Part shown: piece by piece, positions 1-64,000 of the stretch | How the letters are laid out: every line of letters begins with the position of its first letter | How positions within the stretch are numbered: position 1 is the stretch's first letter | Assembly: GCF_030384885.1 (NCBI RefSeq) | Contig: NZ_CP128613.1 | Reading direction: 5' to 3' (one strand) | DNA: 64,000 bases | Origin: Escherichia coli | GTDB lineage: Bacteria; Pseudomonadota; Gammaproteobacteria; Enterobacterales; Enterobacteriaceae | Notes under the pieces: model-generated | Seen by the model: the letters and a program-made list of their open reading frames with translations, nothing else | Database searches by the model: none | What the model was told of the DNA's origin: nothing | Translations under genes and position numbers: made by a program

Positions 1-71
1 TAAAAAACATTCTGACAGAAGAAAATATTTTTCTTTATTAGCGGTAGTTTTATTTATTGCGTTTTCAGGAG
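1..71 (+). pseudogene. emrK: emrK 5' fragment (N-terminal membrane-anchor region), cut off by window edge and separated from the rest of the gene by IS2
   Basis: Frame reads ..KKHSDRRKYFSLLAVVLFIAFSG and is codon-continuous with the sequence after IS2 (AYAYWSLELEDMISTDDAYVTGN..) once the element and one copy of AGGAG are removed; matches EmrA/EmrK-type periplasmic adaptor N-terminus. Confidence 0.8.
67..71. repeat. IS2 target-site duplication copy 1 (AGGAG)
   Basis: Identical 5-mer directly abuts both IS2 ends (67..71 and 1403..1407). Confidence 0.8.
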
Positions 72-82
72 TGGATTTGCCC

Positions 83-988
83 CTATATTTCCAGACACCT
101 GTTATCACTTAACCCATTACTGGCCTGCTGCCGTAGATATTCCCGTGGCGAGCGATAACCCAGTGCACTATGCGGATGCCATTCGTTATAATGCTCGAAC
201 GCCTCTGCAAGGTTCTTTGCTGCCGTTAACCCGTCTGGTTTAGGCATGACACTGATGTAGTCACGCTTTATCGTTTTCACGAAGCTCTCTGCTATGCCGT
301 TACTCTCCGGACTCCGCACCGCCGTGTTCTTCGGTTCAAGCCCCAACATCCGGGCAAACTGCCGTGTTTCATTAGCCCGGTAGCATGAACCATTATCCGT
401 CAGCCACTCTACTGGAGACGCCGGAAGCTCGTTGCCGAAGCGGCGTTCAACCGCTCCCAGCATGACGTCCTGTACTGTTTCACTGTCGAAGCCGCCCGTA
501 GTGACCGCCCAGTACAGTGCCTCACGGTCACAGCAGTCCAGCGCGAACGTGACTCGCAGTTTTTCTCCGTTATCACAGCGGAACTCGAACCCGTCAGAGC
601 ACCATCGTTGATTGCTTTCTTTCACGGCCACTTTGCCAGTATGTGCCCGCTTCGATGGCGGTACAGCGGTTTTTCGCTCAAGCAACAGCGCATTCTGGCG
701 CATGATCCGGTAAACACGTTTGGCATTGATCGCAGGCATACCATCAAGTTCGGCCTGTCTGCGAAGCAGCGCCCATACCCGACGATAACCATACGTGGGC
801 AGCTCTCCGATAACATGGTGTATACGGAGAAGTACATCCATATCATCTGAGTGACGGCTGCGGCGACCATCTTTCCAGTCATCGGTTCGTCTGAGAATGA
901 CGTGCAACTGCGCACGCGACACCCGGAGACAACGGCTGACTAAGCTTACTCCCCATCCCCGGGCAATAAGGGCGCGTGCGCTATCCAC
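83..988 (-). CDS. insD: IS2 transposase OrfB (InsD), DDE integrase-like
   Basis: 301-aa ORF; sequence recalled as IS2 InsD (IS3 family). Confidence 0.9.
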
Positions 989-1311
989 TTTTTTGCACGC
1001 CCATATTCAACGGCTTCTTTAAGGAGTTCATTTTCCATCGTTTTTTTGCCGAGCAGGCGCTGGAGTTCTTTAATCTGCTTCATGGCAGCAGCAAGTTCAG
1101 AGGCAGGAACGACCTGTTCTCCTGCGGCCACAGCAGTAAGACTTCCCTCCTGGTATTGCTTGCGCCAGAGAAATAGCTGGCTGGCTGCCACACCGTGTTG
1201 CCGGGCAACAAGGGAGACCGTCATTCCCGGTTCAAAACTCTGCTGAACAATAGCGATCTTTTCCTGTGTAGTACGCCGTCTGCGTTTCTCCGGTCCTAAG
1301 ACATCAATCAT
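946..1311 (-). CDS. insC: IS2 OrfA (InsC), HTH regulator/transposase N-terminal part
   Basis: 121 aa from [24 protein letters not shown]..; overlaps insD as expected for frameshift-type IS3 family. Confidence 0.85.
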
Positions 1312-1402
1312 CTGCTCTCCAATGACTAGTCTAAAAACTAGTATTAAGACTATCACTTATTTAAGTGATATTGGTTGTCTGGAGATTCAGGGGGCCAGTC
1401 TA

Positions 1403-1407
1403 AGGAG
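1403..1407. repeat. IS2 target-site duplication copy 2 (AGGAG)
   Basis: Direct repeat of 67..71. Confidence 0.8.
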
Positions 1408-2480
1408 CCTATGCCTATTGGTCACTAGAATTAGAAGACATGATCAGTACAGATGACGCCTATGTTACGGGGAATGCTGATCCAATTTCTGCACAAGTCT
1501 CAGGCAGTGTCACTGTCGTTAATCATAAAGATACGAACTTTGTTCGACAGGGCGACATTTTAGTTTCACTGGATAAAACTGATGCTACGATTGCACTCAA
1601 TAAAGCTAAAAATAATCTGGCAAATATTGTGCGACAAACGAATAAACTATACTTACAGGATAAACAATACAGTGCCGAAGTCGCTTCAGCACGTATCCAG
1701 TATCAACAATCTTTAGAAGATTATAATCGTCGTGTGCCGCTAGCAAAGCAGGGGGTTATTTCAAAAGAAACGCTGGAGCACACCAAAGATACGTTAATAA
1801 GTAGCAAAGCGGCATTGAATGCAGCTATTCAGGCTTATAAAGCGAACAAAGCCTTAGTAATGAACACACCATTAAATCGCCAGCCACAAGTTGTTGAAGC
1901 TGCGGATGCAACCAAAGAAGCCTGGTTAGCGCTTAAGCGTACGGATATTAAGAGTCCGGTTACTGGTTATATTGCCCAGCGAAGTGTGCAGGTTGGCGAA
2001 ACAGTGAGTCCTGGACAATCGTTAATGGCTGTCGTACCGGCACGTCAAATGTGGGTTAATGCCAACTTTAAAGAAACACAACTCACGGATGTACGGATTG
2101 GTCAATCGGTTAATATAATCAGCGATCTTTATGGTGAAAATGTTGTGTTTCATGGTCGGGTGACAGGGATCAATATGGGAACCGGCAATGCGTTCTCCTT
2201 ATTACCTGCACAAAATGCGACGGGGAACTGGATCAAAATCGTTCAGCGTGTACCTGTTGAGGTGTCTCTGGATCCAAAAGAACTCATGGAACATCCCTTG
2301 CGCATTGGTTTATCGATGACTGCAACCATTGATACCAGGAACGAAGACATTGCCGATATGCCTGATCTGGCTTCATCCGTGACGTCCATGCCTGCTTACA
2401 CCAGTAAGGCCTTAGTTATCGATACCAGTCCGATAGAAAAAGAGATTAACAACATTATTTCTCATAATGGACAACTTTAA
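1403..2480 (+). pseudogene. emrK: emrK 3' portion (EmrA-family membrane fusion protein), separated from its promoter and first ~35 codons by IS2
   Basis: ORF track 1440..2480 (346 aa) is EmrA/EmrK-like; frame is open back to the IS2 junction at 1403. Confidence 0.85.
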
Positions 2481-4018
2481 TGGCAATCACTAAATCAACT
2501 CCGGCACCATTAACCGGTGGGACGTTATGGTGCGTCACTATTGCGTTGTCATTAGCGACGTTTATGCAAATGTTGGACTCCACTATTTCTAACGTCGCAA
2601 TACCCACAATATCTGGCTTTCTCGGAGCATCAACGGACGAAGGCACATGGGTTATCACATCGTTTGGCGTAGCAAATGCCATTGCGATCCCTGTTACCGG
2701 CAGGCTGGCACAAAGAATAGGCGAATTAAGGTTATTTTTACTATCAGTAACCTTCTTTTCGCTGTCTTCATTAATGTGTAGTCTTTCGACTAATCTTGAT
2801 GTTCTTATATTTTTTAGAGTCGTCCAGGGATTAATGGCGGGGCCGTTAATTCCATTGTCACAGAGTTTATTATTAAGGAATTATCCGCCAGAAAAAAGAA
2901 CATTTGCTTTGGCGTTATGGTCAATGACCGTAATTATCGCTCCGATTTGTGGGCCGATATTGGGTGGCTATATTTGTGATAACTTTAGTTGGGGATGGAT
3001 ATTTTTAATCAATGTCCCTATGGGGATTATCGTCCTGACATTATGTTTAACTTTACTTAAAGGAAGAGAAACTGAAACTTCACCGGTCAAAATGAATTTA
3101 CCAGGGTTGACCCTGTTAGTGCTCGGTGTTGGTGGCTTGCAAATTATGCTTGATAAAGGGCGCGATCTGGATTGGTTCAACTCGAGTACAATAATAATAT
3201 TAACAGTAGTATCAGCTATTTCTCTGATCTCTTTAGTCATTTGGGAGTCGACCTCAGAGAACCCGATTCTTGACCTCAGTTTGTTTAAGTCCCGTAATTT
3301 CACCATTGGTATTGTGAGTATCACCTGCGCGTATTTATTTTACTCTGGAGCGATAGTACTTATGCCGCAGTTACTCCAGGAAACGATGGGGTATAATGCG
3401 ATATGGGCCGGACTTGCTTATGCGCCCATCGGCATCATGCCACTATTGATTTCGCCTTTGATAGGACGTTATGGCAACAAAATAGACATGCGGGTGTTAG
3501 TGACATTTAGTTTTTTGATGTATGCGGTTTGCTATTACTGGCGTTCTGTGACATTTATGCCAACGATTGATTTCACAGGCATCATTTTGCCACAGTTTTT
3601 CCAGGGATTCGCCGTTGCCTGTTTCTTTTTACCCTTAACAACGATTTCGTTTTCAGGGTTGCCAGATAATAAATTTGCCAATGCCTCGAGTATGAGTAAT
3701 TTTTTTCGTACCCTGTCAGGATCAGTTGGTACGTCGTTGACAATGACGTTGTGGGGACGACGCGAATCGTTACACCATAGTCAGTTGACAGCAACCATCG
3801 ATCAATTTAACCCCGTGTTTAATTCATCATCACAAATTATGGATAAATACTATGGTTCGCTTTCAGAGGTTCTTAATGAAATTAATAATGAAATAACTCA
3901 GCAGTCACTTTCAATTTCTGCAAATGAGATTTTCCGTATGGCGGCTATTGCTTTTATCTTACTTACGGTATTGGTTTGGTTTGCGAAACCGCCGTTTACA
4001 GCGAAAGGTGTTGGGTGA
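2480..4018 (+). CDS. emrY: MFS multidrug efflux transporter EmrY (EmrB paralogue)
   Basis: 512-aa 14-TM MFS protein; start overlaps emrK stop (TAATG). Confidence 0.93.
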   Translation: MAITKSTPAPLTGGTLWCVTIALSLATFMQMLDSTISNVAIPTISGFLGASTDEGTWVITSFGVANAIAIPVTGRLAQRIGELRLFLLSVTFFSLSSLMCSLSTNLDVLIFFRVVQGLMAGPLIPLSQSLLLRNYPPEKRTFALALWSMTVIIAPICGPILGGYICDNFSWGWIFLINVPMGIIVLTLCLTLLKGRETETSPVKMNLPGLTLLVLGVGGLQIMLDKGRDLDWFNSSTIIILTVVSAISLISLVIWESTSENPILDLSLFKSRNFTIGIVSITCAYLFYSGAIVLMPQLLQETMGYNAIWAGLAYAPIGIMPLLISPLIGRYGNKIDMRVLVTFSFLMYAVCYYWRSVTFMPTIDFTGIILPQFFQGFAVACFFLPLTTISFSGLPDNKFANASSMSNFFRTLSGSVGTSLTMTLWGRRESLHHSQLTATIDQFNPVFNSSSQIMDKYYGSLSEVLNEINNEITQQSLSISANEIFRMAAIAFILLTVLVWFAKPPFTAKGVG

Positions 4019-4097
4019 TGGTAAAAAGAGGAGGCTAGAGCAGGCAAGTCCGCGGAATTTTGAACCTGTACCATCATTTTATATGGATATTATCAGG

Positions 4098-4134
4098 CAG
4101 CATCGCTCACCCAGGGAAAGGATGGCGATGCTGC
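4098..4134. terminator. 10-bp inverted repeat (GCAGCATCGC..GCGATGCTGC) between convergent emrY and dsdA
   Basis: Stem-loop seen in sequence; no clear U-run, so terminator function is uncertain. Confidence 0.3.
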
Positions 4135-4146
4135 GGTGAAACGTTA

Positions 4147-5475
4147 TTAACGGCCTTTAGCCAGATATTGCTTCATCTCTTCTTCCGGCACCATTCCACC
4201 TCCTGTCGCCCACACCAGATGAGTGGCATTACGCAGTTGTTCTGTGCTGAAACCTTGCATCTGTTGGTAAATTACTGATGCGCACACGCGCTGAGGCCCG
4301 GCCATACCCGCCAGTGCTGAAGGCTCAAGACGAATGTCTTCTTCCTGCGCCAGCCAGCCAAGCATGTCATACATGGTTTGATCGCTAAGGGTATAGAAGC
4401 CATCCAGCAGACGCTCCATTGCCCGCCCGACAAAGCCTGATGCGCGACCAACTGCAAGGCCATCCGCGGCGGTAAGGTTGTCGATACCAATATCCTGAAC
4501 AGAAATCTGATCGTGTAATCCAGTATGGACGCCTAACAGCATACAAGGGGAGTGCGTGGGTTCGGCAAAAAAGCAGTGAACATGATCGCCAAACGCCAGT
4601 TTAAGCCCGAATGCGACGCCACCAGGACCACCGCCAACGCCACACGGCAGATAGACAAACAGAGGGTTATCAGCATCGACAATACGACCTTGCTCGGCAA
4701 ATTGCGCTTTAAGACGCTGGCCTGCGACGGAATACCCAAGGAACAACGTGCGGGAATTCTCGTCATCAATAAAGAAACAGTTCGGGTCAGACTGCGCTGC
4801 TTTACGTCCTTCCTCGACGGCAACCCCATAATCTTGCTCATATTCCACGACCGTAACGCCATGGCTGCGCAGTTTCGCTTTTTTCCATGCCCGGGCATCA
4901 GCAGACATATGTACTGTCACCTTAAAGCCAATGCGGGCGCTCATAATACCGATTGATAACCCCAGATTTCCGGTTGAGCCCACAGCAATGCTGTATTGGC
5001 TAAAGAACTGCTTAAACTCCGGAGAAAGCAGTTTGCTGTAGTCATCTTCAAGCGTCAGCAACCCTGCTTCCAGAGCCAGTTTTTCTGCATGTGCCAGGAC
5101 TTCATAAATCCCGCCGCGTGCTTTTATGGAGCCGGAAATAGGCAAATGGCTATCTTTTTTCAGTAACAGTTGCCCGCTGATCGGTTGCTGATATTCCTTT
5201 TCCAGCCGTTTTTGCATAGCCGGAATGGCAACCAGTTCTGATTCAATAATCCCTCCAGAGGCAGCCGTTTCAGGAAATGCTTTTGCCAGATAGGGGGCAA
5301 AACGAGATAAGCGCGCATGGGCGTCCTGAACATCCTGTTCGGTCAGGCCAACATAAGGTAAACCTTCAGCCAATGAGGTCGTGCCAGGATTGAACCAGGT
5401 GGTTTCTTTAAGAGCAACCAGATCCTTTACCAACGGATACTGGGCGATGAGCGAGTTCATTTTAGCGTTTTCCAT
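4147..5475 (-). CDS. dsdA: D-serine ammonia-lyase (D-serine dehydratase), PLP-dependent
   Basis: 442-aa ORF recognised as DsdA. Confidence 0.95.
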
Positions 5476-5675
5476 AGTATGTCTCTTTGCGCTTCGATGA
5501 TAAATGACAGCAGGAATGTGCCCGCCAGAGCGACGACTGAAGCGATAAATGTCGCTGTCGTATAGTATTTATATGTTTCACTGAGCGTAGCGCCGCAAAA
5601 TTGTTTCATCAGCCAGAAAAACGAGTCCGTAACGATCGTGCAGCCAATCGCAATAATTTCCGGGCTGATGTCTGG
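5457..5675 (-). pseudogene. dsdX: 3' remnant of dsdX (GntP-family D-serine transporter), about 72 codons
   Basis: Minus-strand frame translates ..[45 protein letters not shown].., typical GntP-family C-terminus; the frame is closed by stops upstream of about 5675; exact 3' end and overlap with dsdA start uncertain. Confidence 0.55.
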
Positions 5676-5931
5676 TTACAGCCACAGCACAATGATCCAT
5701 ATTTATATTTTTTCTCCGGGTGGGTGATGCCAGTCGGCATGTTTTACCTACTTGTCTGCATGGTGACTCGTTGGCGAGAACAGAGGCGGAATTGGTTACA
5801 ATTGTCCGGGAATTCTTGTTATTTTTTACTGTATTGTCGTGTCGGGTGATAGGACGTTAAGAATATCGCTGGATCTCGCCAGTGACGTCTGTTTCTGCTA
5901 CAGTGCCCGTTTTACGGCAAACGGCTTGGGT

Positions 5932-6927
5932 ATGGCTTCATTAAAGGATGTCGCACGCCTGGCGGGAGTGTCGATGATGACTGTCTCCCGGGTGATGCAT
6001 AATGCAGAATCTGTGCGTCCTGCAACGCGTGACCGCGTATTGCAGGCAATCCAAACCCTGAATTATGTTCCTGATCTTTCCGCTCGTAAGATGCGCGCTC
6101 AGGGACGTAAGCCGTCGACTCTCGCCGTGCTGGCGCAGGATACTGCTACCACTCCTTTCTCTGTTGATATTCTGCTTGCCATTGAACAAACCGCCAGCGA
6201 GTTTGGCTGGAATAGTTTTTTAATCAATATTTTTTCTGAAGATGACGCTGCCCGCGCGGCACGTCAGCTGCTTGCCCTCCGTCCGGATGGCATTATCTAT
6301 ACTACAATGGGACTGAGGCATATCACGCTGCCTGAGTCTCTGCATGGTGAAAATATTGTATTGGCGAACTGTGTGGCGGATGACCCAGCGTTACCCAGTT
6401 ATATCCCTGATGATTACACTGCCCAATATGAAGCAACACAGCATTTGCTCGCGGCGGGCTATCGTCAACCGTTATGCTTCTGGCTACCGGAAGGTGCGTT
6501 GGCAACAGGGTATCGTCGGCAGGGATTTGAGCAGGCCTGGCGTGATGCTGGACGAGATCTGGCTGAGGTGAAACAATTTCACATGGCCATAGGTGATGAT
6601 CACTACACCGATCTCGCAAGTATACTCAATGCCCACTTCCAGTCTGTAAAACCAGATTTTGATGTTCTGATTTGTGGTAACGATCGCGCAGCCTTTGTTG
6701 CTTATCAGGTTCTTCTGGCGAAGGGGGTACGTATCCCGCAGGATGTCGCCGTAATGGGCTTTGATAATCTGGTTGGCGTCGGGCATCTGTTTTTACCGCC
6801 GCTGACCACAATTCAGCTTCCACATGACATTATCGGGCGGGAAGCTGCATTGCATATTATTGAAGGTCGTGAAGGGGGAAGGGTAACGCAGATCCCTTGC
6901 CCGCTGTTGATCCGTTGTTCCACCTGA
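5932..6927 (+). CDS. cscR: LacI-family repressor of sucrose genes, CscR
   Basis: 331 aa from MASLKDVARLAGVSMMTVSRV (HTH) with periplasmic-binding-fold body; the ORF-track start at 5839 is probably an upstream extension. Confidence 0.9.
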   Translation: MASLKDVARLAGVSMMTVSRVMHNAESVRPATRDRVLQAIQTLNYVPDLSARKMRAQGRKPSTLAVLAQDTATTPFSVDILLAIEQTASEFGWNSFLINIFSEDDAARAARQLLALRPDGIIYTTMGLRHITLPESLHGENIVLANCVADDPALPSYIPDDYTAQYEATQHLLAAGYRQPLCFWLPEGALATGYRRQGFEQAWRDAGRDLAEVKQFHMAIGDDHYTDLASILNAHFQSVKPDFDVLICGNDRAAFVAYQVLLAKGVRIPQDVAVMGFDNLVGVGHLFLPPLTTIQLPHDIIGREAALHIIEGREGGRVTQIPCPLLIRCST

Positions 6928-6934
6928 TATTATG

Positions 6935-8368
6935 TTACCCCAGTTGCCAGAGTGCTCCATGTTGCAGCACGCCCACTCCGTGGGCGGCATAGAGCGACAG
7001 TTCCCGTTCTTCTGGCTGCGGATAGATTCGGCTACTCATCACAGCTTCCCCGTCGTTAATAAATACTTCCACGGATGATGTATCGATAAATATCCTTAGG
7101 GCGAGCGTGTCACGCTGCGGGAGGGGAATACTACGGTAACCATCTAAATTCTCGTGTGGGTAATACCGCCACAAAACAAGTCGCTCAGATTGGTTATCAA
7201 TATACAGCCGCATTCCCGTGCCGAGCTGTAATCCGTAATGTTCGGCATCGCTGTTCTTCAGAGCCCACTGCAACTGAATCTCAACCGCTTGCGCGTTTTC
7301 CTGCAAAACATATTTGTTGCTGATTGTGTGGGGAGAGATTGATTGATGCTGCTGGCGTAACGACTCAGCTTCGTGTACCGGGCGTTGTAGGAGTTTGCCA
7401 TTGCTCTCAGATAGCTCGCGCGCCAGCGTCATGCAGCCTGCCCAGCCTTCACGTTTTGAGGGCATTGGCGATTCCCACATATCCATCCAGCCGATAACAA
7501 TACGCCGACCATCCTTCGCTAAAAAGCTTTGTGGTGCATAAAAGTCATGCCCATAATCAAGTTCAGTAAAATGCCCGGATTGTGCAAAAAGTCGTCCTGG
7601 CGACCATATTCCGGGTATTACACCACTTTGAAAGCGATTTCGATAATTGTATCCCTCGGCATTCATTCCCTGCGGGGAAAACATCAGATAATGTTGATCG
7701 CCAAGGCTGAAAAAGTCCGGACATTCCCACATATAGCTTTCACCCGCATCAGCGTGGGCCAGTACGCGATCGAAAGTCCATTCACGCAATGAACTACCGC
7801 GATAAAGCAGGATCTGTCCCGTGTTGCCTGGGTCTTTCGCCCCGACTACCATCCACCAGGTGTCGGCTTCACGCCACACTTTAGGATCGCGGAAGTGCAT
7901 GATTCCTTCTGGTGGAGTGAGGATCACACCTTGTTTCTCGAAATGAATACCATCCCGGCTGGTAGCCAGACATTGTACTTCACGAATTGCATCGTCATTA
8001 CCTGCACCATCGAGCCAGACGTGGCCGGTGTAGATAAGTGAGAGGACACCATTGTCATCAACAGCACTACCTGAAAAACACCCGTCTTTGTCATTCTCGT
8101 CTCCTGGCGCTAGCGCAATAGGCTCGTGCTGCCAGTGGATCATATCGTCGCTGGTGGCATGTCCCCAGTGCATTGGCCCCCAGTGTTCGCTCATCGGGTG
8201 ATGCTGATAAAACGCGTGATAACGATTGTTAAACCAGATCAGGCCGTTTGGATCGTTCATCCACCCGGCTGGAGGCGCGAGGTGAAAATGGGGATAAAAA
8301 GTATTCCCCCGGCGCTCGTGAAGTTTTGCTAGTGCGTTTTGCGCCGCATGCAATCGAGATTGCGTCAT
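6935..8368 (-). CDS. cscA: Sucrose-6-phosphate hydrolase / invertase (GH32), CscA
   Basis: GH32 motifs WMNDPNG, FRDP, EC present; start taken at MTQSRLHAAQ (477 aa). Confidence 0.92.
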   Translation of the reverse strand: MTQSRLHAAQNALAKLHERRGNTFYPHFHLAPPAGWMNDPNGLIWFNNRYHAFYQHHPMSEHWGPMHWGHATSDDMIHWQHEPIALAPGDENDKDGCFSGSAVDDNGVLSLIYTGHVWLDGAGNDDAIREVQCLATSRDGIHFEKQGVILTPPEGIMHFRDPKVWREADTWWMVVGAKDPGNTGQILLYRGSSLREWTFDRVLAHADAGESYMWECPDFFSLGDQHYLMFSPQGMNAEGYNYRNRFQSGVIPGIWSPGRLFAQSGHFTELDYGHDFYAPQSFLAKDGRRIVIGWMDMWESPMPSKREGWAGCMTLARELSESNGKLLQRPVHEAESLRQQHQSISPHTISNKYVLQENAQAVEIQLQWALKNSDAEHYGLQLGTGMRLYIDNQSERLVLWRYYPHENLDGYRSIPLPQRDTLALRIFIDTSSVEVFINDGEAVMSSRIYPQPEERELSLYAAHGVGVLQHGALWQLG

Positions 8369-8402
8369 TTTAATCATCCTGGTTAAGCAAATTTGGTGAA
8401 TT

Positions 8403-8414
8403 GTTAACGTTAAC
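8403..8414. promoter_or_regulatory. Palindrome GTTAACGTTAAC, copy 1 (candidate LacI-family/CscR operator)
   Basis: Perfect 12-bp palindrome with central CG in cscA-cscK divergent region. Confidence 0.4.
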
Positions 8415-8447
8415 TTTTATAAAAATAAAGCCCCTTATCTTTATAAA

Positions 8448-8463
8448 TGTGATTAATATCACA
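8448..8463. promoter_or_regulatory. CRP (cAMP receptor protein) binding site TGTGATTAATATCACA
   Basis: Perfect match to both CRP half-sites TGTGA-N6-TCACA. Confidence 0.55.
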
Positions 8464-8466
8464 AAT

Positions 8467-8478
8467 GTTAACGTTAAC
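8467..8478. promoter_or_regulatory. Palindrome GTTAACGTTAAC, copy 2 (candidate CscR operator)
   Basis: Second identical 12-bp palindrome 64 bp from the first. Confidence 0.4.
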
Positions 8479-8583
8479 TATGACGTTTTGTGATCGAATG
8501 TGCATGTTTTAGTAAATCCATGACGATTTTGCGAAAAAGAGGTTTATCACTATGCGTAAGTCAGATGAATTTGAGGGAAAAAA

Positions 8584-9498
8584 ATGTCAGCCAAAGTATG
8601 GGTTTTAGGGGATGCGGTTGTCGATCTCTTGCCTGAATCAGACGGGCGCCTACTGCCTTGTCCTGGCGGCGCGCCAGCTAACGTTGCGGTGGGAATCGCC
8701 AGATTAGGCGGAATAAGTGGGTTTATAGGCCGGGTGGGTGATGATCCTTTTGGCGCGTTAATGCAAAGAACGCTGCTAACGGAGGGAGTCGATATCACGT
8801 ATCTGAAGCAGGATGAATGGCACCGAACATCCACGGTGCTTGTCGATCTGAACGATCAGGGGGAACGTTCATTTACGTTTATGGTCCGCCCTAGTGCCGA
8901 TCTTTTTTTAGAGACGACTGACTTGCCCTTCTGGCGACATGGCGAATGGTTACATCTCTGTTCTATTGCGTTGTCTGCTGAACCTTCGCGTACCAGCGCA
9001 TTTACTGCGATGACGGCGATCCGGCATGCCGGAGGTTTTGTCAGCTTCGATCCCAATATTCGTGAAGATCTGTGGCAAGACGAGCATTTGCTCCGCTTGT
9101 GTTTGCGACAGGCGCTACAACTGGCGGATGTCGTCAAGCTCTCGGAAGAAGAATGGCGACTTATCAGCGGAAAAACACAGAACGATCGGGATATATGTGC
9201 TCTGGCAAAAGAGTATGAGATCGCCATGCTGTTGGTGACTAAAGGTGCAGAAGGGGTGGTGGTCTGTTATCGAGGACAAGTTCACCATTTTGCTGGAATG
9301 TCTGTGAATTGTGTCGATAGCACGGGGGCGGGAGATGCGTTCGTTGCCGGGTTACTCACAGGTCTTTCCTCTACGGGATTAGAGACCGATGAGAGAGAAA
9401 TGCGACGAATTATCGATCTCGCTCAACGTTGCGGAGCGCTTGCAGTAACGGCGAAAGGGGCAATGACAGCGCTGCCATGTCGACAAGATCTGGAATAG
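8584..9498 (+). CDS. cscK: Fructokinase (PfkB/ribokinase family), CscK
   Basis: 304-aa sugar-kinase ORF with GAGD motif region. Confidence 0.9.
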   Translation: MSAKVWVLGDAVVDLLPESDGRLLPCPGGAPANVAVGIARLGGISGFIGRVGDDPFGALMQRTLLTEGVDITYLKQDEWHRTSTVLVDLNDQGERSFTFMVRPSADLFLETTDLPFWRHGEWLHLCSIALSAEPSRTSAFTAMTAIRHAGGFVSFDPNIREDLWQDEHLLRLCLRQALQLADVVKLSEEEWRLISGKTQNDRDICALAKEYEIAMLLVTKGAEGVVVCYRGQVHHFAGMSVNCVDSTGAGDAFVAGLLTGLSSTGLETDEREMRRIIDLAQRCGALAVTAKGAMTALPCRQDLE

Positions 9499-9569
9499 TG
9501 AGAAATAAACGGCGAGGCCGTTCTTGTCTCTGAATAGGACGTGAATATTTTAACGACAGGCAGGTAATT

Positions 9570-18629: not shown

Positions 18630-20773
18630 TGGAAATGGCATCAGCTTTTACTCTTAATGTTCGTCTGGACAACATTGCAGTCATCACCATCGACGTTCCC
18701 GGTGAGAAAATGAATACCCTGAAGGCGGAGTTTGCCTCGCAGGTGCGCACCATTATTAAGCAACTTCGCGAAAACAAAGAATTACGTGGAGTTGTATTTA
18801 TCTCAGCGAAACCGGACAACTTTATCGCCGGAGCAGACATCAACATGATCGGCAACTGCAAAACGGCGCAAGAAGCGGAAGAGCTGGCGCGGCAGGGGCA
18901 ACAGTTAATGGCGGAGATTCATGCTCTGCCTGTTCCGGTTATCGCGGCTATTCATGGCGCTTGCCTGGGGGGCGGGCTGGAACTGGCACTGGCGTGTCAT
19001 GGCCGCGTCTGCAGTGACGATCCTAAAACGGTGCTTGGCTTGCCGGAAGTTCAGCTTGGATTATTGCCAGGTTCAGGCGGCACCCAGCGTTTACCGCGCC
19101 TGATAGGTGTCAGCACAGCATTAGAGATGATCCTCACTGGAAAACAACTTCGGGCGAAACAGGCATTAAAGCTGGGGCTGGTGGATGACGTCGTTCCGCA
19201 ATCCATTTTACTGGAATCCGCCGTTGAGTTGGCAAAGCATGATCGACTATCTTCCCGCCCGCTACCTGTACGCGAGCGCATTCTGGCGGGGCCGCTAGGT
19301 CGTGCACTGTTGTTCAAAATGGTCGGCAAGAAAACAGAGCAGAAAACTCAGGGGAACTATCCGGCGACAAAACGCATTCTTGAAGTCATCGAAACCGGAT
19401 TAGCGCAAGGCACCAGCAGCGGCTATGACGCGGAAGCCCGTGCCTTTGGTGAACTGGCGATGACACCACAATCGCAGGCTCTGCGTAGTATCTTTTTTGC
19501 CAGTACCGAAGTGAAGAAAGATCCGGGCAGTGATGCTCCGCCTGCGCCGTTAAATAGCGTAGGGATTTTAGGCGGTGGCTTGATGGGGGGCGGTATTGCT
19601 TATGTTACTGCTTGTAAAGCGGGCTTGCCGGTCAGAATTAAAGATATCAACCCGCAGGGCATAAATCATGCATTGAAGTACAGCTGGGATCAGTTGGAGG
19701 GCAAAGTGCGCCGCCGACATCTCAAAGCCAGCGAACGTGACAAACAGCTGGCATTAATTTCGGGAACAACGGATTATCGCGGCTTTGCCCATCGTGACTT
19801 AATTATTGAAGCAGTGTTTGAAAATCTCGAATTAAAACAAAAGATGGTGGCGGAAGTAGAGGGAAATTGCGCCACTCATACCATCTTCGCTTCGAATACG
19901 TCATCTTTACCAATTAGTGATATTGCCGCTCACGCCTCGCGGCCGGAGCAGGTTATCGGTCTTCATTTCTTCAGCCCGGTAGAAAAAATGCCGCTGGTGG
20001 AGATCATTCCCCATGCGGGGACATCGGCGCAAACCATCGCTACAACGGTAAAACTGGCGAAAAAACAGGGAAAAACGCCAATTGTTGTGCGTGACAAAGC
20101 CGGGTTTTATGTCAATCGCATTTTAGCGCCTTACATCAATGAAGCTATCCGCATGTTGACTGAAGGTGAACGGGTTGAGCATATCGATGCCGCACTGGTC
20201 AAGTTTGGTTTTCCGGTGGGACCAATCCAACTTTTGGATGAGGTAGGAATCGATACCGGGACTAAAATTATTCCTGTACTGGAAGCCGCTTATGGAGAAC
20301 GTTTTAGCGCGCCTGCAAATGTTGTTTCTTCAATTTTGAATGACGATCGCAAAGGCAGAAAAAATGGTCGGGGTTTCTATCTTTATGGGCCGAAAGGGCG
20401 TAAAAGCAAAAAACAGGTCGATCCTGCTATTTATCCGCTGATTGGCGCGCAAGGGCAGGGGCGACTCTCCGCACCGCAGGTTGCTGAACGGTGTGTGATG
20501 ATGATGCTGAATGAAGCTGTACGTTGTCTGGACGAGCAGGTTATCCGTAGCGTGCGTGACGGGGATATCGGCGCGGTATTTGGAATTGGGTTTCCGCCGT
20601 TTCTCGGTGGCCCATTTCGCTATATCGACGCTCTCGGTGCGGCAGAAGTGGTTGCAATAATGCAACGTCTGACCGCGCGGTACGGTTCTCGTTTTACCCC
20701 TTGCGATCGTTTAGTTGAGATGAGCGAGCGTGGGGAAAGTTTTTGGAAAACAACTGCAACTGACCTGCAATAA
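18629..20773 (+). CDS. fadJ: Fatty-acid oxidation complex alpha subunit FadJ (enoyl-CoA hydratase / 3-hydroxyacyl-CoA dehydrogenase)
   Basis: 714 aa from [11 protein letters not shown]; ATG overlaps fadI stop (TAATG); ORF-track start 18581 is an upstream extension. Confidence 0.95.
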
Positions 20774-20909
20774 GAAGGTCAAAGTTATATGAATCCGCGC
20801 TGAATGGCGGAGTGTTGGTCAAAATGTAAACGCATATTGACTATACTTACGCCATTGAGGTAAAAAACAGCGTTTCATTCGGTGAATGGATAAGGCACAA
20901 TGCCGGCCA

Positions 20910-20946
20910 CCGTCGTGTTTCTCTGGTTTCAGATGAAACACGACGG
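20910..20946. other. Perfect 12-bp-stem hairpin (CCGTCGTGTTTC / GAAACACGACGG, 13-nt loop) about 30 bp upstream of sixA
   Basis: Seen directly; no U-run; function unknown (5'-UTR structure or protein site). Confidence 0.4.
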
Positions 20947-20975
20947 GCGAATCTGGTTAACAAAAGCGGTGCAAT

Positions 20976-21461
20976 ATGCAAGTTTTTATCATGCGTCACG
21001 GCGACGCAGCCCTCGATGCCGCCAGTGATTCGGTTCGTCCTCTGACCACTAATGGTTGTGACGAATCTCGCCTGATGGCGAACTGGCTGAAAGGTCAAAA
21101 AGTGGAAATCGAACGTGTTCTGGTGAGCCCGTTCCTGCGAGCCGAGCAAACACTGGAAGAAGTGGCGGATTGTATGGACCTGCCTTCCAGTGTAGAAGTT
21201 CTGCCTGAGCTAACGCCCTGTGGCGATGTTGGTCTGGTCAGTGCGTATCTCCAGGCACTGACCAACGAAGGTGTCGAGTCGGTACTGGTTATCTCCCACT
21301 TACCATTAGTCGGGTATCTGGTTGCCGAGTTATGTCCGGGCGAAACGCCGCCTATGTTTACCACTTCAGCGATTGCCAGCGTAACACTTGATCAAAGTGG
21401 AAACGGCCAATTCAACTGGCAGATGAGCCCGTGTAATCTGAAGATGGCAAAAGCAATTTAA
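20976..21461 (+). CDS. sixA: Phosphohistidine phosphatase SixA
   Basis: 161 aa, RHG motif at N-terminus. Confidence 0.93.
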   Translation: MQVFIMRHGDAALDAASDSVRPLTTNGCDESRLMANWLKGQKVEIERVLVSPFLRAEQTLEEVADCMDLPSSVEVLPELTPCGDVGLVSAYLQALTNEGVESVLVISHLPLVGYLVAELCPGETPPMFTTSAIASVTLDQSGNGQFNWQMSPCNLKMAKAI

Positions 21462-21470
21462 AAGCTCATA

Positions 21471-21508
21471 TGCCCGGTTGCGTACGCGTATACCGGGCAA
21501 ATTTTTTC
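21471..21508 (+). terminator. Rho-independent terminator after sixA
   Basis: GCCCGGT..ACCGGGC stem followed by AAATTTTTTC. Confidence 0.6.
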
Positions 21509-22006
21509 TGTCCTAATTGTGATCATATTTTACATATCACGAATTTTATTATCTTTCTTGTTATTGAAACTGGTAATAACACAGTGGAATAATGGTTTTG
21601 TATCTTGAATATAAATTAATTAATTTAATCAAGAATGAATCTTAGCAATAAATAATGCAAAATCATTATAAATTCTTTTAGTGGTTTTTATATCCAATTC
21701 ATTCATATCGGTTATGAAGTTTTTCTTTTTTTTGATGGCGCGCATGTATTTTTATTGAAAATCGAGAGAGATATTCTGGTTGTGTATTGATTAATTAAAT
21801 CTACATAAAGTCTTTAAGTATTACTACATTGCTTATTTTTAAAGATAAGACCAACATAACGACACACCAGAGAATATCTGTTTACATTCTATGATTATTT
21901 GGGACATATGATGTTCAATGGTTAACTAAAAGTGTCAGACATAATATATACAATAATATTATGTCAGTTGCTTGTATTATACATTTTAATGATTTAAGGA
22001 CAAATA

Positions 22007-22567
22007 ATGAGTAAGTTTGCCAAAACAGCCATTGCTGCCGCAATGGTGATGGGCGCAGTTGTCTCCACGTCAGCATTTGCTGCAGGCAACAACGGTACTG
22101 CACGTTTCTATGGCACCATTGAAGACTCTCCGTGCTCTATCGTTCCAGACGATCACAAACTGGAAGTGGATTTAGGCAACATTGGTGCAGAAGCACTCAA
22201 AAACAACGGGACTACCACGCCGAAAGACTTTCAGATTCGTTTACAGGACTGCGTATTTGATACCCAAACGAACATGGAAACGACATTCACCGGTAACGTT
22301 TCTACGGGAAACGAGAATTACTACACCATTTTTAATACCGATACAGGTGCTGCGTTTAACAATGTAAGCCTGGCGATTGGTGATAAGCAAGGTACTTCCT
22401 ATAAAAGCGGTGCTGGTATTAAACAGCCGATCGTAAATGACTCAGTAACCAATAAAGGCAAACCTAAACAGACGCTGAACTTCAAAGCCTGGTTAGTTGG
22501 TGCGGCTGGTACGCCTGACCTGGGTGGTTTTGAAGCAAATACCACCTTCCAGATTACCTATCTCTAA
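22007..22567 (+). CDS. yfcV: Fimbrial major subunit (Yfc chaperone-usher fimbriae)
   Basis: 186 aa, signal peptide, fimbrial-subunit C-terminal beta-strand ..TFQITYL. Confidence 0.85.
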   Translation: MSKFAKTAIAAAMVMGAVVSTSAFAAGNNGTARFYGTIEDSPCSIVPDDHKLEVDLGNIGAEALKNNGTTTPKDFQIRLQDCVFDTQTNMETTFTGNVSTGNENYYTIFNTDTGAAFNNVSLAIGDKQGTSYKSGAGIKQPIVNDSVTNKGKPKQTLNFKAWLVGAAGTPDLGGFEANTTFQITYL

Positions 22568-22576
22568 GGTAATTCA

Positions 22577-22607
22577 CCCCCATAGCATCTCGCTATGGGG
22601 GATTTTG
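22577..22607 (+). terminator. Hairpin plus U-tract after major subunit gene (intra-operon attenuator typical of fimbrial operons)
   Basis: CCCCCATAGC-ATCTC-GCTATGGGGG followed by ATTTTGG. Confidence 0.55.
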
Positions 22608-22639
22608 GCGAGTTTTTGGACTTATTATAATAATCACGG

Positions 22640-25288
22640 ATGAATACGTGTATGCCTGACCATTCCCTTTTCCGCTTACGGGCGCTTCCCTGGTGCGTTG
22701 CCGTGGTCATCTCTGGATGCCATATCAATGCCTGGGCTGATGAAGATATTCAGTTTGATTCCCGTTTTCTGGAATTAAAAGGCGACACGAAAATCGATTT
22801 GAAGCGATTTTCAAGCCAGGGTTATGTTGAACCGGGTAAATACAGTTTACAGGTTGAGGTCAATAAACAGCCGTTACCCGGTGAATATGATATTTACTGG
22901 TATGCTGCAGAAAATGATGCCAATAAGACTTACGCCTGCCTGTCGCCAGACCTGGTGGCACTGCTTGGTTTCAAAGAAGACATTGCGAAAAATTTGCAAT
23001 GGGTTCACGACGGTAAATGCCTTAAGCCAGGCCAATTTGACGGTCTGGAAATGCGTGTTGATTTAAGCCAGTCCGCGCTCCTTATCAGCTTGCCGCAGGC
23101 TTATCTTGAATACAGCGATGTCGACTGGGACCCTCCCTCGCGCTGGGATGATGGCATCTCAGGTTTAATTGCCGATTACAGCATCAACGCCCAAACCCGA
23201 CACGAAGAAAATGGCGGTGATGACAGCAACGATATCAGCGGCAACGGTACGGTTGGCGTTAACCTCGGGCCGTGGCGCTTGCGAGCCGACTGGCAGAGCG
23301 ATTATCAGCATACCCGCAGTAATGATGAAGAGACGGAAGACAGCACCGAAAGAAACTGGGACTGGAGCCGTTACTACGCCTGGCGCGCGTTACCGAGTCT
23401 GAAAGCCAAACTGGCACTCGGTGAAGATTACCTCGATTCCGATATTTTCGATGGCTTTAACTACATCGGCGGTAGTATCAGTACTGACGATCAAATGCTG
23501 CCGCCGAACCTGCGCGGCTATGCTCCGGATATTTCCGGCGTGGCCCATACGGCGGCGAAAGTCACCGTTAGCCAGGCCGGGCGCGTAATCTATGAAACCC
23601 AGGTGCCAGCCGGGCCATTCCGTATCCAGGATCTTGCCGATTTTAGCTCTGGTACGCTGCATGTGCGCATTGAAGAGGTGAACGGTCAGGTGCAGGAGTA
23701 TGACATCAGCACTGCCTCCATGCCGTTCCTGACTCGCCCGGGCCAGGTGCGCTACAAAATTATGATGGGGCGACCACAGGAGTGGGGGCACCATGTGCAA
23801 GGCGGGTTCTTTTCCGGTGGCGAAGCGTCCTGGGGGATAGCAAACGGCTGGTCACTGTATGGCGGGGCGCTTGGCGATGAAAATTACCAGTCAGCCGCGC
23901 TTGGGATTGGTCGCGATCTTTCCGTTTTCGGTGCGATGGCCTTTGATATCACCCACTCGCATACCCGACTTGACGATTCGACCGCTTACGGAAAAAGCAC
24001 GCTCGACGGTAACTCTTTCAGAGTCAGTTACTCCAAAGATTTTGATGAACTCAACAGCCGCGTCACCTTCGCCGGATACCGCTTCTCGGAAGAGAACTAT
24101 ATGACCATGAGCGAGTATCTGGACGCAAATGACAGCGCAATGGTTCGCTCTGGCAATGATAAAGAGATGTACACCGCCACCTATAACCAGAACTTCAGGG
24201 ATGCCGGTGTTTCTGTTTACCTGAACTATACGCGCCACACCTATTGGGATCGTGAGGAACAGACCAACTACAACGTAATGCTCTCCCACTATTTCAATAT
24301 GGGCGGCATTCGGAACATGAGTATCTCTCTGACCGGTTATCGCTACGAGTATGACGATAGCGCTGACAAAGGCGTCTACATCTCCTTAAGTATGCCGTGG
24401 GGCGATAGCAGCGTTGTGAGTTACAACGGCAACTACGGCAGCGGTTCAGACAGCAGCCAGGTAGGGTATTTCAGTCGTATCGATGACGCCAGTCATTATC
24501 AGATAAACGTGGGCAACAGTGAAAATCACTCCAGCGTGGATGGTTATTACAGCCGTGACGGTTCAATGGCCCATGTGGATCTCAATGCCAACTACCATGA
24601 AGGGCAGTACACCTCTGCCGGGTTGTCGCTACAGGGCGGCGCTACGCTCACGGCTCACGGTGGCGCGTTGCACCGTACTCAAAATATGGGCGGTACGCGA
24701 TTACTGATTGACGCTGACGGTGTCGCGGACGTACCGGTCGAAGGAAATGGTGCAGCGGTTTACACCAATATGTTTGGTAAAGCCGTCGTTGCCGACGTCA
24801 ATAACTACTACCGTAACCAGGCCACGATTGACCTGACCAGACTGCCAGAAGACGCCGAAGCCACGCAGTCAGTGGTGCAGGCGACGCTTACCGAAGGCGC
24901 CATTGGCTACCGTCAATTTGCGGTCATCAGTGGGCAAAAGGCGATGGCTGTCCTGCGCATGAGTGATGGCAGTTACCCGCCATTTGGTGCGGAAGTGAGA
25001 AACGAACATGACCAGCAGGTCGGCCTGGTTGATGATGACGGCAACGTCTATCTGGCTGGAGTAAAAGCGGGCGAACACATGCGTGTCTCATGGAATGGCG
25101 AACCCCACTGTGAGATTTCACTGCCAGACCCGCTGCCCGCCGACCTGTTCAACGGCCTGTTACTGCCGTGCAAGCAACAAGGCGCGGTGATGCCTGCGGC
25201 TCCGTCAGACATTAAACCGATGATTCAGGAACAGACGCAGCAGGTCACACCTGGCGCGGAACCCATGGCTATTTCAGCAAACCAATAA
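22640..25288 (+). CDS. yfcU: Fimbrial outer-membrane usher (YfcU-like), apparently intact
   Basis: Single uninterrupted 882-aa ORF with usher-family features. Confidence 0.9.
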   Translation: MNTCMPDHSLFRLRALPWCVAVVISGCHINAWADEDIQFDSRFLELKGDTKIDLKRFSSQGYVEPGKYSLQVEVNKQPLPGEYDIYWYAAENDANKTYACLSPDLVALLGFKEDIAKNLQWVHDGKCLKPGQFDGLEMRVDLSQSALLISLPQAYLEYSDVDWDPPSRWDDGISGLIADYSINAQTRHEENGGDDSNDISGNGTVGVNLGPWRLRADWQSDYQHTRSNDEETEDSTERNWDWSRYYAWRALPSLKAKLALGEDYLDSDIFDGFNYIGGSISTDDQMLPPNLRGYAPDISGVAHTAAKVTVSQAGRVIYETQVPAGPFRIQDLADFSSGTLHVRIEEVNGQVQEYDISTASMPFLTRPGQVRYKIMMGRPQEWGHHVQGGFFSGGEASWGIANGWSLYGGALGDENYQSAALGIGRDLSVFGAMAFDITHSHTRLDDSTAYGKSTLDGNSFRVSYSKDFDELNSRVTFAGYRFSEENYMTMSEYLDANDSAMVRSGNDKEMYTATYNQNFRDAGVSVYLNYTRHTYWDREEQTNYNVMLSHYFNMGGIRNMSISLTGYRYEYDDSADKGVYISLSMPWGDSSVVSYNGNYGSGSDSSQVGYFSRIDDASHYQINVGNSENHSSVDGYYSRDGSMAHVDLNANYHEGQYTSAGLSLQGGATLTAHGGALHRTQNMGGTRLLIDADGVADVPVEGNGAAVYTNMFGKAVVADVNNYYRNQATIDLTRLPEDAEATQSVVQATLTEGAIGYRQFAVISGQKAMAVLRMSDGSYPPFGAEVRNEHDQQVGLVDDDGNVYLAGVKAGEHMRVSWNGEPHCEISLPDPLPADLFNGLLLPCKQQGAVMPAAPSDIKPMIQEQTQQVTPGAEPMAISANQ

Positions 25289-25307
25289 CGTGATTAAGGA
25301 TTGATCC

Positions 25308-26060
25308 ATGTATACATTGACTCGCTCTGCAACACGCGCTGCCCCTGCGTTGGCGCTGCTGGTGGCGGCCACCAGTTTTACCACCCACGCATCGGTGACG
25401 CCCGACCGTACACGCCTGGTCTTCAATGAAGGCGACAAATCTATTAGCGTCACGTTGCGCAATAACGACCCGAAGCAGCCCTACCTGGCACAAAGCTGGA
25501 TGGAGGACGAAAAGGGCAACAAAATCAGCTCGCCACTTACGGTACTGCCGCCGGTACAGCGTATTGATGCGATGATGAATGGGCAGGTAAAAGTCCAGGG
25601 AATGCCGGATATCAACAAGTTACCCGCCGATCGTGAGAGTATGTTCTACTTTAACGTGCGTGAAATCCCGCCAAAATCGAACAAACCTAATACGCTGCAA
25701 ATTGCCCTGCAAACGCGTATCAAATTGTTCTGGCGACCAAAGGCACTGGCAAAAATTGACATGAGGGAGCCGTGGCAGCACAAGGTGACCTTAACCCGCA
25801 ATGGCCAGGCGTTCACCGTCAATAACCCCACGCCCTATTACGTGATTATCAGCAATGCCAGCACGCAGAAAAATGGTAATCCGGCAGCCGGGTTTACGCC
25901 GCTGGTCATGCCGCCGAAATCGTCCGCACCGTTGAATGTGAAGATGGACACTGTGCCGGTGCTGACTTACGTCAACGACTACGGCGCGCGATTGTCGCTG
26001 AACTTTAAATGCACTGGCAATAATTGCCAGGTGGATGCAGAGCAAAGCCGCAAAGGCTGA
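25308..26060 (+). CDS. yfcS: Periplasmic fimbrial chaperone (PapD-like)
   Basis: 250 aa with signal peptide and chaperone fold motifs. Confidence 0.9.
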   Translation: MYTLTRSATRAAPALALLVAATSFTTHASVTPDRTRLVFNEGDKSISVTLRNNDPKQPYLAQSWMEDEKGNKISSPLTVLPPVQRIDAMMNGQVKVQGMPDINKLPADRESMFYFNVREIPPKSNKPNTLQIALQTRIKLFWRPKALAKIDMREPWQHKVTLTRNGQAFTVNNPTPYYVIISNASTQKNGNPAAGFTPLVMPPKSSAPLNVKMDTVPVLTYVNDYGARLSLNFKCTGNNCQVDAEQSRKG

Positions 26061-26075
26061 TGCCGGGAGAGTCTT

Positions 26076-26591
26076 ATGAAATACACGTTTCTGGTGGGAA
26101 CGGGCATTTTTCTCCTGAGCGGCTGGCTGATGGGGAACCTTGCTGTGGCAGCGGAAAGTAAACCGGTGTTATTGACGTTGCGCGTTCTGGTGGATGGGCC
26201 GCCGCCCTGTTCCGTAAAGGGGAGCAATGTGCAATTTGGCGAAGTCTACATTAGCAAAATCAATGGCACGAATTACCGCACCACGCAGCCGCTTTATACC
26301 CTGAACTGTAGTAGCAGGGCTTCAGGTGTTGATGATCTGCGGATGCAGCTTAAAGGCACCACTACCGTGATTAACGGGGAAACTGTTATTGCGACCGAAA
26401 TACCCGGCCTGGGCATTCGCATTGAAAATGGTGCCGATAACTCTCTGTTCAGAGTGGGTGAAGGTAACTGGTCTGATTTTAATGTTAACCAGTTGCCCAA
26501 CCTCACAGCGGTGCCGGTAAAACAGAGCGGAGTGCAGCTTACGCCAGCGGAATTTAACGCCAGTATGACGATGGTGGTGGATTACCAATGA
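26076..26591 (+). CDS. yfcR: Fimbrial minor subunit
   Basis: 171 aa, signal peptide, C-terminal ..MTMVVDYQ donor-strand-type motif. Confidence 0.8.
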   Translation: MKYTFLVGTGIFLLSGWLMGNLAVAAESKPVLLTLRVLVDGPPPCSVKGSNVQFGEVYISKINGTNYRTTQPLYTLNCSSRASGVDDLRMQLKGTTTVINGETVIATEIPGLGIRIENGADNSLFRVGEGNWSDFNVNQLPNLTAVPVKQSGVQLTPAEFNASMTMVVDYQ

Positions 26592-27076
26592 AAAAACGCT
26601 TGTTACTTTTACTCTGCACCTGCGGTGGCGTTGCGCTGGCGGCTGACGATGACATCACCTTCCACGGTACGCTGGTGGCACCGCCTGCCTGTGCTATCAG
26701 CGATGGAAAGACCCTCGAAGTGGAATTTCGCGATCTCATCATCGACAGTATCAACGGAGACTATGGCCGCAAGGAAGTGGAATATAGTCTGAGCTGTGAC
26801 TCTGACACGCGCGATCCCGAGTGGGTTATGACACTCACCTGGACGGGTACGCAGACCGCCTACAATGACTCGGCTATCGAAACAGACGTTCCCGGCTTTG
26901 GTATTGAACTTCAGCACGATGGTCAGCCTTTTAAGCTGAATACTCCGCTTACTATTAACGCCACCGATTTTACCCAAAAGCCGAAGCTGGAAGCCGTGCC
27001 AGTGAAGTCAGCCGATGCGGTGCTGAGTGATACCACGTTTTCAGCCTATGCAACATTGCGGGTGGATTATCAATGA
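26588..27076 (+). CDS. yfcQ: Fimbrial minor subunit
   Basis: 162 aa, C-terminal ..ATLRVDYQ; start overlaps yfcR stop. Confidence 0.8.
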   Translation: MKKRLLLLLCTCGGVALAADDDITFHGTLVAPPACAISDGKTLEVEFRDLIIDSINGDYGRKEVEYSLSCDSDTRDPEWVMTLTWTGTQTAYNDSAIETDVPGFGIELQHDGQPFKLNTPLTINATDFTQKPKLEAVPVKSADAVLSDTTFSAYATLRVDYQ

Positions 27077-27612
27077 AGACAGAACGTATTTATTCGCTCG
27101 GCTATGGGCTGTTAGCGGGCCTGTTGTTGATCGGCAGCACGCGTGCCCTGGCCGTGGACAACAACCTGCATTTTTACGGCAATTTAATTAGCCGCTCTTG
27201 TACGCTGGTGGTTGATAGCGGAAATCTGGCCGAAGTCCATTTTCCAACTATCAGTCGTCGGGATCTTATGGCTGCGGGGGAGTCTGCGCACGTCCCGGTG
27301 GTGTTTAAGCTGAAAGATTGTAAGGGACCTGCGAGTTATCAGGTCCAGGTGACCCTTACCGGTACGGAAGACAGTGAACAGCCCGGTTTCCTGGCGCTGG
27401 ATACCACATCAACCGCGCAGGGCGTGGGGATTGGGATGGAAACGACTGACGGTGTACGGGTGGCAATTAACGACCCAACCGGGGCGAAATTCACGCTTAG
27501 CGATGGCAGTAATGACATTAATTTCAGGGCCTGGTTACAGGCGAAAAGCGGTCGGGAAGTGACGATGGGCGATTTTACCGCCAACCTGACGGCGACCTTC
27601 GAGTATATCTAA
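27073..27612 (+). CDS. yfcP: Fimbrial minor subunit
   Basis: 179 aa, C-terminal ..ATFEYI; start overlaps yfcQ stop. Confidence 0.8.
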   Translation: MKTERIYSLGYGLLAGLLLIGSTRALAVDNNLHFYGNLISRSCTLVVDSGNLAEVHFPTISRRDLMAAGESAHVPVVFKLKDCKGPASYQVQVTLTGTEDSEQPGFLALDTTSTAQGVGIGMETTDGVRVAINDPTGAKFTLSDGSNDINFRAWLQAKSGREVTMGDFTANLTATFEYI

Positions 27613-27613
27613 T

Positions 27614-28474
27614 ATGAAAAAAATACGATTTCTGCTTTGCGTCATGCTGGCGCTGTGCTTTAGCCAGGGAGCCCAGGCGAAACTGGGGACAACCTATAAT
27701 AACGTGTACATCTATTATGGGAGTGTTACAGGTTTCGCAAAAATTGACTTCTTCCTTGATTTGTTGACGACTAATGGGGTTTATCATGGGGAGTATTATC
27801 AGAATATACCGCTTGGCGTTGAGGTAGGAAATCTCCCTAATCAGTCATGGACCGGACCTGGAAACATACCCGCACCCAAAATCACTGTCCTTACAGGCGA
27901 TTATACCGATTTGTATAAGTGCCCGGGGGTTCTCAATATTGATCCAGATACCAACTGGAGTTGCTCATATTTAAAACTATCCATAGAGGTTGACGGCTCG
28001 GCAGAGACGTGTCCGTGGATGGTGGGTTTTACGGCAAACAGTAGTGTAAATTTTTATCTTTTACATAAGGTGGAATACTACAGGGGGCCGACAAGCTATA
28101 CAACAGTGTGTCCGGGTGAGCCATTAACAAACTATGATATCTCCTGGAGTGACAGCCGGGTTGAACACAGTCAAATTTTGAATCTGCAATCGACAGGTTC
28201 AGTCATTGAAAAAAACTTATCTACCTATCTGATGAAAGATGGTCAGCTTTGTGATGGCAGTAAAATAGATGAGCGCGGTGCGTATTGCCGCTTTGTCAGT
28301 CAGCAAATCACGTTTACGGCTGAAGGGTGCGATGACGCCAGAGTAACAGTCGCGCCAACGCAGCACCCTATTACCGACCGGCAACTGCACGATATGTTGG
28401 TGCGTGTTGATACCAGTAACAGGCAGGCAATAGACTCCACGTGTCGCTTTCAGTATGTATTGAATATGTTGTAG
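27614..28474 (+). CDS. yfcO: Putative fimbrial tip protein / adhesin-like secreted protein YfcO
   Basis: 286 aa with signal peptide, Cys-rich; last gene of operon. Confidence 0.75.
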   Translation: MKKIRFLLCVMLALCFSQGAQAKLGTTYNNVYIYYGSVTGFAKIDFFLDLLTTNGVYHGEYYQNIPLGVEVGNLPNQSWTGPGNIPAPKITVLTGDYTDLYKCPGVLNIDPDTNWSCSYLKLSIEVDGSAETCPWMVGFTANSSVNFYLLHKVEYYRGPTSYTTVCPGEPLTNYDISWSDSRVEHSQILNLQSTGSVIEKNLSTYLMKDGQLCDGSKIDERGAYCRFVSQQITFTAEGCDDARVTVAPTQHPITDRQLHDMLVRVDTSNRQAIDSTCRFQYVLNML

Positions 28475-28528
28475 CATTATTTCACCGACCAGTTAGCTGG
28501 TCGGTGAAAGTGCATGTTGATAATGATG

Positions 28529-29080
28529 TCAGGGCAACTCAGGCGGCAACCACTCTTCCACTTCAATCAACACTAATAAAGCTGCATCACCGCCGTACTC
28601 TTTCGGTGCCTGGTGAAACGCCATCACATGGGGATGTTGCGCCAGCCACAGCGGCGTTTGCTGCTTCAAAATATGCTTACCATGACCATGCATCACGCAG
28701 GCGCAAAACACATGTTCACGACGGCAGGCGGCAATCAGAGCCCCAAGTTCCTGCTTAGCTTGCAATTGCGTCAAACCGTGTAAATCCAAAAACAATTCCG
28801 GCGAATAATCGCCGCGGCGCAGTTTCTTCGCTTCAAAATGGCTTACATCCGGACGGACATATTTCACCGGACCTTCGGTATTCAATAACGGTTGAAACTC
28901 ATCGGAGAAATAATGGCTGGCATCGGCCTGTTCCTGAATTAACCGCTTGACCGGTACTTCGCTAATTTTTTTACGCAGCGGCCGATGGACAATGGTGTCC
29001 TGCTTTATCTGGCGGGTTCCCGCCATCAACTGGCGAAAAAGCGCCTGGTCCTCCTCGCTAAGTGATGATTTCTTTTTCAT
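28529..29080 (-). CDS. smrB: Smr-domain ribosome-rescue endonuclease SmrB (YfcN)
   Basis: 183 aa, Smr domain region ..LDLHGLT.. Confidence 0.9.
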
Positions 29081-29244
29081 TTACATCTCTCATTTCTAAT
29101 TTTCCTACAGTTTACCCGACTCGTCGTCTAATCGATCGTTTTAAACGTATTTTTCCTCACTCACCGCGCGTGAATGCTGATTTATCGTCATCTTCATGGC
29201 AAACTAGCCGCCGAAATTAATGCGACCATGCCCTGGAGGAATAC

Positions 29245-30177
29245 GTGGATAAAATTTTCGTTGATGAAGCAGTAAATGAGCTGCAAACCATTCAGGACAT
29301 GTTGCGCTGGTCGGTGAGCCGCTTCAGCGCGGCAAATATCTGGTACGGCCACGGCACCGATAACCCGTGGGATGAAGCCGTACAACTGGTGCTGCCATCG
29401 CTCTACCTGCCGCTGGATATTCCGGAAGATATGCGCACCGCGCGTCTGACTTCCAGCGAAAAACACCGTATTGTTGAGCGCGTGATCCGCCGCGTCAACG
29501 AACGCATTCCGGTGGCCTACCTGACCAACAAAGCCTGGTTCTGCGGTCATGAATTTTACGTCGATGAACGTGTGCTGGTGCCGCGCTCGCCGATTGGTGA
29601 ACTTATCAACAATAAATTTGCCGGACTCATCAGCAAGCAACCGCAACACATTTTAGATATGTGCACCGGAAGCGGCTGTATTGCGATTGCCTGCGCTTAT
29701 GCCTTTCCGGAAGCAGAAGTCGACGCGGTAGACATCTCTCCTGACGCGCTGGCGGTTGCTGAACAGAACATCGAAGAACATGGTCTGATCCACAACGTCA
29801 TTCCGATTCGTTCCGATCTGTTCCGGGACTTGCCGAAAGTGCAGTACGACCTGATCGTCACTAACCCGCCGTACGTTGATGCGGAAGATATGTCCGACCT
29901 GCCAAATGAATACCGTCACGAGCCGGAACTGGGTCTGGCATCTGGTACTGACGGCCTGAAACTGACGCGTCGTATTCTCGGTAATGCGGCAGATTACCTT
30001 GCTGATGATGGCGTGCTGATTTGTGAAGTCGGCAACAGCATGGTACATCTTATGGAACAATATCCAGATGTTCCGTTCACCTGGCTGGAGTTTGATAACG
30101 GCGGTGATGGTGTGTTTATGCTCACCAAAGAGCAGCTTATTGCTGCACAAGAACATTTCGCGATTTATAAAGATTAA
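29245..30177 (+). CDS. prmB: Ribosomal protein uL3 glutamine N5-methyltransferase PrmB
   Basis: 310 aa with NPPY motif. Confidence 0.93.
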
Positions 30178-30211
30178 GTAAACACGCAAACACAACAATA
30201 ACGGAGCCGTG

Positions 30212-31297
30212 ATGGCTGGAAACACAATTGGACAACTCTTTCGCGTAACCACCTTCGGCGAATCGCACGGGCTGGCGCTCGGCTGCATCGTCGATGGTGT
30301 TCCGCCAGGTATTCCGCTGACGGAAGCGGACCTGCAACACGATCTCGACCGTCGTCGCCCTGGGACATCGCGCTATACCACCCAGCGTCGTGAGCCAGAT
30401 CAGGTCAAAATTCTCTCCGGTGTTTTTGAAGGCGTTACTACCGGCACTAGCATTGGTTTACTGATCGAAAACACTGACCAGCGTTCTCAGGATTACAGCG
30501 CAATTAAAGACGTTTTCCGTCCAGGCCATGCCGATTATACCTACGAACAAAAATATGGCCTGCGCGATTATCGCGGCGGCGGTCGTTCTTCCGCTCGCGA
30601 AACCGCCATGCGCGTTGCAGCAGGGGCGATTGCCAAAAAATATCTCGCTGAGAAATTTGGTATAGAAATTCGCGGCTGCTTGACCCAAATGGGCGACATT
30701 CCGCTGGAAATCAAAGACTGGTCTCAGGTCGAGCAAAATCCATTCTTCTGCCCGGATCCGGACAAAATCGAAGCCTTAGATGAACTGATGCGCGCGCTGA
30801 AAAAAGAGGGCGACTCTATTGGCGCGAAAGTCACCGTGGTGGCCAGTGGCGTCCCTGCCGGACTTGGCGAGCCGGTCTTTGATCGCCTTGATGCTGACAT
30901 CGCCCATGCGCTAATGAGCATTAACGCGGTGAAAGGTGTGGAAATTGGTGATGGTTTTGACGTGGTAGCGCTGCGTGGCAGCCAGAACCGTGACGAAATC
31001 ACCAAAGACGGTTTCCAGAGCAACCATGCGGGCGGTATTCTCGGCGGCATCAGCAGCGGGCAGCAAATCATTGCCCATATGGCGCTGAAACCGACCTCCA
31101 GCATTACTGTGCCTGGACGCACCATTAACCGCTTTGGCGAAGAAGTTGAGATGATCACCAAAGGCCGTCACGATCCTTGTGTTGGGATCCGCGCGGTGCC
31201 GATCGCGGAAGCGATGCTGGCGATCGTTTTAATGGATCACCTGTTACGGCAACGGGCGCAAAATGCTGATGTGAAGACTGATATTCCACGCTGGTAA
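30212..31297 (+). CDS. aroC: Chorismate synthase
   Basis: 361 aa from [20 protein letters not shown]. Confidence 0.95.
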
Positions 31298-31299
31298 AA

Positions 31300-32124
31300 A
31301 TGAACAAAACTGCGATTGCGCTGCTGGCCCTGCTTGCCAGTAGCGCCAGCCTGGCAGCGACGCCGTGGCAAAAAATAACCCAACCTGTGCCGGGTAGTGC
31401 ACAATCGATAGGCAGTTTTTCAAATGGCTGTATCGTTGGTGCTGACACGCTGCCGATACAGTCCGAACATTATCAGGTCATGCGTACCGATCAGCGTCGC
31501 TATTTCGGGCACCCGGACCTGGTGATGTTTATCCAGCGTCTGAGTAGCCAGGTGAGCAATCTGGGTATGGGCACGGTGCTGATTGGCGATATGGGAATGC
31601 CTGCTGGTGGGCGTTTCAATGGCGGTCACGCCAGTCATCAGACCGGACTGGATGTGGACATCTTCCTGCAACTGCCGAAAAAACGCTGGACCTCCGCGCA
31701 ACTCTTGCGCCCACAAGCATTAGATTTGGTTTCCCGCGACGGTAAACACGTTGTCCCCACGCTGTGGAAGCCCGAAATTTTCAGCTTGATTAAACTCGCC
31801 GCGCAGGACAAAGACGTCACGCGCATTTTTGTTAATCCGGCGATTAAACAACAACTTTGCCTTGATGCGGGCACCGATCGCGACTGGTTGCGCAAAGTGC
31901 GACCCTGGTTCCAGCATCGCGCCCATATGCATGTACGATTACGTTGTCCTGCCGATAGCCTGGAGTGTGAAGATCAACCTTTACCGCCACCGGGCGATGG
32001 TTGCGGGGCAGAACTGCAAAGCTGGTTTGAACCACCAAAACCGGGAACAACAAAGCCTGAGAAGAAGACACCGCCTCCGTTGCCGCCTTCCTGCCAGGCG
32101 CTACTGGATGAGCACGTGATCTAA
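31300..32124 (+). CDS. mepA: Penicillin-insensitive murein DD-endopeptidase MepA
   Basis: 274 aa with signal peptide. Confidence 0.93.
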
Positions 32125-32933
32125 TGGAAACGTTTAATAGCCTGTTTATGGTTTCCCCGCTATTACTGGGACTCCTCTTTTTTGTCGCCATACTGGCGGG
32201 ATTTATCGACTCTATTGCCGGGGGCGGTGGGCTACTCACCATTCCGGCATTAATGGCGGCGGGGATGTCTCCGGCTAACGCGCTGGCAACCAATAAACTG
32301 CAAGCCTGCGGTGGCTCTATTTCTGCCACTATCTACTTTATTCGGCGCAAAGTGGTTAGCTTAAGCGATCAGAAACTTAATATCGCCATGACCTTTATCG
32401 GCTCAATGAGCGGCGCTTTGCTGGTGCAGTACGTTCAGGCTGATGTCTTGCGGCAGATTTTGCCCATTCTGGTGATTTGTATTGGTCTTTATTTCTTACT
32501 GATGCCCAAATTGGGAGAAGAAGATCGCCAGCGTCGGATGTATGGACTGCCATTTGCGCTGGTGGCGGGGGGCTGCGTTGGTTTTTACGATGGATTCTTT
32601 GGCCCGGCTGCCGGATCGTTTTACGCGTTAGCCTTCGTTACGCTGTGCGGCTTTAACCTCGCCAAAGCCACGGCCCACGCCAAATTACTCAACGCAACGT
32701 CAAACATCGGCGGTTTGCTGCTGTTTATTCTCGGCGGCAAAGTGATTTGGGCGACAGGATTTGTGATGCTGGTGGGGCAGTTCCTCGGCGCGCGCATGGG
32801 GTCAAGACTGGTGTTGAGCAAAGGACAAAAGCTGATTCGCCCGATGATTGTTATCGTCTCGGCGGTGATGAGTGCCAAATTACTTTATGATAGCCACGGA
32901 CAGGAGATCCTCAACTGGTTGGGGATGAACTAA
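32124..32933 (+). CDS. yfcA: TauE/SafE-family inner-membrane protein YfcA
   Basis: 269 aa polytopic membrane protein; start overlaps mepA stop. Confidence 0.9.
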   Translation: METFNSLFMVSPLLLGLLFFVAILAGFIDSIAGGGGLLTIPALMAAGMSPANALATNKLQACGGSISATIYFIRRKVVSLSDQKLNIAMTFIGSMSGALLVQYVQADVLRQILPILVICIGLYFLLMPKLGEEDRQRRMYGLPFALVAGGCVGFYDGFFGPAAGSFYALAFVTLCGFNLAKATAHAKLLNATSNIGGLLLFILGGKVIWATGFVMLVGQFLGARMGSRLVLSKGQKLIRPMIVIVSAVMSAKLLYDSHGQEILNWLGMN

Positions 32934-33481
32934 TGAATAGTACACACCACTATGAGCAGTTGATTAAAATTTTTAATAGCTGCTTTGCCGATGAATTTAA
33001 TACCCGTCTGATTAAAGGCGACGACGAACCGATCTATCTTCCTGCTGATGCGGAAGTACCGTATAACCGAATCGTCTTCGCTCATGGCTTTTATGCCAGC
33101 GCCATCCACGAGATTTCGCACTGGTGTATTGCCGGGAAAGCGCGCCGTGAGCTGGTTGATTTCGGCTACTGGTATTGCCCGGACGGACGCGATGCCCAGA
33201 CGCAAAGTCAGTTTGAAGCTGTTGAAGTGAAGCCGCAGGCGCTGGACTGGTTGTTCTGTGTGGCGGCGGGATATCCGTTTAATGTCAGTTGCGACAATCT
33301 GGAAGGGGATTTCGAACCGGACCGCGTGGTATTTCAACGGCGGGTACATGCACAGGTGATGGATTATCTGGCAAACGGTATTCCCGAGCGTCCGGCACGC
33401 TTCATTAAAGCACTACAAAATTATTATCACACGCCGGAACTTACGGCGGAACAGTTCCCGTGGCCGGAAGCGCTCAACTGA
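32933..33481 (+). CDS. epmC: EF-P beta-lysyl-lysine hydroxylase EpmC (YfcM)
   Basis: 182 aa; start overlaps yfcA stop. Confidence 0.9.
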   Translation: MNSTHHYEQLIKIFNSCFADEFNTRLIKGDDEPIYLPADAEVPYNRIVFAHGFYASAIHEISHWCIAGKARRELVDFGYWYCPDGRDAQTQSQFEAVEVKPQALDWLFCVAAGYPFNVSCDNLEGDFEPDRVVFQRRVHAQVMDYLANGIPERPARFIKALQNYYHTPELTAEQFPWPEALN

Positions 33482-33514
33482 AGCCTGCGCCACGTTTTAC
33501 AATGAGGAAAGAAG

Positions 33515-33793
33515 ATGATCGCGGAGTTTGAATCACGCATTCTGGCATTAATCGACGGTATGGTTGACCATGCCAGTGATGATGAGTTGTTTGCCAGTGG
33601 GTATTTGCGTGGCCACCTGACATTAGCCATCGCAGAACTGGAAAGTGGTGATGACCACTCCGCCCAGGCGGTACATACGACCGTTAGCCAGAGTCTGGAA
33701 AAAGCCATTGGTGCCGGTGAGTTGTCGCCGCGAGACCAGGCGCTGGTGACCGATATGTGGGAAAACCTGTTTCAGCAGGCGTCACAGCAGTAA
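33515..33793 (+). CDS. yfcL: Small protein YfcL
   Basis: 92-aa conserved ORF in expected position. Confidence 0.85.
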
Positions 33794-33800
33794 GTAATGT

Positions 33801-33830
33801 GCCGGATAAGGCGTTCACGCCGCATCCGGC
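33801..33830. repeat. REP (repetitive extragenic palindrome) element
   Basis: GCCGGATAAGGCGTTCACGCCGCATCCGGC. Confidence 0.6.
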
Positions 33831-33848
33831 AAACACTGCCAAAGCAGA

Positions 33849-35921
<2,073 letters not shown>

Positions 35922-35930
35922 CTATTAATT

Positions 35931-35966
35931 GGCTGATCGGACTTGTTCGGCGTACAAGTGTACGCT
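35931..35966. promoter_or_regulatory. fabB promoter FabR / FadR binding region
   Basis: Reverse complement reads AGCGTACACTTGTACGCCGAACAAGTCCGATCAGCC, the palindromic FabR-type site recalled from fabB. Confidence 0.6.
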
Positions 35967-36013
35967 ATTGTGCATTCGAAACTTACTCTATGTGCGACTT
36001 ACAGAGGTATTGA

Positions 36014-37234
36014 ATGAAACGTGCAGTGATTACTGGCCTGGGCATTGTTTCCAGCATCGGTAATAACCAGCAGGAAGTCCTGGCATCTCTGCGTGAAGGA
36101 CGTTCAGGGATCACTTTCTCTCAGGAGCTGAAGGATTCCGGCATGCGTAGCCACGTCTGGGGCAACGTAAAACTGGATACCACTGGCCTCATTGACCGCA
36201 AAGTTGTGCGCTTTATGAGCGACGCATCCATTTATGCATTCCTTTCTATGGAGCAGGCAATTGCAGATGCTGGCCTCTCCCCGGAAGCTTATCAGAATAA
36301 CCCGCGCGTTGGCCTGATTGCAGGTTCTGGCGGCGGTTCCCCGCGTTTCCAGGTGTTCGGTGCTGACGCTATGCGTAGCCCGCGCGGCCTGAAAGCGGTT
36401 GGCCCGTATGTGGTCACCAAAGCGATGGCATCTGGCGTTTCTGCCTGCCTCGCCACGCCGTTTAAAATTCACGGCGTTAACTACTCCATCAGCTCCGCGT
36501 GTGCGACTTCCGCACACTGTATCGGTAACGCAGTAGAGCAGATCCAACTGGGCAAACAGGACATCGTGTTTGCTGGCGGCGGCGAAGAGCTGTGCTGGGA
36601 AATGGCTTGCGAATTCGACGCGATGGGCGCGCTGTCTACTAAATACAACGACACCCCAGAAAAAGCCTCCCGTACTTACGACGCTCACCGTGACGGTTTC
36701 GTTATCGCTGGCGGCGGCGGTATGGTGGTGGTTGAAGAGCTGGAACACGCGCTGGCGCGTGGGGCTCACATCTATGCTGAAATCGTTGGTTACGGCGCAA
36801 CGTCTGATGGTGCAGACATGGTTGCTCCGTCTGGCGAAGGCGCAGTTCGCTGCATGCAGATGGCGATGCACGGTGTTGATACGCCAATCGACTACCTGAA
36901 CTCTCACGGTACTTCAACTCCGGTTGGCGACGTGAAAGAGCTGGCGGCTATCCGTGAAGTATTCGGTGATAAGAGCCCGGCGATTTCTGCAACCAAAGCA
37001 ATGACCGGTCACTCTCTGGGCGCTGCGGGTGTGCAGGAAGCTATCTACTCTCTGCTGATGCTGGAACACGGCTTTATCGCACCGAGCATCAACATTGAAG
37101 AGCTGGACGAGCAGGCTGCGGGTCTGAACATTGTGACCGAAACGACCGATCGCGAACTGACTACCGTTATGTCTAACAGCTTCGGCTTCGGTGGCACCAA
37201 CGCCACGCTGGTAATGCGTAAGCTGAAAGATTAA
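36014..37234 (+). CDS. fabB: 3-oxoacyl-ACP synthase I (KAS I)
   Basis: 406 aa with active-site Cys region ..[12 protein letters not shown].. Confidence 0.96.
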
Positions 37235-37240
37235 TTCGGA

Positions 37241-37276
37241 GTAGGTCGGATAAGACGCGTCAGCGTCGCATCCGAC
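37241..37276. repeat. REP element
   Basis: GTAGGTCGGATAAGACGCGTCAGCGTCGCATCCGAC. Confidence 0.6.
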
Positions 37277-37310
37277 GATACGCGCCAGTGCCGCTTCCGG
37301 CACTAAAGAA

Positions 37311-37338
37311 AAAGGGAACCCGATGGTTCCCTTTTTCA
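37311..37338 (+). terminator. Rho-independent terminator after fabB
   Basis: AAAGGGAACC-CGAT-GGTTCCCTTTTT. Confidence 0.65.
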
Positions 37339-37497
37339 CATCATTGACAATCGCCGCCTGTTCCAGGCAAACTTCCCGCTTTGTCGATTTCCTTCTGAAA
37401 AGACGTACGCGTTAAATCCTGCCAACGCGTACCGTAACCCTGAAACCAGAGAGATGAGACGGGGAAATTCCTCGCCTCGCGCTGCATTCTGGAGTAA

Positions 37498-39671
<2,174 letters not shown>

Positions 39672-39769
39672 TACGTATCCTTATACCTGAAATCATCGCA
39701 AGTATGCCTGGCCGCGAGATTATGGCACACTTGTCCGGTTAACTCTCGTCTCATACAGGTAACACAAAC

Positions 39770-40906
39770 GTGAAAATCCTTGTTGATGAAAATATGCCTT
39801 ATGCCCGCGACTTATTTAGCCGTTTGGGTGAGGTGACTGCGGTTCCGGGGCGTCCAATCCCAGTAGCTCAACTGGCAGATGCGGATGCGCTGATGGTGCG
39901 TTCGGTCACCAAAGTGAATGAATCTTTGCTGGCAGGAAAACCCATTAAATATGTTGGCACAGCCACAGCGGGAACCGACCATGTCGATGAAGCATGGTTA
40001 AAGCAGGCGGGAATTGGTTTTTCCGCAGCACCTGGCTGTAATGCGATTGCGGTGGTGGAATATGTTTTCTCCTCACTGCTGATGCTTGCTGAACGCGATG
40101 GATTTTCACTGCATGAGCGTACCGTGGGGATCGTGGGCGTTGGTAACGTTGGTCGGCGTTTACAGGCGCGACTGGAAGCGCTGGGGATCAAAACCTTGCT
40201 TTGCGATCCGCCGCGTGCCGATCGTGGGGATGAGGGCGATTTCCGTTCGTTGGATGAATTAGTCCAGCATGCGGATATCCTGACATTCCATACGCCACTC
40301 TTTAAAGACGGACCGTACAAAACGCTGCATCTGGCGGACGAAAAACTGATTCGTAACCTGAAGCCGGGAGCGATCTTGATTAACGCCTGCCGTGGCGCAG
40401 TCGTCGATAATACTGCCCTGTTGACCTGTCTGAATGAAGGTCAGAAGTTAAGCGTTGTGCTGGATGTCTGGGAAGGCGAACCGGAACTCAACGTGGAATT
40501 GCTGAAAAAAGTGGATATCGGCACGCCGCATATTGCGGGTTACACCCTCGAAGGTAAAGCCCGTGGCACTACGCAAGTATTTGAAGCGTATAGCAAGTTT
40601 ATTGGGCGTGAGCAACACGTTGCGCTTGATACGTTGCTACCCGCGCCAGAGTTTGGCCGTATTACACTGCATGGTCCGCTCGATCAACCGACGCTGAAAA
40701 GGCTGGTGCATTTGGTGTATGATGTGCGCCGCGATGACGCACCGCTGCGTAAAGTCGCCGGGATACCGGGTGAGTTCGATAAACTGCGCAAAAACTATCT
40801 TGAGCGCCGTGAATGGTCATCTCTGTATGTGATTTGTGATGACGCCAGTGCGGCATCATTGCTGTGTAAACTGGGTTTTAACGCCGTTCATCATCCGGCA
40901 CGTTAA
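39770..40906 (+). CDS. pdxB: Erythronate-4-phosphate dehydrogenase
   Basis: 378 aa D-2-hydroxyacid dehydrogenase family. Confidence 0.93.
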
Positions 40907-40971
40907 TCTCTTCTTCATGCTCTCTGCTGTAATATTGGCAGGGAGCTTTGCTATTTCTGGAGTAAACCACC

Positions 40972-41985
40972 ATGTCTGAAGGCTGGAACATTGCCGTCCT
41001 GGGCGCAACTGGCGCTGTGGGCGAAGCCCTGCTTGAAACGCTGGCTGAACGTCAGTTCCCGGTTGGGGAAATTTATGCACTGGCACGTAACGAAAGCGCA
41101 GGCGAACAACTGCGCTTTGGTGGTAAGACAATCACCGTGCAGGATGCCGCTGAATTCGACTGGACGCAGGCGCAACTGGCGTTTTTTGTCGCAGGCAAAG
41201 AAGCTACCGCTGCCTGGGTTGAAGAAGCGACCAACTCAGGTTGCCTGGTGATCGATAGCAGCGGATTGTTTGCTCTCGAACCTGACGTACCGCTGGTGGT
41301 GCCGGAAGTAAACCCGTTTGTACTGACCGATTACCGCAACCGAAATGTCATCGCCGTACCGGACAGTCTGACCAGCCAGCTGCTGGCGGCACTGAAACCG
41401 TTAATCGATCAGGGCGGTTTGTCACGTATCAGCGTCACCAGCCTGATTTCTGCCTCCGCCCAGGGTAAAAAAGCGGTCGATGCGTTAGCAGGGCAGAGCG
41501 CGAAACTGCTGAACGGTATTCCGATTGACGAAGAAGATTTCTTCGGTCGTCAGCTGGCGTTCAATATGCTGCCGTTACTGCCGGATAGCGAAGGTAGCGT
41601 GCGTGAAGAACGTCGTATCGTTGACGAAGTACGCAAAATCCTGCAAGACGAAGGGCTGATGATTTCGGCAAGCGTCGTCCAGGCACCGGTTTTCTACGGT
41701 CATGCCCAGATGGTCAACTTTGAAGCACTGCGTCCGCTGGCGGCAGAAGAAGCGCGTGATGCGTTTGCCCAGGGCGAAGATATTGTGCTCTCTGAAGAGA
41801 ACGAATTCCCGACGCAGGTGGGGGATGCTTCTGGTACGCCGCATCTTTCCGTTGGCTGTGTACGCAATGACTACGGTATGCCGGAGCAAGTCCAGTTCTG
41901 GTCAGTGGCCGATAACGTTCGCTTTGGCGGCGCGCTGATGGCAGTAAAAATCGCCGAGAAACTGGTGCAGGAGTATCTGTACTAA
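40972..41985 (+). CDS. usg: Aspartate-semialdehyde dehydrogenase paralogue Usg
   Basis: 337 aa. Confidence 0.9.
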
Positions 41986-42797
41986 TGTCCGACCAGCAAC
42001 AACCGCCAGTTTACAAAATTGCGCTGGGCATTGAGTACGACGGCAGTAAGTATTACGGCTGGCAACGGCAGAACGAAGTACGCAGTGTGCAGGAGAAACT
42101 GGAAAAGGCACTCTCTCAGGTGGCGAACGAACCGATCACCGTCTTTTGTGCCGGGCGTACCGACGCAGGCGTACACGGTACAGGGCAGGTTGTGCATTTC
42201 GAAACTACCGCGCAGCGTAAAGACGCTGCGTGGACGTTGGGCGTAAATGCGAATTTACCTGGTGACATCGCCGTGCGTTGGGTTAAAGCTGTACCTGATG
42301 ATTTTCATGCCCGATTTAGCGCCACGGCTCGCCGTTATCGCTACATCATCTACAATCATCGGCTGCGTCCGGCAGTGCTGAGTAAAGGGGTAACCCATTT
42401 TTACGAACCGCTGGACGCTGAACGGATGCATCGGGCCGCGCAATGCCTGCTGGGCGAGAATGATTTCACCTCGTTCCGTGCGGTGCAGTGCCAGTCCCGA
42501 ACCCCGTGGCGCAACGTTATGCATATTAATGTCACGCGTCACGGTCCTTATGTGGTGGTAGATATCAAAGCAAATGCCTTTGTACATCATATGGTGAGGA
42601 ATATTGTCGGCAGCCTGATGGAAGTCGGTGCCAACAACCAGCCGGAGAGCTGGATAGCAGAACTGCTGGCAGCAAAGGACAGAACGCTGGCGGCAGCAAC
42701 GGCAAAAGCGGAAGGGCTGTATCTGGTCGCGGTGGATTACCCTGACCGGTTTGATCTTCCAAAACCGCCAATGGGCCCGCTATTTCTGGCGGACTAA
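41985..42797 (+). CDS. truA: tRNA pseudouridine(38-40) synthase TruA
   Basis: 270 aa; start overlaps usg stop. Confidence 0.95.
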
Positions 42798-42879
42798 CGA
42801 GAATAAAGCTCGGAAAATTTCAGGCTGTAGCCAACGTAGTTACGGCCTGAAAGATGACGAGTACAAGGCATAGGCTAAT

Positions 42880-43539
42880 ATGGACCTGATTTATTTCCTC
42901 ATCGATTTTATCCTGCACATTGACGTGCATCTGGCAGAACTGGTCGCAGAGTATGGCGTCTGGGTTTATGCCATTTTGTTCTTAATTTTGTTCTGTGAAA
43001 CCGGTCTGGTGGTAACGCCGTTCTTACCGGGAGATTCGCTGCTGTTTGTTGCAGGGGCACTGGCCTCGCTTGAAACCAACGATCTCAATGTTCATATGAT
43101 GGTCGTACTGATGTTAATTGCCGCGATTGTTGGTGATGCGGTCAACTACACCATAGGACGGTTGTTCGGTGAAAAGTTATTCAGTAATCCCAATTCGAAA
43201 ATTTTCCGTCGCAGCTATCTCGACAAAACCCATCAGTTTTATGAGAAACATGGCGGCAAAACCATTATTCTCGCCCGTTTTGTGCCGATCGTCAGAACGT
43301 TCGCCCCGTTTGTTGCGGGAATGGGCCACATGTCGTACCGTCATTTCGCTGCCTATAACGTGATCGGCGCACTGTTGTGGGTACTGCTTTTTACCTACGC
43401 AGGCTATTTCTTCGGTACAATTCCGATGGTTCAGGATAACCTTAAGCTGCTGATCGTCGGGATTATTGTGGTTTCCATTTTGCCGGGCGTCATCGAAATT
43501 ATCCGTCACAAACGCGCTGCGGCACGCGCCGCAAAATAA
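42880..43539 (+). CDS. dedA: DedA-family inner-membrane protein
   Basis: 219 aa. Confidence 0.92.
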
Positions 43540-43694
43540 AAAGTAACTCCGCGGTTCGACCACTTTTTTATCCAAAGTTTCGGGCTGTTATGTTTTAATG
43601 TGCAACATTCATGGTCTGTTGGGGGCAAAAATGGCATTATGCGTCCCCAAAGATAAAACTGGCATCGAACCAGGTTCAGACAGAAAGGTCCCTA

Positions 43695-44609
43695 ATGAGC
43701 TGGATTGAACGAATTAAAAGCAACATTACTCCCACCCGCAAGGCGAGCATTCCTGAAGGTGTGTGGACTAAGTGTGATAGCTGCGGTCAGGTTTTATACC
43801 GCGCTGAGCTGGAACGTAATCTTGAGGTCTGTCCGAAGTGTGACCATCACATGCGTATGACAGCGCGTAATCGCCTGCATAGCCTGTTAGATGAAGGAAG
43901 CCTTGTGGAGCTGGGTAGCGAGCTTGAGCCGAAAGATGTGCTGAAGTTTCGTGACTCCAAGAAGTATAAAGACCGTCTGGCATCTGCGCAGAAAGAAACC
44001 GGCGAAAAAGATGCGCTGGTGGTGATGAAAGGCACCCTGTATGGAATGCCGGTTGTCGCTGCGGCATTCGAGTTCGCCTTTATGGGCGGTTCCATGGGGT
44101 CTGTGGTAGGTGCACGTTTCGTACGTGCCGTTGAGCAGGCGCTGGAAGATAACTGCCCGCTGATCTGCTTCTCCGCCTCTGGTGGCGCACGTATGCAGGA
44201 AGCACTGATGTCGCTGATGCAGATGGCGAAAACCTCTGCGGCACTGGCAAAAATGCAGGAGCGCGGCTTGCCGTACATCTCCGTGCTGACTGACCCGACC
44301 ATGGGCGGTGTTTCTGCAAGTTTCGCCATGCTGGGCGATCTCAATATTGCTGAACCGAAAGCGTTAATCGGCTTTGCCGGTCCGCGTGTTATCGAACAGA
44401 CCGTTCGCGAAAAACTGCCGCCAGGATTCCAGCGCAGTGAATTCCTGATCGAGAAAGGTGCGATCGACATGATCGTCCGTCGTCCGGAAATGCGCCTGAA
44501 ACTGGCGAGTATTCTGGCGAAGTTGATGAATTTGCCAGCGCCGAATCCTGAAGCGCCGCGTGAAGGCGTAGTGGTGCCACCGGTACCGGATCAGGAACCT
44601 GAGGCCTGA
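43695..44609 (+). CDS. accD: Acetyl-CoA carboxylase carboxyltransferase beta subunit
   Basis: 304 aa from [10 protein letters not shown].. with CxxC..CxxC zinc finger. Confidence 0.95.
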
Positions 44610-44678
44610 TAACTGATAAGGGCAGGGCCACTGGCTCTGCCCTTTTGCTATTCTCACCGTAACGAATCAGCGGATACC

Positions 44679-45947
44679 ATGATTATCAAACGCACTCCTC
44701 AAGCCGCGTCGCCTCTGGCTTCGTGGCTTTCTTATCTGGAAAACCTGCACAGTAAAACTATCGATCTTGGCCTTGAGCGCGTAAGCCAGGTCGCGGCACG
44801 TCTTGGCGTTCTGAAACCAGCGCCATTTGTGTTTACCGTTGCGGGTACGAATGGCAAAGGCACCACCTGCCGTACGCTGGAGTCGATTCTGATGGCGGCA
44901 GGGTACAGAGTGGGCGTCTACAGTTCGCCGCATCTGGTGCGTTATACCGAGCGCGTACGTGTGCAGGGCCAGGAATTGCCGGAATCGGCCCACACAGCCT
45001 CTTTTGCGGAGATTGAATCGGCACGCGGTGATATTTCCCTGACCTATTTCGAGTACGGTACGTTGTCGGCGTTGTGGCTGTTCAAACAGGCACAACTTGA
45101 CGTGGTGATTCTGGAAGTAGGGCTGGGCGGACGTCTGGATGCAACCAATATTGTCGATGCTGATGTTGCGGTGGTGACCAGCATTGCGCTGGATCATACC
45201 GACTGGTTGGGGCCAGATCGCGAAAGCATTGGTCGTGAGAAAGCAGGGATTTTCCGCAATGAAAAACCGGCAATTGTCGGAGAGCCTGAAATGCCTTCTA
45301 CCATTGCTGATGTGGCGCAGGAAAAAGGTGCACTGTTACAACGTCGGGGCGTTGAGTGGAACTATTCCGTCAGTGACAATGACTGGACGTTTAGCGATGC
45401 TCACGGCACGCTGGAAAATCTGCCGTTGCCGCTTGTCCCGCAACCGAATGCCGCAACGGCGCTGGCGGCACTGCGTGCCAGCGGGCTGGAGGTCAGTGAA
45501 AATGCCATTCGCGACGGGATTGCCAGCGCAATTTTGCCGGGACGTTTCCAGATTGTGAGCGAGTCGCCACGCGTTATTTTTGATGTCGCGCATAATCCAC
45601 ATGCGGCGGAATATCTCACCGGGCGTATGAAAGCGCTACCGAAAAACGGGCGCGTGCTGGCGGTTATCGGTATGCTACATGATAAAGATATTGCCGGAAC
45701 TCTGGCCTGGTTGAAAAGCGTGGTTGATGACTGGTATTGTGCGCCACTGGAAGGGCCGCGCGGTGCCACGGCAGAACAACTGCTTGAGCATTTGGGTAAC
45801 GGCAAATCATTTGATAGCGTGGCGCAGGCATGGGATGCCGCAATGGCGGACGCTAAAGCGGAAGATACCGTGCTGGTGTGTGGTTCGTTCCACACGGTCG
45901 CACATGTCATGGAAGTGATTGACGCGAGGAGAAGCGGTGGCAAGTAA
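44679..45947 (+). CDS. folC: Dihydrofolate synthase / folylpolyglutamate synthase
   Basis: 422 aa. Confidence 0.95.
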   Translation: MIIKRTPQAASPLASWLSYLENLHSKTIDLGLERVSQVAARLGVLKPAPFVFTVAGTNGKGTTCRTLESILMAAGYRVGVYSSPHLVRYTERVRVQGQELPESAHTASFAEIESARGDISLTYFEYGTLSALWLFKQAQLDVVILEVGLGGRLDATNIVDADVAVVTSIALDHTDWLGPDRESIGREKAGIFRNEKPAIVGEPEMPSTIADVAQEKGALLQRRGVEWNYSVSDNDWTFSDAHGTLENLPLPLVPQPNAATALAALRASGLEVSENAIRDGIASAILPGRFQIVSESPRVIFDVAHNPHAAEYLTGRMKALPKNGRVLAVIGMLHDKDIAGTLAWLKSVVDDWYCAPLEGPRGATAEQLLEHLGNGKSFDSVAQAWDAAMADAKAEDTVLVCGSFHTVAHVMEVIDARRSGGK

Positions 45948-46599
45948 GTTTCAGAATCGGTTAGTGGGTACGATCGTGCTGGTGGCGCTGGGGGTGATTG
46001 TACTTCCAGGGTTGCTGGACGGGCAGAAAAAACATTATCAGGATGAGTTCGCGGCTATCCCGCTGGTGCCAAAAGCGGGCGATCGCGATGAGCCTGATAT
46101 GATGCCAGCCGCCACCCAGGCGCTGCCGACGCAGCCGCCGGAAGGCGCAGCGGAAGAGGTACGGGCAGGTGATGCCGCAGCACCGTCGCTCGATCCGGCC
46201 ACTATTGCAGCCAATAACACCGAGTTTGAACCGGAACCTGCACCGGTCGCTCCACCGAAGCCGAAACCGGTGGAACCGCCTAAACCGAAGGTTGAAGCAG
46301 CACCTGCGCCGAAGCCAGAACCGAAGCCGGTCGTGGAAGAAAAAGCAGCGCCAACGGGTAAAGCTTATGTTGTGCAACTGGGCGCGCTGAAAAATGCCGA
46401 TAAAGTGAATGAGATTGTCGGTAAGCTGCGCGGCGCGGGTTATCGGGTTTATACGTCGCCATCCACGCCGGTGCAGGGTAAAATTACCCGTATTCTGGTT
46501 GGGCCAGATGCCTCGAAAGATAAGCTGAAAGGTTCGCTGGGTGAACTCAAGCAGCTTTCTGGCTTAAGTGGCGTGGTGATGGGCTATACACCGAATTAA
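45937..46599 (+). CDS. dedD: Cell-division protein DedD (SPOR domain)
   Basis: 220 aa assuming GTG start (VASKFQNRLVGT..); Pro/Ala/Lys-rich linker then SPOR domain. Confidence 0.85.
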   Translation: MASKFQNRLVGTIVLVALGVIVLPGLLDGQKKHYQDEFAAIPLVPKAGDRDEPDMMPAATQALPTQPPEGAAEEVRAGDAAAPSLDPATIAANNTEFEPEPAPVAPPKPKPVEPPKPKVEAAPAPKPEPKPVVEEKAAPTGKAYVVQLGALKNADKVNEIVGKLRGAGYRVYTSPSTPVQGKITRILVGPDASKDKLKGSLGELKQLSGLSGVVMGYTPN

Positions 46600-46608
46600 T
46601 ACGGTTTT

Positions 46609-46704
<96 letters not shown>

Positions 46705-46714
46705 GAAAAGTCGA

Positions 46715-46746
46715 TGGCGTTGAATATTTTTTCAGCGCCATTTTTA
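46715..46746 (+). terminator. Probable terminator downstream of dedD
   Basis: TGGCGTTGAA..TTCAGCGCCA stem followed by TTTTTATT. Confidence 0.5.
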
Positions 46747-46770
46747 TTGAAGCGTGGGAAGGAAATCCCT

Positions 46771-46786
46771 ACGCAAACGTTTTCTT
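46771..46786. promoter_or_regulatory. PurR operator (PUR box) of the cvpA-purF operon, with -10 TAGAAT at about 46794..46799
   Basis: ACGCAAACGTTTTCTT matches the PUR box consensus/purF operator. Confidence 0.75.
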
Positions 46787-46842
46787 TTTCTGTTAGAATG
46801 CGCCCCGAACAGGATGACAGGGCGTAAAATCGTGGGACACAT

Positions 46843-47331
46843 ATGGTCTGGATTGATTACGCCATAATCGCGGTGATTGCTTTTTCCTCTCTGGTTAGCC
46901 TGATCCGCGGCTTTGTTCGTGAAGCGTTATCGCTGGTGACATGGGGTTGTGCTTTCTTTGTTGCCAGTCATTACTACACTTACCTGTCAGTCTGGTTTAC
47001 GGGCTTTGAAGACGAACTGGTTCGAAATGGGATTGCCATCGCGGTACTGTTTATCGCTACCCTGATCGTTGGTGCTATCGTGAACTTCGTGATAGGCCAG
47101 TTGGTGGAGAAAACGGGGTTGTCAGGCACCGACCGGGTGCTGGGCGTCTGTTTCGGTGCGTTGCGCGGTGTGTTGATTGTTGCTGCCATTCTCTTCTTTC
47201 TCGACTCCTTTACCGGGGTGTCGAAAAGCGAAGACTGGAGCAAATCACAGCTGATCCCGCAGTTCAGTTTTATCATCAGATGGTTTTTTGATTATCTGCA
47301 AAGCTCGTCAAGTTTCTTGCCCAGAGCGTAA
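46843..47331 (+). CDS. cvpA: Colicin V production membrane protein CvpA
   Basis: 162 aa. Confidence 0.93.
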   Translation: MVWIDYAIIAVIAFSSLVSLIRGFVREALSLVTWGCAFFVASHYYTYLSVWFTGFEDELVRNGIAIAVLFIATLIVGAIVNFVIGQLVEKTGLSGTDRVLGVCFGALRGVLIVAAILFFLDSFTGVSKSEDWSKSQLIPQFSFIIRWFFDYLQSSSSFLPRA

Positions 47332-47367
47332 GTGCTCTGAGATGTGGCTTAACGAGGAAAAAGACGT

Positions 47368-48885
47368 ATGTGCGGTATTGTCGGTATCGCCGGTGTTATG
47401 CCGGTTAACCAGTCGATTTATGATGCCTTAACGGTGCTTCAGCATCGCGGTCAGGATGCCGCCGGCATCATCACCATTGATGCCAATAACTGCTTCCGTT
47501 TGCGTAAAGCGAACGGGCTGGTGAGCGATGTCTTCGAAGCTCGCCATATGCAGCGTTTGCAGGGCAATATGGGCATTGGTCATGTGCGTTACCCCACGGC
47601 TGGTAGCTCCAGCGCCTCTGAAGCGCAGCCGTTTTACGTTAACTCCCCGTATGGCATCACGCTTGCCCACAACGGCAATCTGACCAACGCTCATGAGTTG
47701 CGTAAAAAACTGTTTGAAGAAAAACGCCGCCACATCAACACCACTTCCGACTCGGAAATTCTGCTTAATATCTTCGCCAGCGAGCTGGACAACTTCCGCC
47801 ACTACCCGCTGGAAGCCGACAACATCTTCGCCGCCATCGCCGCTACAAACCGCTTAATCCGCGGTGCGTATGCCTGTGTGGCGATGATTATCGGCCACGG
47901 TATGGTGGCTTTCCGCGATCCTAACGGTATTCGTCCGCTGGTACTGGGGAAACGTGATATCGACGACAATCGCACAGAATATATGGTCGCTTCCGAAAGC
48001 GTTGCGCTCGATACCCTGGGCTTTGATTTCCTGCGTGACGTCGCGCCGGGTGAAGCGATTTACATCACTGAAGAAGGGCAGTTGTTTACCCGTCAGTGCG
48101 CTGACAACCCGGTCAGCAATCCGTGCCTGTTCGAGTATGTTTACTTTGCCCGTCCGGACTCGTTCATCGACAAAATTTCCGTTTACAGCGCGCGTGTGAA
48201 TATGGGCACCAAGCTGGGCGAGAAAATTGCTCGCGAATGGGAAGATCTGGATATCGACGTGGTGATCCCAATTCCGGAAACCTCTTGTGATATCGCGCTG
48301 GAAATCGCGCGTATTCTGGGCAAACCGTACCGCCAGGGCTTTGTGAAAAACCGCTATGTTGGCCGCACCTTCATTATGCCTGGCCAGCAGCTGCGTCGTA
48401 AGTCCGTGCGCCGTAAACTGAACGCCAACCGCGCTGAATTCCGCGATAAAAACGTCCTGCTGGTCGATGACTCCATCGTGCGTGGTACCACTTCTGAGCA
48501 GATTATCGAGATGGCGCGTGAAGCCGGAGCGAAGAAAGTTTACCTCGCTTCTGCGGCACCGGAAATTCGCTTCCCGAACGTTTACGGTATCGATATGCCG
48601 AGCGCCACGGAACTGATCGCTCACGGTCGCGAAGTAGATGAAATTCGCCAGATCATCGGTGCTGACGGGTTGATTTTCCAGGACCTCAACGATTTGATCG
48701 AAGCCGTTCGCGCTGAAAACCCGGATATCCAGCAGTTTGAATGCTCGGTGTTCAACGGCGTCTACGTCACCAAAGATGTTGATCAGGGCTACCTCGATTT
48801 TCTCGATACTTTACGTAATGACGACGCCAAAGCAGTGCAACGTCAGAACGAAGTGGAAAATCTCGAAATGCATAACGAAGGATGA
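47368..48885 (+). CDS. purF: Amidophosphoribosyltransferase
   Basis: 505 aa, MCGIVGI N-terminal nucleophile. Confidence 0.96.
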
Positions 48886-48979
48886 TGCCTTCGCTCAGGG
48901 TGCCGGTCTGGCACCCTGACTTGCAACTCCCGCCGAAATCCTGCAAAGTCTGCCTGCAAGTCTGACAGGGCAACTATTT

Positions 48980-49549
48980 ATGAAACGACTTATTGTGGGC
49001 ATCAGCGGTGCCAGCGGTGCGATTTATGGCGTGCGTTTATTACAGGTTCTGCGTGATGTCGCAGATGTTGAAACGCATCTGGTAATGAGCCAGGCCGCGC
49101 GCCAGACCTTATCTCTTGAAACGGATTTTTCCCTGCGCGAAGTGCAGGCGTTAGCTGATGTGACGCACGATGCGCGCGATATTGCCGCCACCATCTCTTC
49201 TGGTTCTTTCCAGACGTTGGGGATGGTGATTTTACCCTGTTCAATCAAAACCCTGTCCGGCATTGTGCATAGCTATACGGATAGCTTACTGACCCGTGCG
49301 GCAGATGTGGTGCTGAAAGAGCGTCGCCCGCTGGTGCTCTGCGTGCGTGAAACACCGTTGCACTTAGGCCACCTGCGTTTAATGACTCAGGCGGCAGAAA
49401 TCGGTGCGGTAATTATGCCTCCCGTTCCGGCATTTTATCATCGCCCACAATCCCTTGATGATGTGATAAATCAGACGGTTAACCGTGTACTCGATCAATT
49501 CGCCATAACGCTTCCTGAAGATCTCTTTGCCCGCTGGCAGGGCGCATAA
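48980..49549 (+). CDS. ubiX: Flavin prenyltransferase UbiX
   Basis: 189 aa. Confidence 0.95.
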   Translation: MKRLIVGISGASGAIYGVRLLQVLRDVADVETHLVMSQAARQTLSLETDFSLREVQALADVTHDARDIAATISSGSFQTLGMVILPCSIKTLSGIVHSYTDSLLTRAADVVLKERRPLVLCVRETPLHLGHLRLMTQAAEIGAVIMPPVPAFYHRPQSLDDVINQTVNRVLDQFAITLPEDLFARWQGA

Positions 49550-49730
49550 CCTCATTGTTGCCCTGTTTCAGGGCAATTTTGCAACCGCGATCAAATCCTC
49601 AACATTTTGTTTCTGCCATTCAATCGAAACGCTGCGATTCAACCGCTATACCTGCTATCTTCAACTTCAGGACAATAATGCAACGTCTTGTTAACATATT
49701 TAACGTTGAATGTTACTGTTGTCGTCAAGA

Positions 49731-49746
49731 TGGCATAAGACCTGCA
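49731..49746 (+). promoter_or_regulatory. Sigma54-type promoter upstream of argT
   Basis: TGGCAT-AAGAC-CTGCA fits -24 GG / -12 GC spacing. Confidence 0.55.
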
Positions 49747-49814
49747 TGAACGAGCCTGCAAACACACAACACAATACACAACATAAAAAAAGCCATTTCA
49801 CTTGAGGGTTATGT

Positions 49815-50597
49815 ATGAAGAAGTCGATTCTCGCTCTGTCTTTGTTAGTCGGGATTTCTGCAGCAGCTTCCAGCTACGCGGCGCTGCCGGAGACGGTACG
49901 TATCGGAACGGATACCACCTATGCACCGTTCTCATCGAAAGATGCCAAAGGTGACTTTGTTGGCTTTGATATCGATCTCGGTAACGAGATGTGCAAACGG
50001 ATGCAGGTGAAATGTACCTGGGTTGCCAGTGACTTTGACGCGCTGATCCCCTCACTGAAAGCGAAAAAGATCGACGCCATTATTTCGTCGCTCTCCATTA
50101 CGGATAAACGTCAGCAGGAGATTGCCTTCTCCGACAAACTGTACGCCGCAGACTCTCGTCTGATTGCTGCCAAAGGTTCACCGATTCAGCCAACGCTGGA
50201 TTCACTGAAAGGTAAACATGTTGGTGTGCTGCAGGGATCAACCCAGGAAGCGTATGCCAATGATAACTGGCGTAGCAAAGGCGTGGATGTGGTGGCCTAT
50301 GCTAACCAGGATTTGGTCTATTCCGATCTGGCTGCGGGACGCCTGGATGCCGCTCTGCAAGATGAGGTTGCTGCCAGCGAAGGTTTCCTCAAGCAACCTG
50401 CCGGTAAAGATTTCGCTTTTGCAGGCCCTTCAGTGAAAGACAAAAAATACTTCGGTGACGGCACCGGTGTCGGGCTACGTAAAGATGATGCTGAACTGAC
50501 GGCTGCGTTTAATAAGGCGCTTGGCGAGCTGCGTCAGGACGGTACCTACGACAAGATGGCGAAAAAGTATTTCGACTTTAATGTCTACGGTGACTGA
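49815..50597 (+). CDS. argT: Lysine/arginine/ornithine periplasmic binding protein
   Basis: 260 aa. Confidence 0.95.
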
Positions 50598-50666
50598 TAC
50601 GTCGCAGGGAAGCTGTACCTGATGGAATGATCATCATGGTGCACGCCAGGTTGTTGCACTATCGTG

Positions 50667-50703
50667 GTGCATTAAAATGCATACTTAAGCATTTTTAATG
50701 AAA
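50667..50703. promoter_or_regulatory. Candidate tandem ARG boxes (ArgR) upstream of hisJ
   Basis: GTGCATTAAAATGCATAC / TAAGCATTTTTAATGAAA, two 18-bp AT-core palindromes; resemblance to ARG box consensus. Confidence 0.45.
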
Positions 50704-50816
50704 AATAATACGTCTAACGGGGCGGGATATTTTGCCTTGATGGTCAATTTTATGGCACGATAAGTGTAACAAACCTGTAAATATTCCCTATAAAAAGACT
50801 GTCAGTTGAGGACATT

Positions 50817-51599
50817 ATGAAAAAACTGGTGCTATCGCTCTCTCTGGTTCTGGCCTTCTCCAGCGCAACGGCGGCGTTTGCTGCGATTCCGCAAAACATC
50901 CGCATCGGTACCGATCCGACCTATGCGCCATTTGAATCAAAAAATTCACAAGGTGAACTGGTTGGCTTCGACATCGATCTGGCGAAGGAGTTGTGCAAAC
51001 GCATCAATACGCAATGTACGTTTGTCGAAAACCCACTGGATGCGTTAATCCCATCCTTAAAAGCGAAGAAGATTGACGCCATCATGTCATCGCTTTCCAT
51101 TACGGAAAAACGTCAGCAAGAAATAGCCTTCACCGACAAACTGTACGCTGCCGACTCTCGTCTGGTAGTGGCGAAAAATTCCGACATTCAGCCGACAGTC
51201 GAGTCGCTGAAAGGCAAGCGCGTAGGCGTATTGCAGGGCACCACCCAGGAGACGTTCGGTAACGAACACTGGGCACCAAAAGGCATTGAAATCGTCTCTT
51301 ATCAGGGGCAGGACAACATTTATTCTGACCTGACTGCCGGACGTATTGATGCCGCATTCCAGGATGAGGTCGCCGCCAGCGAAGGTTTCCTCAAACAACC
51401 CGTTGGTAAAGATTACAAATTCGGTGGCCCGTCTGTTAAAGATGAAAAACTGTTTGGCGTAGGTACCGGCATGGGTCTGCGTAAAGAAGATAACGAATTG
51501 CGCGAGGCACTGAACAAAGCCTTTGCCGAAATGCGCGCTGACGGTACTTACGAGAAATTAGCGAAAAAGTACTTCGATTTTGATGTTTATGGTGGTTAA
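50817..51599 (+). CDS. hisJ: Histidine periplasmic binding protein
   Basis: 260 aa. Confidence 0.95.
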
Positions 51600-51623
51600 T
51601 CGCCATCGGTGAAAGAAAGCCCG

Positions 51624-51647
51624 CTCCCTTCGGGTAACCGGAGGGAG
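51624..51647 (+). other. Intercistronic hisJ-hisQ stem-loop with GTAA loop
   Basis: CTCCCTTCGG-GTAA-CCGGAGGGAG. Confidence 0.5.
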
Positions 51648-51688
51648 ACAAGAGGCGGTAATTCACCACACACGACAGGACAGGCAGC

Positions 51689-52375
51689 ATGTTGTATGGG
51701 TTTTCAGGTGTTATTTTACAGGGTGCGCTCGTCACGCTGGAGCTGGCGATCAGCTCTGTAGTGCTCGCTGTAATCATCGGTTTAATTGGCGCTGGCGGTA
51801 AGCTCTCGCAAAATCGGTTTTCGGGGCTGATTTTCGAAGGGTATACCACGCTGATTCGTGGCGTGCCGGATTTAGTGTTGATGCTGCTGATTTTCTACGG
51901 TTTGCAGATTGCGCTAAACACGGTGACGGAGGCGATGGGCGTCGGGCAGATTGATATCGATCCGATGGTCGCAGGTATTATCACTCTCGGTTTTATCTAC
52001 GGTGCTTACTTCACCGAAACGTTTCGTGGCGCGTTTATGGCAGTGCCAAAAGGGCATATAGAGGCGGCAACGGCGTTCGGTTTTACTCGTGGGCAAGTGT
52101 TTCGGCGGATTATGTTTCCGGCGATGATGCGTTACGCCCTGCCAGGCATTGGCAACAACTGGCAGGTGATCCTCAAATCTACCGCTCTGGTTTCGTTACT
52201 CGGCCTGGAAGATGTGGTCAAAGCCACGCAGCTGGCAGGCAAAAGTACCTGGGAACCGTTCTATTTCGCCATCGTTTGTGGCGTGATTTACCTGGTTTTC
52301 ACCACCGTTTCCAATGGTGTGCTGCTGTTCCTTGAGCGCCGCTACTCCGTGGGTGTGAAGAGGGCTGACCTGTGA
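51689..52375 (+). CDS. hisQ: Histidine/LAO ABC transporter permease HisQ
   Basis: 228 aa. Confidence 0.95.
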   Translation: MLYGFSGVILQGALVTLELAISSVVLAVIIGLIGAGGKLSQNRFSGLIFEGYTTLIRGVPDLVLMLLIFYGLQIALNTVTEAMGVGQIDIDPMVAGIITLGFIYGAYFTETFRGAFMAVPKGHIEAATAFGFTRGQVFRRIMFPAMMRYALPGIGNNWQVILKSTALVSLLGLEDVVKATQLAGKSTWEPFYFAIVCGVIYLVFTTVSNGVLLFLERRYSVGVKRADL

Positions 52376-53088
52376 TCGAAATCTTACATGAATACTGGAA
52401 ACCACTGCTGTGGACCGACGGTTATCGCTTTACTGGCGTGGCGATCACCCTGTGGCTGCTGATTTTGTCGGTAGTGATAGGCGGAGTCCTGGCGCTGTTT
52501 CTGGCGATTGGTCGCGTCTCAAGTAATAAATACATCCAGTTTCCAATCTGGTTATTTACGTATATTTTTCGCGGTACACCGCTGTATGTTCAATTGCTGG
52601 TGTTCTATTCCGGCATGTACACGCTGGAGATTGTTAAGGGTACCGAGTTCCTTAACGCCTTTTTCCGCAGTGGCCTGAATTGTACTGTGCTGGCGCTGAC
52701 GCTTAACACCTGTGCTTACACCACCGAGATTTTTGCCGGAGCAATCCGTTCGGTACCGCACGGAGAAATTGAAGCCGCCAGAGCCTATGGCTTTTCGACC
52801 TTTAAAATGTATCGCTGCATTATTTTGCCTTCAGCGCTGCGTATTGCGTTACCGGCCTACAGCAATGAAGTAATCCTGATGCTGCACTCTACTGCGCTGG
52901 CGTTTACGGCCACGGTGCCGGATCTGCTGAAAATAGCCCGTGATATTAACGCCGCCACGTATCAACCTTTTACCGCTTTCGGTATCGCCGCGGTGCTCTA
53001 TTTAATCATCTCTTATGTCCTGATCAGTCTGTTCCGCAAAGCGGAAAAACGCTGGTTGCAGCATGTGAAACCTTCTTCAACGCACTGA
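52372..53088 (+). CDS. hisM: Histidine/LAO ABC transporter permease HisM
   Basis: 238 aa; 4-bp overlap with hisQ. Confidence 0.95.
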
Positions 53089-53095
53089 GAATACG

Positions 53096-53869
53096 ATGTC
53101 CGAGAATAAATTAAACGTTATCGATTTGCACAAACGCTACGGCGAACACGAAGTGCTGAAAGGGGTCTCACTGCAAGCGAATGCCGGTGATGTCATAAGT
53201 ATCATCGGATCGTCGGGATCGGGGAAAAGTACCTTTCTGCGCTGCATTAACTTCCTCGAAAAACCGAGCGAAGGATCGATCGTCGTTAACGGCCAGACGA
53301 TCAATCTGGTGCGCGATAAAGACGGTCAACTCAAAGTCGCCGATAAAAATCAGCTGCGCTTACTGCGCACACGCCTGACGATGGTATTCCAGCACTTCAA
53401 TCTCTGGAGCCATATGACGGTGCTGGAAAACGTCATGGAAGCGCCGATTCAGGTGTTAGGCCTGAGCAAGCAGGAAGCGCGCGAGCGGGCGGTGAAGTAT
53501 CTGGCGAAAGTCGGGATAGACGAACGTGCGCAGGGGAAATACCCGGTGCATCTGTCCGGTGGTCAGCAACAGCGTGTTTCTATCGCGCGGGCGCTGGCAA
53601 TGGAACCGGAAGTTCTGCTGTTTGATGAACCTACCTCGGCGCTCGATCCTGAACTGGTAGGCGAAGTGCTGCGTATTATGCAGCAACTGGCAGAAGAGGG
53701 AAAAACCATGGTGGTGGTGACTCACGAAATGGGCTTTGCTCGCCATGTTTCTACTCACGTCATTTTTCTCCATCAGGGGAAAATAGAGGAAGAAGGCGCG
53801 CCGGAGCAGTTATTTGGCAACCCGCAAAGCCCTCGTCTGCAACAGTTCCTTAAGGGATCGCTGAAATAA
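53096..53869 (+). CDS. hisP: Histidine/LAO ABC transporter ATPase HisP
   Basis: 257 aa, Walker [10 protein letters not shown]. Confidence 0.96.
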
Positions 53870-54064
53870 TTCCCTCTCCGGTGGCTAACGCTGCCGGAGT
53901 ATTTCATGGGGAATTTGCGAGTCCGCTTCCGCTGAAATGTAAAAGTTGCAGTCCGCTAAAAATACTTCTGAATTCGCTGTCCAAAGATAAAAACTGCCTG
54001 CTGCATTGGGTGTAAATCGTGGTTATTGTCGCGTCATCTTAAATTTGAGGGGTGACGGAACGCC

Positions 54065-54955
54065 ATGACAATATCGACAACTTCCACGCCGCATGATGCG
54101 GTATTTAAATCTTTTTTACGCCATCCAGACACCGCGCGGGATTTTATTGATATTCATCTTCCCGCGCCGCTGCGCAAACTGTGTGATTTAACGACGCTCA
54201 AACTGGAACCAAACAGTTTTATTGATGAAGATCTGCGGCAATATTATTCCGACCTCTTGTGGTCTGTGAAAACGCAGGAGGGAGCGGGTTATATTTATGT
54301 GGTGATAGAGCACCAAAGTAAGCCGGAGGAATTAATGGCTTTTCGCATGATGCGCTATTCCATCGCGGCGATGCAAAACCATCTGGATGCAGGCTATAAA
54401 GAGCTTCCATTGGTGATCCCAATGCTGTTTTATCATGGTTGCAGAAGTCCTTATCCTTATTCACTCTGCTGGCTTGATGAATTTGCCGAGCCTGCGATAG
54501 CCCGCAAAATATATTCATCGGCTTTTCCGCTGGTGGATATTACCGTGGTGCCGGATGACGAGATTATGCAACATCGCAAAATGGCGCTGTTGGAGTTAAT
54601 TCAGAAACATATTCGTCAGCGCGATCTGTTGGGATTAGTCGACCAGATTGTTTCGCTGCTAGTTACAGGGAACACTAATGACAGACAGCTAAAAGCCCTG
54701 TTTAATTACGTATTACAAACGGGAGATGCCCAGCGTTTCCGTGCATTTATTGGTGAGATAACAGAACGCGCACCACAAGAAAAGGAGAAACTGATGACCA
54801 TTGCTGACAGATTACGTGAAGAAGGCGCAATGCAGGGCAAACACGAAGAAGCTCTGCGTATTGCTCAGGAGATGCTGGAGAGAGGTTTAGACAGAGAATT
54901 AGTTCTGATGGTGACCCGACTTTCGGCAGACGATCTTATCGCGCAAAGCCACTAA
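54065..54955 (+). CDS. rpnB: Rpn-family recombination-promoting nuclease (transposase-like PD-(D/E)XK), YfcI
   Basis: 296 aa. Confidence 0.85.
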
Positions 54956-55002
54956 TCCTGTAACACCGGGAATTAACTGGCGGATGTTTGCAGTACACCA
55001 CA

Positions 55003-55896
55003 TCAGTGAACAACATCCGCCAGCGCCTCTTCTAAATCGTACCAGCGAAACGCAAAACCCGCTTCTTCCAGCCTTTTGGGCAAAGCCCGTTGTCCACCTA
55101 ATACCAGTACTGAAGATTCGCCCATTAACAGCCGAATGGCGGTCGCAGGGACGCGCAAAATGGCCGGACGATGCAGTGCATGACCGAGCGCATGGGCAAA
55201 TTGTTCATTGCGTACCGGGTAGGGCGAAACCATATTAAACGGCCCGCGCAGCTCGTTATCCAGCAGCCAGAGAATACCGTTGACCATATCATCGATATGA
55301 ATCCAGGCCAGATACTGCCGACCGGAGCCAATCGGCCCGCCCAGGCCAAGACGAAACGGCGGCAGCATTTTACCGAGGATCCCGCCGTCCGGTGCCAGCA
55401 CCACGCCGGTACGCAGCAGGCACACACGTGTTTTGTCGCTTTGCGCCCGACAGGCAATCTCTTCCCAACGAGCGCAGAGTTTGTGGGTAAATTCGTTATG
55501 CGGCGGTTCCTCTTCAGTAACCACCACTTCACCTAAGTCGCCATAATAGCCCGTTGCCGAACCGGAAATGAGTACCGACGGCGGCGTGTCGCTGGCATTA
55601 ATCAAATCGACCAGTTTTTGCGTGATATTCCAGCGGCTTTGGCAGAGACGCTCTTTTTGCTCGTGAGTCCAGCGTTTATCAGCAATCGGTTCTCCGGCCA
55701 GGTTGATTACCGCATCAACGCCGTTGAGGTTACTTTGATCGGCAAGCCCTTGCCATAGTGTCACCCGGGGGCCGAGAACGGAACTGGCTTTCTGCGGGTT
55801 ACGCGTCACTACCGTGATTTGATGGCCCAGATCCAGCAAACGCGGAATCAAATGGCGACCAATTAATCCCGTCCCTCCGGTGATCACTATCTTCAT
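55003..55896 (-). CDS. yfcH: NAD-dependent epimerase/dehydratase family protein YfcH
   Basis: 297 aa, GGTGxIG Rossmann motif. Confidence 0.9.
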
Positions 55897-55916
55897 GCAG
55901 CCTCCCGATATGGCGG

Positions 55917-56279
55917 TTAACGCTGCCAGCTTAAGGTCATGGATACCGAATCAGCGTAGCGCAGCGCGTGCAGTTTATCGATCTCTACTTCAGCATACGT
56001 TACCCAGTGATGTTCACGTGCGATATCGAGCACATCCTGAGTTAATTTCTCCAGCAAAGAGAAACGGTTATTCTCTACGTGCTGAATAATGTTTTTCGTT
56101 ACGGTGCGATAATTCAGCGCATCGTTGATATCTTCGCTGGTGCGCGCTTTATCGGCGGGGTAGTGGATCGTCACGTTGATAACTATATCCTGACGGTTGT
56201 TAATTTCTTCTTCCTTAATTCCGATAAACGTACGTAAACGAAGGTTCTTTATACGAATAATAGCGGCAGGTTGTGCCAT
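55917..56279 (-). CDS. folX: Dihydroneopterin triphosphate 2'-epimerase
   Basis: 120 aa. Confidence 0.93.
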
Positions 56280-56335
56280 TGCAGGTTCTCCGTTGTTTTA
56301 CTTAGGATTAAATAATACACGAGAACCTGTTTCTG

Positions 56336-57814
<1,479 letters not shown>

Positions 57815-57817
57815 TGA

Positions 57818-58372
57818 GTGATGAAACTGATGTTTGCATCGGACATTCATGGGTCGTTACCGGCGACGGAACGTGTTCTGGAGTTGTTTGCCCAAAGCGG
57901 TGCCCAGTGGCTGGTGATCCTTGGCGACGTGTTGAATCACGGCCCGCGTAATGCTTTACCGGAGGGTTACGCGCCAGCCAAAGTCGCTGAACGGCTTAAT
58001 GACGTGGCACATAAGGTTATCGCTGTGCGCGGCAACTGCGACAGCGAAGTGGATCAAATGCTTTTGCATTTCCCGATAACCGCGCCGTGGCAACAGGTAT
58101 TACTGGAAAAACAACGTCTGTTTTTGACGCATGGTCATCTTTTTGGCCCGGAAAATCTGCCTGCTTTAAACCAGAACGATGTGCTGGTTTACGGTCATAC
58201 CCATCTGCCAGTGGCAGAACAGCGGGGGGAGATATTCCACTTCAACCCCGGCTCGGTGAGTATTCCGAAAGGCGGTAATCCGGCGAGTTATGGCATGCTG
58301 GATAATGACGTACTGAGTGTAATCGCACTCAATGATCAAAGTATCATTGCGCAGGTCGCGATTAATCCGTAA
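57818..58372 (+). CDS. yfcE: Metallophosphoesterase YfcE
   Basis: 184 aa, DIHG motif. Confidence 0.9.
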   Translation: MMKLMFASDIHGSLPATERVLELFAQSGAQWLVILGDVLNHGPRNALPEGYAPAKVAERLNDVAHKVIAVRGNCDSEVDQMLLHFPITAPWQQVLLEKQRLFLTHGHLFGPENLPALNQNDVLVYGHTHLPVAEQRGEIFHFNPGSVSIPKGGNPASYGMLDNDVLSVIALNDQSIIAQVAINP

Positions 58373-58429
58373 TTTACCCACAACTCAAAATGCGCCGTAA
58401 GAGCGCCAGAAAAAGAAGGTTTCCTGATA

Positions 58430-58972
58430 ATGGAACAGCGTCGTTTGGCAAGTACTGAATGGGTGGATATTGTCAATGAAGAGAATGAAGTCATTGCACA
58501 AGCCAGCCGGGAACAAATGCGGGCACAGTGTCTGCGTCATCGTGCAACTTACATCGTCGTGCATGATGGCATGGGCAAAATTCTGGTCCAGCGTCGTACC
58601 GAGACAAAAGACTTTTTACCCGGCATGTTAGATGCGACCGCAGGCGGTGTGGTCCAGGCCGATGAGCAACTGCTGGAGTCCGCGCGTCGCGAAGCGGAAG
58701 AAGAGTTGGGCATTGCCGGTGTCCCCTTTGCCGAGCACGGGCAGTTCTATTTCGAAGATAAAAATTGCCGTGTCTGGGGCGCGTTGTTCAGTTGTGTATC
58801 GCACGGTCCCTTCGCCCTACAGGAAGATGAAGTCAGTGAAGTTTGCTGGCTGACGCCGGAAGAAATCACCGCACGCTGCGATGAGTTCACTCCAGACTCG
58901 CTGAAAGCGCTGGCGTTGTGGATGAAGCGCAATGCCAAAAATGAAGCCGTAGAGACTGAAACGGCAGAATGA
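58430..58972 (+). CDS. yfcD: Nudix hydrolase YfcD
   Basis: 180 aa with Nudix box REAEEELGI. Confidence 0.88.
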
Positions 58973-59004
58973 AAAAAGAGCCGCAATTGCGGCTCTTAAC
59001 ATTT

Positions 59005-64000: not shown

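Follow-up and report, generated by a model that had tools for sequence, protein, structure and literature searches.

The emrKY operon, which in Escherichia coli and Shigella provides the EmrKY-TolC pump, is under the control of EvgSA (PMC6393483). EmrKY confers little drug resistance unless it is overexpressed, and it helps Shigella to survive in macrophages (PMC6393483). The insertion sequence IS2 transposes by way of a figure-of-eight and a minicircle intermediate, the latter bringing the inverted repeats IRR and IRL together so that a strong and transient promoter, Pjunc, is formed, which exists only where the two ends abut in this way; the weaker native promoter of the element, P_IRL, lies in IRL, points inward and is adjoined by a sequence that binds the OrfA repressor (PMC3299598). 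Elements of the IS3 family, IS2 included, can furthermore contribute the outward -35 hexamer of fusion promoters, and this hexamer sits in IRR (PMC9330008), with ampC, acrEF and neoR given as known cases for IS2 (Jaurin and Normark, 1983, as cited in PMC9330008).

In the stretch of DNA analyzed here, 64,000 nucleotides in length and referred to in the following as the window, emrY and the synteny downstream of it are kept as in the intact operon, whereas the adaptor gene emrK is cut after codon 30, such that the promoter, the start codon and part of the transmembrane (TM) anchor are separated from the remainder. The features of the interrupted locus, with their positions in the window, are listed below.

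1..71, plus strand: emrK 5' fragment (nt 21-91; residues ~8-30, with the TM anchor up to two-thirds of its length), from an exact alignment with intact emrK and from hydropathy
67..71: AGGAG target-site duplication, left copy
72..1402, minus strand: complete IS2, 1,331 bp, collinear with K-12 IS2A and present as a 100% copy in H20
72..112, minus strand: IRR, 41 bp, its outward face toward the emrK 5' fragment and evgA, from its exact 26-nt tip (PMC3299598; PMC9330008)
83..988, minus strand: orfB (insD, DDE transposase frame, 301 aa), from the ORF list and NCBIfam TnpB
110..112, plus strand: TAA stop of the truncated EmrK fusion peptide
946..1311, minus strand: orfA (insC, 121-aa regulator), from NCBIfam TnpA
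988..994, minus strand: A6G (AAAAAAG) site of programmed -1 frameshifting, joining orfA and orfB into the 409-aa OrfAB
1361..1402, minus strand: IRL, 42 bp, with the inward promoter P_IRL, adjoining emrK', from its exact canonical tip (PMC3299598)
1403..1407: AGGAG target-site duplication, right copy
1403..2480, plus strand: emrK 3' portion (emrK', nt 87-1164 with the stop codon), without promoter, from exact match to intact emrK
1440..2480, plus strand: residual ORF from Met42, 346 aa, without TM anchor, its start being the sole one in frame over the ~190 nt past the junction
2480..4018, plus strand: emrY (512 aa, DHA2 MFS permease), intact, its ATG overlapping the emrK stop

The arrangement is best explained if an intact IS2 has recently moved by simple transposition into emrK, at codons 29-31, in a lineage near-identical to E. 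coli 2013C-4282, yielding an allele that is predicted to be both null and polar; we put the probability of this reading at roughly 0.85.

On every sequence criterion tested, the inserted element belongs to IS2 of the IS3 family. As proposed in the initial annotation, a complete copy occupies 72..1402 on the minus strand, and comparison with IS2A of K-12 MG1655 (NC_000913.3, 381260-382590) revealed the same length of 1,331 bp, the same terminal sequences and the same layout of orfA, A6G and orfB, the two copies being collinear with 60 substitutions and no indels (95.5% identity; 14 of 409 OrfAB residues changed). Both copies are flanked by a target duplication of 5 bp, ATTAC in the case of K-12 IS2A and AGGAG in emrK. 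The left end of the element starts with TGGATTTGCCCCTATATTTCCAGACA, the IS2 IRR terminus, while the right end is the reverse complement of TAGACTGGCCCCCTGAATCTCCAGACA, the IRL terminus. The ends are thus canonical, as had been supposed: IRL (TAGACTGGCCCCC...) and IRR (TGGATTTGCCCC...) constitute the imperfect inverted repeats typical of IS2, their tips are exact over 26-27 nt, and a single substitution relative to IS2A falls at IRR position 27. Each tip occurs once in the 64-kb window, which contains only this one pair of IS2 termini, and none of 100 shuffled sequences gave a match. The coding region is likewise preserved. orfA is intact with 121 codons and scores 276.4 bits against the NCBIfam model for the IS2 repressor TnpA (cut-off 229), OrfB scores 700.5 bits against that for the IS2 transposase TnpB (cut-off 597), the AAAAAAG slip site is correctly phased so that OrfAB is open over 409 aa, and a stable RNA structure (z = -3.09) is located directly 3' of the slip site; an Rfam scan of window positions 1..4200 returned no matches. 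The sequence requirements for transposition through the minicircle, i.e., both ends and an intact OrfAB, are present.

A copy with 100% identity occurs in E. coli WP2-S18-ESBL-08 (H20), and the 2,480-bp query found its best match at an identity of at least 99% in 1,196 records, the matched part normally being IS2; by this comparison, the IS2 sequence in emrK is a common variant. In the matching records, RefSeq names the IS2 copies merely "IS3 family transposase."

Both AGGAG copies abut the IS2 termini exactly, so that the duplication noted initially at 67..71 and 1403..1407 is perfect over its 5 bp, and the empty site in intact emrK carries the pentamer once. Removal of 72..1407, that is, of the element together with one AGGAG, re-establishes a single reading frame (..LFIAFSG|AYAYWSLELEDMISTDD..), again in agreement with the initial annotation. 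The contiguity of the two flanks in uninterrupted emrK was confirmed by alignment, as the restored 2,764 bp (1..71 joined to 1408..4100) recur without a single difference in the chromosomes of two complete genomes, E. coli 2013C-4282 and 162.2. While the odds for a chance match of one pentamer are ~1/1024, the exact restoration of 2,764 bp goes far beyond chance. Window position 1 corresponds to emrK nt 21 and the target AGGAG to emrK nt 87-91, which places the insertion after codon 30 (Gly30) and the target in codons 29-31. Two details of the first description need correction here: the promoter-proximal fragment comprises 30 codons rather than ~35, and the junction does not lie at the edge between membrane anchor and periplasmic part, because hydropathy locates the hydrophobic anchor at about residues 16-37 and the break falls within this TM helix.

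The restored protein of 387 aa is identical to RefSeq EmrK WP_001353058.1. It reaches 485.8 bits against the model for the EmrA/EmrK subfamily, TIGR00998 (cut-off 390.8), and with 495.6 bits stays below the cut-off of 563 for the EmrA equivalog, in keeping with its identity as the paralogue EmrK. In 2013C-4282 and 162.2 the RefSeq annotation shows an uninterrupted emrK; emrY and then dsdA lie downstream of it, and evgA-evgS lies upstream in divergent orientation. Identity to the RefSeq protein and synteny identify the target gene as emrK of the evgAS-emrKY locus, and the assignment to the EvgA-regulated operon made at the outset is upheld by annotated gene order and profile matches.

With regard to translation, the emrK start now reads through 30 EmrK codons and 13 codons encoded by IS2, giving a peptide of 43 aa that ends at the TAA in 110..112. 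Beyond the element, the ATG at 1440 is, as predicted, the first in-frame start past the junction and would yield a product of 346 aa that lacks the TM anchor; the second in-frame start is GTG at 1629. The anchorless EmrK' also has no export signal. An uninterrupted open reading frame with an N-terminal membrane anchor, as is expected of a functional emrK, is absent. The inactivation of EmrK is near certain, and by its sequence the emrK locus is a pseudogene.

Whether emrY is silenced by the insertion or driven from within IS2 had been left undecided, and the present analysis narrows the question toward silencing. The IS2 genes are encoded on the minus strand, so that the element is antiparallel to emrK; IRL adjoins emrK' and emrY, and IRR faces the emrK 5' fragment. 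A scan for consensus sigma-70 promoters found no site across the IRL/emrK' junction and three sites in 2.7 kb, compared to 3.5 expected. When the scan was relaxed, a single 8/12 match, TTAAGA-17-GATATT at 1344..1372 on the plus strand, appeared inside IS2 near IRL and directed toward emrK'; it is regarded as a chance match, being no better than expected at random. At the other end, no -10 element was detected at 16-18 nt from the -35-like hexamer TGGAAA of IRR, the hexamers at these spacings being CTCCTG, TCCTGA and CCTGAA. The fusion promoters of ampC, acrEF and neoR resemble emrK::IS2 in that IS2 has an efflux or resistance gene as its neighbor. In contrast to emrK::IS2, they have IRR beside the gene that is activated, with a -10 element at 16-18 bp. 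A hybrid promoter provided by IS2 was rejected on the grounds of orientation and missing -10 elements; no credible candidate is predicted at either junction. Judged from this architecture, emrK::IS2 acts as a knockout and not as an activator. Polar silencing of emrY is probable, since the outward -35 in IRR is directed away from emrY and the scans detected no hybrid promoter.

Several properties of the transcript bear on the same question. The plus strand inside IS2 showed no intrinsic terminator, which would permit some read-through from the emrK promoter. Such RNA would remain untranslated for ~1.3 kb past the stop at 110..112 and would be rich in C (388 C vs. 314 G on the plus strand of IS2, with several C-rich, G-poor windows of 78 nt), conditions that suggest Rho-dependent polarity. 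The classical work on gal::IS2 in the gal operon from the 1970s-80s reportedly found the antiparallel "orientation I" of IS2 to be strongly polar. The emrK stop and the emrY start overlap in TAATG (2478..2482), which implies translational coupling of the two genes. In the sequence of events that we propose, an intact IS2 would have transposed into emrK with duplication of the 5-bp target AGGAG, and EvgA-dependent transcripts initiated at the emrK promoter would now run into IS2 untranslated and mostly be ended by Rho-dependent polarity. The lost promoter would not be replaced by an outward or hybrid promoter, since the outward -35 of IS2 in IRR faces the other way. emrY would probably be poorly transcribed and, with coupling lost, also poorly translated, leaving the EmrKY-TolC pump non-functional. 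The resulting phenotype would probably be mild, EmrKY being a minor and conditionally expressed pump for drugs and bile salts.

At the emrK site, IS2 was absent from all 5,426 complete E. coli genomes, and the four matches that covered at least 80% of the 2,480-bp query all have IS2 in emrY. The closest genome, 2013C-4282 from human stool (USA), contains an intact emrK. It differs from window positions 4100-29000 by five mismatches, one gap and one indel of 3.7 kb, which is a prophage remnant; it is 100.0% identical over 29001-54000, which amounts to about 99.98-100% identity over 50 kb (4100-54000). A Shigella origin, which an IS-disrupted gene might suggest, was rejected in view of this near-identity to an E. 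coli stool isolate and of the single pair of IS2 termini in 64 kb. The presence of an intact emrK without IS2 in so similar a chromosome indicates that the insertion is very recent, in line with the relatively recent origin suggested initially. A contig assembled from SRR35948513 (L008), an independent public read set, is identical to window positions 760..6480 and extends from inside IS2 across IRL into emrK', emrY, dsdA and the csc regulator, thereby including the IRL/emrK' junction and confirming that the insertion is real. The exact junction gave no match in a collection of species-representative genomes or in JGI metagenome contigs.

The emrKY genes as such are retained in 5,382 of the 5,426 E. 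coli genomes. Four complete genomes (Eco_70239, GPEC1209/1210 and UTME-12) were found to carry IS2 in emrY; the insertions fall at three sites and represent three events. These share with emrK::IS2 a full-length element, 5-bp duplications and antiparallel orientation, give rise to annotated pseudogenes, and differ from it in their duplications (GTATG, ATTGG and ATGCG) and in IS2 variant (45-64 differences); none of them is in emrK. A further lesion, a 497-bp deletion spanning evgA-emrK, is present in DRR360889.

Among the alternatives to a null and polar allele, an incompletely polar insertion, with emrY and perhaps also the anchorless EmrK' from ATG 1440 expressed by read-through or from a weak promoter at the IRL end, is unlikely. 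It would be consistent with a plus strand of IS2 devoid of an intrinsic terminator, with the weak outward -35/-10 match at 1344..1372 and with the purine-rich AGAAGA located 5' of ATG 1440. This promoter match, however, remains at chance level with 8 of 12 positions, the standard scan detects nothing at the IRL/emrK' junction, and the known outward -35 of IS2 resides at the opposite end, in IRR. In addition, the ~1.3 kb of C-rich untranslated RNA favors termination by Rho, and initiation at emrY is coupled to translation of emrK via TAATG. Even if EmrK' were made, it would be expected to stay in the cytoplasm for want of anchor and export signal, so that the pump would be defective anyway.

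Highly improbable in our view is an adaptive or regulatory role of the insertion, be it through read-through from IS2 or an effect of the outward -35 of IRR on evgAS, the genes for the master regulator of acid resistance EvgSA, or through selection for the loss of EmrKY. The geometry is compatible with the former, as IRR faces the side of the emrK 5' fragment and evgA, evgA is transcribed in the direction of the IS2 transposase genes ~0.5 kb beyond IRR (the window begins inside emrK, and evgAS, outside it, was placed from the empty-site genomes), and the minus strand shows no terminator-like site from the orfB stop to window position 1. It is countered by the lack of a -10-like hexamer at the needed spacing from the -35-like hexamer of IRR, and P_IRL is the weaker native promoter with the OrfA repressor-binding sequence beside it (PMC3299598). 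For selection, the separate lesions in the operon may be cited, i.e., the IS2 insertions in emrY (three sites, four genomes) and the deletion in DRR360889. Uniform insertion, on the other hand, would put ~10 IS2 matches into a target of 2.7 kb over the whole collection, compared to the four genomes (three events) observed, so that IS2 is not enriched in emrKY, and the operon is conserved in nearly all genomes. The notion of emrKY as a hot spot for IS2 or as a case of convergent inactivation was rejected on the same numbers. The least probable explanation is an artefact of assembly, in which a copy of IS2 was wrongly placed in emrK by mis-joining of repeats. Repeats are a frequent cause of mis-assembly, IS2 is multicopy (the 2,480-bp query, its emrK' part included, matched a median of four places per genome), and the left junction was found nowhere else: a look-up of the 43-aa EmrK-IS2 fusion peptide gave no match, and this junction was not recovered from independent data. 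Against this, the perfect 5-bp duplication at the IS2 termini and the exact restoration of the empty site are the signature of transposition, and the SRR35948513 assembly contains the same IRL/emrK' junction. The artefact explanation is thus largely refuted.

Given the preferred reading of a recent simple transposition, emrK of this strain ought to be recorded as a pseudogene and EmrKY regarded as probably non-functional. Slight effects on bile-salt tolerance and on growth at mildly acidic pH with high K+ are possible, and intramacrophage survival phenotypes, which have been credited to EmrKY in Shigella (PMC6393483), could also shift slightly. An open-access literature search found no publications that mention emrK::IS2. 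The allele is new solely as a strain marker, the phenomenon as such being textbook knowledge, and its significance is limited in that it raises no new biological question. As a marker it is clean, separating this lineage from the near-identical 2013C-4282, and it indicates that an intact and presumably active variant of IS2 is mobile in the lineage.

Full-length IS2 copies also lie inside emrY in four complete E. coli genomes (strains Eco_70239, GPEC1209, GPEC1210 and UTME-12), where they represent three independent insertion events flanked by the target duplications GTATG, ATTGG and ATGCG.

IS2 copies within emrY of other complete E. coli genomes
5189..6519 of locus L001, IS2
4840..6170 of locus L002, IS2
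5191..6521 of locus L003, IS2

In all four genomes the element is antiparallel to the interrupted gene, as is the IS2 in emrK of the window. Two of the emrY sites lie just 2 bp from each other and hold distinct variants of IS2, a hint of local target preference.

Another type of damage is seen in the Logan contig from read set DRR360889, representing another strain, in which a deletion of ~497 bp (L007, ~3940..3960) is bounded by short TTATTGC repeats. Since everything between evgA and emrK is lost, along with the evgA start codon and the opening ~74 nt of emrK, this deletion is an independent lesion of both the evgA and the emrK promoters. The truncated 346-aa EmrK call recurs in contigs from SRR024141 (L010) and SRR23596976 (L009), both of which lack IS2, and has trivial causes there: one contig is missing a single nucleotide in an upstream A-run, possibly a homopolymer sequencing error, and the other begins with adaptor-like sequence (...AGATGTGTATAAGAGACAG), which we take to be Nextera.

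At the left IS2 junction of the window (62..89, plus strand), a sigma-70-like match at chance level, TTTTCA-16-TATATT, arises that points into IS2 on the strand opposite to the transposase genes. At the right junction (1403..1428, plus strand), the second copy of the AGGAG target resembles a Shine-Dalgarno motif and is followed after 3 nt by an out-of-frame ATG (1411) that starts a five-codon ORF, MPIGH*. Neither the promoter-like match nor this ORF is likely to be functional.

Further downstream, the window carries a sucrose-utilization island and a difference from its closest complete genome, 2013C-4282.

Features of the csc and tRNA-Arg(CCU) region in the window
5839..10817, sucrose-utilization (csc) island
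9570..10817, cscB
11247..11267, breakpoint of the prophage-remnant difference, between cscB and tRNA-Arg(CCU)
11253..11327, tRNA-Arg(CCU) gene, presumably argW

The island, comprising a LacI-family regulator, cscA, a kinase and an oligosaccharide MFS transporter, occupies the place of dsdC/dsdX in K-12; in an identical reference genome, dsdX is annotated as truncated, adjoining dsdA. Comparison of the near-identical genomes revealed a prophage remnant of ~3.66 kb next to tRNA-Arg(CCU) in 2013C-4282 that is missing from the window and contains torI, an intS fragment, and genes for a PACE transporter and a LysR regulator. Both breakpoints share 21 bp of sequence, suggesting that the remnant was either excised at att sites or is absent in the window.

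Follow-up and report, generated by a model that had tools for sequence, protein, structure and literature searches.

The DNA upstream of dsdA in this stretch is, with a probability of about 0.93, the standard csc-type allele of the argW-dsd locus of Escherichia coli, in which an island with the genes of sucrose utilisation has taken the place of dsdC and the 5' part of dsdX. The stretch analysed comprises 64,000 nucleotides and is here called the window. The arrangement has already been published and is ordinary; about half of the complete E. coli genomes have it. The replacement of dsdC-dsdX' by csc at argW is reported for E. coli EC3132, for O157:H7 EDL933/TW14359 and for E. coli W (Jahreis 2002; Moritz & Welch 2006; Connolly 2015; Archer 2011). 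What is new here is only an extra decay of the dsdX stub in a rare lineage and a recombination breakpoint inside that stub.

The csc island covers 5.56 kb (5690..11251). Its left end, which includes the upstream region of cscR, measures 242 bp (5690..5931). It is followed on the plus strand by cscR (5932..6927), the LacI-family repressor gene of the csc system, identified by the PGAP annotation of a 100%-identical genome and by matches to NCBIfam LacI-family models. The gene for the invertase (sucrose-6-phosphate hydrolase), cscA (6935..8368, minus strand; TIGR01322, 481 bits; PGAP), is convergent with cscR, from which it is separated by 7 bp, and is transcribed towards dsdA; its longest open reading frame reaches 8377. 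The plus strand also carries cscK for fructokinase (8584..9498; NF006957, 504 bits; PGAP) and cscB for the sucrose:H+ symporter, an oligosaccharide transporter of the MFS type (9570..10817; TIGR00882, 590 bits; PGAP). The right end of the island (10818..11251) is non-coding or remnant DNA and leads up to argW, the gene of tRNA-Arg(CCT) (11253..11327, minus strand; ARAGORN and Rfam tRNA), an integration hotspot that bounds the island. Every sequence-level feature of the csc-type allele was found: the canonical order and orientation of cscR, cscA, cscK and cscB, collinear with the O157-type strain 147 over 1403..11275, the position between dsdA (4147..5475) and argW, the truncation of dsdX at the common junction and the absence of dsdC.

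The island has replaced 2.37 kb of K-12-type DNA (L002 7619..9985), comprising nucleotides 1-1120 of dsdX, the control region between dsdX and dsdC, dsdC itself and the dsdC-argW spacer. Homology to K-12 returns only at ATGGTGTCCCCTGCAG, window position 11252, the 3' end of argW, and 10818..11251 bears no resemblance to the dsdC-argW spacer of K-12. The original prediction that dsdA had lost dsdC and its cognate transporter was correct: a search of the whole 64-kb window at DNA and protein level, tblastn included, revealed neither dsdC nor nucleotides 1-1120 of dsdX. The window shares with the intact dsdCXA loci of K-12 and CFT073 a dsdA that is 97% identical in DNA, the last 197 nucleotides of dsdX and the 17-nt spacer between the two genes. 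In contrast to them, it lacks dsdC, the dsdC-dsdX control region and codons 1-373 of dsdX, which implies that neither DsdC-dependent induction nor transport by DsdX is available.

The junction between dsdX and the island lies between 5689 and 5690, which is dsdX nucleotide 1121, codon 374, phase 1, in K-12 coordinates. It had been expected near 5675..5690, and the alignment to K-12 puts it inside this bracket. By blastn, homology to the K-12 strain J53 extends from emrK through dsdA to the 3' end of dsdX and stops at 5689; when the 456-bp spacer served as query, the match in genomes whose dsdX is intact covered positions 1..214, i.e., 5476..5689 of the window. A junction at 5652, where megablast ended, was rejected: this is the site of a 21-bp deletion, and sensitive blastn as well as the alignment reach 5689. 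The junction sequence, ...ATATGGATCATTG followed by TGCTG... (also given as ...AAATATGGATCATTG followed by TGCTG...), is identical in six out of six csc-type alleles aligned. Because these alleles differ by up to ~5% elsewhere, the identity indicates that the junction probably goes back to a single ancestral event. Among 100,044 species-representative genomes, none has the junction pattern. On the island side, the DNA had been called AT-rich; with 46% G+C it is only mildly so. Neither an Rfam family nor a notable repeat was found in the spacer between dsdA and cscR, which extends over 5476..5931 and, with cscR starting at 5932, has exactly the 456 bp originally claimed. Across the population, this spacer comes in lengths of 449, 456, 466 and 478 bp; in its island-derived part, TUM13936 (L006) has a deletion of 12 bp and 2EC1 (L005) one of 7 bp.

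In the population, the two forms of the locus are about equally common. A 3-kb query (4000..7000) matched 5395 of 5426 complete E. coli genomes; in 2660 the match continued over the csc side, in the others it ended inside dsdX. The junction, and with it the whole dsdA-cscR spacer, occurs in 2658 of the 5426 genomes, dsdC in 2734. Since these two numbers together come close to the 5395 genomes with dsdA, the csc junction and dsdC are essentially mutually exclusive. The finding agrees with the literature: the csc locus has been described as taking the place of dsdC and of a portion of dsdX at a hotspot of recombination (Connolly et al. 2015, PMC4366372; Connolly et al. 2016, PMC4699771), and utilisation of D-serine and of sucrose as mutually exclusive (PMC11251922, PMC3032704, PMC13054288). 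With the published csc-type strains the window has in common the genes, their order and orientation, the position between dsdA and argW, the junction at dsdX nt 1121, an intact dsdA and the absence of dsdC.

The dsdA gene (4147..5475, minus strand), which encodes D-serine ammonia-lyase, had been predicted to be intact, and it is. Its 442-codon reading frame yields a protein that scores 809 bits with TIGR02035 (cut-off 368), as required of a member of this equivalog family, and that aligns end to end (residues 1-442) with the crystal structure of E. coli DsdA (PDB 3SS7; E 2e-294). Nine amino acids differ from K-12. Lys118, which we take to be the PLP-binding lysine, is retained in SGSIKARGG. 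The pN/pS ratios of dsdA against K-12, strain 147 and NT1F25 are 0.09, 0.07 and 0.09, respectively, based on 24-30 synonymous versus 6-9 nonsynonymous differences from these three alleles. Such values suggest strong purifying selection, hence a gene that would be used at least sometimes, and they are a poor fit to complete silence. K1 strains are known to have a further dsdCXA copy at another site, and the strain might have one outside the 64-kb window; the genome 2013C-4282, which carries the identical allele, has dsdA at a single place.

The fate of dsdX is different. Its remnant (5493..5689, minus strand) consists of 197 nt out of dsdX nt 1121-1338, an ancestral 218 nt having been shortened by 21 bp. 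The "72-codon stub" of the original prediction is an exact description of the minus-strand frame 5457..5675, which is enclosed by a TAA upstream (5676..5678) and a TGA downstream (5457..5459), but only 60 of its codons stem from dsdX (residues 379-445 minus a 7-codon deletion); the last 12 are read-through codons. The assignment of the frame to the C-terminus of a GntP-family permease, i.e., DsdX, holds. Its residues 1-60 match positions 379-445 of the 445 positions of the NCBIfam DsdX equivalog model (E 1e-27), the remnant corresponds to the last 51 positions of Pfam GntP_permease (390-440 of 440), and tblastn with full-length DsdX retrieves residues 374-445 only. The alignment to an intact dsdXA locus, suggested as a check, confirmed the homology and fixed its endpoint. 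A functional DsdX or other GntP-family permease would have about 445 residues and score above the cut-off of 618 bits; the remnant scores 97 bits and contains an internal TAA and the 7-codon deletion. PGAP labels it a pseudogene without N-terminus. It is to be regarded as a remnant rather than a member of the family, and as a presumably non-functional pseudogene. That the stub might be part of a full-length gene in another frame was also considered and rejected: all three minus-strand frames are closed, and tblastn with DsdX and DsdC recovers nothing but residues 374-445.

Several lesions have accumulated in the remnant, and they set the window apart from the published csc-type strains. According to alignment and translation, the TAA at 5676..5678 is a nonsense mutation of Tyr378 (TAT to TAA, minus strand). 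The stop that closes the frame upstream had been taken for the edge of the cscR promoter DNA; it lies, however, within dsdX-derived DNA, which runs on for 14 nt beyond the open frame and 11 nt beyond the TAA, to 5689. Beside it, Pro376 has been changed (CCG to TGG, 5683-5684), and a CCC has become CCA (5673). At 5652..5653 (minus strand), 21 bp corresponding to 7 codons (~Ala389-Ile395) are missing in frame; since the deletion sits between 7-bp direct repeats (GCGATTG), it looks typical of replication slippage. There are also five missense changes. Finally, the former stop of dsdX has mutated from TAA to GAA (5493..5495, minus strand).

This stop loss extends the frame by 12 codons to the TGA at 5457..5459 and thereby generates an overlap of 19 bp with dsdA, whose ATG is at 5475..5473. 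The overlap had been noticed with some reserve. It is real in the window and is the product of a lineage-specific loss of a stop codon; the published csc-type strains have a 17-nt gap in its place. The dsdX of K-12, and likewise that of csc strains such as O157:H7 TW14359 and strain 147, ends with ...SFII and a TAA, 17 nt before the ATG of dsdA and free of overlap, and the native TAA is kept in five out of five other alleles aligned, including NT1F25 and 2EC1. The native spacer itself (5476..5492, minus strand; 17 nt) contains the ribosome-binding region of dsdA, AAGAGA, and a lineage-specific G to A substitution at -5 (5480). A stop-less dsdX end could of course be an ancestral trait of another species. 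Yet the stop-loss pattern is absent from the 100,044 species-representative genomes, and E. coli genomes with an intact dsdX do not match the stub any better than K-12 does, so the idea was dropped. The 60 codons of the stub show 5 nonsynonymous changes and 1 synonymous one, apart from the stop loss, versus 7:24 in dsdA (Fisher's exact p = 0.009). Judged by this contrast, the stub appears to drift neutrally as a pseudogene, while dsdA remains constrained.

The lesions do not have a common distribution. The 21-bp deletion and the TAA codon also occur in NT1F25 and 2EC1, as does the change of Pro376; both strains have preserved the native stop and a K-12-like 3' part of the stub. When the window was compared bin by bin with NT1F25, the two were nearly identical between ~5626 and 11250 (0-3 differences in every 200 bp). 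To the left of ~5626, in the 3' stub, dsdA, the emrY-dsdA spacer and emrKY, they diverge by 3-7%. Near-identity on the right and divergence on the left place a recombination breakpoint at 5621..5652, within the stub, and imply an import by recombination, presumably from an unsampled divergent donor. The divergent block (1403..5621) is equally distant from K-12, the O157-type and NT1F25, with up to ~8% in bins of emrK, and the block of emrK, emrY, dsdA and 3' stub is common to only 12-14 of the 5426 genomes. The eight substitutions specific to the window between 5480 and 5621 are then probably part of this larger block and not a local burst of mutations. As a whole, the dsdA-stub-cscR segment is ~95.5% identical to that of the common csc strains; the short spacer of the 456-bp type is found at >=95% identity, i.e., at least 95%, in ~26 of the 5426 genomes, in 14 of them at 99% or more. 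In the same block, the spacer between the convergent emrY and dsdA (4019..4146) measures 128 bp versus 107 bp in K-12, the O157-type and NT1F25; it has an insertion of ~20 nt (the TTTTATATGGATATTATCAG region) and many substitutions.

How is the orphaned dsdA transcribed? With the replacement by the island, the LysR-type activator DsdC has gone, and so have the permease and the promoter in front of dsdX that depends on DsdC. Without DsdC and this promoter, transcription of dsdA is expected to proceed at a low, uninduced level. The original prediction that the native promoter had been lost is true of the DsdC-dependent one; it overlooked a dsdA promoter element that has been described 115 bp upstream of the ATG (PMC7486766) and, at this distance, falls inside the stub kept here. 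In EHEC, reporter fragments in wild-type context displayed low activity despite this element (PMC7486766). The intact fragment from cscAp to dsdA yielded 63-134 RFU, as opposed to 2001 RFU after the deletion found in the evolved variant LCV2 (PMC7486766). dsdA was up 33-fold only in evolved variants with deletions that remove cscR and let transcription from cscAp or z3622p read through into dsdA, and CscR itself is no repressor of dsd (all PMC7486766). The demand that expression of dsdA must depend on read-through or a new promoter was therefore not borne out: the EHEC wild-type fragment is simply low, and read-through from cscAp works only once cscR has been deleted. Most likely, the intact dsdA of the window is essentially uninduced, with weak basal transcription. 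This reading is carried over from O157:H7; between its dsdA-stub-cscR region and that of the window there are ~4-5% divergence and two indels.

A search of the window for promoters points in no other direction. In a consensus scan of 5300..6100, no sigma-70-like site with at least 9 of 12 matches was found on either strand. A looser scan of the dsdA-facing strand over 5446..5931 gave one 9/12 match (GAGACA, a 15-nt spacer, TAAAAT) and otherwise 8/12 matches. The best match spans the start codon of dsdA, and it cannot drive the gene because its -10 element (5464..5459) lies within it; it was lifted from 8/12, as in O157 and K-12, to 9/12 by the G to A change at -5. Relative to the ATG of dsdA, the lineage-specific substitutions are found at -5, -20, -97, -106, -124, -129, -134 and -146. 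They fall within the published dsdAp zone and the ribosome-binding region, or close to these, and might change basal expression in either direction.

Two alternatives grant dsdA a more active life. The first one is that the wild-type gene is appreciably expressed by read-through from the cscA promoter; D-serine deaminase would then be inducible by sucrose. Indeed, cscA (8368 to 6935) and dsdA (5475 to 4147) share the minus strand and are separated by nothing but cscR, in antisense, and the 456-bp spacer, and no convincing intrinsic terminator was found on the minus strand of this interval. Moreover, cscAp is able to drive dsdA once cscR has been deleted (O'Boyle et al., PMC7486766), and purifying selection acts on the dsdA of csc strains. 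The reporter values of the intact EHEC fragment, 63-134 RFU against 2001 RFU in LCV2, and the failure of the wild type to grow on D-serine (PMC7486766) nevertheless speak against appreciable read-through, as do reports that the phenotypes of D-serine use and of sucrose use exclude each other (PMC11251922, PMC13054288), and the proposal is quite improbable. The second one takes the strong selective constraint of dsdA, with a pN/pS of ~0.08 that holds even among csc-type strains, as a sign of real use: in this rare sublineage, the substitutions in the stub might have rewired basal expression or translation of dsdA, and a csc-positive strain might thus detoxify D-serine. Candidates for such rewiring would be the changes from -124 to -134 in the published dsdAp zone, the one at -5 by the ribosome-binding site and the stop loss across the dsdA start. 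We give this idea as little credit as the read-through.

Least probable of all, and hardly worth considering, is a third proposal, namely that the altered stub has become a new functional small reading frame of 50 codons (5609 to 5460) whose product, with one hydrophobic helix, is coupled to, or modulates, DsdA synthesis: such a frame exists (5457..5609, 50 amino acids, listed among the open reading frames with an ATG start owing to GTG to ATG at 5609), its Val to Met and stop to Glu changes are confined to a 14-genome sublineage, and it overlaps dsdA by 19 nt across the ribosome-binding site and start of the latter, but no Shine-Dalgarno-like sequence precedes the ATG at 5609 (upstream is TTTTTCTGGCTG), no promoter-like site was found upstream of it, its changes need no special explanation because they belong to the 3-7% divergent emrK-emrY-dsdA block, the N:S ratio of the stub is that of neutral drift, and PGAP calls the frame a pseudogene.

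Weak basal transcription of an otherwise uninduced dsdA thus remains the preferred reading, and the phenotype can be predicted along the same line from the EHEC papers: a strain with this locus should be sucrose-positive, fail to grow on D-serine and be sensitive to it. For EHEC, D-serine is an inhibitor and does not support growth (O'Boyle et al. 2020, PMC7486766), and a sucrose-positive, D-serine-negative or -sensitive phenotype has been reported for other strains with the csc locus (PMC7486766, PMC4366372, PMC11251922, PMC3032704, PMC13054288). The evolved EHEC variants LCV2 and LCV10B (PMC7486766) started from the same csc-stub-dsdA locus and demonstrate how an orphan dsdA is switched on. 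They have lost cscR by deletions of 1.1 kb or 5.6 kb; in contrast, cscR and the full 456-bp spacer are intact in the window. Relative to these variants, the window is in what we consider the silent, wild-type configuration, and deletion of cscR might likewise reactivate its dsdA, so that reactivation would be latent.

The significance of all this is limited. Recognising the arrangement only serves to predict a phenotype, sucrose-positive and D-serine-sensitive, and to mark a latent route to D-serine tolerance via deletion of cscR. The switch between dsd and csc is well established as a marker of how E. coli strains have adapted to their niches. Strains with dsdCXA catabolise D-serine, which is abundant in urine and brain. 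The csc-positive intestinal strains, among them most LEE-positive EHEC and EPEC, do not catabolise D-serine, and their type III secretion is repressed by it. The decay of the stub and the breakpoint are minor population-genetic details; they show that one and the same ancient junction has found its way into backgrounds of divergent sequence.

Some observations concern the flanks of the locus. A complete IS2 of 1331 bp (72..1402) is inserted near codon 29 of emrK, with the target duplication AGGAG at 67..71 and 1403..1407. Its two minus-strand reading frames match TnpB (83..988) and TnpA (946..1356) of IS2, and the insertion leaves a 3' emrK frame of 346 codons (1440..2480). In 2013C-4282, otherwise 99.99% identical, the emrK site is free of the element. 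At the other flank, the DNA between cscB and argW (10818..11251) corresponds elsewhere to fragments of genes of CP4-type integrative elements (L003 12827..13009; L009 11976..13397); in other strains these comprise DUF4942, a YeeU-like antitoxin, DUF987, radC and an antirestriction gene. These matches suggest that the csc genes were brought in by a larger element integrated at argW, which later eroded. Between its csc island and argW, 2013C-4282 harbours a CPS-53/KplE1-like prophage remnant of 3.66 kb (L001 15248..18946) with torI, a PACE transporter, a LysR regulator and an intS fragment. The window is devoid of this remnant; a 21-bp sequence at 11247..11267 matches both of its ends and thus resembles an empty attachment site.

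Follow-up and report, generated by a model that had tools for sequence, protein, structure and literature searches.

The closest described counterparts of the locus analysed here are the csc genes of Escherichia coli EC3132 and W, which occupy the same position next to dsdA and argW and follow the same order: cscR, cscA and a divergent cscK-cscB pair. Passages of Stephens et al. 2024 (PMC11251922) recount how Jahreis et al. 2002 detected a 12-bp inverted repeat that is present twice in the cscA-cscK interval; both copies are regarded as putative CscR operators, and one is the site of a derepressing, up-expression mutation. The same passages place these operators on either side of the cscA -35 and -10 elements, the downstream one over the transcription start, with a putative Crp-cAMP site adjoining the -35, and report that both the operators and the Crp site are conserved in Citrobacter and Kluyvera. 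Portions of Steen et al. 2014 (PMC3938415) present CscR as the presumed repressor of the two divergent operons, acting at operators in this region, record that E. coli W again acquired a cscKB operator mutation, with which it can grow on low sucrose, and attribute to Sabri et al. 2013 two cAMP-CrpA sites in the bidirectional csc promoter. According to the relevant portions of both papers, csc is cAMP-responsive, and disruption of cyaA (cyaA::Tn5) abolishes the use of sucrose (PMC3938415, PMC11251922).

Here, we have analysed the csc control region within a window of E. coli DNA, by which we mean the whole stretch of 64 kb. A sequence-only reading of this DNA had proposed CscR operators around a CRP site, and csc expression that is both repressor-controlled and catabolite-repressed. 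The second proposal matches the operator mutation and the dependence on CscR and cAMP reported in the passages cited above (PMC11251922, PMC3938415), and comparison with the published operators bears out the first, in that two 12-bp inverted repeats between cscA and cscK are described there (PMC11251922). The window resembles the published csc of EC3132 and W in these repeats and in the Crp site; cAMP dependence and the operator mutation are those reported for the published csc. The interpretation is essentially the published model, rediscovered from sequence alone and already known. It therefore carries little weight as a discovery, since the first description of the csc operators and CRP site dates from 2002 and further studies returned to them in 2013 and 2024. 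The csc control region is real, strongly conserved and ordinary. The details that are new are modest: a perfect CRP site (CRP1) that proves to be a rare allele, a second CRP-like site beside one operator (O2), and a rigid module in which two CRP sites take part.

The csc locus and its putative operators

The four csc genes of the window and the neighbouring tRNA gene are arranged as follows, with reference to the annotation of an identical region in NZ_CP027579.1 (cscA, LacI-family regulator, kinase, MFS transporter):

5932..6927, plus strand: cscR, LacI-family repressor of 331 aa, convergent with cscA (as annotated in RefSeq for the identical region)
6935..8368, minus strand: cscA, sucrose hydrolase (GH32 invertase; NCBIfam TIGR01322, 481 bits), whose annotated start maps to 8368
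8584..9498, plus strand: cscK, fructokinase (NCBIfam NF006957, 504 bits; annotated in NZ_CP027579.1)
9570..10817, plus strand: cscB, sucrose:H+ symporter, an oligosaccharide MFS permease (NCBIfam TIGR00882, 590 bits)
11253-11327: argW, tRNA-Arg(CCT)

Mapping to this annotation defines a cscA/cscK intergenic region of 215 bp (8369-8583). An ATG at 8377 opens the longest cscA reading frame and precedes the RefSeq-annotated ATG (8368) by three codons; AGGA at 8382..8379 fits the annotated start better. CscR itself combines a LacI-type helix-turn-helix (Pfam PF00356) with a Peripla_BP_1 sugar-binding core.

To the left of the csc genes lie dsdA and an emrY-like gene, and the csc island is bounded by an intact dsdA, accompanied by neither dsdC nor dsdX, and by argW (4147-5475, 5476-5931, 11253-11327, 11403-12335). 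An ORF of 310 aa belonging to the FNT transporter family follows the island and argW, and is presumably yfdC-like by its position. The csc junction varies between strains, since strain 2013C-4282, otherwise identical, has prophage genes (torI) after cscB instead. Overall, the csc region is carried by 2,663 of 5,426 complete E. coli genomes, about half, and is chromosomal in every case.

Four putative protein-binding sites can be recognised in the intergenic region, none of which is assigned a strand:

8403..8414: O1, cscA-proximal putative CscR operator, exact palindrome GTTAACGTTAAC
8448..8463: CRP1, putative cAMP-CRP site, TGTGATTAATATCACA, centre 8455.5
8467..8478: O2, cscK-proximal putative CscR operator, exact palindrome GTTAACGTTAAC
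8489..8504: CRP2, second and weaker CRP-like site, TGTGATCGAATGTGCA, centre 8496.5

The two 12-bp palindromes are perfect, as had been claimed from the sequence: GTTAACGTTAAC reads the same on both strands around a central CG, and its only exact copies in the 64 kb of the window are O1 and O2. When up to two mismatches are allowed, the window holds 8 matches against 2.28 +/- 1.52 in shuffled sequence, a number that none of 100 shuffles reached. O1 and O2 lie 35 and 106 bp from their respective start codons, in the intergenic region with cscR adjacent, and their sequence is invariant in all sampled E. coli alleles. They show the features of LacI/GalR operators, namely an even-length palindrome, a central CG, a position in a promoter region, an adjacent LacI-family gene and co-occurrence with orthologues of the regulator. 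A central CG with even length is found in 1173 of 1303 LacI-family motifs (PMC4052901); the conserved core of the csc palindrome, at 12-14 bp, is below the 16-22 bp typical of such motifs (PMC4052901). The proposal that the palindromes bracket a CRP site stands in so far as CRP1 lies between them. The arrangement is nonetheless asymmetric, with a gap of 3 bp to O2 versus 33 bp to O1.

A one-mismatch copy of the palindrome, GTTAACGATAAC, occurs at 62341-62352. We rejected it as an additional CscR target, as it sits inside a long ORF and an estimated ~0.15 such copies are expected by chance. Upstream of cscR in the window there is no palindrome at up to two mismatches, and autoregulation of cscR in the window was rejected on that ground.

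Conservation of the putative operators across cscR loci

With CscR of the window as query, we fetched 80 loci from one-genome-per-species contigs, 74 of which encode full-length CscR relatives at 48-96% identity. These come from about 20 genera: Escherichia, Citrobacter, Pluralibacter, Tatumella, Pectobacterium, Samsonia, Rosenbergiella, Rahnella, Klebsiella, Raoultella, Enterobacter, Lelliottia, Kosakonia, Serratia, Erwinia, Yersinia, Aeromonas, Gilliamella/Orbaceae, Proteus and Providencia. The 1.18 Mb of cscR-type loci contain 75 exact palindromes where 0.09 are expected, an enrichment of ~800-fold, and 155 at no more than one mismatch against an expected 3.1. At least one copy is present in 73 of the 74 loci, and 132 of the 155 sites are paired. 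The pairs are always found in the control region beside sucrose genes, also where gene order has been rearranged. One example is the cassette of Enterobacter, Klebsiella and Raoultella, which is kept although cscR diverges there from a cscB-like/cscA operon; in Enterobacter- and Klebsiella-type loci, cscR directly adjoins O2 and CRP2.

Spacing is conserved together with sequence. Measured start to start, O1 and O2 are 64 bp apart in 37 of 58 loci and 62-63 bp apart in 8, the exceptions being Gilliamella (57 bp) and Proteus (68-69 bp). An alignment without gaps of 24 non-redundant loci gave a mean information content, out of 2 bits, of 1.85 for O1, 1.98 for O2, 1.45 for CRP1 and 1.16 for CRP2, with 0.3-0.6 in the flanks. 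We would describe this as a textbook phylogenetic footprint, in which the link between the palindrome and CscR orthologues is about as firm as a computational analysis allows. The assignment of the palindromes as putative CscR operators, which the sequence-only reading had made, is supported by this footprint and by the published model.

Some lineages depart from the common pattern. The Gilliamella/Orbaceae loci (L032, L036, L039-L041, L044, L046, L068 and L075) carry, besides the cscA/cscK sites, an extra near-palindrome pair, TTTAACGTTAAC and GTTAATGTTAAC, 14-20 bp apart between cscB and cscR at about 7707-7850. This extra pair points to a permease under control of its own and to a cscR that regulates itself in these organisms. 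In Proteus (L022-L031 and L073; about 10580-10700), the operators are one-mismatch variants, GTTAACGATAAC and GTTAACGTTATC, 68-69 bp apart. A TTGACT -35-like element reads toward cscK and a CRP-like site is absent between the operators, so that the cassette may have been rebuilt without CRP in Proteus. In one member of this genus, Proteus myxofaciens (L073), an exact GTTAACGTTAAC is located at 9027, away from promoters, within the short interval where cscR and cscA converge.

Two CRP-like sites and a rare CRP1 allele

CRP1 is, as had been noted from the sequence, a perfect match to the CRP consensus. TGTGATTAATATCACA agrees with TGTGA-N6-TCACA at 10/10 half-site bases and is the only exact instance in the 64-kb window. 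At up to one mismatch, the motif class gives 2 matches in the window against 2.2 expected and is not enriched, so the significance of CRP1 rests on its position and conservation rather than on a count.

This perfect site is uncommon within the species. Most E. coli have TGCGATGAATATCACA at CRP1 instead, an allele that matches the consensus at 9/10 bases, and the six mainstream alleles sampled (EDL933, 536, ECONIH6, RM10809-3, EBJ003 and MB53) all read TGCGAT(G/T)AA(T/C)ATCACA. A 55-mer of the window spanning the site (8428-8482) occurs exactly in 37 of 2,626 E. coli genomes, whereas the EDL933 55-mer occurs exactly in 2,162 of 2,655, with a further 456 within 1-2 bases. The consensus TGTGA is carried by ~1.4% of csc-positive E. 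coli and TGCGA by the rest. TGTGA is also found at CRP1 in a divergent E. coli (L005), in Escherichia sp. MOD1-EC7003 (L006) and in Citrobacter amalonaticus. Because of this distribution it is probably the older state, and the common TGCGA allele is probably a weakened CRP1 site.

The rare haplotype is not confined to CRP1. It is distinguished in the window at 8450 and 8454, and also at 8431, 8438-8439, 8442, 8500 and 8573; the change at 8500 falls inside CRP2, and that at 8573 gives the ribosome-binding site ahead of the cscK start as GAGG, compared with AAGG in the published csc. Divergent Escherichia lineages share the states of the window haplotype, an indication that the allele is ancestral or recombined.

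CRP2 was not mentioned in the sequence-only reading. In the window its left half is perfect and its right half poor (3 mismatches), amounting to 7/10 half-site bases. Many other genera match the consensus here at 8-10/10 bases, and one Providencia locus has the perfect TGTGAGGGGTGTCACA. A CRP-like site 10 bp past O2 is found at the same offset in 43 of 58 loci; its left half, TGnGA, is near-invariant in the 24 non-redundant loci, and GTTTTGTGATC is invariant among the loci with E. coli gene order. CRP2 is consistent with the two cAMP-CrpA sites that a portion of PMC3938415 attributes to Sabri et al. 2013. The existence of a second conserved CRP-like site weakens the earlier proposal that a single CRP site serves both promoters: the conserved CRP1 that it invoked is present, but the proposal is probably incomplete given the conserved CRP2 at 8489-8504.

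The two CRP-like sites and O2 form a unit of fixed dimensions. CRP1 and O2 are separated by 3 bp in 44 of 58 loci and by 4 bp in another 4, and the centres of CRP1 and CRP2 lie 41 bp apart with O2 wedged between them. Across genera, changes in length are confined to the stretch from O1 to CRP1, while the spacing of CRP1, O2 and CRP2 is rigid. The Proteus and Providencia loci have no CRP-like site between the operators.

Proposed mechanism, alternatives and related systems

Taken together, our findings make it highly probable that 8369-8583 is the bidirectional csc control region, at which CscR acts on O1 and O2 and cAMP-CRP acts on CRP1 and, probably more weakly, on CRP2. From the arrangement of these sites we infer the promoter positions, the class I and class II assignments and the repression of cscKB from O2. 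Two -10 elements are proposed from the sequence:

8422..8427, minus strand: candidate PcscA -10, TATTTT (alternative TATAAA, 8421..8416)
8545..8550, plus strand: candidate PcscKB -10, TATCAC, inside the conserved block GGTTTATCACT (8541-8551)

A generic sigma-70 and terminator scan returned no promoter in the cscA/cscK intergenic region. This is expected for weak, activator-dependent promoters, and the positions given above are predictions. Comparative evidence bears on both candidates. CTTTATYTTT, the region of the PcscA -10 candidate, is conserved in loci with E. coli gene order; the centre of CRP1 is 41.5 bp upstream of G8414, the first O1 base on the cscA strand, and TATTTT stands at the matching -10 distance. 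On the cscK side, Escherichia, Citrobacter and Pluralibacter share the conserved GGTTTATCACT block (8541-8551) amid diverging sequence, and GGTTTATCA(C/A)T at 8541-8551 is the only conserved element in the interval from CRP2 to the cscK start. A cscKB promoter overlapping O2, or one of class II served by CRP1 with a start near 8497, was considered and not adopted, GTTTTG being no acceptable -10.

We propose that CscR dimers occupy the identical palindromes O1 and O2. The leftward cscA promoter would be class II-like, with CRP1 centred at about -41.5, and O1 would cover the cscA start region as a roadblock with either -10 candidate. On the cscA strand, O2 would then lie at about -58.5, abutting CRP1 upstream, and CRP2 at about -82.5. 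The placement of O1 over the start and of CRP1 by the -35 agrees with the verbal description in the passages of PMC11251922. For the rightward cscKB promoter, taking TATCAC as the -10 would put the start near 8558, with activation by CRP2 at about -61.5 (class I) and by CRP1 at about -102.5. CscR at O2, between the two CRP sites, would prevent this activation; since O2 would be at -85.5 from the cscKB start, too far to block polymerase directly, it would act on CRP through exclusion or contact. An inducer, either sucrose or a product of sucrose, would free CscR from DNA, and glucose, by lowering cAMP, would remove activation.

It is possible, if on balance unlikely, that CscR at O2 works in the manner of CytR, that is, mainly through CRP by steric exclusion or cooperative contact and not by blocking RNA polymerase. 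The gaps that separate O2 from CRP1 (3 bp) and from CRP2 (10 bp) are constant across genera, and the 41 bp between the CRP centres leave room for one LacI-type dimer only. In addition, any plausible core promoter of cscKB lies far downstream of O2, and the best NCBIfam match of CscR is CytR, albeit at 138 bits against a cut-off of 436. This argument is one of geometry, and the position of the cscKB promoter on which it draws is itself a prediction. Moreover, CRP sites in CytR-type promoters are about 52-53 bp apart, unlike the 41 bp of csc, and Proteus loci retain both operators without CRP-like sites.

It is tempting to speculate further, and here we are rather doubtful, that the rigid unit of CRP1, 3 bp, O2, 10 bp and CRP2 is a portable cassette, in which a dimeric LacI-family repressor displaces or contacts two CRP dimers 41 bp apart and natural variation in CRP1 tunes growth on sucrose. 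Such a compact, CytR-like anti-activation design would have been maintained in ~20 genera despite rearrangement of the flanking genes.

A loop of the lac type is improbable. Here, a CscR tetramer would bridge O1 and O2 (64 bp, ~6 helical turns), trapping the single CRP site and PcscA, and that one site would activate both divergent promoters, a scheme close to the picture drawn by the sequence-only reading. The identity of the operators, the position of CRP1 between them and the spacing of 62-64 bp in 45 of 58 loci would suit such a loop. However, CscR, at 331 aa, aligns to residues 5-313 of the 360 in LacI and ends at the core domain, and its lack of the C-terminal tetramerisation helix argues against lac-type looping. 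PDB 6NDI (57% identity to CscR, E = 5e-111) is a crystal structure of a Klebsiella/Raoultella-type homologue that is 89% identical to the regulators of L047 and L048. A loop is further opposed by the spacings in Gilliamella (57 bp) and Proteus (68-69 bp), which correspond to different helical phases, and by the second conserved CRP-like site on the cscK side. Indels fall solely between O1 and CRP1 while CRP1, O2 and CRP2 remain rigid, which points to local contacts rather than to loop length.

The central AACGTT resembles other LacI-family cores and our targeted literature searches found no direct CscR-DNA binding study, EMSA or footprint of E. coli CscR, but it is very improbable that the palindromes are not CscR sites at all, being instead chance tandem HpaI-like hexamers (GTTAAC x2) or targets of Cra/ScrR-type LacI-family proteins, given a motif ~800-fold enriched alongside cscR orthologues that follows cscR through rearrangements in 73 of 74 loci, and given that csc is derepressed by operator mutations and by loss of cscR according to portions of PMC11251922 and PMC3938415. 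The control region is of practical value. Production strains are engineered with the csc genes to utilise sucrose, and growth of wild csc strains on low sucrose is slow. The common allele has a degraded CRP1 half-site, whereas the rare natural haplotype combines a consensus CRP1 with a stronger cscK ribosome-binding site. This haplotype is an inexpensive, testable lead for strain improvement and for explaining strain differences in sucrose phenotype, and promoters with two inputs might be built with the rigid CRP-operator-CRP module as a compact part.

Among other systems, the scrY promoter, controlled by ScrR (pUR400 and Klebsiella), is like csc in having a LacI-family sucrose repressor, a CRP site upstream and two short inverted repeats that flank the -35 and -10, the downstream one covering the transcription start, as passages of PMC11251922 describe. 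ScrR and CscR nevertheless belong to separate LacI-family orthologous groups, as separate examples of sucrose regulators (PMC4052901). The same passages of PMC11251922 give the scr repeats as 14 bp and different in sequence from the 12-bp csc repeats, and scr as PTS-based and unidirectional with a poorly conserved CRP site, in contrast to the conserved CRP1 of csc.

The lac O3/CRP/O1 arrangement is similar in that a CRP site lies between LacI-family operators and the downstream operator overlaps the start. It differs in that the LacI tetramer loops O1 to O3 over 92 bp while CscR has no tetramerisation tail. The csc operators are identical and 64 bp apart, and CRP would be class II-like in csc as opposed to class I in lac. 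To CytR-regulated promoters, the CRP-operator-CRP sandwich of csc is loosely similar.

In gal, the operator OE is at -60.5, CRP is centred at -41.5, a second operator lies inside a gene at +53.5, and HU is required for looping. The likeness to csc lies in a GalR-type dimer directly upstream of CRP at -41.5, for which O2 at about -58.5 would be the csc equivalent, and in a second operator downstream of the start. In csc, this second operator, O1, would occupy +1 to +12 in a bidirectional region, whereas that of gal is intragenic.

A Cra protein can be set aside as the binder of the csc palindromes, its half-site consensus being TGAAAC and GTTAAC differing from it at 3/6 positions. The region in the window is thus no mere relative of the published csc control region but that region itself, in the form of a rare haplotype (37/2,626 genomes) with TGTGA in place of the common TGCGA.

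Follow-up and report, generated by a model that had tools for sequence, protein, structure and literature searches.

What is a perfect hairpin doing in the short spacer between fadJ and sixA of Escherichia coli? The window that we analysed, a stretch of 64,000 nucleotides from one E. coli genome, carries fadJ up to position 20773 and sixA from position 20976, under gene names that agree with the RefSeq annotation, and the K-12 spacer has the same 202 nt and bears no annotated feature. An earlier note, made from the letters of the window, had pointed to a perfect 12-bp stem with a 13-nt loop, about 30 bp before sixA and about 140 bp past fadJ, and had remarked on the absence of a U-run. These particulars hold. 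The arms, CCGTCGTGTTTC (20910-20921) and GAAACACGACGG (20935-20946), are 12 nt each and 100% complementary across a 13-nt loop; the stem begins 136 nt beyond the fadJ stop codon (20771-20773) and ends 29 nt before the sixA ATG (20976); and the tail that follows it in the window, AAUCUGGUU, has no U-run. The hairpin, which we call H3, extends somewhat beyond the reported arms:

20908..20949, + strand: H3, the reported hairpin, with the perfect 12-bp stem (20910-21/20935-46), an inner helix of 4 bp (20922-25/20930-33), a GUUU loop, a bulged U at 20934 and a closing pair C20908-G20949

The four extra pairs (UCUG with CAGA) lie within the 13-nt loop and leave the GUUU tetraloop and the single bulged U. 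Folded in a 57-nt context, H3 reaches −28.0 kcal/mol (z = −4.8), a stability matched by 0 of 200 shuffled sequences. The variable segment alone, a hairpin of 12 + 4 bp, folds at −25.8 kcal/mol, with G-C at its lowest three pairs, so that H3 is a stable stem-loop with the G+C-rich base looked for in terminators; among orthologues the base helix is mostly C-G, A-U, Y-G, C-G. The K-12 stem is AU-rich. The window has eight perfect hairpins with stems of 12 bp or more and loops of 3 to 60 nt, against a mean of 0.17 in 200 shuffles, which excludes a chance origin for such a hairpin. H3 is also single-copy: its arm sequence does not recur elsewhere in the window, a covariance-model search of the window matches this locus alone, and in 5,425 complete E. 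coli genomes it occupies one place per genome.

The nearest comparison, with K-12, already indicates what is being kept. The two spacers differ at 7 of 202 positions, and six of these seven differences form three compensatory pair swaps in the stem (T-A to C-G, T-A to G-C and C-G to G-C). Among the 5,425 genomes, the exact window allele occurs in 18 and a one-change variant in 3, about 5,400 have the K-12 type, and no intermediates between the two stem alleles were found. One-change variants, seen in both allele backgrounds, carry the same C-to-T change at window position 20944 that turns a G-C pair into G-U. Other Escherichia species show further combinations at the same four stem positions. 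The locus could serve as a teaching case, with two alleles in one species, three clean compensatory swaps and no intermediates. Accelerated evolution of the stem was considered and set aside: its 25% divergence from K-12 is comparable to the share of changed synonymous codons in fadJ (154 of 715 codons, beside 36 with non-synonymous differences). Judged from these alignments, the stem appears to drift at roughly the local synonymous rate with its pairing kept, and the remaining spacer to be nearly frozen.

This pattern extends well beyond the genus. We compared 80 sixA loci, one genome per species of Enterobacteriaceae, which gave 75 distinct orthologous segments; the fadJ-sixA synteny and a spacer of about 200 nt were present in all loci sampled. 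The spacer falls into three parts: a near-invariant block of about 75 nt that runs from the promoter through the leader to ...GGCACAATGCC(C)GGCCA, a segment of 33-56 nt that cannot be aligned between genera, and an invariant 29-nt block, TG(A/C)TTCTGGTTAACAAAAGCGGTGCAATATG. In 75 of 75 cases the unalignable segment forms one hairpin, closed by CA...UG (median z −3.2, with 96% below −2) and with a stem of 10-22 pairs (mean 17.3). In a MAFFT alignment, 84.6% of the cells of the nine outer pairs are paired, compared with 27-43% for the whole structure when the partners are slid, and seven of the nine pairs show two-sided changes; the covariation score was reached by 0 of 500 shuffles, although the orthologues are related by descent and such shuffle statistics overstate their independence. 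Fitting 81 sequences to a covariance model raises the two-sided changes to nine of nine outer pairs, in an alignment that leans towards structure. The covariation supports one helix only, that of H3. A control hairpin at 20803-57 has a median z of about 0 over 69 orthologues and is not conserved; it was rejected as part of the conserved element, being strong only in Escherichia and a few Citrobacter.

The conserved fold also has a strand. The sense (+) strand is the more stable in 71 of 75 segments (mean −18.9 vs. −13.3 kcal/mol; Wilcoxon p = 2e-13), and G-U pairs number 177 on the + strand vs. 31 on the − strand. This asymmetry, together with the strand-biased stability, argues against a DNA palindrome, an operator or an antisense RNA. 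On the comparative evidence, H3 is conserved as a structure and not as a sequence, and as a sense-strand RNA in the sixA 5′ UTR; the comparison across Enterobacteriaceae that the earlier note had proposed thus finds the stem kept, as a structure, across genera. Further out, distant orthologues were reached via protein representatives, with sparse sampling of the taxa that separate Enterobacteriaceae from Rahnella; there the leader, searched with a covariance model, scores 85 bits in a Cedecea-like locus (L089), 44 in L091 and 37.5 in Rahnella (L090).

Where the sixA transcript begins can be read from published data. SMRT-Cappable-seq in K-12 (Yan et al., 2018; PMC6131387, supplementary file 4) reports an operon consisting of b2340 (sixA) alone, with start sites at K-12 positions 2456916 and 2456915 on the reverse strand. 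We converted K-12 coordinates as window position = 20976 + (2456812 − K-12 position). The features upstream of the leader are:

20872..20873, + strand: sixA transcription start sites, from K-12 SMRT-Cappable-seq (PMC6131387)
20837..20866, + strand: sixA sigma70-type promoter, with −35 TTGACT (20837-42), an 18-nt spacer and −10 TAAAAA (20861-66)
20756..20783, + strand: predicted sigmaE-type promoter across the fadJ stop codon, with −35 GCAACTG (20756-62), a 16-nt spacer and −10 TCAAA (20779-83)

The sixA 5′ UTR is therefore 103 or 104 nt long and contains H3, 38 nt downstream of the start site; the mapping of sixA 5′ ends, which the earlier note had also suggested, places the start upstream of the hairpin, so that neither of the two observations named there as refuting, a stem that is not kept and a promoter beyond it, is borne out. 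Across 79 orthologous spacers both sigma70-type hexamers show little or no variation, and the −10 element stops exactly 7 nt ahead of the mapped start; a strict consensus scan misses this promoter, whose −10 lacks the T at position 6. The upstream element is the top sigmaE-like match in 20300-20976, and GAAACTG/GCAACTG-16-TCAAA is kept in nearly all genera. Predicted as it is, this promoter agrees with the reported membership of sixA in the sigmaE regulon (PMC6282199, PMC4577112). A sigmaS-type −10 (CTATACTTA, 20841-49) was rejected, as it implies a start near 20854 and the mapped 20872/20873 fits TTGACT-18-TAAAAA instead. In a comparison by eye with consensus sequences, no site for sigma54, sigma32, sigma28, CRP, FNR, ArcA or FadR fitted in the invariant blocks. 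SixA is a phosphohistidine phosphatase whose substrates are NPr of the nitrogen PTS and Ndk, and the literature that we searched gives no account of the control of its expression beyond the sigmaE regulon.

Published RNA 3′ ends lie just past the stem. Term-seq in K-12 (Adams et al., 2021; PMC7815308, supplementary files 1 and 3) lists an end at 2456835 in M63 medium (68,010 reads) and another at 2456833 in LB at OD 2.0 (39,893 reads). These correspond to window positions 20953 and 20955, 7 and 9 nt beyond the perfect stem. They were called in those two samples and not in LB at OD 0.4 (PMC7815308), and the tables class both as ‘orphan, upstream ORF’ for sixA, a gene that does not occur in the main text of that paper. 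The terminator and Rho scores in the tables cover the LB OD 0.4 ends alone, leaving 20953 and 20955 unscored; an end that does carry a score, K-12 2456929 (LB OD 0.4, intrinsic-terminator score 6.72), corresponds to window position 20859 (PMC7815308). A published list for LB at OD 0.5 has no significant Rho-termination region with coordinates that begin 24568 or 24569. With the start at 20872/20873 and the ends at 20953/20955, on the same strand and upstream of the ATG at 20976, a leader RNA of 81-84 nt is delimited, all of the in vivo evidence coming from supplementary tables for K-12, a strain different from that of the window, under three conditions. A distance of 7-9 nt past the stem is the usual release window of intrinsic terminators.

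The sequence in which these RNAs end is the part of the element that least resembles a terminator:

20950..20958, + strand: tail AAUCUGGUU, with in vivo K-12 3′ ends at 20953 and 20955

It holds four U in nine nt; no uninterrupted U-tract follows the stem directly in the window, and a terminator scan does not flag the site. Most genera of Enterobacteriaceae have AUUCUGGUU at this place, Cedecea has GUCUUUGGUU, L094 has UUAUUUGGUU, Rahnella (L090) has UAUUUUUGUU and L091 has UUAUUUUUUU; in these last four the conserved UUAACAAAA(G/A)CGGUGCA comes next. In Rahnella and L091, AAUCUGGUU is replaced by a true U-tract, and there the simple scan does flag the homologous site. The E. coli tail thus appears to be a degenerate U-tract, decayed within a single family. 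The remark in the earlier note that this is ‘not an obvious terminator’ is right as far as the window goes, where the U-run is lacking and the scan is silent, but has to be set against RNA 3′ ends 7-9 nt past the stem and a U-tract in distant orthologues. For scans of this kind the caution is general: the lack of a U-run does not exclude an element derived from a terminator.

H3 is flanked by further parts of the leader. The predicted minimum-energy fold of the 81-84-nt RNA has three hairpins, H1, H2 and H3, followed downstream of the RNA by the sixA ribosome-binding region:

20874..20890, + strand: H1, a small 5′-proximal hairpin (UUCAUUC / GAAUGGA, 3-nt loop) in the minimum-energy fold
20892..20904, + strand: H2, GGCA-CAA-UGCC (20894-20904), overlapping an SD-like AAGG (20892-95) and a conserved AUG (20900-02)
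20959..20978, + strand: sixA translation initiation region AACAAAAGCGGUGCAAUAUG, with an SD-like GGUG (20968-71) and the AUG (20976-78)

H1 is paired to 96-98% in orthologues, with positions that are invariant or changed on one side and so yield no compensatory evidence, and it is lost in Buttiauxella and Atlantibacter. H2 is invariant in 81 sequences and shows no covariation; its core, AGGCA[CA]AAUGCCCG, recurs in Rahnella and in one further orthologue, with a SixA of 57% identity. The motif AGG-N5-AUG-CC is likewise invariant in the 81 sequences and kept in Rahnella and L091, is missing as SD-like AGG/AUG from L093, and is damaged in one E. coli isolate, in which a deletion of TGCCG removes part of AUG 20900. 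Among 75 orthologues the initiation region of sixA varies by no more than three single substitutions, and it is kept in Rahnella and L091; a weak AU-rich hairpin is predicted between this region and the first codons of the gene.

Several arrangements of these parts were tried and rejected. A leader peptide starting at ATG 20900 is not conserved: an indel (CCGG vs. CCCGG) shifts the frame past codon 2, and the open reading frame ranges from 4 to 71 codons, with stops scattered from −73 to +148. An antiterminator that pairs the 3′ arm of H1 with the 5′ arm of H3, in either of two registers, does no better than shuffles and is not consistently paired. A long-range helix proposed by RNAalifold, CAGCGUUU with AAAGCGGUG, consists entirely of invariant columns, and half of it lies upstream of the sigma70 start, so that it is possible solely in transcripts from the upstream promoter. 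Finally, a hairpin that sequesters the Shine-Dalgarno sequence, such as an RNA thermometer, does not fit, as the stem ends at 20946-49 and GGUG (20968-71) lies outside it.

The reading that we prefer, at somewhat less than an even chance, is that H3 serves the sixA leader as the stem of a leaky attenuator, of the terminator type but poor in U. RNA polymerase would start at the sigma70-type promoter (20872/20873), pass through the short invariant leader and go on to the hairpin. Some transcripts would stop 7-9 nt past the stem, inside the U-rich AAUCUGGUU, to give a stable leader RNA of about 81-84 nt; elongation of the others would continue across the invariant ribosome-binding region into sixA. 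The stem sequence would be able to drift near-neutrally between fixed flanks because its shape alone would matter. We infer that termination is the source of the 3′ ends and that SixA output is lowered or regulated by it. Much better supported is the broader claim, that H3 is a sense-strand RNA hairpin of the 5′ UTR that fixes where, at its 3′ side, an abundant leader RNA ends. Of the ‘5′-UTR regulatory structure’ that the earlier note had offered as one possibility, the 5′-UTR RNA structure stands, and the regulation is what we infer.

Some observations weigh against an attenuator. The tail is interrupted and unflagged and the K-12 stem is AU-rich; trimming by a 3′-to-5′ exonuclease leaves like ends, which neither Term-seq nor sequence by itself can separate from those left by termination; and the invariance of the tail is equally compatible with an RNase E-type site (GG/UUAAC, the slash marking the cut) or with ribosome docking. 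Regulated attenuation in particular is unproven, because the alternative, antiterminator pairing has no covariation support.

The same ends could come about by a different route, the main rival, which we consider doubtful but far from negligible and under which the hairpin would belong to an RNase processing site, another option of the earlier note. RNA cleaved or terminated further downstream would be trimmed 3′ to 5′ until the exonuclease is halted by the hairpin; the initial event would be a cut, of the RNase E kind, in the invariant single-stranded UGG/UUAACAAAAG, or a stop further on, for example by Rho when sixA is untranslated. What remains would be a stable leader RNA of some 82 nt, perhaps along with a sixA mRNA whose leader has been shortened by processing. 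RNase E prefers to cleave at RN/WU, which GG/UUA fits, and within the tail conservation is highest at UUAAC, Rahnella and L091 included. Ends 7-9 nt beyond a stable stem with no proper U-tract would suit such a roadblock, as would the predicted hairpins near each end of the short RNA (H1 and H3), which would make it long-lived. For a pure roadblock a U-rich tail would be superfluous; the tails are nevertheless U-rich throughout, up to a true U-tract in distant orthologues. The Rho variant meets no significant region at this place in the published list for LB OD 0.5. A third account is improbable: H3 would be a cis module for translation or stability in which only structure counts (an insulator, a ribosome standby platform or an RNase III substrate), the insulator keeping the invariant leader and the ribosome-binding region from base-pairing with each other, and the nearby 3′ ends would be by-products of decay. 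Stems of 10-22 pairs and free sequence would suit a spacer or a double-strand reader indifferent to sequence, and the base of the stem, from its coordinates, would lie just outside the 30S footprint expected at the sixA start. However, the published 3′ ends fall outside the stem, unlike RNase III cuts, sixA and RNase III do not co-occur in the literature searched, and the series of U-rich tails is left unexplained.

A quite improbable refinement of the attenuator would put it under the control of a ribosome. The SD-like AGG and AUG 20900 are placed 8-10 nt ahead of the stem base, and a ribosome initiating there would sit on the 5′ arm and keep the hairpin from forming, so that read-through into sixA would track translation capacity, as in coupling of the pyrBI type. 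The conservation of AGG-N5-AUG-CC, out to Rahnella and L091, speaks for such a ribosome, as do H2, which is predicted to mask the AUG 20900 start, and the calling of the 3′ ends only in stationary phase and minimal medium. Against it stand the erratic length and stops of the reading frame, the loss of the motif in L093 and its deletion in one E. coli isolate, and H2 alone may account for the invariance. A role at the level of DNA, as a palindromic operator or cruciform for a dimeric regulator, or else as a terminator of the upstream fadIJ operon, is very improbable. H3 is a perfect palindrome in E. coli, and the earlier note lists a palindromic operator among its options, but an operator would conserve its half-sites, and here the sequence is hypervariable to the point of being unalignable between genera; moreover, pairing depends on G-U pairs on the sixA-sense strand only, and the polymorphic changes from G-C to G-U are C-A mismatches on the other strand. 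Most genera have no other strong hairpin between fadJ and H3, so fadIJ read-through transcripts could end at H3. As a fadIJ terminator, however, it would be misplaced, downstream of the sixA promoter and start site, and upstream transcripts in E. coli already end at 20859.

Beyond the leaky attenuator lies a wider proposal, which we regard as rather unlikely: the sixA leader may be a riboregulator conserved across Enterobacterales, and/or the RNA of about 82 nt may act in trans as an Hfq-independent sRNA. The parts of the riboregulator would be the invariant 5′ segment of about 38 nt, with its AGGCA-NAA-UGCC hairpin and SD-like/AUG motif, the covarying hairpin and the UUAAC tail. Whether the hairpin forms would be decided by a ligand of the invariant parts (ribosome, protein or small molecule), and that decision would set SixA levels in envelope stress and starvation. 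The sixA leader is in any case a concrete control point, with flanks more conserved than the protein, a compensated hairpin and mapped RNA ends.

The earlier note knew of no described element here, and our searches agree with it. Rfam 15 gave no relevant match at E up to 10 for window positions 19500-22500 and no match at E up to 0.1 for 13 orthologous loci from other genera. The Hfq RIL-seq-derived and CLASH supplementary tables searched hold no sixA entries, and the literature searched yielded no paper on a sixA leader RNA, no northern blot of such an RNA and no link of sixA to RNase III, Hfq, ProQ or a Salmonella STnc RNA. The sixA hairpin is thus undescribed in Rfam 15 and in that literature.

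Comparison with known systems places it between several classes. With REP elements of the textbook kind it shares a stable hairpin with RNA 3′ ends a few nt downstream, but REP elements are 3′ or intercistronic, whereas the sixA hairpin is single-copy and sits in a 5′ leader; a REP/BIME repeat was rejected, the arm being unique in the window, present at one place per E. coli genome and without a second model match. The leader RNAs in Rfam resemble it in their ultra-conserved unpaired flanks, a covarying variable stem and a single conserved gene downstream; sixA differs in having one covarying helix and no indicated ligand or binding protein. Like intrinsic terminators, it combines a structure-kept variable stem and a U-rich tail with ends 7-9 nt past the stem, although in E. 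coli and most Enterobacteriaceae other bases break up the U-tract (AAUCUGGUU or AUUCUGGUU). The textbook leader attenuators of trp and pyrBI likewise have a stem-loop between promoter and ribosome-binding site, but sixA lacks a conserved leader peptide and a supported antiterminator pairing. With the 5′-UTR-derived short RNAs of PMC7815308, among which the sixA element is neither named nor tested, it shares premature 3′ ends and a primary start upstream on the same strand. By analogy, the sixA hairpin, which in this genome falls short of the canonical U-tract, would work like a leader attenuator or a 5′-UTR-derived short RNA.

Two elements stand ahead of the sixA leader in the window:

20756-20783: sigmaE-type promoter, GCAACTG-16-TCAAA, overlapping the fadJ stop codon
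20803-20859: long imperfect hairpin, AATGGCGGAGTGTTGGTCAA...TTGACTATACTTACGCCATT

The promoter at the fadJ stop has a form conserved across genera, GAAACTG-16-TCAAA, and a strong version of the hairpin is confined to Escherichia and a few Citrobacter. A K-12 RNA 3' end mapped by Term-seq (window 20859) falls directly after the hairpin, with an intrinsic-terminator score of 6.72 (Adams et al., 2021; PMC7815308). Transcripts of fadIJ, or those begun at the sigmaE promoter, probably end here, and the promoter and hairpin could be the limits of a sigmaE-driven RNA of ~70 nt. The right arm of the same hairpin also contains the -35 hexamer of the sixA sigma70 promoter.

RNAalifold pairs CAGCGUUU (20868-75) with AAAGCGGUG (20963-71), and this modeled helix, if it forms, would mask the sixA SD. 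Such pairing could be possible only in transcripts begun upstream of the sigma70 start site. The region also holds direct repeats. GGTAAAAAACAGCG (20859-20872) and GGTTAACAAAAGCG (20955-20968) share 11 of 14 positions, and the 7-nt TCTGGTT occurs once in the loop of the main sixA leader hairpin (20922-20928) and once in its tail (20952-20958), the tail copy being the site of the mapped RNA 3' ends. This loop/tail repeat is found only in Escherichia.

Two small hairpins, H1 and H2, precede the main one. The H1 loop reads GGT in Escherichia, Citrobacter and Salmonella (window 20876-20888), versus ACC in Enterobacter (sixA locus L019 and relatives). Across the H1 region, TTCGGTGAA is the exact reverse complement of TTCACCGAA, a sequence pattern as expected of a small hairpin-mediated inversion. 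At H2, a single genome among 5,425 complete E. coli genomes (strain ET245) carries a 5-nt deletion, TGCCG, homologous to window 20901-20905, which takes out the 3' arm and part of the conserved AUG. A larger change, an insertion of ~130 nt, is present in the leaders of two orthologous loci, L090 (Rahnella; 478-706) and L094, both of which have a degenerate copy of the 'hairpin + GTTAA...ATG' module followed by an intact second copy with a U-tract.

The window strain itself differs from K-12 by ~10% of nucleotides in fadJ and sixA (window 17288-22288 compared). Collinearity between the two ends after ~21400, in a region beyond sixA that carries different fimbrial genes in each, and the haplotype of the window strain occurs in only ~20 of the 5,425 complete genomes.

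The REP-derived RNA naRNA4 has a sub-threshold Rfam match downstream of sixA in Phytobacter massiliensis (L045, 2106-2165), scoring 42.5 bits where the gathering score is 59.5; this match is unrelated to the sixA leader. The window has seven further perfect hairpins with stems of 12 bp or more, at 8403, 13394, 15092, 28480, 37308, 54977 and 60650; of these, the hairpin at 15092-15126 matches the sequence at the published K-12 fadL 3' end, 2462694 (PMC7815308).

Follow-up and report, generated by a model that had tools for sequence, protein, structure and literature searches.

Between sixA and smrB, the stretch of Escherichia coli DNA analysed here (64 kb, hereafter the window) carries a seven-gene fimbrial operon with a palindrome in front of its major-subunit gene and a hairpin behind it, which raises the question of whether this is a maintained fimbria and how its expression would be shaped. 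A preliminary description had proposed seven contiguous, intact genes of a yfc operon. All seven were recovered as uninterrupted ORFs, in the order major subunit, PapC-like usher, PapD-like chaperone, three minor subunits and YfcO/StfH-family adhesin (Table 1), and the locus position, the Pfam and NCBIfam matches and the likeness to K-12 YfcU agree with the proposed identity. The Pfam Fimbrial family was assigned to four of the seven proteins, and the locus has the make-up of a chaperone-usher operon, with a three-domain usher, a two-domain PapD-like chaperone and pilin-fold genes flanking both. Under the definition of Wurpel et al. 2013 (usher phylogeny plus locus position) it falls in Yfc, judged by locus and by pairwise usher identity. 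A synteny check found a yfc operon at this position in K-12 and in nine further annotated strains. Yfc, the orthologue of Salmonella Stf, is a pi-clade chaperone-usher fimbria, as is Pap; the chromosomal position of stf in Salmonella is perhaps unlike that of Yfc. The operon is already catalogued as Yfc and is near-universal in E. coli between sixA and smrB; it is a core-associated fimbria with a fixed locus (PMC3559732), and the exact window sequence is already annotated in RefSeq.

Table 1 Features of the yfc locus, with positions counted from the first nucleotide of the window.
Feature	Position	Strand	Remarks
sixA intrinsic terminator, within the 545-bp leader of the preliminary description	21468..21508	+	inverted repeat ATATGCCCGGT / ACCGGGCAAAT, then TTTTTT
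AT-rich yfc leader, 25% GC, probably H-NS bound	21510..22006		lowest-GC stretch; data on the homologous K-12 spacer
Best sigma-70-like match, candidate distal promoter	21564..21593	+	TTGAAA-18-TGgAATAAT, 10/12 matches with TG; consensus match only
Counterpart of K-12 SELEX promoter TTGAAA-17-TATAGT	21598..21626	+	poorer match, TTGTAT-17-TAATTT
Two conserved complementary leader blocks	21867..21921	+	CCAnAGAATA 21867-21876, TRTTCAATGG 21912-21921; possible helix round ~35 variable nt
Conserved leader stem-loop, ~16 pairs, two mismatches	21930..21973	+	dG -12.6, z -2.6; -77 to -34
Perfect palindrome GACATAATAT-N8-ATATTATGTC	21938..21965		predicted apex of the longer hairpin
Shine-Dalgarno AAGGA	21996..22000	+	6 nt before ATG, in invariant block TTTAAGGACAAATAATG
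Major fimbrial subunit, YfcV/StfA-like, 186 aa	22007..22567	+	Pfam Fimbrial; 83% aa identity to K-12 YfcV; dN/dS 0.06-0.10
GC-rich 10-bp hairpin and short U-run, 3' of the major-subunit gene	22577..22607	+	dG -23, z -4.6
Outer-membrane usher, YfcU/StfC-like, 882 aa, intact	22640..25288	+	PapC_N, Usher, PapC_C
Periplasmic chaperone, YfcS/StfD-like, 250 aa	25308..26060	+	PapD_N and PapD_C (Pfam)
Minor subunit, YfcR/StfE-like, 171 aa	26076..26591	+	Pfam Fimbrial; 58% aa identity to K-12
Minor subunit, YfcQ/StfF-like, 162 aa	26588..27076	+	Pfam Fimbrial; start overlaps preceding stop (ATGA)
Minor subunit, YfcP/StfG-like, 179 aa	27073..27612	+	Pfam Fimbrial; start overlaps preceding stop
Putative tip adhesin, YfcO/StfH family, 286 aa	27614..28474	+	DUF2544 (Pfam); PGAP 'StfH/YfcO family fimbrial adhesin'
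Perfect 13-bp hairpin between convergent yfcO and smrB stops	28480..28509		likely bidirectional terminator closing the operon

The usher, described beforehand as intact, is encoded by one ORF, with PapC_N (38-184), Usher (202-760) and PapC_C (771-827) domains that all score far over the Pfam gathering scores, and is 83-84% identical in amino acids to K-12 YfcU over its full length. PGAP places the usher start at 22652. Among solved structures, PapC is the best match (741 bits, E 1.6e-221) versus 260 bits and E 1e-76 for FimD, and by this comparison the usher is nearer the PapC type than the FimD type, as expected of the pi clade. The chaperone likewise matches PapD (E 6e-57) better than FimC (1e-25), and its motifs DRTR and QTRIKLFWRP align with DRTR and QTKIKLFYRP of PapD, within which we take the cleft residues Arg8 and Lys112 to lie; both PapD domains and the conserved cleft Arg/Lys are thus present. 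The preliminary description gave the K-12 usher as disrupted, and the annotation of K-12 yfcU is indeed that of a pseudogene, with a stop inside the gene. Alignment places a TAG at K-12 codon 579, opposite Tyr580 of the window usher, so that the lesion is a nonsense codon with no frameshift. No more than 363 of 5,426 complete genomes (at most 7%) carry the K-12 sequence at this site letter for letter, so an intact usher is the rule among genomes and not a peculiarity of this one.

The allele itself is strongly diverged from that of K-12. Two members of cryptic clade I are the strains 2013C-4282 and EC42405 (PMC10100065), and the window is assigned to the same clade; 2013C-4282 is essentially identical to it, with one indel in 7 kb. 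The operon has ~78% nucleotide identity to K-12 yfc and its flanks ~92%; against 5,403 of 5,425 genomes the flanks are 91-93% identical and the operon ~75-79%. Synonymous divergence of the yfc genes from K-12 is saturated, with dS of 1.1-1.8 versus 0.22-0.66 in flanking genes. A K-12-type allele was rejected as a reading on account of the ~78% nucleotide identity and an adhesin only 43% identical to K-12 YfcO, and the comparisons mark this copy of the core Escherichia Yfc chaperone-usher operon as the allele of cryptic clade I. Strong purifying selection acts on all the structural genes: dN/dS against K-12 is 0.06-0.10, and values for major subunit, usher and chaperone, taken within clade I as well as against K-12, are 0.05-0.17, indicating maintained function. 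All seven genes are intact in 5/5 clade I loci.

The adhesin is hypervariable in its N-terminal half and has a conserved C-terminal domain. Column identity is 33-62% over residues 1-165 versus 67-89% over residues 166-286, and between adhesin types the N-terminal domains are 24-40% and the C-terminal domains 63-70% identical. Clustering at 90% identity gives more than 120 adhesin clusters, most of them 40-55% identical to the window adhesin, and within clade I there has been a swap of the adhesin gene. An AF2 model shows two beta domains (pLDDT 87); a search for a specific solved homologue of the adhesin found none. Salmonella StfH, whose N-terminal half is also variable, acts as an adhesin (PMC5343171).

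The leader had been described as AT-rich and 545 bp long, and 21462-22006 indeed measures 545 bp at 27.2% GC, its first ~45 nt being the sixA terminator (arms 21468-21478 and 21492-21502, then a T-run). Positions 21501-22000 (25.0% GC) are the lowest-GC 500 bp of the window, which averages 50.5%. Such extreme upstream AT-richness is common to the H-NS-silenced 'cryptic' chaperone-usher operons and 'promoter islands' of K-12, where the homologous spacer is an H-NS-bound 'promoter island' (PMC3661553) flagged HNS in RpoD SELEX (PMC3946193). Composition and, by analogy, these K-12 data suggest that H-NS may bind and silence the leader; the H-NS motif TCGATAAATT has one weak match only. Sigma-70-like matches in the region are as numerous as expected from shuffles. 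In K-12, a SELEX promoter lies upstream of yfcV (PMC3946193), the end of its -10 element being 383 nt before the ATG; the window leader would for the most part be transcribed as a long 5' UTR. An RNAalifold helix of the two conserved leader blocks has 99% of cells paired; covariation is absent because both blocks are invariant. Neither a regulator-like ORF in the leader nor a regulator gene in or adjacent to the operon was found. The features of a Pap-type Dam/Lrp switch, two GATC sites ~100 bp apart together with papI/papB-type regulators, are missing, the leader having a single GATC (at 21521) and no regulator-like ORF, and of a fimS-type invertible switch the leader offers only a weak 16-nt, 75% inverted repeat (21522-21537 / 21897-21912), with no recombinase gene adjoining the operon.

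The palindrome reported ~40 bp before the start codon is present and ends 41 nt before the ATG. It is exact in 5/5 clade I loci and degenerate in B2-type leaders, and is replaced elsewhere by other dyads. Perfect inverted repeats with arms of 10 bp or more and a loop of 3-20 nt arose in 73/2000 dinucleotide shuffles of the leader, so that the palindrome alone is only mildly unusual. A hairpin occupies the same leader position in 37/37 distinct haplotypes despite unalignable apical sequences, and its base helix covaries (pair 19-70, AU 16 / GC 16). In this stem-loop 85% of cells are paired versus 32-51% in slid controls, and the observed values were reached by 0/500 shuffles; these covariation statistics overstate independence, since the 37 haplotypes cluster into ~7 related groups and also supplied the structure that was scored. 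Across haplotypes the hairpin is AU-rich and moderately stable (-9 to -20 kcal/mol, z -1.3 to -4.8). The palindrome is therefore best read, on this comparative evidence, as the tip of a leader hairpin that is conserved and covaries, and not as an isolated operator-like site. A conserved 5' UTR stem-loop of the major-subunit gene, as described for papA, would thus be present, given the predicted transcription through it.

Behind yfcV, where a hairpin with a U-tract had been proposed as an attenuator, the hairpin CCCCCATAGC-N5-GCTATGGGGG is in place at 22577-22601 (-23 kcal/mol, z = -4.6), whereas the U-tract, within the following ATTTTGG, has only four U and is not conserved. Among 129 loci the hairpin takes 15 distinct stems with at least four independent compensatory changes. 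Four to six U follow it in the clade I, 06-00048, E69 and E1V33 alleles; the U-tract is absent from B2-type alleles (ATTCAACAC) and from E. albertii (CTCAATATA), where compensatory changes keep the stem. Termination at this site is uncertain, because the U-tract is weak here and absent there, and mRNA 3' stabiliser or partial terminator may be a better description than attenuator.

Comparison with known systems places these elements. K-12 Yfc shares the locus, the seven genes in one order, the leader blocks, the ribosome-binding site and the post-yfcV hairpin; it differs in its nonsense-mutated usher, in YfcR (58% identical) and YfcO (43%), in a 680-bp leader and in the apical hairpin sequence. 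Salmonella Stf (stfACDEFGH) provides the best NCBIfam matches (StfA, usher PRK15284, StfD, StfE, StfF and StfG) and an adhesin family with the same variable N-terminal half (PMC5343171), although all matches, StfE included, lie below equivalog cut-offs, excepting the usher subfamily model (1805 bits, cut-off 972). Pap has the nearest usher and chaperone, PapC and PapD, and the same order of major subunit, usher, chaperone, minor subunits and adhesin. Its papA mRNA sets the precedent for a 5' stem-loop combined with a 3' hairpin (PMC5927463), an arrangement predicted here by analogy. In the papA type, RNase E cuts the transcript upstream of that stem-loop and the pilin mRNA gains a longer half-life, so that any such processing of yfcV mRNA would be putative. 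Unlike Pap, the window operon has no papI/papB, no paired GATC for Dam/Lrp phase variation and no PapH-like gene between major subunit and usher, and its adhesin is unrelated in sequence to PapG.

We consider it probable that a clade I Yfc allele combined with the following expression model is the best explanation of the locus. Transcription would start at one or more weak promoters ~400 nt upstream, in an AT-rich leader silenced by H-NS under laboratory conditions, giving a long 5' UTR with the conserved stem-loop, palindrome at its apex, ~35 nt before the start codon and with the conserved GC-rich hairpin 3' of yfcV. As in papBA, the two hairpins may bracket a stable monocistronic major-subunit mRNA produced by processing and/or stop part of transcription, with the outcome that YfcV would be made in large excess over the six other proteins. 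The genes further down, which overlap or lie close together, would be translated from read-through transcripts ending at the hairpin shared with smrB, and the usher would assemble the subunits by donor-strand exchange, the YfcO-type protein serving as tip adhesin.

Three other accounts concern the hairpins. The palindrome could be a functionless chance product of very AT-rich DNA: 3.7% of leader shuffles yield an equally long perfect inverted repeat and the 86 nt around it fold at z = -1.7 only, yet a same-position hairpin with covarying base pairs in every haplotype makes this quite improbable. Alternatively, the dyad and its counterparts in other alleles might be a DNA operator for a dimeric transcription factor near a proximal promoter, and not an RNA structure. 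Two perfectly matching 10-bp arms around an 8-bp spacer, unchanged in every clade I locus and nominally rarer than chance by the shuffles, would suit such a site, and trans-acting control of the leader exists, since yfcV is induced in CFT073 when TosR, a regulator of the PapB family, is overproduced (PMC5956150). However, the dyad sequence varies between haplotypes while pairing is kept, so that structure fits better than a shared protein site; besides the missing regulator gene, inspection near the dyad found no acceptable -35/-10 pair, and no Fur box was found, which leaves an operator unlikely. A role of the post-yfcV hairpin primarily as a partial intrinsic terminator, a true attenuator setting the major-to-minor subunit ratio by stopping transcription and not by RNA protection, has far more in its favour: the stem is GC-rich, 10 bp long and stable, with 4-6 U behind it in the alleles named above. 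Absence of the U-tract from B2-type and E. albertii alleles that keep the stem, and failure of the window site under the T-run rule of the terminator scanner, bring it to somewhat below an even chance. Terminator and RNA-protection roles are not exclusive.

The operon as a whole might also be a silent relic whose intactness is incidental. In laboratory culture Yfc has been called cryptic (PMC3559732), and sporadic inactivation occurs elsewhere, of the usher in K-12, HM670 and 2452, of yfcV in 06-00048 and of yfcO in HH97. The low dN/dS values of the first three genes, whether taken inside clade I or relative to K-12, the intactness of every sampled clade I locus and the compensatory changes preserving the RNA structures all speak against a relic, and yfc genes are reported to aid bladder-cell binding and colonisation (PMC5343171, PMC8069529); we judge absence of current function to be very unlikely. 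Fimbriae were reportedly not visible when K-12 yfc was forcibly expressed (PMC5343171); the K-12 usher is broken, however. The wording 'functional but cryptic' of the preliminary description may well apply to the maintained clade I allele, as its intact ORFs and purifying selection suggest.

As Yfc is a catalogued core fimbria, the locus is ordinary and the finding as filed carries little weight. We tentatively propose more, without quite expecting it: that the yfcV leader contains a previously undescribed conserved cis-acting RNA module (-77 to -34), its stem-loop sequence differing between allele families with pairing kept by compensatory changes, which with the 3' hairpin would yield a stabilised monocistronic pilin mRNA, and, linked to it, that sixA-smrB is an exchangeable adhesin-diversity locus. 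Its allele lineages may predate the species; over 100 types of adhesin occur there, and the locus has apparently passed at least once to a different genus, Pseudocitrobacter. K-12 is a poor Yfc model because of its usher nonsense codon, found in so few complete genomes, and negative K-12 fimbriation results should be read with this in mind. The high polymorphism of the locus and the hypervariable adhesin head bear on yfcV as a marker of UPEC and on host tropism. If true, the RNA module would widen the papA mechanism to include a 'cryptic' core fimbria of nearly all Escherichia, and the conserved 5' and 3' hairpins would offer a testable handle on how expression of such a fimbria is shaped post-transcriptionally.

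The yfc operon lies between sixA and the convergent smrB and consists of seven same-strand ORFs, all of them exactly where the preliminary description had placed them. The last four genes are tightly spaced, two of their junctions being stop/start overlaps and the third a 1-nt gap, and a perfect 13-bp hairpin between the yfcO and smrB stops probably marks the end of the operon. Compared with solved structures, the usher resembles PapC far more than FimD and the chaperone PapD far more than FimC, and Salmonella Stf proteins are the top NCBIfam matches, with the usher clearing the PRK15284 cut-off, so that the operon is classified by sequence as a pi-clade, Stf/Yfc-type operon. In the classification of Wurpel et al. 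(PMC3559732), Yfc is a chaperone-usher fimbria that is core-associated and occupies a fixed locus.

Features of the yfc region and of the mlaA-fadL interval, in window coordinates
Feature	Position	Content	Protein identity to K-12
mlaA	12629-13384		
hairpin, mlaA side	13394-13425	perfect	
insert	13430-15090	~1.7 kb, 31-33% GC	
ORF in insert	13566-14765	399 aa, minus strand	
hairpin, fadL side	15092-15126	perfect	
fadL	15141-16487		
sixA	20976-21461	flank	96%
leader	21462-22006	545 bp, 27% GC	
sixA terminator	first ~45 nt of leader		
sigma-70-like match	21564-21593	best in leader	
second predicted helix	21867-21876 / 21912-21921	invariant blocks	
leader hairpin	21930-21973	imperfect	
palindrome	21938-21965	10-bp arms, N8	
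yfcV	22007-22567	major subunit; Fimbrial (Pfam)	83%
post-yfcV hairpin	22577-22601	GC-rich, then ATTTTGG	
yfcU	22640-25288	882-aa usher; PapC_N, Usher, PapC_C (Pfam)	83%
yfcS	25308-26060	chaperone; PapD_N, PapD_C (Pfam)	83%
yfcR	26076-26591	minor subunit; Fimbrial (Pfam)	58%
yfcQ	26588-27076	minor subunit; Fimbrial (Pfam)	79%
yfcP	27073-27612	minor subunit; Fimbrial (Pfam)	73%
yfcO	27614-28474	adhesin; DUF2544 (Pfam)	43%
hairpin after yfcO	28480-28509	perfect, 13 bp	
smrB	28529-29080	flank	98%

The usher had been described as a single ORF here and as disrupted in K-12, and both statements are correct. All seven genes also occur at this locus in K-12 MG1655, where the RefSeq annotation marks yfcU, with its internal stop, as a pseudogene; alignment identifies that stop as TAG in codon 579, the counterpart of Tyr580 in the window. 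The exact K-12 61-mer spanning this codon occurs in at most 363 of 5,426 complete genomes, and the one genome read that differs from it by a single mismatch, strain 2452, has TAC there. An intact usher is therefore the norm among E. coli, not the exception. Sporadic lesions are present in HM670 (usher frameshift), strain 2452 (an usher stop different from that of K-12), 06-00048 (yfcV frameshift) and HH97 (yfcO stop), all unrelated to the K-12 stop, and all five clade I loci examined carry seven intact genes. Wurpel et al. reported yfc as 'intact in all genomes' examined, as against the internal stop in the current RefSeq K-12 usher; point nonsense mutations seem to have escaped their criterion, which covered insertions or truncations.

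The operon flanks are 91-93% identical to those of 5,403 of 5,425 E. coli genomes, with just 21 genomes reaching at least 95%, the same number as in the operon itself. The best matches to the region include 2013C-4282 and EC42405, which have been placed in Escherichia cryptic clade I (Okuno et al., PMC10100065), and the window allele is assigned on sequence to this clade. The left flank, by contrast, is identical to turkey isolate 162.2 and not to 2013C-4282, so that none of the listed genomes coincides entirely with the window's strain. The core flanks (18700-21461 and 28475-31000), at 91-93% identity to typical E. coli, compare with a published clade I-E. coli ANI of >95.9%, so that the yfc neighbourhood has diverged beyond the genome average.

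Within the operon, DNA identity to ordinary E. coli falls to ~75-79%. Synonymous divergence of the yfc genes from K-12 is saturated (dS 1.1-1.8 or undefined; 0.22-0.66 in flanking genes), and dN/dS is 0.06-0.10. The allele lineages therefore either long predate the clade I/E. coli split or were imported, and purifying selection maintains them. A related haplotype, 86-91% identical in nucleotides from the usher to yfcP, is carried by 06-00048, whose flanks are those of E. coli sensu stricto. For smrB, dS is 0.66 against K-12 and 0.91 against 06-00048, ~3x that of prmB or sixA (0.22-0.33), which suggests raised linked divergence beside the hypervariable adhesin gene. In the type-strain assembly of Pseudocitrobacter vendiensis (NZ_CALSBS010000014, 127553-130777), yfcV and usher sequence aligned to window 21967-25064 shares 96.9% identity with the window and 99.1% with clade I strain N96. 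This homology begins exactly at 21967, just 3' of the palindrome; the 127 nt upstream of it belong to another leader, in which the conserved blocks recur. Either the allele was recently transferred between the genera or the assembly is chimeric.

Of the operon's products, YfcO is the least identical to its K-12 counterpart. Its gene position and two-part architecture, together with experimental work on the Salmonella adhesin StfH (PMC5343171), make it a putative tip adhesin. The YfcO/StfH family is extremely diverse: clustered at 90% identity, the search hits formed 131 groups, of which the eleven closest are 71-100% identical to the query and nearly all others listed 39-55%, and the nearest named relative in any cluster but the query's comes from E. 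ruysiae (75%). Variation is concentrated in residues 1-165, as against the conserved residues 166-286, and comparisons between adhesin types give 24-40% identity for the N-terminal domain and 63-70% for the C-terminal one. Clade I itself holds two types, that of the window in 15 genomes and one only 42-43% identical to it in six (the EC42405/N96 type), with flanks 98-100% identical and similarity dropping at the start of yfcO. Among close alleles, dN/dS of the N-domain is 0.44-0.61, and both dN/dS and dS exceed those of the C-domain.

The palindrome and the GC-rich hairpin after the major subunit gene are both present as first described. An equally long perfect inverted repeat arises in 3.7% of shuffles, so that the palindrome alone is weak evidence, and its exact sequence is restricted to clade I leaders. 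In the aligned leaders, the dyad falls in a variable stretch between conserved blocks. In the window, the palindrome extends into a longer imperfect hairpin. When leaders from E. coli genomes, other Escherichia species, Pseudocitrobacter and 120 metagenome loci were added, all 37 distinct sequences folded here as one long hairpin (dG -8.7 to -19.5), with apical sequences unalignable between allele groups. The base helix covaries at alignment columns 19-70 (A-U 16, G-C 16, G-U 1), 20-69 (C-G 18, U-G 17, U-A 2) and 35-66 (U-A 11, C-G 10, U-G 7), and on inspection the B2-type allele group contains intermediate states (G-U, A×C). In this set of about seven related groups, from which the structure itself was derived, 85% of cells are paired versus 32-51% with slid partners, and none of 500 shuffles reached the observed score. 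A second predicted helix, joining invariant blocks, lacks covariation. Selection on pairing implies that the hairpin region would be transcribed. In two metagenome leaders (L032 and L042), the conserved TTCAATGG block is missing and the sequence upstream of ~-60 is unrelated; recombination or rearrangement may have shaped these leaders too. After yfcV, 129 loci yielded 15 distinct stems, all of 9-14 GC-rich pairs, in which paired bases changed together in compensation at least four times independently, and a following tail that varies from UUUUUU to none, so that selection acts on the stem and not on the U-run.

The AT-richness claimed for the leader was borne out, no other 500 bp of the 64-kb window being as AT-rich as its core (25.0% GC versus 50.5% for the window). 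Elsewhere in the window, a low-GC insert separates mlaA from fadL, which are ~60 bp apart in HM670; its single ORF is without Pfam or PADLOC match. In K-12, an RpoD SELEX promoter for yfcV (TTGAAA-17-TATAGT) has been reported and flagged HNS (PMC3946193), which we located 383 nt upstream of the yfcV ATG, and the spacer is an H-NS-bound 'promoter island' (PMC3661553). The window leader holds one two-mismatch site for the H-NS high-affinity motif TCGATAAATT, without enrichment, and scanner promoter matches there equal the shuffle expectation. A proximal promoter adjoining the palindrome is unlikely, as inspection found no acceptable -35/-10 pair. Other regulatory readings were also rejected: no Fur box with three or fewer mismatches occurs anywhere in the window, a Pap-like Dam/Lrp switch would have only a single GATC in the leader, and a fimS-like invertible element only a 16-nt, 75% inverted repeat without a recombinase. 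Over the 7-kb region, the window differs from 2013C-4282 only by 1 bp, an indel at 21656 in the leader (AATAAT versus AATAAAT), which is not the long homopolymer of a slippage switch. No regulator or leader-peptide gene is evident among the short AT-rich leader ORFs, which include an antisense 62-aa ORF and a 21-aa GTG ORF spanning the palindrome, the latter broken, as inspection of the aligned leaders shows, by stops in the B2-type allele. The K-12 dyad ATTGA-N5-TCAAT misfits FNR/CRP-type spacing on inspection, and an Rfam search of 21300-28700 returned nothing relevant.

For papA, RNase E is described as cleaving upstream of a 5' hairpin, leaving the papA mRNA protected at both ends (PMC5927463, with reference to Baga 1988 and Bricker and Belasco 1999). 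In the same arrangement, yfcV has a conserved stem-loop on its 5' side and a conserved hairpin on its 3' side, and this bracketing leads us to propose a model of YfcV-favouring expression. Distal, H-NS-silenced transcription would give yfcV a 5' UTR that is long and structured, and YfcV would be favoured over the downstream assembly genes by differences in mRNA stability, by partial termination or by both. We infer these steps from data consisting only of sequence features, conservation and protein families.

In summary, the operon first described is real and was read correctly, yet the locus is ordinary and already catalogued. To this the present analysis adds the assignment of the allele to cryptic clade I, the normality of an intact operon, the hypervariability of the putative adhesin and the conservation of the leader hairpin.

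What the first reader, a model, noticed from the sequence alone, without database searches (positions are those of the whole stretch)
35931..35966. Palindromic FabR/FadR regulatory site upstream of fabB
The reverse complement reads AGCGTACACTTGTACGCCGAACAAGTCCGATCAGCC, which I recognise as the fabB unsaturated-fatty-acid control region. Expected biology.
Basis: partly seen in the sequence, partly recalled or inferred. Interest (0 to 1): 0.15.

Follow-up and report, generated by a model that had tools for sequence, protein, structure and literature searches.

The report
Known FadR/FabR operator of fabB
This 36-base stretch is the well-known pair of adjacent protein-binding sites (activator FadR, repressor FabR) in the promoter of the E. 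coli fatty-acid gene fabB; it is real, extremely conserved, and entirely ordinary.

Summary
Observation confirmed and interpretation supported. The window is an E. coli chromosome. The stretch lies 48-83 nt upstream of fabB (36014-37234, +), in the 158-bp fabB/mnmC divergent intergenic region. It is identical to K-12 and sits inside the published fabB EMSA probe, where GGCGTACAAGTGTACGCT is marked as the FabR palindrome and the FadR site lies just 5' of it. It is two abutting operators, not one palindrome. The FadR 17-mer (35931-35947) is a poor dyad. The FabR 18-mer (35949-35966) has perfect 7+7 arms. With the published TSS (37 nt before the ATG), FadR overlaps a weak -35 (TTGTTC) and FabR fills the 17-nt spacer up to a weak -10 (TATTGT). 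That geometry fits activation by FadR and occlusion by FabR. An unbiased sample of 42 enterobacterial fabB upstream regions shows 94% identity in the 36-mer against 59% for the rest of the intergenic region. The 36-mer is invariant in 5425/5426 E. coli genomes, and fabA carries the same module (30/36 identical). Already known; low interest.

The parts
35931..35947 (+). FadR (GntR-family) operator, GGCTGATCGGACTTGTT; about -46..-30 relative to the published TSS
   Evidence: It has 2 mismatches to the consensus core CTGGTCNGACCWGTT. The only other <=2-mismatch hits in the window are the fadL and fadI operators. Consensus taken from PMC9329746. It lies inside the probe bound by FadR in EMSA (PMC4537474). 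CTGATCGGACTTGTT is identical in nearly all of 42 Enterobacterales and in fabA. The first two bases GG are only 0.5-0.7 conserved.
35949..35966 (.). FabR (TetR-family) operator, 18-bp palindrome GGCGTACAAGTGTACGCT (arms GCGTACA / TGTACGC, centre AG)
   Evidence: Inverted repeat I3, 7+7, 100% complementary. Single hit in the window, 0.01 expected. Marked as the FabR palindrome in PMC4537474 Table 2. Mean identity 0.94 across Enterobacterales, with the dyad centre (35958) the only freely variable position.
35943..35948 (+). -35-like hexamer TTGTTC (inferred), overlapped by the right half of the FadR site
   Evidence: Inferred from the TSS 37 bp upstream of the ATG (PMC7083825) and a 17-nt spacing to the -10-like hexamer. 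The same TTGTTC-N17-TATAAT arrangement is seen in Orbaceae fabB. Only 3/6 to consensus, and the promoter scan reports nothing, so the core promoter is weak.
35966..35971 (+). -10-like hexamer TATTGT (inferred); its first base is the last base of the FabR palindrome
   Evidence: TAnnGT is conserved across Enterobacterales while the two middle bases vary (TT/AA/CT/GA). It lies 5-6 nt upstream of the published TSS. The equivalent position in Orbaceae reads TATAAT.
35977..35977 (+). fabB transcription start (literature; +/-1 nt depending on counting)
   Evidence: [quoted passage not shown] ATG at 36014.
36014..37234 (+). fabB, beta-ketoacyl-ACP synthase I (regulated gene)
   Evidence: NF005935 equivalog, E 9e-243, 805 bits. 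Annotated fabB in all matching E. coli genomes.
33849..35855 (-). mnmC, divergently transcribed neighbour (GTG start at 35855 by the K-12 annotation)
   Evidence: NF002480, 943 bits. K-12 annotation mapped through alignment A1.
35902..35916 (+). Published CpxR box of the fabB promoter; here GTCAGgctgcGCAAA, against K-12 GTAAGgctgcGCAAA
   Evidence: PMC7083825 Table 1 and DNase footprint at -119..-94. SNP at 35904. Not part of the finding, but part of the same promoter.

Best explanation
Positions 35931-35966 are the composite FadR/FabR control region of the E. coli fabB promoter. A FadR dimer (GntR family) binds the 17-bp site 35931-35947, centred near -38/-39. This site overlaps a weak -35 element (TTGTTC), and FadR activates transcription from there. 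Long-chain acyl-CoA releases FadR, so fabB expression falls when exogenous fatty acids are available. One base pair downstream, a FabR dimer (TetR family) binds the 18-bp palindrome 35949-35966. That palindrome fills the 17-nt spacer between -35 and -10 and touches the -10 element (TATTGT), so bound FabR occludes RNA polymerase and represses. FabR binding is enhanced by unsaturated acyl thioesters. Together the two sites tune FabB, and with it the unsaturated:saturated fatty-acid ratio of the membrane. Shown here: sequence identity to the published sites, motif specificity, promoter-relative geometry, and very strong purifying selection on exactly this block. Taken from the literature: which protein binds, the ligands, and the sign of regulation. 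Inferred: the -35/-10 assignment and the occlusion mechanism.
For: Exact sequence and position; fabB identity. The 36-mer is identical to K-12 and lies inside the published EMSA probe, with the FabR palindrome marked. FadR binds that probe in EMSA, and the same paper states that FadR activates and FabR represses fabA and fabB (PMC4537474). FabR binds the fabB promoter in vivo in Salmonella by ChIP-chip/qPCR, fabB is up in a fabR mutant, and unsaturated thioesters are the ligands (PMC4804515). A fabB-gfp fusion is derepressed in E. coli delta-fabR (PMC9017321). TSS 37 bp upstream of the ATG (PMC7083825). Motif specificity: FabR pattern 1 hit against 0.01 expected; FadR core hits only at fadL, fadI and fabB. 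Phylogenetic footprint from loci sampled by the FabB N-terminal coding pattern, not by the site: 0.94 mean identity in the 36-mer against 0.59 in the remaining intergenic DNA, over 42 distinct Enterobacterales sequences. In random 250-nt control stretches from the same loci the FabR pattern mostly stays at >=6 mismatches; the ~2% of control stretches with <=4 mismatches are most likely stretches that overlap the site itself, since the loci include the fabB promoter (my reading, not checked). Invariant in 5425/5426 complete E. coli genomes, while a position 27 nt upstream is polymorphic. The same module is at the unlinked fabA promoter, 30/36 identical. Orbaceae keep TTGTTC-palindrome-TATAAT without a FadR site, consistent with the inferred geometry and with FadR compensating for a weak -10 in enterics.
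Against: No binding or expression experiment can be run here. The FadR site is a relatively poor match to the consensus (4 of 16 specified positions differ) and a poor dyad. The -35/-10 hexamers are my inference and score below the promoter scanner's threshold. PMC4804515 notes that flanking sequence matters for FabR binding without ligand, so the functional FabR site may extend beyond the 18-mer.
Confidence: 0.96

Rival explanations
1. The conserved block is simply the core sigma-70 promoter of fabB (-35, spacer, -10), conserved for RNA polymerase binding, with no dedicated regulator sites.
For: The block does coincide with the inferred -35/-10 region.
Against: Promoter spacers are not normally sequence-constrained, yet the 17-nt spacer is about 94% conserved and palindromic. 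Conservation extends 12 nt upstream of the -35 element. The -35 and -10 hexamers themselves are poor (3/6 and 4/6; no scanner hit). The same 36-nt module recurs at fabA. Published EMSA, ChIP and reporter data implicate FadR and FabR.
Confidence: 0.02
2. The palindrome acts as an RNA or DNA hairpin (terminator, attenuator or 5'-UTR structure, for example in a divergent mnmC transcript), not as a protein operator.
For: There is a perfect 7-bp inverted repeat. Some species change both paired positions 35952 G->T and 35963 C->A together (Erwinia, Ca. Pantoea persica).
Against: Folding energy is not different from shuffles on either strand (z -0.84 and -1.03). There is no T-run and no terminator-like site. 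The site lies upstream of the fabB TSS. A 2-nt loop is sterically impossible. Single-sided changes that would break pairing are at least as common as double changes (Pectobacterium, Brenneria, Moellerella, and several Pantoea), which fits a dimeric protein tolerating G/T at that half-site position.
Confidence: 0.01
3. Only one of the two regulators acts here (a FabR-only or FadR-only site), and the other half is conserved by hitch-hiking.
For: PMC4537474 reports that Shewanella and V. cholerae fabB lack a FadR site. Orbaceae fabB keeps only the FabR palindrome.
Against: Both halves are equally and independently conserved across Enterobacterales (0.94 each). FadR binds the E. coli fabB probe in EMSA. 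fabB is derepressed in delta-fabR, measured in a delta-fadR background.
Confidence: 0.01

Closest known systems
E. coli K-12 fabB promoter FadR and FabR sites (Campbell & Cronan 2001; McCue et al. 2001; Zhang et al. 2002; Feng & Cronan 2011)
   Same: Identical 36-nt sequence, same gene, same distance to the ATG.
   Different: Nothing within the site. This strain differs from K-12 at 35929 (T for A, 2 nt upstream of the FadR site) and at 35904 (inside the CpxR box).
E. coli fabA promoter FadR/FabR module
   Same: Same architecture: FadR 17-mer, 1 nt, FabR 18-mer, then TAT. 30/36 identical, with CTGATCGGACTTGTTC identical. Same two regulators according to PMC4537474.
   Different: The fabA palindrome is less symmetric (AGCGTACA / TGTTAGCT) than the fabB one. 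fabA has additional promoters (S1-S3, PMC7083825).
FadR repressor operators of the fad regulon (fadL, fadI, fadBA, fadD)
   Same: Same 17-bp consensus family. Two such operators lie in this same window, at 16591-16607 and 17276-17292.
   Different: Those sites overlap the TSS or core promoter and repress (PMC9329746). The fabB site sits at about -40 and activates. It deviates from consensus at the GG->GA and CC->CT positions, as the fabA site does.
FabR box of yqfA/trhA and the Salmonella FabR regulon
   Same: Same repressor, same core ACAnnTGTnnnnT motif (PMC4804515; PMC9017321).
   Different: No adjacent FadR site is reported there. Sequence not compared here.

Membership tests
FadR (GntR-family) operator | Match to the 17-bp consensus aaCTGGTCnGACC(T/A)Gtt | tested here: met
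   GGCTGATCGGACTTGTT matches 12 of 16 specified positions and has 2 mismatches to the 15-nt core. At that stringency only the fadL, fadI and fabB promoters are hit in 64 kb (0.51 expected).
FadR (GntR-family) operator | Location in the promoter of a fatty-acid metabolism gene, at about -40 for activated genes | tested here: met
   Site centre 35939 lies about 38 nt upstream of the TSS taken from PMC7083825. The downstream gene is fabB.
FadR (GntR-family) operator | Direct binding by FadR, released by long-chain acyl-CoA | not testable with these tools
   Literature only: EMSA with a probe identical over the site (PMC4537474; PMC4259882).
FabR (TetR-family) operator | 18-bp palindrome of the type AGCGTACA-nn-TGTACGCT | tested here: met
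   GGCGTACAAGTGTACGCT has 2 mismatches to the ideal palindrome and perfect 7+7 arms. It is identical to the sequence marked as the FabR palindrome in PMC4537474.
FabR (TetR-family) operator | Position compatible with repression (overlapping the core promoter) | tested here: met
   The palindrome occupies the -35/-10 spacer and the first base of the -10-like hexamer, given the published TSS. The hexamer assignment is inferred.
FabR (TetR-family) operator | Conservation as a phylogenetic footprint upstream of fabB/fabA orthologues | tested here: met
   0.94 against 0.59 mean identity in 42 Enterobacterales sequences sampled independently of the site. The same element is at fabA.
FabR (TetR-family) operator | FabR occupancy and FabR-dependent repression, enhanced by unsaturated acyl thioesters | not testable with these tools
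   Literature only: ChIP and transcriptomics in Salmonella (PMC4804515); fabB-gfp derepression in delta-fabR E. coli (PMC9017321).
Intrinsic terminator / structured RNA | Stable hairpin beyond the shuffle expectation, with a T-run | tested here: not met
   z -0.84 and -1.03. No terminator-like site. No Rfam hit here.

The most novel reading that the evidence does not exclude
The composite FadR/FabR site might act bidirectionally and also modulate the divergent tRNA-modification gene mnmC, whose start codon is only 76 nt from the FadR site and whose pairing with fabB appears retained in many of the sampled Enterobacterales (indirect, untested evidence: a sequence that lies in mnmC coding in the window recurs at about -215 to -233 in several of them). 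That would link membrane lipid state to tRNA wobble modification. Nothing here tests it. I found no literature on it, and did not search for it specifically.
Probability: 0.04. Interest if true: 0.35.

Novelty: already known. Interest (0 to 1): 0.07.

Why it matters
It matters only as a positive control. The first-stage reader correctly recognised a textbook regulatory element from raw sequence, with exact boundaries (FadR 17-mer + 1 nt + FabR 18-mer). The site governs the rate-limiting step of unsaturated fatty-acid synthesis and therefore membrane fluidity, but all of this is established. RefSeq/PGAP annotation carries no feature here, so the site is invisible in standard annotation although it is among the most constrained non-coding bases of the locus.

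Tried and rejected
(1) Reading the primary papers (Zhu 2009 PMC2787350, Feng & Cronan 2011 PMC4072462, McCue 2001 PMC30389, Campbell & Cronan 2001 PMC99677, Feng & Cronan 2009 PMC2785586): none is held. I used later open-access papers that quote the probes, sites and TSS instead.
(2) Generic sigma-70 promoter and terminator scan of 35700-36100: no hits. I read this as a weak, activator-dependent promoter, not as absence of a promoter.
(3) Hairpin/terminator reading: rejected.
(4) Overlapping inverted repeat I1 (ACTTGTTCG/CGTACAAGT, 35941-35959), which bridges the two sites: considered as a possible third dyad and rejected as incidental. About half of the Enterobacterales carry C instead of G at 35958, which weakens it, and fabA lacks it.
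(5) The best 'FadR' match at about -215 to -233 in some species (AACAGGTGTACCCTGTT): its counterpart in the window lies inside mnmC coding sequence. It is a tie-break artefact of the mismatch count, and those species still carry CTGATCGGACTTGTT next to the palindrome.
(6) Rfam scan of the whole window: only tRNA-Arg.

Full report
**Observation.** Window 35931..35966 on the + strand reads GGCTGATCGGACTTGTTCGGCGTACAAGTGTACGCT. The ORF starting 48 nt downstream (36014..37234, +) is beta-ketoacyl-ACP synthase I, FabB (NCBIfam equivalog NF005935, 805 bits against a 630 cut-off). The divergent ORF ending at 35855 (-) is mnmC (NF002480, 943 bits). The 301 bp around the site match 5425 of 5426 complete E. 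coli genomes, many at 100% (for example E2348/69), always under fabB | mnmC. The window is therefore an E. coli chromosome, and the site lies in the 158-bp fabB/mnmC intergenic region.

The original footprinting papers are not held, but two open-access papers reproduce the E. coli fabB EMSA probe: TCTATTAAATGGCTGATCGGACTTGTTCGGCGTACAAGTGTACGCTATTGTGCATTC (PMC4259882; PMC4537474 Table 2). In the latter, GGCGTACAAGTGTACGCT is typographically marked as the predicted FabR palindrome, and the FadR site lies immediately 5' of it. A direct alignment with K-12 MG1655 shows three differences in 191 bp, at 35843, 35904 and 35929, and none within 35931-35966. Because fabB is on the + strand here, the promoter-sense reading is the + strand, with FadR distal and FabR proximal.

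**Is it more than chance?**
- A perfect 7+7 inverted repeat with a 2-nt centre is not rare in 64 kb: 0.27 are expected, and 24 of 100 shuffles have at least one.
- The match to the idealised FabR palindrome is unique: 1 hit at <=3 mismatches against 0.01 expected.
- The FadR consensus core at <=2 mismatches hits only three loci (0.51 expected). These are the fabB site and the operators upstream of fadL (15141..16487, -) and fadI (17319.., +), which I identified by family search. There the published fadL site-2 probe occurs verbatim. The window therefore supplies its own positive controls.
- Only the FabR half is a good palindrome (I3). The FadR 17-mer is a poor dyad (3 of 8 half-site positions), so 'palindromic FabR/FadR site' is loosely worded.

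**Independent functional evidence: phylogenetic footprint.** To avoid circularity I sampled fabB loci with a degenerate DNA pattern for the FabB N-terminal coding sequence, not with the site (120 loci). I confirmed orthology by identity to the window's FabB.
- In all Enterobacterales except one reduced-genome stink-bug symbiont and two Erwinia species, a FabR-type palindrome with <=4 mismatches lies 59-91 nt upstream of the ATG. In the two Erwinia species the mismatch scan's best match fell elsewhere (5 mismatches), although the alignment still shows a variant palindrome at the site. In most species CTGATCGGACTTGTT sits exactly 18 nt further upstream.
- In random 250-nt control stretches from the same loci the FabR pattern mostly stays at >=6 mismatches. 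The ~2% of control stretches with <=4 mismatches are most likely stretches that overlap the site itself, since the loci include the fabB promoter; I did not check this.
- In an alignment of 42 distinct sequences, mean identity to the window is 0.94 for 35931-35966 (0.94 for each half) against 0.59 for the remaining intergenic DNA.
- The conserved block actually runs from 35933 to 35967 and continues as TAnnGT + GC. The only freely variable base inside it is 35958, at the dyad centre. G35952/C35963 vary (G/T, C/A) singly or together.
- Within E. coli the 36-mer is invariant in 5425/5426 genomes and is unannotated, whereas position 35904, 27 nt upstream, is polymorphic.
- The unlinked fabA promoter of K-12 carries the same module, 30/36 identical with a 16-nt identical run.

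- *Inferred geometry.* I infer a -10 element TATTGT at 35966-35971, because T, A and the final T are conserved across species. I infer a -35 element TTGTTC at 35943-35948, with a 17-nt spacer. Both are weak, and the generic scanner finds no promoter.
- *Where the sites fall.* The FabR palindrome fills the spacer and touches the -10, which is the geometry of a steric repressor. The FadR site (about -46..-30) overlaps the -35, as expected for an activator working at about -40.
- *Support from Orbaceae.* Orbaceae/Gilliamella fabB reads TTGTTC-[17-nt palindrome]-TATAAT with no FadR site. Where the activator site is absent the -10 is consensus, which supports both the hexamer assignment and the idea that FadR compensates for a weak core promoter in enterics.
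- *From the literature.* PMC4537474 reports that FadR binds the fabB probe in EMSA. It also states that FadR activates and FabR represses fabA/fabB, and that acyl-CoA releases FadR. FabR occupies the fabB promoter in vivo in Salmonella, and its binding is enhanced by unsaturated thioesters (PMC4804515). A fabB-gfp fusion is derepressed in delta-fabR E. coli (PMC9017321).
- *Status of each step.* The sequence, geometry and constraint are shown here. The proteins, ligands and signs of regulation are from the literature. The occlusion mechanism and the -35/-10 assignment are inferred.

**Rivals.**
- A plain core promoter does not explain a 94%-conserved palindromic spacer, or the recurrence of the module at fabA.
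- A hairpin or terminator is excluded: folding z-scores are -0.84 and -1.03, there is no T-run, the loop would be 2 nt, and single-sided arm changes are frequent.
- A one-regulator site is contradicted by the equal conservation of both halves and by the published data.

**Verdict.** This is the already-known FadR/FabR composite operator of fabB, identical to K-12. Interest is low. The most novel reading not excluded is bidirectional control of the divergent mnmC, which has no support beyond proximity.

Noticed in passing
window 35902-35916 (SNP at 35904): The published, DNase-footprinted CpxR box of the fabB promoter (K-12 GTAAGgctgcGCAAA; PMC7083825) reads GTCAGgctgcGCAAA in this strain. Allele-specific 41-mers match 1694 (window allele) and 3522 (K-12 allele) of 5426 complete E. 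coli genomes. The 5' half-site is not conserved across Enterobacterales, and E. albertii and Citrobacter also carry C. CpxR-dependent acid induction of fabB may therefore differ between E. coli lineages.
   Followed up: partly
window 35912-35919: GCAAATTT (about -65..-58 from the fabB TSS) is the only other strongly conserved block of the fabB/mnmC intergenic region across Enterobacterales (0.8-0.9 identity). It overlaps the 3' half of the CpxR box. It could be that half-site, an UP-like element, or something for mnmC.
   Followed up: no
window 16549-16607 and 17276-17292: Two further FadR operators lie in the same window. The fadL promoter has site 1 at 16591-16607, and the published fadL site-2 probe occurs verbatim at 16549-16583. 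The fadI (fadIJ) promoter has ATCAGGTCAGACCACTT at 17276-17292.
   Followed up: yes
window 35997-36005; L123 (K-12 fabA) just 5' of the ATG: fabA and fabB share the 9-mer CTTACAGAG immediately upstream of their start codons, beyond the FadR/FabR module. Only the GAGG (Shine-Dalgarno) part is well conserved across species, so this is probably chance or RBS context.
   Followed up: partly
L011, L097 (Orbaceae, Gilliamella), about -72 from the fabB ATG: fabB promoter reads TTGTTC-AGCTTACAAGTGTACGC-TATAAT: the FabR palindrome sits in the spacer of a near-consensus promoter, with no FadR site upstream.
   Followed up: partly
L021, L059, L056, L117, L008, L014, L032 (Colwelliaceae/Alteromonadaceae), about -111 to -59 from the fabB ATG: The order of the sites is reversed relative to E. 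coli. A FabR-like palindrome is followed by an overlapping or nearby FadR-like palindrome, for example AGTGTACAAGTGTACGCTGGACAGACCAGTA (and AACTAGTAnTACCAGTT in some Colwellia). This implies different regulatory logic for FadR at fabB in these marine bacteria.
   Followed up: partly
L003, L013, L025, L028, L033, L038, L063, L039, L103, L118 (Vibrionaceae), about -72 from the fabB ATG: Vibrionaceae fabB upstream regions lack a full FabR palindrome within 250 nt (only Grimontia has one). They share a conserved (G)ATTGTAC...GGAAAGCTGACCACTT element of unknown assignment; GACCACTT resembles a FadR half-site.
   Followed up: no
L007 (Pantoea sp. Brub, stink-bug symbiont): This reduced-genome symbiont keeps fabB (79% identity) but has lost both the FadR and FabR sites. 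Two other symbiotic or Candidatus Pantoea (L070, L036) retain slightly degraded versions.
   Followed up: no
window 83-11327: Strain-variable region at tRNA-Arg(CCT) argW (11253-11327, -). It holds a csc sucrose-utilisation cluster (LacI-type regulator 5839-6927, invertase 6935-8377, fructokinase 8584-9498, permease 9570-10817) next to dsdA (4147-5475). emrK/emrY-like genes lie at 1440-4018 and an IS2 TnpB at 83-988. From my own knowledge (not checked here), this looks like the known csc-for-dsdCX replacement at argW.
   Followed up: partly
window 35929: T here against A in K-12, 2 nt upstream of the FadR site (TTAATTGG vs TTAAATGG). It lies in a poorly conserved stretch and probably has no consequence.
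   Followed up: partly

Follow-up and report, generated by a model that had tools for sequence, protein, structure and literature searches.

The 16 bp upstream of the -10 of the cvpA-purF-ubiX promoter of Escherichia coli raise a simple question: is ACGCAAACGTTTTCTT an operator through which PurR controls this operon, or does its conservation have some other cause? We addressed it in a 64-kb stretch of E. coli DNA, hereafter the window, in which dedD, cvpA, purF and ubiX follow each other, all on the + strand. Our answer is that 46771-46786 is the PurR operator of cvpA-purF-ubiX, at which PurR and its corepressor repress the promoter by occlusion; we put the probability of this at about 97%. 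The basis shown here consists of the sequence of the site, its matrix score, its identity with the site bound in K-12, its position relative to the start of transcription, its deep conservation and the presence of an intact purR in the matching strain. PurR binding in vivo and in vitro, and its dependence on adenine, are taken from the literature on the identical K-12 and EHEC sequences, and should apply here by virtue of that identity. The features discussed are collected in Table 1.

Table 1. Features of the cvpA-purF-ubiX control region, in window coordinates.
Feature	Position	Strand	Evidence
dedD end	46599	+	ORF list, annotation
dedD intrinsic terminator, 12-pair stem and T tract	46713-46749	+	terminator scan
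PUR box, PurR operator ACGCAAACGTTTTCTT	46771-46786	+	sequence, uniqueness, matrix score, ChIP-chip identity, Enterobacteriaceae conservation
Extended -10 element TGtTAGAAT	46791-46799	+	sequence, position relative to mapped start, conservation
Inverted repeat, potential hairpin (T/G-CGCCC ... GGGCG-T/A)	46799-46826	+	folding, shuffles, compensatory differences, pair counts
G+C-rich discriminator GCGCCCC	46800-46806	+	sequence
Transcription start (+1, G) of cvpA-purF-ubiX	46807	+	TSS table of Kim et al. 2012, transferred via K-12 identity
cvpA 5′ untranslated leader, 36 nt	46807-46842	+	mapped start, ORFs
Operon cvpA-purF-ubiX (cvpA 46843-47331, purF 47368-48885, ubiX 48980-49549)	46843-49549	+	ORFs, RefSeq annotation of the 100%-identical strain

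The 1-kb stretch around the box is 100% identical to that of strain 2013C-4282 (NZ_CP027579.1), and from 46755 through the cvpA ATG the window is identical, base for base, to K-12 MG1655. Only upstream of this stretch does K-12 differ, at two substituted positions (46750 and 46754) and by a 15-bp indel in REP elements. A 106-bp segment covering box, promoter and leader is present in single copy, at an identity of at least 95%, in 5425 of the 5426 complete E. coli genomes. A preliminary description of this DNA had rated the element as expected, and rightly so.

The REP/BIME elements themselves occupy 46609-46700, between dedD and its terminator. E. coli strains vary in this stretch: with a 1-kb query laid across it, only 4199 of the 5426 genomes gave a coverage of at least 80%, and the median number of matching places per genome was 7. 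Neither the box nor the leader matched an Rfam family; the only hits were sub-threshold ones to the REP-derived naRNA4 at 46609-46681. Further away, in the regions 2253-7138 and 10317-11326, a sucrose-utilisation (csc) cluster adjoins dsdA. Besides cscA and the gene of a LacI-family regulator, it contains genes for an oligosaccharide transporter of the MFS type and for a kinase that the annotation calls aminoimidazole riboside kinase. The integrase gene of a degraded prophage, intS, is found as a pseudogene beside a tRNA-Arg gene. Both the csc cluster and the intS remnant are strain-variable island content, unrelated to the PUR box.

The box is a 16-bp imperfect palindrome that matches the consensus ACGCAAACGTTTGCGT at 14 of 16 positions. 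Its left half, ACGCAAAC, is a perfect PUR half-site, its right half has 2 mismatches among 8 positions, and the central CpG falls at 46778-46779. To score it, we used a log-odds matrix made from the 28 PurR ChIP-chip motifs in Table 1 of Cho et al. 2011 (PMC3159470), from which the cvpA entry was removed to avoid circularity, leaving 27 motifs; both strands of all 64 kb were scanned. The cvpA box came out as the top match in the window, scoring 21.9 bits (minus strand) and 17.1 bits (plus strand), a double hit that is expected since the site is near-palindromic. Thus the matrix scan that the preliminary description had proposed as its check, done with the site left out, does recognise a PUR box. 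It ranks 11th among the 28 known sites, whose scores range from 11.9 to 25.5 bits; its place in mid-range, and not among the strongest, is due to the two off-consensus positions of the right half-site.

Could the match to the PUR consensus be fortuitous, and the site without function? If 3 mismatches are tolerated, chance alone would give about 0.8 matches per window. However, the match at cvpA is exact and not 3 mismatches off. An exact 16-mer is expected about 3×10−5 times in the 128,000 positions, ACGCAAACGTTTTCTT occurs only once in the 64-kb window even with up to 3 mismatches tolerated, and a score of 21.9 bits was attained in only 4 of 300 simulated 64-kb windows (first-order Markov). 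Moreover, the site lies at a purine-biosynthesis promoter, PurR occupies it in vivo, and many genera have it unchanged and at a constant distance from the -10. The conservation and ChIP data detailed below already refute a chance match, and we consider its probability to be practically nil.

Other matches to the matrix in the window are much weaker. The second best, ACCAAAGCGATGGCAT at 36416-36431 (+), is itself a training site, namely the weak 'fabB-mnmC' ChIP-chip motif of Cho et al. 2011 (PMC3159470); here it lies within the fabB coding sequence (36014-37234) and not in the mnmC-fabB intergenic region, and despite its membership of the matrix it reaches only 13.3 bits. The best match outside the training set, ACGAACGCCTTTGCGT at 62761-62776 (+), within the 5′ part of the pta coding sequence, has 12.0 bits, and another one at 7279-7294 has 10.5 bits. 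Both of these scores are at chance level, and the two places were dropped as further PurR sites.

Position relative to the promoter was examined with the help of the mapped start site. Downstream of dedD, the terminator lies directly upstream of the cvpA promoter and forms the upstream limit of the control region. From there on, the local order is ccct, ACGCAAACGTTTTCTT, tttc, TGt, TAGAAT, gcgcccc, G, aacagg. The preliminary description had the box followed by a TAGAAT -10; both strings and their coordinates were correct, but the two are not contiguous, as TTTC (46787-46790, 4 nt) intervenes between the box and TGTTAGAAT. The string TGTTAGAATG spans 46791-46800, with the TG at 46791-46792 (-16/-15) and TAGAAT at 46794-46799 (-13 to -8), and 7 nt separate the box from the -10 hexamer. 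In the supplement of Kim et al. 2012 (PMC3415461), cvpA has a single start, at 2,428,821 (U00096.2), supported by 240 reads and giving a 36-nt 5′UTR, and the -50 to +1 string given for cvpA ends with TGTTAGAATGCGCCCCG. In the window this start is G46807, 7 nt past the TAGAAT hexamer, which is thereby confirmed as the -10. Part of a Cappable-seq supplement shows no start at the expected cvpA coordinates. Counted from G46807, the box occupies -36 to -21, and so takes in the -35 together with some two thirds of the spacer. It is in this sense, and not through the -10, that the claim of a box overlapping the promoter is correct. The distance to cvpA, previously given as 55 bp, needs a slight revision: 56 nt lie between the end of the box and the ATG at 46843, or 57 nt if one counts from the box edge to the A.

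The -35 position reads ACGCAA, with only 2 of 6 matches to TTGACA. A poor -35, a TGn motif with a hexamer close to TATAAT, and a start 6-8 nt downstream of it are the marks of an extended -10 promoter of the sigma-70 type, and all are present at cvpA. The poor -35 explains why a consensus scanner, which requires a good one, missed this promoter, and it also makes the promoter dependent on its extended -10. The discriminators of cvpA (GCGCCCC), purM (TGCGCC) and purT (GCGCGC) are all G+C-rich, and all three promoters start with a G. These two properties are usually tied to short-lived open complexes and to sensitivity to ppGpp or to the initiating NTP. They suggest a second layer of control at cvpA, independent of PurR, which may serve the stringent response or growth-rate regulation. 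In an in vitro transcription profiling study with sigma-S (PMC3141248), cvpA-purF-ubiX is found in the 'Multifunctional operons' group with ratios of 1.85-2.12, and the region upstream of cvpA, i.e. the dedD-cvpA intergenic region (46600-46842 in the window, minus strand), is listed as transcribed in the opposite direction.

Evidence for PurR itself at this site comes from published work. Table 1 of Cho et al. 2011 (PMC3159470) reports a PurR ChIP-chip region at cvpA-purF-ubiX with the motif AAGAAAACGTTTGCGT, at 2,428,842-2,428,857 (U00096.2). This motif is the exact reverse complement of the 16-mer of the window, and lies 57 nt from the A of cvpA in both cases. The claim of a canonical PUR box at 46771 is borne out by its matrix score and by its identity, in sequence and in position, with a site occupied in vivo. 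A full-text literature search for the exact 16-mer as written on the plus strand returned no paper, Cho et al. 2011 giving the reverse complement. According to the same study (PMC3159470), the cvpA site was occupied by PurR only when adenine was added, which fits with the corepressor dependence of PurR binding, and PurR sites are generally located between the -35 and -10 elements. In vitro, purified PurR shifts a cvpA-purF fragment (-171 to +56) of EHEC in EMSA, and a phosphomimetic PurR, Y45E, binds this fragment less well (PMC5829826).

The repressor is available as well. A purR gene is present in 5424 of the 5426 complete E. coli genomes, and in the strain that matches the window it is intact (817794-818819 of NZ_CP027579.1, adjoining punR). 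Its product is identical to K-12 PurR at 340 of 341 residues, with residues 1-60, the DNA-binding domain, unchanged. PurR structures in the PDB include 1PNR, 1QPZ, 1BDI, 2PUA and others. Several of these entries are complexes with a purF-operator duplex, the purF operator being the one used in the classic PurR-DNA crystal structures.

Another member of the LacI/GalR family might use the site, either as its main user or in addition to PurR, and RbsR is the candidate that comes to mind. It is the closest solved relative of PurR (E = 4.6×10−95), its operator core resembles the PUR box, and it is said to affect purHD. On the other hand, the left half-site is that of PurR without a mismatch, and we found no evidence for RbsR at cvpA. 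Furthermore, PurR has been placed at this site by two approaches, ChIP-chip with tagged PurR (PMC3159470) and EMSA with the purified protein (PMC5829826). Recognition by RbsR is highly improbable, and it would at most be added to the PurR operator, not replace it.

To see how far the box is conserved, and independently of the box itself, orthologous control regions were retrieved by degenerate back-translation of the CvpA N-terminus (MVWIDYAII), using one genome per species. This gave 120 cvpA loci. All Enterobacteriaceae-type loci but one have the identical 16-mer, 71-74 nt upstream of the ATG; the exception is a metagenome bin, with ACGCAATCGTTTTCTT, one base different. Among the genera with the identical 16-mer are Citrobacter, Enterobacter, Klebsiella, Kosakonia, Cedecea, Buttiauxella, Pantoea, Mangrovibacter, Shimwellia and Siccibacter. 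Most Morganellaceae (Proteus, Providencia, Morganella and one Arsenophonus) have ACGCAAACGTTTTCGT, which also differs by one base from the enteric 16-mer, but is one base nearer to the consensus and scores 25.5 bits, compared to 21.9 for the enteric form. What Enterobacteriaceae conserve is therefore a right half-site (…TCTT) slightly short of the optimum. Nine Morganellaceae loci were surveyed, and a second Arsenophonus has ACGCAAACGTTTTTGT. In Aeromonas the box has diverged, most species having GCGCAATCGTTTTTGT (15.6 bits). It is found there some 52 nt upstream of cvpA (five loci and others), and its final TGT doubles as the TG of an extended -10 in front of TAGACT, so that the Aeromonas operator abuts the -10, compared to a distance of 7 nt in enterics.

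An alignment anchored on the box shows a fixed block, T-ACGCAAACGTTTTC(T/G)T-TTTC-TG(T/C)-TA(G/A)AAT. The DNA on both sides of the block diverges freely, most clearly in Morganellaceae, while the 4-nt spacer and TGTTAGAAT are fixed. The extended -10 is nearly invariant from E. coli to Shewanella, with TGc and TAAAAT variants in Arsenophonus, some Shewanella and Idiomarina. At the Shewanella and Idiomarina cvpA loci, nothing above about 5 bits was found with the PurR matrix, i.e. there is no box; six Shewanella and two Idiomarina loci were of this kind. These loci retain the extended -10, as TGTTAGAAT or TGTTAAAAT, about 35-40 nt upstream of cvpA, and the place of the box is taken by unrelated sequence (GTGAGA...), the GTGAGA of Shewanella being at the -35 position. 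The same -10 under an unrelated upstream sequence means that the -10 core is ancestral, and that the promoter does not require the 16-mer.

These data also bear on the idea that the 16-mer is conserved solely as a -35 and spacer, for its contacts with RNA polymerase and without any repressor. The 16-mer does sit exactly at the -35 and spacer of the TAGAAT promoter, and the core of this promoter is itself conserved, out to Shewanella. But ACGCAA at the -35 would be a poor contact for the polymerase, and Shewanella and Idiomarina combine the same -10 with an entirely different upstream sequence. Nor would polymerase contacts account for the 21.9 bits that the conserved block scores on the PurR matrix, or for the occupancy by PurR in vivo (Cho et al. 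2011, PMC3159470). Conservation for promoter function alone is, in our estimation, extremely improbable, and the role of operator best explains the conservation of the 16-mer.

In weighing the evidence we found nothing against a PurR operator at this place. It would work as follows. When hypoxanthine or guanine is abundant, it would be loaded onto PurR as a corepressor. The loaded dimer, a member of the LacI/GalR family, would then bind the imperfect palindrome at 46771-46786. As the operator, at -36 to -21, includes the weak -35 and the larger part of the spacer, PurR and RNA polymerase would compete for the upstream promoter half. Bound PurR would block initiation, and less PurF, the first enzyme of de novo purine synthesis, would be made. 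Steric occlusion of the polymerase is what we infer from this geometry and from established knowledge of the LacI/GalR family. The site is the control point at which the availability of purines sets the level of PurF and hence the committed step of the pathway. Its presence here confirms a normal E. coli cvpA-purF control region. The PUR box at cvpA-purF was already known; nothing about the operator is novel, and finding it here does not move any open question forward.

The only lead that we think worth a note lies outside the PurR operator, and is left unexplained by the current picture of the cvpA promoter. An inverted repeat directly follows the -10 and spans -8 to +20. In it, T46799/G46800 and CGCCC (46801-46805) pair with GGGCG (46820-46824) and T46825/A46826, and a 32-nt segment containing it folds at -10.3 kcal/mol. 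The arms vary from family to family and remain complementary: ATGCT/AGCAT in Proteus, GCACT/AGTGC in Providencia, ACCTTC/GAAGGT and GCGTTC/GAATGT in Arsenophonus, CGCCCCG/CGGGGTG in Entomohabitans. Depending on the lineage, the third position of the stem is G-C, T-A, A-T, C-G or G.T, and all non-Watson-Crick pairs of the stem are G.T on the + strand.

To quantify this, folding was tested for each sequence against dinucleotide shuffles, which was preferred over an alignment-based count of pairs. The mean folding energy was -10.2 kcal/mol in Enterobacteriaceae (32 distinct sequences, mean z -1.6) and -9.0 kcal/mol in Morganellaceae (9 sequences, mean z -2.0). The repeat is weak in Aeromonas (-5.4 kcal/mol, mean z -0.75), and by the same measure absent from the box-less promoters of Shewanella and Idiomarina (-2.1 kcal/mol, mean z +0.7). 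Both a MAFFT alignment and an Infernal realignment leave the Morganellaceae stems 1-4 columns off register, and a formal count of pairs therefore understates the structure. Even so, after realignment with a covariance model, 79% of the cells were paired, compared to 37-64% in six slid controls, and the covariation score was 0.116, compared to at most 0.053 in the slid controls; this score was attained by 12 of 500 shuffles. This is moderate support for covariation, not a proof. Taken together, the differences between lineages indicate that the repeat is maintained by compensatory changes across Enterobacteriaceae and Morganellaceae.

What might such a repeat do? Its left arm (-8 to -2) is upstream of the mapped start, therefore an mRNA of the operon that begins there cannot fold into the hairpin. 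We considered, and rejected, another promoter whose mRNA would include both arms: there is no acceptable -10 upstream, and G46807 is the sole cvpA start in Kim et al. (PMC3415461). A terminator for the minus strand was rejected too, as the stem has no T tract behind it in that direction and its wobble pairs are without exception G.T on the + strand. The hairpin could form in RNA reading through from dedD, for example as an insulator acting only on read-through transcripts; if so, purF would stay under the control of PurR. Alternatively, the repeat could influence open-complex formation or promoter escape as a DNA element. The purMN promoter has a repeat of the same geometry, TTGCG (-7 to -3) pairing with CGCAA (+17 to +21), with a z of -2.3; in the same folding comparison no such repeat was found at purT, and only a weak one at purE. 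In the searchable literature we found no description of the cvpA repeat; the purF papers of the 1980s, which may mention a dyad, are outside that search. That the repeat is a functional structural element accompanying a PurR-controlled promoter is a tentative proposal, which we hold to be rather unlikely.

How does the cvpA box compare with known operators? The cvpA-purF-ubiX operator of K-12 agrees with the one described here in its 16 bp, in its flanks (46755 up to the ATG) and in its distances from the ATG and the mapped start. Within operator and promoter there is no difference, and we are dealing with one element in two strains. This K-12 operator was reportedly shown to be bound by PurR in studies by Makaroff and Zalkin in 1985 and by Rolfes and Zalkin in 1988.

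Within E. coli, the nearest parallel is purMN, where the PUR box is also followed by 4 nt, TGTTAGAAT, a G+C-rich discriminator and a G start, and where an inverted repeat also runs from the discriminator to about +20. The preliminary description called the arrangement at cvpA the textbook one for PurR, and the shared layout agrees with this. The purMN string reads TCGCAAACGTTTGCTT-TCCC-TGTTAGAAT-TGCGCC-G (TSS table of Kim et al. 2012, PMC3415461; region examined, K-12 NC_000913.3 2620950-2621350). It differs from cvpA by 2 positions in the box, by a discriminator of 6 nt instead of 7, and by the operon served. At purT, purE, purC, purHD, purL and others, the same 16-bp consensus and the same repressor are used, and the cvpA score is within the range of these sites. 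Placement of the box is more variable: in purT it directly adjoins the -10, in purE it is found further upstream, and in purC the start site falls within it. In purB and purR, it is within the transcribed region (Cho et al. 2011, PMC3159470).

More widely, the PUR box is like the operators of other LacI/GalR repressors, for instance lacO, in being a palindrome with a central CpG that is bound by a dimer. Dimers of this family contact operator DNA through a helix-turn-helix and a hinge helix. The response to the small molecule is opposite, as PurR depends on hypoxanthine or guanine as a corepressor for binding DNA, while the inducer of LacI causes its release from DNA.

Follow-up and report, generated by a model that had tools for sequence, protein, structure and literature searches.

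A -24/-12 element upstream of argT as the probable NtrC-activated sigma-54 promoter of the gene in a divergent Escherichia coli lineage

Our analysis covered a 64-kb stretch of Escherichia coli DNA (the window), in which ubiX and argT are separated by a spacer of 265 bp (49550-49814). Apart from the -24/-12 element that is our main subject, this spacer holds a terminator hairpin, several conserved blocks and a candidate sigma-70 promoter, and an NtrC site together with a second sigma-54-like element follows in the spacer between argT and hisJ (Table 1).

Table 1. Genes, promoter elements and conserved blocks of the ubiX-argT-hisJ region, in window coordinates.
Feature	Position	Strand	Remarks
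ubiX	48980-49549	+	From the open reading frame map and the annotation of the 100% identical genome 2013C-4282
ubiX intrinsic terminator	49557-49580	+	Stem TTGCCCTG / CAGGGCAA, TTT loop, then TTTT
Conserved block TTTTGCAACCGCGATCAAATCCTCAACATTTT	49577-49608	.	-180 to -149 from the predicted +1
Conserved block CTGCTATCTT	49652-49661		Upstream of argT
Conserved block TGCAAC-N6-TTAACATATTTAACG	49679-49704	.	-78 to -53 from the predicted +1
Candidate overlapping sigma-70 promoter	49691-49719	+	Hexamers read from the sequence; start near 49725
Sigma-54 (-24/-12) core promoter of argT	49731-49746	+	Reads TGGCATAAGACCTGCA, TGGCAT-AAGAC-CTGCA
Predicted sigma-54 transcript leader	49757-49814	+	58 nt; predicted +1 at about 49757
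argT	49815-50597	+	Periplasmic binding protein for lysine, arginine and ornithine; target gene of the promoter
Near-consensus NtrC site TGCACTATCGTGGTGCA	50655-50671	.	Between argT and hisJ, at about +906 relative to the argT start
hisJ sigma-54-like element TGGCACGATAAGTGTA	50753-50768		49 bp before the hisJ ATG
hisJ	50817-51599	+	Followed by hisQMP (+); gene order ubiX, argT, hisJQMP

The preliminary description of this DNA had reported TGGCAT-N5-CTGCA with correct -24/-12 spacing about 70 bp upstream of the argT start, and we found it right on each of these points. The GG of the -24 half (49732-33) and the GC of the -12 half (49744-45) are 10 bases apart, which is the canonical sigma-54 spacing, and the argT ATG begins 69 bp 3' of the end of the motif. 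As the signature of a sigma-54 promoter we took GG and GC 10 bases apart within TGGCAC-N5-TTGCW, in sense orientation and at the distance of a leader from the gene. The argT element has this spacing and placement, deviates from the consensus at two bases (a T instead of C as the sixth base, and a C instead of T ahead of TGCA), and its consensus positions are under purifying selection (see below). Taking the C of the GC (49745) as position -12, we infer a start at 49757, and the rule of Bonocora (motif centre + 19) leads to the same base; we found no mapped sigma-54 start for E. coli argT in the literature examined. Both the motif and the predicted +1 are on the strand of argT and within the ubiX-argT spacer.

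Conservation of the element was assessed in 80 argT loci taken from one-genome-per-species contigs, with the ArgT protein as the query, so that the selection of loci was independent of the promoter. These loci represent the Enterobacteriaceae, including Escherichia, Salmonella, Citrobacter, Enterobacter, Klebsiella, Raoultella, Kosakonia, Pluralibacter, Franconibacter and Atlantibacter, among other genera. TGG[CT]A[CT]-N5-NTGC[AT] was present 66-105 bp 5' of argT in every one of them (80/80). When 81 distinct upstream regions were aligned with MAFFT, TGGCA and TGCA proved to be conserved to at least 95%, with a variable N5 and variable flanks, which is the footprint that would be expected of a functional -24/-12 element.

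Within E. coli, about 4,900 of 5,426 complete genomes have at least 95% identity to the window over 50 bp around the motif. Direct comparison with K-12 shows that the spacer is 98% identical and that 49691-49753, motif included, is identical base for base. The two differ only by four substitutions just past the ubiX stop and one in the conserved upstream block, by a G in place of A at 49690 and a C in place of A at -7, and by an A/T run whose position in the leader is shifted; the -24/-12 element is untouched by any of these. Because of this identity, results obtained in K-12 can be transferred to the window. Over the 265-bp spacer by itself, the identity between the window and most E. coli genomes is 95-99%, compared with 90-95% for the 551 bp from 49400 to 49950 (which add the 3' end of ubiX and the 5' end of argT, and which have a 100% match in one genome only, 2013C-4282), and therefore the non-coding spacer is better conserved in this lineage than the coding DNA on either side of it.

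What the window carries here is the sigma-54 promoter already described for argT, and its interpretation is not new either: binding by sigma-54, dependence on rpoN and interference with sigma-70 transcription have all been shown in K-12 or Salmonella on identical sequence. The 17-mer ATGGCATAAGACCTGCA is the intergenic sigma-54 ChIP-seq site OS22 of K-12 argT (b2310), with a fold-above-threshold score of 12 and a predicted start 58 nt before argT (Bonocora et al. 2015); EcoCyc, as of 2015, had it as a 'predicted' promoter, and this ChIP-seq study confirmed it. K-12 argTp (EcoCyc/RegulonDB) has the same 17-mer, predicted 58-nt leader and flanking genes as the window, and the identity of the 17-mer supports the proposal, made earlier from the letters alone, that this is a sigma-54 promoter. 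The 18-mer TGGCATAAGACCTGCATG, also identical, is the sigma-54 site of Salmonella argT (STM2355) by ChIP-chip and microarray; argT was among four operons earlier shown to be sigma-54-dependent, its activator is NtrC, and with a constitutive activator supplied its expression was 3.5-fold higher in the wild type than in an rpoN deletion strain (Samuels et al. 2013).

Several other published observations concern the same promoter. Genomic SELEX with RpoN gave a peak within the ubiX-argT spacer, an argTp-lacZ fusion responded to the Ntr system with a 2.4-fold rise in a glnK mutant, nitrogen-starved E. coli upregulates argT and recruits RNA polymerase to it, and reviews place argT under NtrC. Metabolic engineers have employed argTp as a strong sigma-54, stationary-phase promoter. 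The argTp reporter fragment in PMC7045595, which reaches from the palindrome near ubiX to -1, one base before the predicted +1, drove strong expression, so the proximal region suffices for expression; this fragment also holds the sigma-70 promoter discussed below, to which its high activity could partly be due.

That palindrome, TGCCCTGTTTCAGGGCA (49559-49575), is perfect, has its centre at -190 relative to the predicted start and shows four mismatches to the NtrC consensus. It sits where Klebsiella, Raoultella and others have NtrC palindromes, 31 bp from a second position at -221. At the same time, it folds into a hairpin with a 9-bp stem (-17.7 kcal/mol, z = -2.1), and over 69 distinct sequences 88.5% of the cells are paired, compared with about 40% in slid controls, with compensatory changes at five of the eight pairs and G-U pairs tolerated. 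Taken together, fold and covariation identify the -190 palindrome as the intrinsic terminator of ubiX, with the hairpin, U-run and compensatory pairing of a Rho-independent terminator all found in the segment listed in Table 1. A simple terminator scan missed this hairpin because its T-run consists of only four Ts. The same terminator palindrome is present at -190 at the NtrC- and sigma-54-dependent argT promoter of Salmonella Typhimurium (argTr), the classic example, from the Ames laboratory, of a transport promoter under nitrogen control.

The preliminary description had also called the motif consistent with nitrogen-regulated, NtrC-dependent expression of argT. The published assignment to NtrC supports this, but direct occupancy by NtrC is weak and E. 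coli has no canonical NtrC site upstream of the gene. The textbook NtrC/sigma-54 promoters glnAp2 and glnHp2 have -24/-12 elements and are activated by phosphorylated NtrC upon nitrogen limitation, through paired enhancer sites about three helical turns apart. The -24/-12 element is shared by argT, and the argT orthologues of Enterobacter and Klebsiella also have paired sites, at -221 and -190. In contrast, the Escherichia argT spacer (49550-49814 in the window) has no match to the NtrC consensus TGCACC-N5-GGTGCA with three mismatches or fewer, and paired palindromes about 100-200 bp upstream, as expected in the NtrC regulon, were not found at argT in the window; the number of such consensus matches in the whole window is below chance.

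Across the orthologous loci, NtrC-type palindromes occupy constant positions, centred at -221, at -190 or at both relative to the predicted start, for example TGCACCTGCAGGGTGCA in Enterobacter cloacae and CGCACTATAGTGGTGCA together with TGCGCTGCGGTGGTGCA in Klebsiella pneumoniae. Enterobacter, Klebsiella, Raoultella and others carry sites at these positions, but Escherichia, Salmonella and most Citrobacter do not. The -221 position of Escherichia falls within ubiX, and its -190 position is the terminator palindrome. The only near-perfect NtrC site in the window, and the only strong one near the locus, is TGCACTATCGTGGTGCA, downstream of argT, with a GGTGCA half-site close to it (50638-50643); the orthologous loci keep this site, at about +860 to +950. 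NtrC ChIP-seq in K-12 gave a 23.7-fold peak labelled 'hisJQMP', which coincides with 50655-50671 when its coordinates are mapped onto the window. At argT the same study saw 5.4-fold, compared with 71-fold at glnA; this value is under the study's 9-fold cut-off and the peak was added by eye.

The weak peak at argT is consistent with degenerate sites, and we infer that NtrC in Escherichia probably binds weak, degenerate proximal sites, possibly aided by the strong sites 0.9 kb downstream. In Escherichia, Salmonella and most Citrobacter, argTp has apparently lost the canonical proximal NtrC enhancer that other Enterobacteriaceae retain. A more far-reaching proposal, which we regard as doubtful, is that the orphaned downstream enhancer loops to argTp or that the terminator palindrome also serves as a low-affinity NtrC site. 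If true, one enhancer would have been rewired between two tandem sigma-54 promoters, those of argT and hisJ.

The second of these would be the sigma-54-like element before hisJ, which lies about 100 bp downstream of the near-perfect NtrC site. TGGCAC[GA][AT]TA is conserved 63-69 bp ahead of hisJ in practically every locus with a locatable hisJ. Many Citrobacter have a canonical element there (TGGCACGATAACTGCA), and the Salmonella element (TGGCACGATAGCCGCA, ...GCCGCA) keeps its GC intact, whereas in all Escherichia, including the window, the element reads TGGCACGATAAGTGTA and the -12 GC has become GT. hisJ is absent from the main text of the K-12 sigma-54 ChIP-seq study (Bonocora et al. 2015). 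The element appears to be what is left in Escherichia of an ancestral NtrC/sigma-54 promoter for hisJ, decayed but with its strong NtrC enhancer surviving, and this enhancer would now have no obvious sigma-54 partner nearby.

A sigma-70 promoter has also been described at argT. In the study of Schaefer et al. (2015), the 17-mer spans +6 to +22 relative to a sigma-70 start and argT is grouped with the sigma-70-regulated promoters; argT expression with sigma-54 is 23% of the level without it, and sigma-54 inhibits the sigma-70 promoter in vitro. From the position of the 17-mer, the sigma-70 start in the window falls near 49725, and the hexamers that could serve it are a -35 TTAACA (49691-96) and, after a 17-bp spacer, an extended -10 TGtTACTGT (49711-19). 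These hexamers are identical in K-12, and the -10 is not conserved outside Escherichia; in Salmonella argTr the region between the TTAACA block and the -24 diverges, and the -10 TACTGT is absent. A sigma-70 consensus scan reported no promoter in the ubiX-argT spacer, and therefore the published sigma-70 promoter must be weak by consensus and our assignment of its hexamers is tentative. Competition between sigma-70 and sigma-54 holoenzymes on overlapping DNA is also seen at glmY and glmZ; there the two promoters overlap fully, whereas at argT they are arranged in tandem ('class II'), with the sigma-54 start about 32 bp downstream of the sigma-70 start.

The interference data imply that the -24/-12 element is also a brake when nitrogen is replete, and one might go further and see in it mainly a sigma-54 'roadblock' operator, with argT transcribed chiefly from the upstream sigma-70 promoter. 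The sigma-70-regulated class, the 23% expression, the in vitro inhibition and the weak NtrC ChIP signal at argT all fit this reading, but it does not sit well with the 3.5-fold effect of rpoN on Salmonella argT in the presence of a constitutive activator, nor with the place of argT in the NtrC regulon by expression and the recruitment of RNA polymerase upon nitrogen starvation. Moreover, the sigma-70 -10 is not conserved beyond Escherichia, whereas the -24/-12 element is kept in 80/80 loci. We consider a mainly inhibitory role highly improbable; the roadblock and promoter roles are compatible, not exclusive.

The exact motif pattern is expected 0.05 times per 64-kb window and the degenerate form TGGCAY-N5-YTGCW 0.45 times, and with a looser sigma-54 consensus (two mismatches) the count in the window was not above that in shuffles. 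We also scanned both strands with a sigma-54 matrix made from 19 published E. coli sites, argT excluded. The argT site is the top match of the 64 kb on either strand (16.15 bits; training range 14.3-21.0), and shuffled windows contained 0.27 matches scoring at least 16.15, so that the motif sequence by itself is modest evidence over 64 kb. The site gains its significance from its right orientation in the 265-bp spacer, where about 0.0006 sense-orientation matches would be expected by chance (arithmetic from the matrix scan), and from the equivalent element in all of the orthologous loci. Its published scores, 9.46 (Bonocora) and 16.2 (Samuels), are in the lower half of real sigma-54 sites. A functionless chance resemblance, which might be argued from the roughly 0.27-0.45 matches this good in a random 64-kb window, is refuted for practical purposes by conservation and ChIP, since the element is the top match of the window in the correct spacer and orientation, has its consensus positions kept in 80/80 loci with variable neighbours, and is bound by sigma-54 in vivo as an identical sequence in two species.

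We therefore read the element as argTp, the enhancer-dependent, NtrC-activated sigma-54 promoter from which argT and, through read-through, argT-hisJQMP are transcribed, with a probability of roughly 93%. On this reading, sigma-54 RNA polymerase would bind the GG (-24) and the GC (-12) of the core promoter as a closed complex, which upon nitrogen limitation would be remodelled by phosphorylated NtrC with ATP to start transcription near the predicted +1. The product would be an argT mRNA with a C/A-rich leader that the small RNA GcvB may repress. When nitrogen is plentiful, the inactive bound sigma-54 holoenzyme, just downstream of the weak sigma-70 promoter, would dampen that promoter, and the -24/-12 element would thus be both switch and brake.

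As a discovery this carries little weight, but it does indicate that a genuine sigma-54 promoter can be recognised from raw sequence, and that the argT promoter call holds in a divergent E. coli lineage as well. Arginine, lysine and ornithine are scavenged under the control of this promoter when nitrogen is limiting. Perhaps more useful, for work on the evolution of the Ntr regulon or for the reuse of argTp as a part, is the comparative picture: the NtrC positions at -221 and -190, the terminator palindrome at -190, the decayed -12 of hisJ and the invariant block from -180 to -149.

The leader of the predicted sigma-54 transcript contains a C/A-rich stretch, CAAACACACAACACAATACACAACATA, at about 49759-49786, followed by a Shine-Dalgarno sequence (GAGGG, 49804-49808). 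Its CA-richness is retained in the orthologues, and its length varies by genus via expansion of ACA/CAA repeats. argT is a verified target of the R1 seed of GcvB in Salmonella and a conserved target that is prominent in E. coli interactome data sets; the leader in the window, C/A-rich and 5' of the ribosome-binding site, appears to match this published class of R1 targets. An Rfam search of 49400-50900 at relaxed thresholds gave no match.

Other conserved blocks lie upstream of argT. The core of TTTTGCAACCGCGATCAAATCCTCAACATTTT, CGATCA[AT]ATCC (which includes GATC), is invariant across about 20 genera; TTTTGCAACCGCGATCAAATCCTCAACATTTT matched none of the regulator consensus sequences tried and is not NtrC-like, and neither it nor CTGCTATCTT could be linked to a regulator. 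The block TGCAAC-N6-TTAACATATTTAACG overlaps the sigma-70 -35 and an IHF-like site (49681-49693, minus strand, one mismatch), which is no evidence alone because the number of IHF-pattern matches over the window is no higher than chance. Control of argT by ArgR was considered and rejected: a search by eye gave isolated TGAAT/ATTCA half-matches only, and in the literature argT is not ArgR-regulated.

Elsewhere in the window, the sigma-54 matrix gave three intragenic matches in sense orientation: 9972-9988 (+, 15.2 bits) and 10036-10052 (+, 13.8 bits), both in the same gene for a LysR-family regulator, and 39409-39425 (-, 14.6 bits) in flk. They could be intragenic sigma-54 sites of the type described for K-12, or could have arisen by chance; Bonocora et al. 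(2015) do not mention flk in their main text. In the identical genome, the segment corresponding to 7600-11330 is annotated with a prophage remnant (torI, a pseudogene of intS and a truncated gene for dATP/dGTP pyrophosphohydrolase) that adjoins a tRNA-Arg gene (11252-11326), and by the same annotation a csc sucrose-utilisation cluster lies at about 2250-7140, beside dsdA.

Follow-up and report, generated by a model that had tools for sequence, protein, structure and literature searches.

The intergenic region upstream of hisJ carries paired ARG boxes. Reading these palindromes as binding sites of ArgR is correct and agrees with what is already known for Escherichia coli. We consider region 50666-50714 of the window, the whole 64-kb stretch of DNA that was analysed, to be the ArgR operator of the sigma-70 promoter of hisJQMP, with a probability of about 0.88. 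The experimentally defined pair of boxes most likely occupies an overlapping register, 50676-50714, and not the positions 50667-50703 at which the palindromes were first described. hisJQMP, a transport operon for histidine and arginine, has been a textbook-level member of the E. coli arginine regulon since 2006-2007.

Genomic setting

The window is E. coli chromosome, with the arrangement purF-ubiX-argT-hisJQMP. The genes around the site, taken from the list of open reading frames and from RefSeq annotation, are the following.

47368-48885, + strand: purF
48980-49549, + strand: ubiX
49815-50597, + strand: argT
50817-51599, + strand: coding sequence of hisJ, target of the regulation and first gene of hisJQMP (RefSeq annotation of identical or near-identical E. 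coli and of K-12)
up to 53869, + strand: hisQ, hisM and hisP

The argT-hisJ spacer measures 219 bp and the palindrome pair is located 114-150 bp 5' of the hisJ ATG. A 601-bp segment around the palindromes finds a match in 5425 of the 5426 complete E. coli genomes, with 2013C-4282 at 100%.

Two AT-rich 18-mers are found 5' of hisJ exactly as quoted in the first-pass annotation, GTGCATTAAAATGCATAC at 50667-50684 and TAAGCATTTTTAATGAAA at 50686-50703. The first contains a near-perfect palindrome, TGCAT-TAAA-ATGCA (50668-50681), and shows 2 mismatches to TGAATWWWWATTCA. The second contains the palindrome CATT-TTT-AATG. Their separation, initially given as about 1-3 bp, is exactly 1 bp (T50685) in the frames used at that stage, a value that is non-canonical for ARG boxes. 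In the canonical frame wnTGAATwwwwATTCAnw, the boxes become 50666-50683 and 50686-50703 and the spacer becomes 2 bp. The proposed tandem layout therefore stands in that the region scores as a tandem operator, but the frame of its first box has to be moved by 1 bp.

ARG-box scores in the window

A loose search of the 64-kb window with the IUPAC consensus TGAATWWWWATTCA, allowing up to 3 mismatches, returned 19 matches for 27 expected, hence no enrichment. Because matches at chance level prove nothing alone, a position weight matrix (PWM) was used instead. The K-12 control regions considered were those of carA, argF, argI, argA, argECBH, argG, argD, argR, artJ and artP. The matrix was symmetrised and derived from 16 classical K-12 ARG boxes, arranged as the classical tandems of eight biosynthetic and regulatory operators. 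artJ and artP did not enter the training set and served as independent positives. The null model consisted of 300 Markov-1 random 64-kb sequences. Four boxes, none of them assigned to a strand, describe the region.

50666-50683: ARG-like box A1, GGTGCATTAAAATGCATA, the first palindrome in the canonical frame; 16.3 bits, the highest-scoring single box of the window
50686-50703: ARG-like box A2, TAAGCATTTTTAATGAAA, the second palindrome, 2 bp 3' of A1; 10.0 bits
50676-50693: ARG box B1, AATGCATACTTAAGCATT, 12.4 bits, second in the window; in the published operator, most likely the box farther from the promoter
50697-50714: ARG box B2, AATGAAAAATAATACGTC, 8.9 bits; most likely the promoter-proximal box, following B1 after a 3-bp spacer, ttt

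The scores are not poor: the top single box of the window and its top tandems are all located here. A by-eye ARG-box call of this kind is thus open to quantitative validation. The A1+A2 tandem (50666-50703, 2-bp spacer) reaches 26.3 bits and is the top tandem of the window. The B1+B2 tandem (50676-50714, 3-bp spacer) reaches 21.3 bits and is the best tandem with a 3-bp spacer. A score of 26.3 bits was attained by none of the 300 random sequences and 21.3 bits by one of them. An alternative frame of A2 giving a 3-bp spacer (50687-50704) scores only 1.5 bits. For reference, the tandems of artJ, artP, argR, argD and argF score 24.3, 24.1, 26.0, 28.3 and 40.0 bits, respectively, and validated weak ARG boxes score 3.8-8.5 bits. 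The hisJ tandems are therefore on par with the validated weak operators artJ, artP and argR. No ARG-like tandem was found 5' of argT, in agreement with reports that place argT outside ArgR control.

Published ArgR control of hisJQMP

The first-pass annotation considered ArgR control of the histidine transport operon as plausible. It is in fact documented for hisJQMP by footprinting, in vitro transcription, ChIP-exo and derepression of a reporter. PMC6640053, which cites Caldara 2007, describes arginine-bound hexameric ArgR on two 18-bp ARG boxes of the hisJ control region with 3 bp between them; the pair is located 17 bp 5' of the -35 element. In that source, repression at hisJ is weak, was shown to be direct in vitro by footprinting and in vitro transcription, and does not operate by steric exclusion, a DNA conformational change being probable; argT is given there as not under ArgR. 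In vivo, Cho 2015 (PMC4381063) observed a single ChIP-exo peak-pair at hisJ together with a ChIP-chip peak, and gives a spacer of 2 or 3 bp for ARG boxes. With a PhisJ-gfp reporter, the ancestor strain showed 71-87 units and the argR deletion 195-212, a 2.6-fold derepression, about 205 vs about 80 units (PMC11341674). In the E. coli-yeast evolution experiment of that study, inactivation of argR was selected because it derepresses hisJQMP (PMC11341674). Among the full texts searched, only the 2008 Prosecutor paper contains the operator sequence; there, TGCATTGAAATGCA, the K-12 core of A1, is the ArgR motif match for hisJ in a scan with the RegulonDB motif (PMC2585105).

Two overlapping registers

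The B1+B2 register is located one helical turn 3' of the pair first described and overlaps it by 28 bp. The existence of two registers stems from a series of five half-sites at intervals of about 10 bp and from the self-complementarity of ATGCAT. The half-sites start at the following positions.

50668: TGCAT
50677: ATGCAT
50687: AAGCAT
50697: AATGAAA
50708: ATACG

Eighty Enterobacteriaceae hisJ loci were collected and 32 of them aligned. The best tandem ARG match of the 3.7-kb locus lies 90-230 bp 5' of hisJ in 57 of the 76 enterobacterial loci. The alignment of the 32 loci shows five conserved blocks.

50638-50643: GGTGCA
50678-50691: TGCATAsTTAAGCA, the B1 core, nearly invariant in the 28 non-Escherichia Enterobacteriaceae
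50698-50705: ATGmAAAA, the left half of B2
50730-50738: TTTTGCCTT
50752-50763: ATGGCACGATAA

The left half of A1 (50666-50676) is kept within Escherichia only. With 8.9 bits, B2 makes a poor box, and its conservation is limited to the left half. The near-invariance of TTAAGCA exceeds what the degenerate ARG consensus demands, and a second factor may share the site.

K-12 and the window differ by an A/G change at 50674 and by one 1-bp indel near 50650, where the GGTTTG run of K-12 is shorter by one T in the window. In K-12, A1 reads GGTGCATTGAAATGCATA with a G at box position 9 and scores 11.0 bits. The A allele of the window scores 16.3 bits, a gain of 5.3 bits. Of 5421 complete E. coli genomes, 5121 contain the exact K-12 74-mer; the 73-mer of the window occurs in 1 complete genome. 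The A at 50674 is a rare allele that, as scored by the PWM, strengthens the upstream ARG-like box. The consequence for the registers is that the upstream pair outscores the downstream one in the window strain (26.3 vs 21.3 bits), whereas the two are equal in K-12 (21.0 vs 21.3 bits).

In Salmonella enterica subsp. diarizonae and arizonae (loci L030 and L031), the best ARG box is AATCGATTTTTATGCAAA, with 13.8 bits, about 129-150 bp 5' of hisJ. The frame it occupies corresponds to 50687-50704, which scores poorly in E. coli; the shift goes back to the left half-site, where there is a 1-bp difference. The register preferred by ArgR may differ between genera.

Proposed position of the hisJ promoter

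The distance to the -35 element is part of the published description of the operator, and the promoter was placed as follows.

50732-50737, + strand: putative -35 hexamer TTGCCT of the sigma-70 hisJ promoter (TTTGCC invariant across genera; promoter-up deletions)
50756-50761, + strand: putative -10 hexamer CACGAT of the same promoter (weak match; 18 bp 3' of TTGCCT, within the invariant ATGGCACGATAA)

Transcription of hisJ would be expected to start near 50768-50769. Promoter-up mutations have been described at -66 and -78 (1-bp deletions), -86 and -87 relative to the hisJ start (PMC11341674). These sites map to 50751, 50739, 50731 and 50730, respectively. With either the -78 or the -66 deletion, the 18-bp spacer between TTGCCT and CACGAT is reduced to 17 bp, and in the case of -78 reporter activity was 11-fold higher (PMC11341674). 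The changes at 50730 and 50731 are T-to-A substitutions just 5' of the -35 hexamer, in the invariant TTTTGCC block. An alternative -35 element, TTGATG (50737-50742) combined with GATAAG, was rejected, as deletion of G50739 destroys TTGATG and yet activity rises 11-fold. A generic promoter scan of the spacer called no promoter, as expected because the hisJ promoter is weak.

Since the -78 and -66 deletions fall inside TTGCCT-CACGAT, the -35 element is positioned at 50732 and the edge of the operator at 50714. B2 ends at a distance of exactly 17 bp from TTGCCT (50732), which is the published distance. The operator would end 17 bp from the putative -35 element in the downstream register, vs 28 bp in the upstream one. 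From the quoted -35 distance, the promoter mapping and the conservation, we infer that the published pair with a 3-bp spacer is most likely 50676-50693 and 50697-50714.

Proposed mode of repression

The L-arginine-charged ArgR hexamer binds two 18-bp ARG boxes that face the same side of the helix, and bends the DNA. Two registers are offered to it, 50666-50683 with 50686-50703 (2-bp spacer) or 50676-50693 with 50697-50714 (3-bp spacer). It is the downstream pair that agrees with the published description and that shows conservation in Enterobacteriaceae. The operator would be located 5' of the -35 element, at about -92 to -54 from the expected start, and not over it. This position upstream of the -35 element would account for weak repression (about 2- to 3-fold) and for the absence of simple occlusion of RNA polymerase. 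A more probable route of repression would be the bending of the DNA, or an interference with the contacts that polymerase makes upstream.

Putative nitrogen-control and sigma-54-like elements next to the operator

An NtrC-type element adjoins the ARG boxes.

50655-50671, no strand assigned: NtrC-type palindrome TGCACTATCGTGGTGCA; no other position of the window matches TGCACYNNNNNGGTGCA without mismatch; the palindrome overlaps A1 by 6 bp

An NtrC ChIP-seq peak was assigned to hisJQMP by Brown et al. 2014 (PMC4066584). From its 920-bp distance to the argT peak and from K-12 coordinates, this peak is placed at about 50606-50686. A second, degenerate NtrC-type site is visible one to two turns 5' of TGCACTATCGTGGTGCA, where GGTGCA (50638-50643) is conserved.

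Further downstream, a sigma-54-like -24/-12 element, TGGCACGATAAGTGTA, is found at 50753-50768 and overlaps the putative sigma-70 -10 hexamer. Across Enterobacteriaceae, TGGCACGATAA does not vary. In the -12 part, most other genera have CTGCA and Escherichia has GTGTA, so that TGGCAC-N5-GTGTA lacks the -12 GC. With 2 mismatches, the sigma-54 motif is matched in the window about as often as expected by chance. The base changes at -12 suggest that a sigma-54 promoter may have been weakened or lost in Escherichia. Another such element, TGGCATAAGACCTGCA, is located at 49731-49746, 69 bp 5' of the argT ATG; it is consistent with the known sigma-54 promoter of argT.

Alternative explanations

The most serious alternative is that ArgR uses the upstream register, 50666-50683 and 50686-50703 with a 2-bp spacer, the downstream one being incidental. 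This register has the highest tandem score in the window strain (26.3 bits), and a 2-bp spacer has precedents in the best fit of the argR operator and in the 2 or 3 bp given by Cho 2015 (PMC4381063). The scan with the RegulonDB motif also chose TGCATTGAAATGCA for hisJ (PMC2585105). However, the spacer described in PMC6640053 is 3 bp and the distance to the -35 element 17 bp, while the upstream pair ends 28 bp from TTGCCT. Moreover, the left half of A1 is absent outside Escherichia, and in the 5121 complete E. coli genomes, out of 5421, that share the exact K-12 74-mer, A1 carries the G allele and reaches only 11.0 bits. We regard exclusive use of the upstream register as possible but rather unlikely. 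That the palindromes are NtrC enhancer sites of hisJ and not ArgR sites appears very unlikely. The exact palindrome TGCACTATCGTGGTGCA at 50655-50671 has GGTGCA in common with the first palindrome, a ChIP-seq peak exists at hisJQMP (PMC4066584) and a conserved TGGCAC-N5 element follows downstream. Yet the NtrC element covers just 5-6 bp of the palindrome site, ATGCATACTTAAGCATTTTTAATGAAA is devoid of NtrC consensus, and ArgR binding as well as argR-dependent expression are documented; the two functions are adjacent rather than alternative.

The palindromes could also function at the RNA level, either as a weak intrinsic terminator or as a 3' stabilising hairpin of the argT transcript. A 7-bp hairpin (AAAAUGC/GCAUUUU) is predicted at 50674-50695, with others at 50612-50646 and 50655-50671, and no strong argT terminator is seen elsewhere in the spacer. 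Against this, the fold has a z-score of only -1.8, the AT-rich stem holds just 2 G-C pairs and, by taking up its own U run, leaves no free U tail, the hairpin is neither called by the terminator scan nor matched in Rfam, and substitutions between genera at box positions 2 and 17 are not consistently compensated. A role in RNA is thus highly improbable. The terminator scan of the spacer gave a single weak match, at 50711-50724. The hairpin predicted at 50612-50646, directly after the argT stop, is an interrupted one of 14 pairs without a U tail. Given that the spacer contains no convincing intrinsic terminator of argT, some read-through into hisJ is possible. Finally, a chance AT-rich intergenic palindrome devoid of function would be consistent with the count of loose consensus matches (19 vs 27 expected), but has a negligible probability in view of a 26.3-bit tandem found in 0 of 300 random sequences, of the cross-genus conservation and of the published binding and regulation.

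Comparison with known operators

The closest relative of the site is the K-12 hisJQMP operator itself (Caldara 2007, J Mol Biol 373:251; Cho 2015, NAR 43:3079), at the same locus and with near-identical sequence. It also has two 18-bp ARG boxes 5' of the -35 element and mediates weak, arginine- and ArgR-dependent repression, but has a G at the centre of the upstream box where the window strain has an A. The artJ and artPIQM operators resemble it in combining one good and one weak ARG box, 3 bp apart, before a transport gene for a periplasmic binding protein. According to PMC6640053, their boxes overlap the -35 element and exclude RNA polymerase, unlike the hisJ boxes located 17 bp 5' of it, and repression of hisJ is weaker and follows another mechanism. 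A position 5' of the -35 element and not over it is atypical for ARG boxes, but it is the one published for hisJ. In the argR autoregulatory operator, the ARG boxes are 2 bp apart, as in the upstream register, and the total is similarly low (26.0 bits); it is however located at the argR promoter, and the 2-bp register at hisJ is a candidate. Finally, an NtrC palindrome about 100 bp 5' of TGGCAC-N5 recalls the NtrC enhancer and sigma-54 promoter of the glnAp2 type and the dhuA region of Salmonella hisJ. The differences are that the NtrC element adjoins the ARG boxes and is not the palindrome pair, and that the -12 GC reads GT in Escherichia.

Implications

Beyond the routine identification of an ArgR operator, the analysis points to the likely register of the boxes, to the overlap with an NtrC site and to a rare allele that improves the upstream box. 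These details are relevant only to modelling of ArgR occupancy or of arginine-nitrogen cross-talk. The upstream ArgR position shares 6 bp with the promoter-proximal NtrC site. One may speculate, although we hold it to be quite unlikely, that the operator is a dual-register site, open to the hexamer at either of two positions one helical turn apart, in which the rare A allele would favour the upstream position, so that arginine-bound ArgR could also act as an anti-activator of NtrC and would repress hisJQMP more tightly than in K-12. If true, this dual-register arrangement would link arginine and nitrogen signals at hisJ.
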